Source of the DNA: an archaeon | GTDB lineage: Archaea > Asgardarchaeota > Thorarchaeia > Thorarchaeales > Thorarchaeaceae | Assembly: GCA_024275415.1 (NCBI GenBank) | Contig: JAJRZD010000124.1 | Location: forward strand, 1-10,118 | DNA length: 10,118 nt | Direction: 5' to 3' | Shown here: piece after piece, positions 1-10,118 of the stretch | Layout: each line of letters begins with the position of its first letter | Position numbering within the stretch: the first letter of the stretch is position 1 | Program-made: the position numbers and the translations under genes | Notes under the pieces: model-generated | Told to the model about the DNA's origin: nothing | Databases searched by the model: none | Seen by the model: only the letters and a program-made list of their open reading frames with translations

Positions 1-123
1 AACGCAGGGGCATCGATTGTGGTACAAGGTACCTATATCGAAAAGAACGTTCTGGGCGATAAGGGAGCTGAATTGCGAGAAATTATAAAGAGCATCAAGG
101 ATGCCGGGGCGAAAAAGACCTGA
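1..123 (+). CDS. 3' end of a probable geranylgeranylglyceryl-phosphate (GGGP) synthase, partial
   Basis: Frame 1 is open from the window edge to TGA 121-123: NAGASIVVQGTYIEKNVLGDKGAELREIIKSIKDAGAKKT*. The AGAxxvVxGTxxE segment resembles the last beta-strand and helix of group II GGGP synthases. Only 40 aa are visible. Confidence 0.6.
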   Translation, partial: NAGASIVVQGTYIEKNVLGDKGAELREIIKSIKDAGAKKT

Positions 124-158
124 TTTACGAAGAAACCGGTGTATTCAATCTAATCAGG

Positions 159-203
159 TTTAAATACTAGTCCCGTGTAAGAACTTCAAGACCCTTCGGG
201 AGG
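159..203 (+). promoter_or_regulatory. TATA box (TTTAAATA 159-166) and SD (GGGAGG 198-203) of the Roadblock gene
   Basis: Canonical archaeal TATA sequence about 47 nt upstream of ATG 213; GGGAGG ends 9 nt before the ATG. Confidence 0.6.
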
Positions 204-212
204 AAAATCAAT

Positions 213-608
213 ATGTCCTCGAAGAGCGAAATCCTCACTGGCCTGCTTGAAGACCTAAGTAGAGCCTCCCAAGGCAACATCCAAGCGAGCTTGATTATCT
301 CAAGATCTCAAGGATTAACGATATGCTCGCACTATCCGGATAATGCCCCTGATGGTGTAATTCCCGATGAAGATGTCATTGCAGGGAGGACAACTCAAAT
401 CCAGATGGCGACTGCTAAAGTATTCAAGGAACTGAAACGGGGTCCGCTCATCCGGATGCTCATCGAGGGTGACAATGGGTATGTGATTATCGGCGGTGCT
501 GGCGAGGACGCCATCCTTGCGGTACTGACCAACAGACGAGTGAATCTGGGATATCTCTTCTTTATGCTGAGCAAGATTGCGCGTCAGATTGCACAGACCC
601 TGACCTGA
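213..608 (+). CDS. Roadblock/LC7 (MglB-like) domain protein, 131 aa
   Basis: Roadblock pattern: N-terminal helix, 'ASLIISRSQGLTI' hairpin, central helix, 'RMLIEGDNGYVII..AGEDAILAVLT..RVNLGYLFFML..IARQI'. Good SD and TATA upstream. Confidence 0.88.
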   Translation: MSSKSEILTGLLEDLSRASQGNIQASLIISRSQGLTICSHYPDNAPDGVIPDEDVIAGRTTQIQMATAKVFKELKRGPLIRMLIEGDNGYVIIGGAGEDAILAVLTNRRVNLGYLFFMLSKIARQIAQTLT

Positions 609-722
609 GCCAGTTGTTTCGGTCGTGCGTTATCTCCCGCGAGCTAGTCCTATTCCATCTTGTTCTTCCGTCACTTTTATGAGCCATCTACTGGACACCT
701 TTGTTAGTTCAAGGTGAATAAT

Positions 723-1655
723 GTGCCAGAAGAGAAGTCAAATGACAAACCCGCTGAATCCGATGTTGAAGATCCATGGGCAAAATGGAAGGAGGCTGGA
801 GTGGTAGCCCGCGAGGCCCTTGAGATTGCCCGACCTATGGTACAACCTGGCACTAAAGTGATTGATATTGTCAATGCCACGGAGAACTATATCCGGGAGA
901 AGGCAACTGGGATTGCCTTTCCCTGTAACGTGTCACTGAACAATATCGCTGCGCACTATACATCCCCTCTCAATGATGAAACAGAGATTAAAGAAGGGGA
1001 TCTTGTTACTGTAGATGTGGGCGCACATGTTGACGGCTGTATTGCGGACACCGCCTTCACTATTGCATTGAACCCTGATCATGAAGCCCTAGTGAAGGCT
1101 GCCGAGGATGCAACGACCATAGCCATCAAAATGATGCGTCCGGGAGCAAAACTGAATACAATTGGCGCTCTTATCGAAGACACTATCGAAGGTGCAGGCT
1201 TCAAACCGATCAAGCAACTGTCAGGCCACCAGATGAAAGAGTACGAACTGCATTCGGACAAGCAGGTTCCCTGTGTATCCGGCAAGTCTGAGGTGGTCAT
1301 TGAGGAGGGCGAGATTTACGCAGTGGAGACCTTCGCATCCACAGGCTCTGGAAATGTTTCTGACCTTCCAAACCCTGTCATCTATCAGCTGCTACCAATA
1401 CGAGTTCCTGTGCGATTCAAGGGAACCCGGCAATTCCTCGGGATTGCACGGAAAGCGTACGGAGAATTCCCATTTGCAGAACGGTGGATCGCAGAACAGA
1501 TGGGCCACGCATCCATGAAAATGGCCATCCGCGAACTCTCCCAGAATGGCGCCCTTGTCGCTCATCACATCCTCGCAGAAGAAAAGGGCGAGTTTGTTGC
1601 ACAGCATGAACATACTGTGTTGATTACTGAGAAAGGTCGTGTCCAGACCACCTGA
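723..1655 (+). CDS. map: Methionine aminopeptidase type II
   Basis: AFPCNVSLNNIAAHYT, VDVGAHVDGCIADTA, GHQ, AVETF and AQHEHT carry the metal and substrate ligands; the type II helical insert is present. Start moved from GTG 714 to in-frame GTG 723 because AGGTGA (712-717) is an SD 5 nt upstream of it. Confidence 0.95.
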   Translation: MPEEKSNDKPAESDVEDPWAKWKEAGVVAREALEIARPMVQPGTKVIDIVNATENYIREKATGIAFPCNVSLNNIAAHYTSPLNDETEIKEGDLVTVDVGAHVDGCIADTAFTIALNPDHEALVKAAEDATTIAIKMMRPGAKLNTIGALIEDTIEGAGFKPIKQLSGHQMKEYELHSDKQVPCVSGKSEVVIEEGEIYAVETFASTGSGNVSDLPNPVIYQLLPIRVPVRFKGTRQFLGIARKAYGEFPFAERWIAEQMGHASMKMAIRELSQNGALVAHHILAEEKGEFVAQHEHTVLITEKGRVQTT

Positions 1656-1687
1656 CCACCTTGTGATATGTCGATGAGAATTTCACA

Positions 1688-1699
1688 ATTATTAAAAGC
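1688..1699 (+). promoter_or_regulatory. Possible TATA element upstream of tfb
   Basis: AT-rich ATTATTAAAAG in the map-tfb intergenic region. About 100 nt from the proposed start, so it implies a long leader; the assignment is tentative. Confidence 0.35.
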
Positions 1700-1800
1700 A
1701 CATTTTACCCATATTTAGAGTGCGGGTTCGGGAGTCTGTCTTTCACAACAATGATTTCTCTGGGACTTCAGACAGCCTCTCATCAGTTGGAGGATTACCA

Positions 1801-2769
1801 GTGGACGATATGGGTGATACAGCACCAAAAGGAGGAGGCACATCTAATTCTGCCAAGGTCTTCGAAGGGTGTCCAGAATGTGGAAACGAATCGGTCGTCG
1901 AAGATCTTTCCCGTGGCGAAAGGGTATGTGGTGAATGTGGGCTTGTCCTTTCCGACCATAGAATCGATACAGGCGCAGAGTGGCGTGCTTTCAGCTCTGA
2001 AGAGTCTGACGCTCGCAGTCGAGTCGGGGCACCACTAAGATATACTGTTCATGACAAGGGTCTTTCTACTATTATTGACTGGAGAGACAAGGACATCTCA
2101 GGAAAGAAACTGAGTCCTAGTCGTCGTTCCGAAATTTACAGGCTCAGAAAGTGGCAGATCCGTTCAAGAGTCCATAGTTCGCTTGATAGGAATCTGGCTC
2201 AGGCAATGTCTGAATTGGAGCGACTTGCATCCCAGCTCGGGATACCTCAACCTATCCGTGAACAATCGGCTCTACTTTACAGGAAAGCAATCATCAAGAA
2301 GCTAGTCAGGGGACGCTCAATCGAGGCGATGGTGGCTGCAACCCTATATGCCGCCTGCAGAATACGTCAGAAGCCTCGACCATTAGATGAAGTCGCGGAT
2401 GCATCTCGCGTGGACAAGAAAAAGCTTGGGCAATGCTATCGGTTGCTCCTGCGAAAGCTCGATATCCAAATTCCTCTGTCAAACCCGGTTGACTACATCT
2501 CTAGGTTTGCTACAGAGCTTGACCTTTCCAGTACTGTTCAGCTTCGTACCATCGAGATACTCAAGAGAAGTCGCGATATCGGACTGACCATCGGGCGGGA
2601 TCCATTGGGACTGGCGGCAGCGGCAATATACGTGGCATCTATCATGCTTGATGAACGGCGCACTCAACGAGAGATAGCCGAGGTGGCACGAGTCACAGAG
2701 GTGACCGTGCGAAACCGGTACAAAGAGATCGTAAGAAAACTCAATATCGGCCCGTTGAGTCTGCCCTAA
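1801..2769 (+). CDS. tfb: Transcription initiation factor B (TFB/TFIIB)
   Basis: Zn ribbon CPECG...CGECG, B-reader IDTGAEWRAF, HDKGLST, RLRKWQ, two cyclin repeats (LVRGRSIE; GRDPLGLAAAAIY) and C-terminal HTH RTQREIA..VTEVTVRNRYKE. Start is probably GTG 1801 (GGAGGA 1789-1794 lies 6 nt upstream) or ATG 1810, not 1720. Confidence 0.96.
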   Translation: MDDMGDTAPKGGGTSNSAKVFEGCPECGNESVVEDLSRGERVCGECGLVLSDHRIDTGAEWRAFSSEESDARSRVGAPLRYTVHDKGLSTIIDWRDKDISGKKLSPSRRSEIYRLRKWQIRSRVHSSLDRNLAQAMSELERLASQLGIPQPIREQSALLYRKAIIKKLVRGRSIEAMVAATLYAACRIRQKPRPLDEVADASRVDKKKLGQCYRLLLRKLDIQIPLSNPVDYISRFATELDLSSTVQLRTIEILKRSRDIGLTIGRDPLGLAAAAIYVASIMLDERRTQREIAEVARVTEVTVRNRYKEIVRKLNIGPLSLP

Positions 2770-2842
2770 TCCCGACTATTCTGCCATGATTATTTGCATG
2801 TTCCAGTGATCTCACACTCGAAGAACACCGTACTGCCTGAAT

Positions 2843-3184
2843 CTACCTGCGTTTCCCACCTGTGAATGACCAATCAACAACAATCTGATCCTCGGGAAAA
2901 CCAAGCTTGTTCAAAATCTCAGTTATCATCGCTCTGTGGTCTCCTTGCAGCTCGACATGACCGTGCTTTGCAGCTCCACCACACGCAAGTTTGCTTTTCA
3001 ATTTCGAGGCCAAATCTCCGAGGTCAATGCTCTTGTCAAACCCCTCAACGATGGTATAGAGCCGACCCCACTTTCTACGTTCGATGCTCACAGTTATCCT
3101 AGCCTCCTCCTGTGCGATCGTTTCGCAGACGCACAAATCACTTGGGAGGCCGCAGTTTGGGCAAATTCCGCCATCATCAGACAC
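2843..3184 (-). CDS. sui1: Archaeal translation initiation factor aIF1 (SUI1 family), about 113 aa
   Basis: ICPNCGLPSDLCVCE N-terminus typical of archaeal aIF1, then ERRKWGR..TIVEG, LKSKLACGG and ELQGDHR. Start GTG 3184 with SD AGGAGT (3200-3195). The ORF-track extension to 3298 runs through the promoter. Confidence 0.95.
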   Translation of the reverse strand: MSDDGGICPNCGLPSDLCVCETIAQEEARITVSIERRKWGRLYTIVEGFDKSIDLGDLASKLKSKLACGGAAKHGHVELQGDHRAMITEILNKLGFPEDQIVVDWSFTGGKRR

Positions 3185-3200
3185 TAAGTTACTTACTCCT

Positions 3201-3222
3201 TTTAGCAGTTCGTTTAGCAGTT
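3201..3222. repeat. Direct repeat TTTAGCAGTT x2 (3201-3210, 3213-3222) in the sui1 leader
   Basis: Exact 10-bp copies with period 12, abutting the sui1 SD. Confidence 0.8.
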
Positions 3223-3249
3223 TGCTGGGTACATTAGTCAACGATACCC

Positions 3250-3292
3250 AATATAAGTGATTTCTATAGGTTGTTCGACAATAGTAAATAGA
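3250..3292. promoter_or_regulatory. Divergent promoter region between sui1 and the radical SAM gene
   Basis: Minus strand CTTATATT (3257-3250) preceded by purine-rich TAGAAA fits BRE-TATA for sui1. Plus strand AGTAAATAG (3283-3291) is a weaker TATA candidate about 30 nt before ATG 3317. Confidence 0.45.
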
Positions 3293-3316
3293 CCGCATGT
3301 AACGTGTTTCTTAGAT

Positions 3317-4903
3317 ATGACTGAACGAATCCTTATCACAGATGCTCTAAGCGCAGGAAGCGGCAAACGAAGGAGTTCCCGAGACTCGATAGGGTGCGGC
3401 CCAAGAGCAATCGCCGGAGTGCTTGAGAAGGCAGGACTGGGCTGTCGGATACAACGAGTGGAAACCCTCCTCAAGTTTCCAAAATCTGTACGGAATTATG
3501 ATCATCTAGCGATTAGTGCGATGACTATGGATTATCCTGTTGTGTTTCAAACCATTTCTCTATGGAGAAGGTCAAAACCCCGTGGAAAGATTCTCCTTGG
3601 TGGTCCTATCGCCTCAGACTCTGAGCGCGTCCTGATGGCCCTGAAGCCTGATATTCTTGTCGTAGGAGAGGGAGAGGGGACATTGAATGACCTAGTTTCC
3701 CAAGGTTATCCGAACGAGAACATTGACTTGTCTGAGATACATGGTATCGGGTTCATTCATGACAAAGCCCCCGTACTAACACCACAGAGACCTCTTTTGG
3801 ATCAATCTGTGCTTTGGGACACGTATCCCCCCTCTACCACCCGAATCATTGACTACCCTGTATATGAGGCGAGCAAAGTATACGTTGAAACTGTACGGGG
3901 GTGTTCGAATTACAAGCGAACAACTCTCACATTGCCTGATGGACGGGCATGCTCTGAATGTGGCATTTGTGATTCTGAAACCCTGCCAGATCGACTGACC
4001 TGCCCTGAAGACATTCCTCCCGGGTGTGGGTTTTGTAGTGTTCCTGCAGTGTGGGGCCCTCCTCGTTCGCGACCAGTCGAGTCCATTCTCGAAGAGGTGT
4101 CTGCGCTCCTTGATCTTGGAGTCCATCGCATTGTGCTAGAAGCCCCTGATTTTCTTGACTATATGCGTGGCCCGTTCCCAATGACTGACCCCTGCCAACC
4201 TACCGCAAACTTGGCGCAGATTACTTCCCTGCTTTCTCTAATAATGAAACTTCCAGCGTTTTCCGAGGGAACTGCACATCTGTCAATCGAGAACATGAAG
4301 GCATGCCTTTTCACCGAAGATGTGGCACAAGCACTCTCAGATGTGCTGGACTCTTCTTCTCCAAACATAGGGCTTGAAACTGGTTCAGAGGAACATTCCA
4401 AAGCAATAGGGAAATGCGGGACTCCCCAGAATGTCATCGATGCAGTACGACTTGCAAAGCACTATGGCATGACTCCCTATATCTATTTCATCTATGGTAT
4501 GCCCGGCGAGAGCGAACAGACGATCGCTGAGTCCATTGAAGTAATGAAACAGGCTCACGAAGCAGGGGCCGAGCGAATTATCCTGTACGGCTTTAGACCA
4601 TTACCTCGCTCCGCCTTTGCAGAGTTTCCATCTCCAGAACACAGGGATCCATTGGGCGAACGATTACGAGCCGAAGCGGCACGGATAAACAGGCTGCGAA
4701 AGGATGACCTCGTTGGGAAAGTCCTTCGTGGAATCGCAGCCGAGCCATCTTGGGAACGACATGGCTATACAATGGTCTACCCACTAGGTGAAGGGCCAAT
4801 AATGACCGTACAGGGAGGCTTCTCCCCCGGAACATTGTTAGACATTGAAATAACCCATGTGCTCAGCCCTGGGCTGGTTGGAGGGAAAATAATCTCATCT
4901 TGA
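3317..4903 (+). CDS. Radical SAM protein with B12-binding-like N-terminal domain and TRAM-like C-terminus; function unknown
   Basis: N-terminal Rossmann-like segment (DHLAISAMTMDY...ILLGGPIAS...DILVVGEGE), ETVRGC...GCGFC, RSRPVESILEEV, GLETGSE, YFIYGMPGES, and a C-terminal beta-rich tail (GTLLDIEITHV..GLVGGKII). Start ATG 3317 preferred because 3257 lies in the promoter region. Confidence 0.85.
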   Translation: MTERILITDALSAGSGKRRSSRDSIGCGPRAIAGVLEKAGLGCRIQRVETLLKFPKSVRNYDHLAISAMTMDYPVVFQTISLWRRSKPRGKILLGGPIASDSERVLMALKPDILVVGEGEGTLNDLVSQGYPNENIDLSEIHGIGFIHDKAPVLTPQRPLLDQSVLWDTYPPSTTRIIDYPVYEASKVYVETVRGCSNYKRTTLTLPDGRACSECGICDSETLPDRLTCPEDIPPGCGFCSVPAVWGPPRSRPVESILEEVSALLDLGVHRIVLEAPDFLDYMRGPFPMTDPCQPTANLAQITSLLSLIMKLPAFSEGTAHLSIENMKACLFTEDVAQALSDVLDSSSPNIGLETGSEEHSKAIGKCGTPQNVIDAVRLAKHYGMTPYIYFIYGMPGESEQTIAESIEVMKQAHEAGAERIILYGFRPLPRSAFAEFPSPEHRDPLGERLRAEAARINRLRKDDLVGKVLRGIAAEPSWERHGYTMVYPLGEGPIMTVQGGFSPGTLLDIEITHVLSPGLVGGKIISS

Positions 4904-4938
4904 AACCATGGTGCCTAAAGAAAACTTCATATGGCTTC

Positions 4939-4958
4939 TTCTCACGCTTTCGTGAGAG
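4939..4958. promoter_or_regulatory. Inverted repeat TCTCACG-CTTT-CGTGAGA just upstream of rpo12
   Basis: Perfect 7-bp arms (4940-4946 / 4951-4957) plus a possible G-U pair, overlapping the purine-rich GAGAGAGGGA before ATG 4969. Function not established. Confidence 0.45.
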
Positions 4959-4968
4959 AGGGATATAC

Positions 4969-5112
4969 ATGGTCTACATATGCCATTCATGCAAATATGA
5001 AGTAACCTCCGAAGGTCTAAAAGCGCTACCGGGCGTGAAATGTCCTTTCTGTGGAGGCCGTATTCTATACAAGATCAGACCCCCAGTCGTGAAGCGTGTT
5101 AAGGGCGTATAG
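4969..5112 (+). CDS. rpo12: DNA-directed RNA polymerase subunit Rpo12 (RpoP), 47 aa
   Basis: MVYICHSCKYEV...VKCPFCGGRILYKIRPPVVKRVKGV: YxCxxC...CPxCGxRILxKxRP Zn-ribbon signature. Real start ATG 4969, not 4900. Confidence 0.93.
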   Translation: MVYICHSCKYEVTSEGLKALPGVKCPFCGGRILYKIRPPVVKRVKGV

Positions 5113-5117
5113 ATAAT

Positions 5118-5216
5118 CTATCCCTTGAATATCAACCAAGCAGCTGCCACTATCGAGGCTATGAATAGGAATATGAAGAGCCCAGAGATGATTTTCTTCT
5201 TGTAGGCATATCTCAT
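5118..5216 (-). CDS. Unannotated 32-aa single-pass membrane micro-protein (MRYAYKKKIISGLFIFLFIASIVAAAWLIFKG)
   Basis: Hand-translated: ATG 5216-5214 to TAG 5120-5118. SD GGGGTGA (5228-5222, containing the get3 stop) is 5 nt upstream. The ORF fills the get3-rpo12 gap to within 5 nt at each end. Basic N-terminus, 22 uncharged mostly hydrophobic residues, then KG. Confidence 0.72.
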   Translation of the reverse strand: MRYAYKKKIISGLFIFLFIASIVAAAWLIFKG

Positions 5217-5221
5217 CGTGT

Positions 5222-6181
5222 TCACCCCTTGTTTAGGATTGCTCCTAATTCTGATAGTCCCTCAATCCCTCGGATCTCGTTATCGAATAGAGGCACTTCC
5301 GTGATGTTCATGTCGTTGAATAGGTCTCGGATGTCCCTAAGATTCCGTTGTTGCATGTTTCTTCTTGAGGAACAGAATTTACATTCAAGATTCTCAGGTA
5401 TAAGTTGATTGATGATGATGTTTGAGGCCGGGATGTGCCATGCATTGAGACTACCAAGAAGCCTCTGGGTTTCAAACACTGCCATGGCCTCTGGTATCGT
5501 GACGACTACAAACTGGGTCGTGTCAGGATCTGAGAGTTCGATTCGTGCCATTCGGATTTTGTCTTTTGTATTCTGAAGCATCTGCCATGCTGTTTCTTCC
5601 TGCTCTCCTCCGCCTCCTAACATCGAACGAAGCCCTGCCATCATGGGACCAAGTCTTTGACGCAGGGTGAGCACTTTCCCAAGCCAACTGTCCAGTAGGT
5701 CTGGCAATTCGAGGAGTTTGAGAGTGTGCCCAGTAGGTGCCGTATCAAATATCACTCTATCATATGATGAGTCCTCTATGAACTCCAAGATCTTTCCGAA
5801 AGCCATTGCTTCATCCGAACCAGGCGGTGACATACCGCTCATGTCCCCTAAGAGATTGGATGCCATCTGCATGTCAGGCCCCGCAGCACCGCTTCCCAGC
5901 GTTTCTTGAAACTCCTGCATACCTTTCTCCGTATCTATCTCCATGCCCCACAGATTATCAAATCCTTTCACCGGGACTGGCTCACCACCAGACAGATCCT
6001 GAGCAAAGCTGTCGCTAAGACTATGAGCTGGGTCTGTGGAAAGGACAAGGGTTCTGAGACCTCTCTTTGCAGAAAGCACTGCCAATGCGCCAGCACAACT
6101 GGTCTTTCCTACTCCACCCTTGCCACCGCTCAGAATGAATTTTATCGTGTCGCTCTCAACTATCTCTTTTATGGTCTTCAT
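5222..6181 (-). CDS. ArsA/Get3 (TRC40)-family SIMIBI ATPase, Get3-like
   Basis: Deviant Walker A GGKGGVGKT, switch I STDPAHSLSD, switch II DTAPTGHT, Met/Gly-rich helical subdomain, CxxC (CKFC) near the C-terminus, A-loop VPLFDNEIRG. Single ATPase domain of 319 aa. Confidence 0.93.
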   Translation of the reverse strand: MKTIKEIVESDTIKFILSGGKGGVGKTSCAGALAVLSAKRGLRTLVLSTDPAHSLSDSFAQDLSGGEPVPVKGFDNLWGMEIDTEKGMQEFQETLGSGAAGPDMQMASNLLGDMSGMSPPGSDEAMAFGKILEFIEDSSYDRVIFDTAPTGHTLKLLELPDLLDSWLGKVLTLRQRLGPMMAGLRSMLGGGGEQEETAWQMLQNTKDKIRMARIELSDPDTTQFVVVTIPEAMAVFETQRLLGSLNAWHIPASNIIINQLIPENLECKFCSSRRNMQQRNLRDIRDLFNDMNITEVPLFDNEIRGIEGLSELGAILNKG

Positions 6182-6212
6182 CGGAAATCAACTCGGACAG
6201 CTCAATGAAACG

Positions 6213-6220
6213 CTATTAAG
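6213..6220 (-). promoter_or_regulatory. Possible TATA box (CTTAATAG) for get3
   Basis: About 32 nt upstream of ATG 6181 in the 59-nt udp-get3 gap, with no obvious SD; consistent with a short-leader transcript. Confidence 0.35.
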
Positions 6221-6240
6221 GACTTGCTTATTGCAAGGCT

Positions 6241-7068
6241 CTACAAGCCTCTGATCCAATACCGTTTACCGTTCTGCTCTTTTTCTTTGTCCATCTCATG
6301 GAGTATTCTTACTGCTTCGTTACCACATTTAATCACTTCTGCTTCCCCCTTGACCTCAAACTCATCATACACACGGTTTGCATACACCGCACATACAGCT
6401 CCCGTTCTGAACCCGTAGATGTTTCCTAATGTGAACAGTGTTGCCGCTTCCATCTCGAAATTCACGACGTTCGCCTGCTGAAGGTCATTGATGAGTATCT
6501 CGCTAAAGCTCTGTGTGTATCCATCATATCCGGGTCTGGACTGGCCAAGATAGAATGAATCAGTCGAAGCTGAGGTCCCTAGATGATATTTGATGCCTAG
6601 CGAGTCTGCTGCTTCTATTAGCGCCAGAATGACCTCATAGGATGCGCTTGCTGGGTACTCCGGCCTGACATATTGCTTGCTCGTCCCTTCGAGTCTTACT
6701 GCTCCAGTGGATATGATCAAGTCCCCAATCTCAATGTTCTCCTTCAGGGTTGCACAAGACCCAACGCGTAGGAATGTGTTCGCTCCGACATTCGCAAGCT
6801 CCTCCACCACGATTGCGGTTCCGGGTCCTCCAATCCCAGTCGAACAAGCAGATATAGGTACTGATTTGTAACGTCCTGTGTGTGTTACAAACTGCCTGTG
6901 AACAGCGACCTCTGTGAAATCGTCCCATGCACTGCTTATTTTTCTGACTCTTTGAGGATCGCCAGGGATGATCACAGTTTCTGCGACATCTCCTTCTTTC
7001 ACTTCTAAATGGTATTGTTTTCTTTCTGGTGTTTCTGGACGCTGAGCTGAAACCCTTCGTGCATTCAT
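6241..7068 (-). CDS. udp: Uridine phosphorylase (PNP/UDP family 1)
   Basis: QYHL, IIPGDPQRV, HRQF, STGIGGPG, FLRVGS, DSFYLGQSR (uracil-binding Gln/Arg as in E. coli Udp) and NFEME. Confidence 0.9.
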   Translation of the reverse strand: MNARRVSAQRPETPERKQYHLEVKEGDVAETVIIPGDPQRVRKISSAWDDFTEVAVHRQFVTHTGRYKSVPISACSTGIGGPGTAIVVEELANVGANTFLRVGSCATLKENIEIGDLIISTGAVRLEGTSKQYVRPEYPASASYEVILALIEAADSLGIKYHLGTSASTDSFYLGQSRPGYDGYTQSFSEILINDLQQANVVNFEMEAATLFTLGNIYGFRTGAVCAVYANRVYDEFEVKGEAEVIKCGNEAVRILHEMDKEKEQNGKRYWIRGL

Positions 7069-7183
7069 GACAATCGAATCGTAAATGCGACCTTCTCTGT
7101 TATTTCACTTTCGAAGATGCCTGCGACATGCATTTAACGTCAGACTTACTACCACATCTCTATCGGAGATATGTTGGCTGTTA

Positions 7184-8077
7184 ATGATGACAGAACGATT
7201 AGATGAGATGGATTGGCTCTCAATCGGAAAGCGCGCTCGATTGTACCGCCTTATGTATGAACACGGTCCTGGCAATGGCACCGTGTTGATACTACCGATA
7301 GATCAAGGAATGGAACACGGACCATCAACATTCTTCCCCAACCCTGACTCTGCAAGCCCTGAATACCAGTATCGCCTTGCTGACGAGGGTGGTTTTTCTG
7401 GGATTGCGCTTCATTTGGGTCTCGCAGAGAAGTACAGTAGTCCGTTTGCCGGGAAAGTCCCATTGGTTCTCAAGATCAATGGGAAGACTCGTATCCCCTC
7501 GGACTTGCATGCGCTCTCTCCTATGACTGCCTCTGTAGAGGATGCAGTACGATTAGGTGCTGATGCGATTGGCTATACGCTCTATGTAGGAAGCACTAAC
7601 CAAGTGGCAGATTTCACCCAGTTCCGGAAGGTGAAGGCTGATGCGGAGCGGTATGGTATGCCCATTATCTTGTGGTCTTATCCTCGTGGCGAAGCTGTAG
7701 AGCAGAAAGGAGGGAAGAACTCACTCTATGCAGTGGATTACGCAGCCAGAGTGGCAGACGAGCTCGGGGCTGATTTCGTAAAGTTGAATGTTCCTGTTGA
7801 TGACCCAGAGCGTCGTTCTGAGCAACCCCCTCCATATGACTCATTGGAATTGTCTTATGAGGAGATGGTGCGAAAGGTTATCAAGACTGCTGGAAAGACA
7901 AAGGTCTTGTTCTCAGGTGGGAGCAGACTAGGGGATAATGACCTACTGTATCGCGCGAAGGTGTGTCTTACAGAAGGAGCCGCCGGACTCATCTTTGGCC
8001 GGAATCTTTGGCAAAGACCAATGAAAGAAGCCCTCAAGATAACAGCAATGATTAAAGATGTCATGTTGTCTATCTAA
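7184..8077 (+). CDS. Class I fructose-bisphosphate aldolase, DhnA/FbaB type
   Basis: LPIDQGMEHGP, LVLKING, AVRLGADAIGYTLYVGS, WSYPRG (Trp/Tyr/Arg as in Thermoproteus tenax FBPA), ELGADFVK (Schiff-base Lys), SGG and IFGRN.WQ. Start probably ATG 7184 or 7187 (7208 possible), not 7085. Confidence 0.9.
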   Translation: MMTERLDEMDWLSIGKRARLYRLMYEHGPGNGTVLILPIDQGMEHGPSTFFPNPDSASPEYQYRLADEGGFSGIALHLGLAEKYSSPFAGKVPLVLKINGKTRIPSDLHALSPMTASVEDAVRLGADAIGYTLYVGSTNQVADFTQFRKVKADAERYGMPIILWSYPRGEAVEQKGGKNSLYAVDYAARVADELGADFVKLNVPVDDPERRSEQPPPYDSLELSYEEMVRKVIKTAGKTKVLFSGGSRLGDNDLLYRAKVCLTEGAAGLIFGRNLWQRPMKEALKITAMIKDVMLSI

Positions 8078-8093
8078 GTTGTGCCATCGACAC

Positions 8094-8101
8094 TATTATA
8101 T
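8094..8101 (+). promoter_or_regulatory. Probable TATA box (TATTATAT) for fbp, implying a leader of about 115 nt
   Basis: Best TATA-like sequence in the 162-nt intergenic region. SD-like GGAG at 8225-8228. Confidence 0.45.
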
Positions 8102-8132
8102 GGGCGGAGAATAGCGGGTGAGTCAAATAAAA

Positions 8133-8237
8133 AGCGGGTTCTGACAAATCCGAAATGGCTTTAACAGCATGAAATCAGAAACCCGTTCGTGAGGGACGCG
8201 TTCTAGCTTTCCCTACAGACAAATGGAGCGAGTGTAG
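8133..8237 (+). other. Structured 5' leader / candidate cis-regulatory RNA upstream of fbp
   Basis: 12-bp stem 8133-8144 / 8175-8187 (one bulge, one G-U), second stem GTGAGGGA 8189-8196 / TCCCTAC 8210-8216, alternative stem CTACA 8213-8217 / TGTAG 8233-8237. Confidence 0.4.
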
Positions 8238-8239
8238 TA

Positions 8240-9388
8240 ATGGTCGAAACCACTATCAGCGTGATCAAAGCTGACATCGGCTCTCTTGCAGGACATGTCG
8301 TGGTTCCTGATTTTCTGTTCGAATTGGCACGGAAGGAACTCAAGGCTGGTGTCGAAAACAAGATTATCAACGATTTCTACGTGACGAATGCAGGTGATGA
8401 TTTAGAGCTGATCATGACTCATAACAAAGGAGAGAATAATGAAGAAGTTCACAGGCTGGCTTTTGAAACCTTCTTGAAAGGAACAGAACTTGCCCGTGAA
8501 AAGAAAATCTATGCTGCTGGCCAGGACATCCTCTCGGACACCTTTAGCGGGAATGTGAAAGGAATGGGTCCTGGGTCGGCAGAGATGACAATCGAGGAGA
8601 GAAAATCCGAGCCATTTGCGATACTCATGGCTGATAAGACAGAGCCTGGCGCGTTCAATCTCCCTCTGTTCAAAATATTCGCGGACCCCTTCAATACGGC
8701 CGGCCTTGTCATCGATCCAAATCTCCATGACGGATTCAGGTTTGTCATTCAGGACATCATGAAAGATGTGCCATGCTTTGTTGAGATGAAGTGTCCCGAG
8801 GAGATGTACGATGTCCTCGCTCTTCTGGGAAGCACCGGCAGGTTCACTATCAAGAAGGTCTATCGTGCCGATGGGATGGTCTGCGCTTCTGTGAGTACCG
8901 ACAAGCTTCATGCTGTCGCAGGGAAATATGTTGGGAAAGATGATCCAGTCGCAATTATCCGAGCACATTCAGGTCTCCCCGCCATGGGTGAGATTCTGGA
9001 AGCATTCACACTCCCGCATCTAGTGTCCGGTTGGATGAGAGGCTCCCATACTGGCCCGCTCATCCCTGTTGGTCTCAAGGACTCGAGATGTACACGATTC
9101 GATGGACCTCCCAGAGTCATCGGCTTAGGATTTCAGGTCAGCAACGGTATGCTTGTTGGCCCAGTTGACCTCTTCGATGATGTCGCTTTTGATATCACCC
9201 GACAACGCGCGATGGAAGTTTCAGACTATCTTCGAAGACATGGACCATTCCAGCCTCACCGTCTCAGCGACGATCAAATGGAGTATACCACTCTCCCAAA
9301 GGTGCTATCGGCTTGTGCCAACCGCTTCGTGGAGGAAGAAATAGTACCAAAGGGCACGGTCAAGGATACTTCCGACTCAGCGGAATGA
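8240..9388 (+). CDS. fbp: Bifunctional fructose-1,6-bisphosphate aldolase/phosphatase (class V FBPase)
   Basis: KADIGS.AGH, GDD, GQD, GNVKGMGPG.AE, DKTEPGAFN, DPFNTAGL, YVGKDDP (Schiff-base Lys and catalytic Tyr), GWMRGSH, FDGPPRV, RRHGPF.PHRL and EYTT are all intact. Confidence 0.97.
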   Translation: MVETTISVIKADIGSLAGHVVVPDFLFELARKELKAGVENKIINDFYVTNAGDDLELIMTHNKGENNEEVHRLAFETFLKGTELAREKKIYAAGQDILSDTFSGNVKGMGPGSAEMTIEERKSEPFAILMADKTEPGAFNLPLFKIFADPFNTAGLVIDPNLHDGFRFVIQDIMKDVPCFVEMKCPEEMYDVLALLGSTGRFTIKKVYRADGMVCASVSTDKLHAVAGKYVGKDDPVAIIRAHSGLPAMGEILEAFTLPHLVSGWMRGSHTGPLIPVGLKDSRCTRFDGPPRVIGLGFQVSNGMLVGPVDLFDDVAFDITRQRAMEVSDYLRRHGPFQPHRLSDDQMEYTTLPKVLSACANRFVEEEIVPKGTVKDTSDSAE

Positions 9389-9396
9389 AATGGTTA

Positions 9397-9430
9397 GACG
9401 GGACTTTTGTTCCCGTCCAATACTCTTTTT
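9397..9430 (+). terminator. Hairpin plus T-tract terminator after fbp, between convergent fbp and parvulin genes
   Basis: GACGGGA (9397-9403) / TCCCGTC (9411-9417) perfect 7-bp stem, followed by TACTCTTTTT. Confidence 0.65.
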
Positions 9431-9478
9431 GATATTTGCCCGGAACTAGAAATTGCGTTCTTTATGAACTAATCATTT

Positions 9479-9769
9479 CTAAGCAGTGCGTCTAATGATA
9501 TGATATCCAAACTTTGTCTTGACGGGTTCATTGGTCATTTGTCCTGGGTTCAAAGCAAAAGTAGCTTTTTCGAACTCCGGCACCATGCTTCCCTTCCCAA
9601 AGAATCCAAGGTCTCCACCTTTTTTCTTCGATGGGCATGTGCTATGGAGCTTTGCCATTTTTGCAAAGTCTTCTCCTTCCTTTATCTTGCTGATAATTTC
9701 TAGTGCCTTACTGTGTTTCTCGACCAGAATATGACTTGCGCGAACTTTTCCCGCTTTACCTTTTGCCAA
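9479..9769 (-). CDS. ppiC: Single-domain parvulin (PpiC/Par10-type peptidyl-prolyl cis-trans isomerase), 96 aa
   Basis: [17 protein letters not shown]...[17 protein letters not shown] and [11 protein letters not shown]. Start TTG 9769 with SD GAGGTG (9782-9777) 7 nt upstream; the ORF-track extension to 9937 overlaps the divergent gene. Confidence 0.93.
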
Positions 9770-9910
9770 TATATGACACCTCATGATGTGGTTATTACTG
9801 CTCTCTGCAAAGGTCAAGTTAAGTCTGTCCAAATGGCTTTCTTGCCATAATGTAATTGTTTTATCGGTAGATGAACAATTACTATACCTTGGGAAGGTGT
9901 GATGTGCAGG

Positions 9911-10118
9911 ATGAAAGTAAGTCTGTTTCATGAACATGGCGGTCCGGATGTGTTAGAGTATACTGATTTTCCTACTCCTAGTCCAGAGCCGGATCAGGTG
10001 CTGGTAGAAATAAAAGCAGTGGCGCTAAATCATCTCGACCTTTTTGTCCGAGGTGGCATTCCGGGAATGACAGTAGAAATGCCCCACATTCTCGGAAGTG
10101 ATATCTCTGGTGTAGTCA
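9911..10118 (+). CDS. 5' part of a medium-chain dehydrogenase/reductase, quinone-oxidoreductase-like, partial
   Basis: Hand-translated [49 protein letters not shown]...[12 protein letters not shown], a GroES-like MDR N-terminus. NHLD and GSD replace the catalytic-Zn Cys and GHE motif. SD-like AGGTGTGA upstream. Runs off the window. Confidence 0.88.

Follow-up and report, generated by a model that had tools for sequence, protein, structure and literature searches.

The motif CX3CX2C is the usual means of spotting a radical SAM enzyme and of naming the ligands of its cluster. The gene described here lies in a window of 10,118 nucleotides, the whole stretch that was analysed, which is positions 1 to 10,118 of contig JAJRZD010000124.1 from a Thorarchaeaceae assembly (GCA_024275415.1). 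Its product has 40 residues between the first of these cysteines and the closing CxxC, with four more cysteines among the 40. Which of the seven hold the SAM cluster, and what are the others there for? A first-pass annotation made from the letters of the DNA had described the layout as CX40CX2C with a CxxCxxC-x10-CP insert, and this is exactly what the gene reads: ETVRG-C(3902-3904)-x15-C(3950-3952)-SE-C(3959-3961)-GI-C(3968-3970)-x10-C(4001-4003)-PEDIPPG-C(4025-4027)-GF-C(4034-4036). In the numbering of the protein, P0002, these are C196, then C212, C215, C218 and C229 in the insert, then C237 and C240. The features are collected in Table 1.

Table 1. Features of the radical SAM gene and its neighbours, in window coordinates.
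Feature	Position	Strand	Basis
aIF1/SUI1, divergent upstream neighbour	2843..3298	-	Pfam SUI1
Radical SAM protein CDS (P0002, 528 aa + stop; three domains)	3317..4903	+	MTERIL... start in homologues
N-terminal Rossmann-type, B12-binding-like domain with GGP and GEGE	3404..3694	+	PF02310; motifs align with cobamide-binding MgmA 9CCB
C196, assigned first SAM cluster ligand	3902..3904	+	53/53; aligns with first Cys of MgmA RGCPGNCTFC
40-residue insert S197-G236, family-specific, predicted ordered loop within the cluster motif	3905..4024	+	TIGR04014 gap; AlphaFold pLDDT
CxxCxxC (C212, C215, C218), three putative accessory-site ligands	3950..3970	+	46-47/53; kept/lost with C229
C229-P230 ('CP'), putative fourth accessory-site ligand	4001..4006	+	C 47/47, P 46/47 Cys-bearing members
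Radical SAM core per Pfam, match from model position 10, after the insert	4022..4540	+	PF04055
CGFC (C237, C240), assigned SAM cluster ligands 2 and 3	4025..4036	+	53/53; aligns with CTFC of MgmA, RimO
C-terminal five-stranded TRAM-like domain, residues 466-528	4712..4900	+	DSSP, VIA, TIGR00089 alignment
rpoP (RNA polymerase subunit P/Rpo12), 65 nt downstream, conserved neighbour	4969..5112	+	Pfam Zn_ribbon_RPAB4

The open frame extends upstream to a GTG at 3257, giving a frame of 548 aa. Translation probably begins at M21 of that frame, window position 3317, because the 528-aa database record of the protein and all homologues begin there. A match to the gene covers 3317-4900. P0002 contains 12 cysteines, 7 of which fall within residues 196-240, and conservation is limited to those 7. 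In a set of 53 diverse homologues (31-71% identity), three of them are present in 53/53 and the other four in 46-47/53. By this measure the clustering is far beyond chance, and a chance cluster is ruled out by the conservation of the 7 cysteines across the 53 sequences. The protein is a member of an uncharacterised archaeal radical SAM family with a three-domain layout. In the searchable literature we found no paper on the family and no description of a 40-residue first spacer hosting a second putative metal centre. The family is patchy in Asgard archaea, Korarchaeota and Thermoproteota, and there are no euryarchaeal names among the named homologue matches.

The SAM cluster ligands can be assigned by alignment to MgmA (also QCMT), the cobalamin-dependent radical SAM glutamine C-methyltransferase of methyl-coenzyme M reductase (TIGR04014; PDB 9CCB; PMC11796369). 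HMMER pairs RGC and GCGFC of the window protein with RGCPGNCTFC of MgmA, and in that alignment the invariant C196, C237 and C240 match the CX3CX2C of the solved structure. The TIGR04014 profile matches the gene at 3404-3907 (model 15-170) and again at 4022-4555 (model 172-336), skipping 3908-4021. More distant relatives, beyond the family, all have CX3CX2C. The window protein has the three cysteines of the radical SAM superfamily, but spaced CX40CX2C, with their equivalence taken from the MgmA alignment. On these alignments the ligands of the SAM cluster are C196, C237 and C240. The first-pass annotation had offered this spacing, with a separate cysteine module in the loop, as one of two readings. 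The invariant cysteines, the MgmA alignment, the profile gap and the block loss described below all support it. The other reading placed the SAM cluster on C229-x7-C237-x2-C240 and left C196 to share a separate site with C212, C215 and C218. Such CX7CX2C ligation is arithmetically possible from one sequence, but C196 is invariant and pairs with the first cluster cysteine of MgmA, and the four insert cysteines always occur together. It is rejected because about 47 homologues without C229 still carry C196, C237 and C240, which leaves it with next to no probability.

The same annotation had warned that motif-based methods could miss or mis-score such a protein. They do not miss it: PF04055 matches at 2.2e-18 with 67.4 bits against a gathering cut-off of 29.5 (residues 256-428 of the 548-aa frame), and NCBI names the homologues 'B12-binding domain-containing radical SAM protein'. 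The part of the warning that holds is that the Pfam alignment starts past the insert.

Full-length homologues number 283. All four insert cysteines are present in about 232 of them and none in about 47, and once regex artefacts are set aside, inserts with one to three cysteines occur in 0/283. Judging from this pattern, C212, C215, C218 and C229 act as one unit, kept or lost as a block. The trees were rooted on MgmA-like proteins, the chosen outgroup, and the branch between these and the family has support of 92-100. On them the family starts out with all four cysteines and loses them on two occasions. The Cys-free proteins in the trees are one clade of 15 and one singleton; support for the clade is 99 with the loop included and 71 with the loop excised. 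The main loss is a crenarchaeal clade comprising Pyrodictium, Hyperthermus and Fervidicoccus. Cys-free orthologues of this type have a shorter loop of 18-24 residues that is proline-rich and hydrophobic. Since the site was lost twice, with a Cys-free loop in the crenarchaeal clade instead, the comparison marks it as accessory and the core chemistry as independent of it. Aligning homologues had been proposed as the check on the original observation, and the answer is that three cysteines are invariant and that those of the insert are conserved as a block yet optional.

Among the Cys-bearing representatives, the insert motif is CxxC(G)xC...CP, with the Gly in 26/47 and the Pro in 46/47. Six representatives have an insert that reads CX3CX2C, and the spacing of the first insert cysteine varies among homologues (x2, x3, x4 and x11). 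CxxCxxC...CP is thus present and conserved, with a gap to CP of 10 residues and not 3 as in ferredoxin-type sites. The 'ferredoxin-like' label given to the insert at first pass stays a tentative one. Run through Pfam by itself, in pieces of 56 aa and 27 aa, the insert matched no family at E<=10, Fer4 included. In PDB sequences, a profile built from the insert picked out for the most part chains of the 2x[4Fe-4S] ferredoxin type (PsaC, ferredoxin, NuoI/NDUFS8 and PFOR delta), at non-significant E values of 0.17-2.8. The matches, all individually non-significant, also include some C2H2 zinc fingers, and alcohol dehydrogenase is absent from the best 60 despite its abundance in the PDB. With residues 192-245 as query, the top score in an ESM Atlas feature search was 0.81, no better than chance. 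The AlphaFold model has a mean pLDDT of 94.6, and with pLDDT 92-97 the insert is predicted to be ordered. It is modelled as coil and a short helix at 223-227, without beta-hairpin knuckles around the cysteines.

In the predicted fold, a Rossmann domain of B12 type is followed by a radical SAM core and then by a TRAM-like domain. As modelled, it is equally near MgmA and the methylthiotransferases MiaB/RimO/MtaB (TIGR00089; PDB 7MJX, 4JC0). In VIA, MgmA is the best fold match (Z 29.5, 373 residues aligned, 25% identity), while MiaB (Z 28.3) and RimO (Z 28.2) align over 402-420 residues, spanning model residues 1-528, at 16-18% identity. The core appears as a partial TIM barrel with VIA Z 14-29 against many solved radical SAM enzymes. 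The N-terminal Rossmann-type B12-binding domain expected of class B, the cobalamin-dependent enzymes, is found, at a PF02310 score that is marginal (32.6 bits vs a cut-off of 32.1; a genome-wide scan puts the match at 3404-3694), and VIA gives Z 20-24 for the model against TsrM, TokK, CysS and OxsB. At the C-terminus, DSSP places strands at 469-527 of the AlphaFold model, the VIA alignments to MiaB and RimO reach residue 528, the RimO fragment 2qgq covers 181-526, and the TIGR00089 alignment extends to the last position of that model; the Pfam scan of the protein lists no TRAM match. Cobamide use by the host is plausible. The genome encodes an adenosyltransferase of the PduO type and has three strong matches to B12-binding proteins, but at 92.9% completeness neither CobS nor CbiB was found in it.

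We propose the following explanation for the locus, and give it as a whole a probability of roughly 55%. The SAM-cleaving [4Fe-4S] cluster would be held by C196, C237 and C240, with the usual CX3CX2C stretched to CX40CX2C. The 40-residue spacer would be an ordered excursion of the cluster-binding loop carrying a second, fully Cys-ligated metal site, predicted to be a [4Fe-4S] cluster. Because this site is tethered 15 residues after ligand 1 and 7 before ligand 2, it should lie near the SAM cluster, on the side that external reductants ordinarily approach. There it may staple the long loop, and it may offer the electron an accessory way in to the SAM cluster. It would stand outside the bond-making chemistry, because a whole orthologous clade has a Cys-free, proline-rich loop instead. 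The 'built-in electron relay' suggested at first pass has to be scaled down for a similar reason: since a whole clade is able to drop the site, any relay would be dispensable and not obligatory. The chemistry itself, by analogy with MgmA, would probably be a C-methylation that depends on cobalamin and acts on some RNA or protein of transcription or translation. The comparisons establish the SAM cluster ligands, the four-Cys site as one ancestral and dispensable unit, and the predicted fold; the metal, the relay, the need for cobalamin and the substrate are inferences.

For the metal, we lean towards [4Fe-4S] over mononuclear Zn or Fe. The leaning comes from the CxxC(G)xC...CP motif, the CX3CX2C variants of the insert, and the ferredoxin-type PDB matches, non-significant though they are. 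The insert cysteines might instead form a mononuclear structural site, either Zn(Cys)4 or an Fe as in rubredoxin, that staples the loop and has no redox role. We take this possibility seriously but would bet against it. Block loss with a hydrophobic, proline-rich loop of 18-24 residues left in its place, as in the Pyrodictium, Hyperthermus and Fervidicoccus-type orthologues, is classic behaviour for a structural zinc. CxxCG is also a zinc-knuckle signature, which goes along with the C2H2 zinc fingers among the weak matches and with the lack of a Fer4 match. There are precedents for both metals: alcohol dehydrogenase has a structural zinc on CX2CX2CX7C, and the tetraether synthase GDGT-MAS has a rubredoxin-like iron. 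However, the weak matches are mostly to [4Fe-4S] chains with no alcohol dehydrogenase in the best 60, a near-invariant CP and CX3CX2C variants are typical of Fe-S sites, and the model offers coil and the short helix near the cysteines, not knuckles.

A cluster in the insert could also take part in the reaction, such as by donating or carrying sulfur, making the enzyme a methylthiotransferase whose auxiliary cluster has been relocated. The fold is as near to MiaB/RimO/MtaB (Z 28) as to MgmA, the TRAM-like domain included, and a substitute cluster elsewhere would fit the absence of the N-terminal three-Cys site. Yet with four cysteines every iron would be fully coordinated, the same three domains occur with zero insert cysteines in about 47 orthologues, the TIGR00089 score is 45.6 where the cut-off is 251, and the N-terminal GGP/GEGE motifs of B12 type are common to the protein and MgmA. 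We consider this role very improbable. Even less can be said for metal-free cysteines, as disulfides or free thiols in a surface loop. Proteins from Asgard, Korarchaeota and Thermoproteota that share 31-71% identity keep all four, in a constant CxxC and CP arrangement, and the all-or-none pattern of these cysteines fits a four-ligand site. Disulfides would also have to be imagined in cytoplasmic enzymes of lineages taken to be mostly anaerobic. At the other extreme is an ambitious form of the [4Fe-4S] reading. In it, a complete single-cluster ferredoxin module nested in the CX3CX2C loop would, in the cell, admit electrons to the SAM cluster; the enzyme would be a cobalamin-dependent C-methyltransferase whose target is an RNA or protein of transcription or translation, perhaps linked to RNA polymerase subunit P; and in the Cys-free clade an external reductant would have come to dock directly. 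We regard this as speculative and unlikely.

The gene is conserved and single-copy in Asgard archaea, beside transcription and translation genes. In 66/80 related loci, including those of Baldr, Odin and Bathyarchaeia, rpoP is directly 3' (its ATG in the window is residue 24 of its ORF). The aIF1/SUI1 gene is at the same position in 62/80 loci, nearly all of them Thorarchaeota-like. The rpoP linkage, present in Thor, Baldr, Odin and Bathy, is not universal because no rpoP-like zinc-ribbon ORFs were found beside the gene in 20 Thermoproteota genome stretches, Cys-free orthologues included. From this neighbourhood, we would guess that the substrate is linked to the transcription or translation machinery. 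A conserved single-copy Asgard gene adjoining such genes may therefore indicate that these archaea, the prokaryotes nearest to eukaryotes, make a new modification of an RNA or a protein. For radical SAM enzymes generally, the locus indicates that the first spacer of the motif can reach 40 residues and host a putative second metal centre. If that centre is [4Fe-4S], nature would have run an experiment on electron delivery to the SAM cluster, with ready-made controls in the module-bearing proteins of Asgard, Bathyarchaeia and Korarchaeota and the module-free orthologues of Pyrodictium and Hyperthermus.

How does the protein stand relative to known systems? MgmA is its best sequence match (phmmer 1.3e-16), and the two have in common GGP/GEGE in a Rossmann B12 domain, G-x-E-x-G-S in the radical SAM core, and a C-terminal domain. 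MgmA differs in having a plain CX3CX2C (RGCPGNCTFC), free of any insert. The window protein scores 100.2 bits against the TIGR04014 equivalog, whose cut-off is 360, and no McrA (PF02249) was found in the 92.9%-complete genome by a search in which the controls, M. jannaschii and M. acetivorans, were positive. Membership in MgmA is rejected on these two counts; the MgmA substrate is missing in the host because its genome shows no McrA. The methylthiotransferases resemble the modelled protein in their three-domain layout, including the C-terminal TRAM-type barrel. They have three extra cysteines in the N-terminal domain, and the window protein has four within the SAM-cluster loop. In the N-terminal domain (residues 1-180), no alignment column has Cys in at least half of the 53 sequences, and C27 and C43 are present in only 10-11/53. 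The auxiliary cluster site of methylthiotransferases is absent because there is no conserved cysteine in that domain. With TIGR00089 below cut-off as well, membership there is rejected in spite of the TRAM-like fold.

The loop of QueE (7-carboxy-7-deazaguanine synthase), to our knowledge, carries no metal ligands. It is an extended CX14CX2C loop (PMC4389238), with 14 residues vs 40, on another fold in an unrelated family. Glycyl-radical activating enzymes, whose family is also unrelated to the window protein, are alike in that a Cys-rich ferredoxin-type module has been added to a radical SAM core. Their auxiliary domain is inserted just after CX3CX2C. It is ferredoxin-like, with eight cysteines and up to two clusters; what it does is still debated, and it is missing from PFL-AE and class III RNR-AE (PMC13450708). 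In that type, eight cysteines sit in a separate domain and CX3CX2C is intact, whereas the window protein has four inside the motif. Archaea also have B12 radical SAM enzymes that act on lipids (Grs, Gmm, Cgm and Ted), described as a set of Gmm/Grs homologues; the best matches of the window protein are MgmA and the methylthiotransferases. For the loop metal alone, endonuclease III/MutY and alcohol dehydrogenase serve as analogies from unrelated proteins. Each has four cysteines in about 17-18 residues holding one metal centre in a protruding loop, which is CX6CX2CX5C in the [4Fe-4S] loop of endonuclease III/MutY. By that analogy, either metal would therefore be sterically possible for the CX2CX2CX10C of the insert.

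The open frame at 3257-4903 (+) translates through ETVRG-C-x15-CSECGIC-x10-CPEDIPPG-CGFC, and its cysteine codons lie exactly where the first-pass annotation had placed them. The Met at 3317 is the start in the protein's own database record and in all homologues, giving a protein of 528 aa (P0002). Its closest homologues bear the name Thorarchaeota, and the gene is single-copy in the host genome. The motif region holds seven cysteines, namely C196, then C212, C215, C218 and C229 in an insert spanning S197-G236, then C237 and C240. Only these seven of the 12 in P0002 are conserved.

The ligands of the SAM cluster can be picked out by comparison with other radical SAM proteins. Pfam recognizes two domains, B12-binding and Radical_SAM, the latter aligned only from CGFC onward (model position 10). 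The best sequence match among solved structures is MgmA (PDB 9CCB), the glutamine C-methyltransferase of methyl-coenzyme M reductase; HMMER pairs VYVETVRGCS with YIETHRGCP of MgmA and then IPPGCGFCSVP with CPGNCTFCQVP. The MgmA profile TIGR04014 gives a two-part match to the window, at 3404-3907 (model 15-170) and at 4022-4555 (model 172-336), and the 38 codons between them are an insertion within the CX3C spacer. An alignment of 53 diverse homologues (31-71% identity) shows no variation at R194, C196, S197, N198, G236, C237 or C240. With three comparisons in agreement and its cysteines invariant, CX40CX2C ligation by C196, C237 and C240, one of two options in the first-pass annotation, is the predicted arrangement. 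The other option, CX7CX2C with a separate Cys site, does not survive, because C229 vanishes in homologues where C196, C237 and C240 remain. Distant relatives outside the family all have plain CX3CX2C. One close Thorarchaeota-type homologue, P0010, reads GGGFC for GCGFC, replacing the second SAM-cluster Cys with Gly; either the copy is inactive or the sequence is in error.

The first-pass annotation proposed aligning homologues to learn whether the insert cysteines are kept, and they prove to be conserved yet optional. All four are present in 40 of 46 full-length representatives at 50% identity and none in the other six. Among 283 full-length homologues the pattern is all-or-none: four in 231, five in one, zero in about 47 and one to three in none. 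The few apparent exceptions are artefacts of a search pattern that stopped at the insert CxxC. Across the 46 representatives, the insert CxxC and CP are fixed in spacing; the first insert Cys is spaced by x2 in most, x3 in six (giving CX3CX2C), and x4 and x11 in one each. Cys-bearing members also retain G216 (26/47), R226 (36/47), P230 (46/47) and I233 (47/47). A fifth Cys right after the third occurs in Heimdallarchaeota-type members and in the homologue P0124. The Cys-free proteins are from Crenarchaeota (Fervidicoccus fontis, Pyrodictium occultum, Hyperthermus butylicus and Pyrofollis japonicus) and have a proline-rich loop of 18-24 residues of the type SNY-x-FP-x-L-...-LP-...-KP-x-PG. When MgmA-like proteins root a likelihood tree, every basal branch is four-Cys; of the Cys-free proteins, 15 group in a single nested clade (support 99) and one stands alone. 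With the loop excised, the clade persists (support 71) and there are still two changes. By the census and the tree, the four-Cys site is ancestral and strongly conserved, has been lost twice as a block, and is dispensable for the core chemistry of the enzyme.

An AlphaFold2 model built with the 53-sequence alignment has a mean pLDDT of 94.6 and pTM of 0.93. The insert (pLDDT 92-97) forms largely coil; a short helix at 223-227 comes immediately before C229-P230. The predicted domain order is a B12-like Rossmann domain, the radical SAM core and a five-stranded TRAM-like domain. Compared by Foldseek and VIA-align, the model scores Z 29.5 against MgmA (373 aligned, 25% identity), 28.2-28.3 against MiaB, RimO and MtaB (402-420 aligned, spanning residues 1-528), and 20-24 against other B12 radical SAM enzymes.

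As to the metal, we favor a [4Fe-4S] cluster at the accessory site with a probability of about 0.55. The motif CxxC(G)xC...CP and the CX3CX2C variants lean in that direction. A profile made from the 40-residue insert alone was searched against all PDB sequences, and its best 60 matches were mostly 2x[4Fe-4S] ferredoxin-type chains (PsaC, a ferredoxin, NuoI/NDUFS8, the PFOR delta subunit and a 7Fe ferredoxin), with a few C2H2 zinc fingers. These would also point to [4Fe-4S], but only as a lead, because each match is non-significant (E 0.17-2.8) and PsaC entries are disproportionately many in the PDB. A mononuclear Zn or Fe site is the less probable but still credible assignment. The Fer4 Pfam models all fail to match the insert, as suits a structural zinc; so does the exchange of the site for a hydrophobic, proline-rich loop, the usual course of decay for a structural zinc site. 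Alcohol dehydrogenases have CX2CX2CX7C as a structural-zinc motif, which leans the same way; no alcohol dehydrogenase is among the best 60 profile matches. Sterics do not decide the metal, because endonuclease III holds a cubane with four Cys within 17 residues.

Tethered 15 residues past the first SAM-cluster ligand and 7 before the second, the accessory site would be close to that cluster, on the side of the loop used for reductant docking. Most simply, the loop would be stapled by the metal and, if the site is Fe-S, may also offer electrons an accessory way in. A cluster that donates sulfur, as in methylthiotransferases, was rejected because with four Cys ligands the iron would have no free coordination position, Cys-free orthologues lack the accessory site, and no Cys is conserved in the N-terminal domain. 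By similarity to MgmA, the chemistry is probably cobalamin-dependent methylation; the two proteins have the motifs GGP/GEGE and G-x-E-x-G-S in common. P0002 is not itself MgmA, since it scores 100 against a TIGR04014 cut-off of 360 and McrA was not found in the host genome. That genome encodes a PduO-type adenosyltransferase and three strong B12-binding proteins. Neither CobS nor CbiB, of late cobamide assembly, was found in it at 92.9% completeness, which suggests that the host would have to scavenge cobamide.

The family is found in 70 of 151 Asgard genomes, in a sharply family-specific fashion (e.g., 31/32 and 16/17 in two families vs. 0/29 and 0/14 in another two). Among genomes of the Korarchaeota-type phylum it occurs in 25 of 32, and among those of Thermoproteota in 37 of 301; a pattern scan of GTDB counts 397 species genomes with the family. 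One Asgard genome (G135:C11:24148-25715) has the gene broken into two overlapping frames, and a single in-frame stop (TAA, TGA or TAG) interrupts it in G047, G023, G163, G164 and G167, two Asgard and three Korarchaeota-type genomes. Such cases may reflect pseudogenes, errors in sequencing or recoding. Immediately downstream, on the same strand, 66 of 80 related loci carry rpoP, those of Baldr, Odin and Bathyarchaeia among them; Thorarchaeota-type loci have aIF1, TFB and methionine aminopeptidase upstream. The median pI of the family is 9.1; the Thorarchaeota protein of the window is acidic, at 5.5. Neighborhood, distribution and pI hint at a possible RNA or protein substrate in the information-processing machinery. 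No rpoP-like ORF adjoins the gene in the 20 Thermoproteota genome stretches examined (L092-L111). Four of these have a divergent upstream gene layout in common, with two identified genes in that position in L094, the one annotated stretch of the four. In two further Thermoproteota genomes (L093:4105-5172; L110:1434-2498) the gene is convergent with an LPG_synthase_TM membrane protein. Within the window, the TTG at 4900 opens an artefactual ORF; rpoP really begins with the ATG at 4969. The aIF1/SUI1 frame as annotated leaves a gap of only 18 bp to the radical SAM gene, and its true start may be further downstream. The rest of the window looks ordinary for an Asgard archaeon.

Features of the window and of related loci
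Feature	Position	Strand	Remarks
Radical SAM gene (P0002)	3317-4903	+	528 aa
Cys codons	3902, 3950, 3959, 3968, 4001, 4025, 4034	+	translation of frame 3257-4903
rpoP (RNA polymerase subunit P)	4969-5112	+	65 nt after radical SAM stop
aIF1/SUI1 frame	2843-3298	-	151 aa; SUI1 domain only residues 65-135
Other window genes	213-2769, 5222-9937		Roadblock/LC7 protein, methionine aminopeptidase, TFB, ArsA/Get3-type ATPase, purine/MTA phosphorylase-type enzyme, DeoC/LacD-type aldolase, PF01950 (FBPase_3) fructose-1,6-bisphosphatase, PpiC-type isomerase
Fifth insert Cys, Heimdallarchaeota-type members	L068:5580-5699, L070:1966-2085		C-x-S-D-C or S-Y-C (also the form in P0124)
Locus in Thermoproteota stretch L094	L094:1074-2356	-	radical SAM gene divergent from PhoU-like gene and tRNA-splicing endonuclease

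The observation made in the first-pass annotation thus stands, and its interpretation is supported in part, for CX40CX2C and not for CX7CX2C. In the open-access literature and bioRxiv, we found no paper on this family and no description of a metal-binding module nested within CX3CX2C. The layout is unusual, and a radical SAM family with a split motif makes a good experimental target. Auxiliary clusters of radical SAM enzymes are otherwise mostly in C-terminal barrel extensions (PMC10470005). Glycyl-radical activating enzymes have ferredoxin-like auxiliary domains with eight Cys, of unsettled function, which PFL-AE and class III RNR-AE lack (PMC13450708). Extension of the first spacer is known from QueE, which has "one extended loop" and CX14CX2C (PMC4389238), whereas here the spacing is CX40CX2C.

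Follow-up and report, generated by a model that had tools for sequence, protein, structure and literature searches.

Get3, its clients and its membrane partners

Proteins of the Get3/TRC40 type are built from one ArsA-type domain of ~320–350 amino acids, with a deviant Walker A motif and, where the subunits of the dimer meet, a zinc motif of the form CxxC. Their tail-anchored (TA) clients, which include Sec61-beta/Sbh1, the SNAREs and RAMP4/SERP1, have a very hydrophobic transmembrane (TM) helix at the extreme C-terminus, a basic cytosolic side and an external tail of two to three residues, and post-translational capture and insertion is the defining situation of such proteins. At the membrane, Get2/CAML acts as the Get3 receptor subunit and as the partner of the Oxa1-superfamily insertase Get1/WRB; it binds Get3 through a long helix at its N-terminus that includes an RERR-type motif, and it has three TM helices. 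A different class of small membrane protein is represented by SecG/Sec-beta, YajC, KdpF, CydX and AcrZ, all of them small single-pass accessory subunits of bacteria or archaea.

Archaeal homologues of Get3 bind TA proteins in vitro (Sherrill 2011 and Suloway 2012, as cited in PMC6593721). The natural clients and the membrane receptor of archaeal Get3 form a gap that bears on the origin of the eukaryotic GET pathway, and our literature search found no report of a small open reading frame (sORF) coupled to archaeal get3. Here we describe such an sORF, which is real, under selection and coupled to get3, and whose 32-amino acid product is therefore a specific, conserved and get3-linked candidate for a client or membrane partner of the archaeal protein in at least four Asgard families.

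The get3 locus of a Thorarchaeota genome

The DNA analysed (the window) is a complete contig of 10,118 bp belonging to the 3.5-Mb genome of a member of the Thorarchaeota (Asgard archaea). The relevant features are these:

4969–5112, plus strand: rpoP (Rpo12, RNA polymerase subunit P), a convergent context gene lying outside any claimed module
5118–5216, minus strand: microprotein gene (P0001), 32 codons plus TAG; N-terminus MRYAYKKK, predicted TM helix at about residues 9–30, C-terminal KG
5222–5228, minus strand: Shine–Dalgarno (SD)-like GGGGTGA enclosing the stop codon of get3 and placed 5 nt ahead of the microprotein start, identified by sequence
5222–6181, minus strand: get3 (P0002), encoding a 319-amino acid single-domain Get3/TRC40-type ATPase
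6214–6219, minus strand: putative TATA-like box TTAATA, 33–38 nt upstream of the get3 ATG, read from the window sequence

The microprotein ORF begins with an ATG at 5216–5214 and ends with a TAG at 5120–5118. A spacer of 5 nt (5221–5217) separates its start from the get3 stop codon (TGA, 5224–5222), and another of 5 nt (5113–5117) lies between its own stop and that of the convergent rpoP gene. An earlier note on this DNA had drawn attention to a 32-amino acid minus-strand ORF filling the space between the two genes, with the get3 stop embedded in GGGGTGA 5 nt before the ATG; the coordinates, the translation, the gaps at both ends and the placing of the stop codon were all reproduced on the sequence. 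If the TTAATA element is a promoter, a short-leader bicistronic get3–microprotein mRNA would be possible.

The upstream ATPase had been taken for a Get3/TRC40 protein, and family models, motifs and closest solved relatives agree on this. It matches the ArsA/Get3 family in Pfam (PF02374, 1e-89) and scores above cut-off with TIGR00345 (4e-89), while TIGR04291, the model for ArsA, reaches 129 bits against a cut-off of 650. Its sequence includes GGKGGVGKT (P-loop GKGGVGKT) at 19–27, a DTAPTGHT switch at 146–153 and a CxxC motif, C267-K-F-C270, both cysteines of which are invariant in 35 Asgard Get3 sequences. The protein has just three cysteines in all, with neither the tandem duplication nor the metalloid cysteine triad, and Met-rich stretches can be recognised in the sequence at ~101–121 and 178–189. 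The best solved relative is Chlamydomonas ArsA1 (9e-130), followed by the archaeal Get3 structures 3zq6 (2e-79) and 3ug6 (8e-76) and by yeast/fungal and human Get3/TRC40 (~1e-64); E. coli ArsA gives 2e-35. Judged by these sequence characters, the ATPase is of the TA-targeting Get3 type and not an ArsA.

The same genome contains two genes for DUF106/EMC3-type insertases, one at G000:C100:55430-55927 and the other at C34:6168-6647. No match to Get1/CHD5 (PF04420) was obtained in it, and control genomes equally gave none, so that this result is uninformative.

A 32-codon gene under purifying selection

The ORF was compared across relatives in two sets. The first consisted of 40 relatives retrieved by a Get3 search, with 23 loci from the window's own family. 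In all 23, a 32-codon ORF follows directly after get3, and its reading frame is free of stops; in four of the five alternative frames stops occur in 12–23 of the 23 sequences, and in the forward +2 frame in six. Nucleotide entropy at the three codon positions in these loci is 0.92/0.62/1.57, third positions varying 2.5 times as much as second positions. Synonymous sites are almost saturated (mean pS 0.79, with pN 0.31), and the 74 pairs that escape saturation give a median dN/dS of 0.20. The start codon is ATG in 16 loci, TTG in four and GTG in three.

The second set comprised 80 named get3 loci, of which 72 are from Thorarchaeota and have sufficient downstream DNA; the sORF is found after get3 in every one of the 72. 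These 72 loci give 71 distinct microprotein sequences, 55 of them exactly 32 amino acids long. A further Asgard family, f12, provides an independent coding signature in its own sORF, with an entropy of 1.00/0.39/1.48 and a dN/dS of 0.20.

The 32-codon ORF is a genuine gene under purifying selection: the open frame, the codon-position entropy, the dN/dS values and the SD sequences described below together mark it as protein-coding rather than as a chance ORF. The earlier note had held that equivalent sORFs downstream of get3 in relatives, their dN/dS and the frequency of stops or frameshifts would be telling, and on all three points the outcome favours a gene, with sORFs present in both sets of Thorarchaeota loci, a dN/dS of ~0.2 and no interruption of the frame in close relatives. 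Standard annotation thus overlooks a gene under clear purifying selection, and the description of the ORF as hidden turns out to apply to its relatives as well, where it is nearly always unannotated.

The microprotein and the absence of known relatives

The microprotein, of about 3.7 kDa, has a simple layout. Residues 1–8 form a basic N-terminus, with R/K at position 2 and K/R at position 6 conserved across the family and K8 present in 70 of the 71 distinct sequences; residues 9–30 (I9–F30) are a hydrophobic run of 22 residues, with a Kyte–Doolittle (KD) hydrophobicity of 2.83 over 15 residues; and residues 31–32 are K/R followed by G/P. AlphaFold2 (AF2) predicts one helix, from residue 3 to residue 31, with a pLDDT of 89.6. 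The hydrophobic run, the charge count (four Arg/Lys on the N-terminal side against one on the C-terminal side) and the AF2 helix all agree with the basic N-terminus and one TM helix first claimed for the peptide. A charge asymmetry of this kind, with a basic N-terminus, predicts N-in topology, and we infer a single-pass membrane protein with its N-terminus in the cytoplasm and two to three residues outside. As in a tail anchor, the only TM helix lies within ~30 residues of the C-terminus.

Within the helix, Ser21 is invariant in the 71 distinct sequences and there is strong conservation at F18, L17, A25 and L28. The conservation signal is highest at a period of 100–110 degrees, which may indicate a conserved face made up of F14, L17/F18, S21, A25 and L28; because the permutation p-value is just 0.049, this face is suggestive rather than proven. 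A20–S21 and A24–A25 form small-xxx-small pairs, an arrangement typical of helix–helix packing.

Searches beyond the get3 loci returned little. Neither Pfam (E ≤ 0.01) nor NCBIfam has a match to the microprotein, GET2, Sec61-beta and SecE included, which bears out the original statement that no homologue could be recognised. Among 1.84 billion representative proteins, a profile search found 11 matches of 32–36 amino acids, all of the same kind, and no fused form within a larger protein. Look-alikes in the Atlas reached a best score of 0.78, below the useful level. When six exact sequences were looked up among 15 billion collected proteins, only one was found, as an entry with no name. The microprotein family is new and nearly always unannotated.

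Set beside the systems introduced above, the microprotein resembles the TA clients of Get3/TRC40 in its very hydrophobic helix at the extreme C-terminus, its predicted basic cytosolic side and external tail of two to three residues, and its need for post-translational insertion. Unlike them it has no cytosolic domain (only 8 residues precede the helix), so that the helix could equally be described as a signal anchor at the N-terminus. Sec-beta and SecE are both much longer, and we found no sequence relationship to TA families. It also differs from eukaryotic and archaeal TA clients in sharing an operon with the targeting factor, for which the literature searched offers no parallel.

Coupling and linkage to get3

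In the same-family loci the microprotein start lies between −4 and +14 nt from the get3 stop, and in five of the 23 the two codons overlap in the ATGA manner. Among 61 distinct Thorarchaeota upstream regions, 59 (97%) contain an SD-core match of at least 4 nt, against 20% at control positions, and the core is mostly placed 7–10 nt before the microprotein start. These offsets, overlaps and SD cores support the translational coupling to a Get3/TRC40-type ATPase that had been proposed from the window by itself, and expression of the microprotein and Get3 from one mRNA by such coupling would be the best explanation of the arrangement. A fusion or read-through product was considered and rejected: the offsets between get3 stop and sORF start occupy all three frames, and no long protein among the representatives searched bears the motif.

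To survey linkage, we ran a 32-position profile of the peptide against 301 Asgard genomes. The window's own match (1.2e-16, at 5121–5216) is a single copy. One strong match per genome was obtained in 73 of the 76 genomes of the window's family, and strong matches also occur in the sole other family of the order. Every match for which a get3 position is listed adjoins get3; one of the matches is located at G242:C174:29745-29840. The ATPase gene itself was detected in 73 of the 76 genomes of the window's family, and the three genomes that lack it (71–80% complete) also lack the sORF, discounting the single weak profile match of genome G200, which falls inside a 908-amino acid frame. A fourth exception is G164, where get3 runs to the end of the contig.

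The only constant neighbour of the sORF is get3; other neighbours vary. The convergent rpoP gene is common to families f1 and f2 (Thorarchaeia) and to f12, and is absent from this position in two further Asgard families, f15 and f6.

Distribution across Asgard archaea

Beyond the order, the matches of the profile in the 301 Asgard genomes are all weak and all inside large proteins. Because of this weakness, the 3' flanks of get3 were inspected directly at 60 further loci in other Asgard families. All 16 get3 loci of family f12 have a coupled sORF of 34–39 amino acids, whose product has a basic N-terminus, a single TM helix and a Pro-rich end, and in which the G-S at positions 20–21 never varies. 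Coupled sORFs with a basic N-terminus and a TM helix also follow get3 in f15 (three of three loci) and f6 (one of one). At 40 get3 loci from 16 other families, among them Odin-, Loki-type, Hel- and Frey/Jord-archaeal genomes, no such sORF was found.

The f12 and Thorarchaeota profiles align end to end with the invariant serine in register (hhalign 91%, E 1e-6), a score to be read cautiously because TM segments inflate such values. On the Get3 tree the sORF-bearing families fall in at least three separate places (f1 with f2, f12, and f15/f6), the groups being separated at ~45–50% Get3 identity, and this scattered placement implies at least three gains or losses of the sORF.

The earlier note had spoken of a two-gene archaeal GET module. 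The pairing holds in Thorarchaeia and in three other Asgard families but is absent from the 16 sampled families that have the same Get3; the get3–sORF pair is restricted to some Asgard lineages and is no general archaeal GET module. Since most of the sampled Asgard lineages keep an orthologous Get3 without the sORF, Get3 does not generally depend on it. Of the interpretation as a whole, then, the real, coupled gene for a basic and TM-spanning peptide stands, and its generality as a module of archaea does not.

Two kinds of correlate were sought among the sORF-bearing and sORF-less families. The Get3 residues that separate them amount to weak, unconvincing alignment columns (M103 and V45). Copy number of DUF106/EMC3 does not correlate with presence of the sORF: there are two copies in the Thor and Loki-type families, one to two in f12 and one in f15 and f6.

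Possible functions of the microprotein

From its context, the microprotein is most likely a post-translational, tail-anchor-type protein that depends on Get3 or partners with it. More specifically, we give about an even chance to the reading that it is a dedicated client of Get3 and is itself a small membrane subunit. A chain of 32 residues is too short to have emerged from the ribosomal exit tunnel by the time translation terminates. With the whole chain in the tunnel at that point, co-translational targeting is not available to it, and its capture and insertion have to be post-translational. The mechanism that we infer, with its topology, Get3 dependence and membrane partner, would begin with Get3 made from the shared mRNA accommodating this very hydrophobic helix in a putative Met-rich groove. 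Get3 would then bring the helix to the membrane, where one of the two DUF106/EMC3-type insertases would probably receive it, and the inserted helix might pack, through its possible conserved face, against itself or against another membrane protein. The reality of the gene, its coupling and linkage to get3, the TM shape of its product, the TA-type Get3 and the two DUF106/EMC3 genes speak for a dedicated client. On the other side, most sampled Asgard lineages have an orthologous Get3 with no such sORF, the periodicity of conservation along the helix is marginal, no residue pattern in Get3 clearly tracks the presence of the sORF, DUF106 copy number does not track it, and very short, very hydrophobic proteins can insert unassisted or through YidC-type insertases alone. 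As a generic client would need no invariant serine, part of the function of the microprotein would lie elsewhere.

In a less probable but still serious reading, the microprotein is a small accessory subunit or regulator of a membrane complex unrelated to Get3 and merely shares the get3 mRNA. The invariant serine in mid-membrane and the small-xxx-small pairs point to a specific helix–helix partner, the Get3 orthologues of the 16 sampled families manage without the sORF, and Thorarchaeota synteny around get3 is conserved anyway, extending to rpoP, a radical SAM gene and a DUF106 gene ~27–30 kb away. Against mere sharing of an mRNA, adjacency to get3 (overlap or a gap of ≤14 nt) has been kept in at least three deeply separated clades with differing neighbours; where a get3 position is listed, the profile has no strong match away from get3 in the 301 Asgard genomes; and a TM protein of 32 amino acids would need a post-translational insertion route regardless. 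In size, single helix, possible conserved face, co-transcription and frequent gaps in annotation the microprotein does look like the small accessory subunits (SecG, YajC, KdpF and others). Those subunits, however, are encoded with their membrane complex, and the microprotein with a soluble targeting ATPase.

It is doubtful that the microprotein is the missing membrane-side part of an Asgard GET pathway, a minimal one-helix tether or receptor that recruits cargo-loaded Get3 with its basic N-terminus and docks on a DUF106/EMC3-type insertase with its possibly conserved, Ser-containing TM face. Were this true, these archaeal relatives of eukaryotes would have in it a minimal protein that functionally prefigures or parallels Get2/CAML. 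Like Get2/CAML, it combines a basic, probably cytosolic N-terminus with an adjoining membrane anchor and is genetically linked to Get3. The basic cluster (R2, K/R6 and K8, the last with its single exception) is highly conserved, coupling to get3 fits the coordinated synthesis of both proteins, DUF106/EMC3 insertases are encoded in the genome, and the archaeal Get3 literature that we searched describes no receptor. The positive-inside rule, however, explains a basic cluster beside a TM helix equally well, and ~8 cytosolic residues compare poorly with the helix of >30 residues in Get2. Nor is there any match to Pfam GET2 or another family, the number of DUF106 copies shows no relation to the sORF, and the sORF is absent from most of the sampled Asgard lineages. 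With so short a cytosolic part and one TM helix in place of the long Get3-binding helix, RERR-type motif and three TM helices of Get2/CAML, the microprotein does not belong to that family and could at best parallel it in function.

Very unlikely, in our view, is a role as a placeholder or regulator that occupies the Get3 groove, stabilising or gating the ATPase without being delivered. Such a peptide would be made together with Get3 from one mRNA and would be essentially a bare hydrophobic helix, as this one is; yet an invariant serine and a possible conserved face are unexpected for a non-specific Met-lined groove, the strong charge asymmetry resembles the topology signal of a membrane-inserted protein, and most Get3 orthologues function without the peptide.

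We give slightly less credence still to a signal-peptide-like origin, either as the leftover 5' end of a gene for a secreted protein or as a Sec signal that releases a peptide of six to seven residues. The weak outside matches of the profile fall within signals or anchors at the N-termini of large surface proteins, the signal peptide of a 688-amino acid surface protein of f15 (the first 22 residues of P0017) comes strikingly near the microprotein consensus, and an A-A-A motif precedes W27 in the window's peptide. The remnant of a secreted protein, which the earlier note had raised against its own proposal, is nonetheless hard to reconcile with a stand-alone ORF, mostly of 32 codons, that has been kept at a dN/dS of ~0.2 across more than 70 distinct sequences, and there is no downstream reading frame because rpoP converges 5 nt away; what survives of the objection is the resemblance to a Sec signal peptide. 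Release by signal peptidase also fits poorly, given that the hydrophobic run of 22 residues has the length of a TM helix, that 41 of the 71 sequences have I, V or L at position 26, a poor −1 residue, and that the residues past the putative cleavage site are hydrophobic, conserved and within the predicted helix.

Finally, that the sequence is a chance ORF or a non-coding spacer, as its size under the usual gene-calling cut-offs and the single hit for six exact sequences among 15 billion proteins might suggest, is scarcely credible in view of the conservation, codon-position, SD and open-frame evidence, and Rfam has no match in the window.

Complex prediction and wider neighbourhood

A complex prediction with a Get3 dimer, two ATP, Zn and the microprotein, run with custom alignments, scored 0.01, which carries no weight either way. 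Upstream of get3, the adjacent gene differs even within the genus, the PNP gene being common to the closest relative alone. At longer range, synteny around get3 is kept in Thorarchaeota, with rpoP and the radical SAM gene retained and a DUF106 gene lying consistently ~27–30 kb from get3.

Gene order around get3 and the microprotein gene

Throughout Thorarchaeia, get3 and the short ORF encoding the microprotein are syntenic with two further genes, located in the window as follows:

4900-5112, rpoP, convergent
3257-4903, adjoining gene for a B12-binding radical SAM protein

The rpoP synteny extends beyond Thorarchaeia to family f12, another Asgard family in which a similar short ORF follows get3. 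In the radical SAM gene, the Cys motif is split.

In many Thorarchaeota genomes, get3 is also found on the same contig as one of two DUF106/EMC3-type insertase genes, at a nearly constant distance of ~27-30 kb (in genome G007, contig C6, 38655-39125 for the insertase gene versus 66927-67868 for get3; further examples are G011:C1, G008:C1, G012:C3 and G156:C4). This spacing is long-range synteny and not an operon.

Within the window's own family, the queries used matched neither get3 nor the short ORF in G245 (one 2.6-Mb contig, 77% complete); this absence could reflect either joint loss or incompleteness of the assembly.

Additional Get3/ArsA-like proteins

The window's own genome encodes two tandem ArsA/Get3-like paralogues (G000:C67:24996-26945) with ~32% identity to the window's Get3, and this tandem pair is also present in several relatives. 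Two copies of the Get3 orthologue itself are encoded by G243, a family f28 genome labelled Helarchaeota at NCBI (C98:3459-4403 and C68:3362-4303); inspection of the 3′ flanks identified no transmembrane short ORF after either copy.

A microprotein-like signal peptide in family f15

Family f15, in which a similar short ORF also follows get3, encodes a surface-type protein, P0017, at an extracted locus of G069 (contig C47):

L205:143-2206, minus strand, 688-aa surface-type protein; orthologues in G041:C147 and G061:C55

The first 22 residues of P0017, its N-terminal signal peptide, resemble the consensus of the Thorarchaeota microprotein unusually closely, with a per-genome profile E of 9e-6. 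The protein has no Pfam domain, is rich in Asn-x-Ser/Thr and possesses a C-terminal transmembrane helix followed by KKK.

Other genes in the window

Two further window genes encode recognisable domains:

213-608, plus strand, Roadblock/LC7-domain protein, 131 aa (PF03259, 2.5e-8)
9479-9937, minus strand, PPIC-type (parvulin) peptidyl-prolyl isomerase, 152 aa (PF00639, 3e-23)

The Roadblock/LC7 gene adjoins those for methionine aminopeptidase, TFB and aIF1/SUI1.
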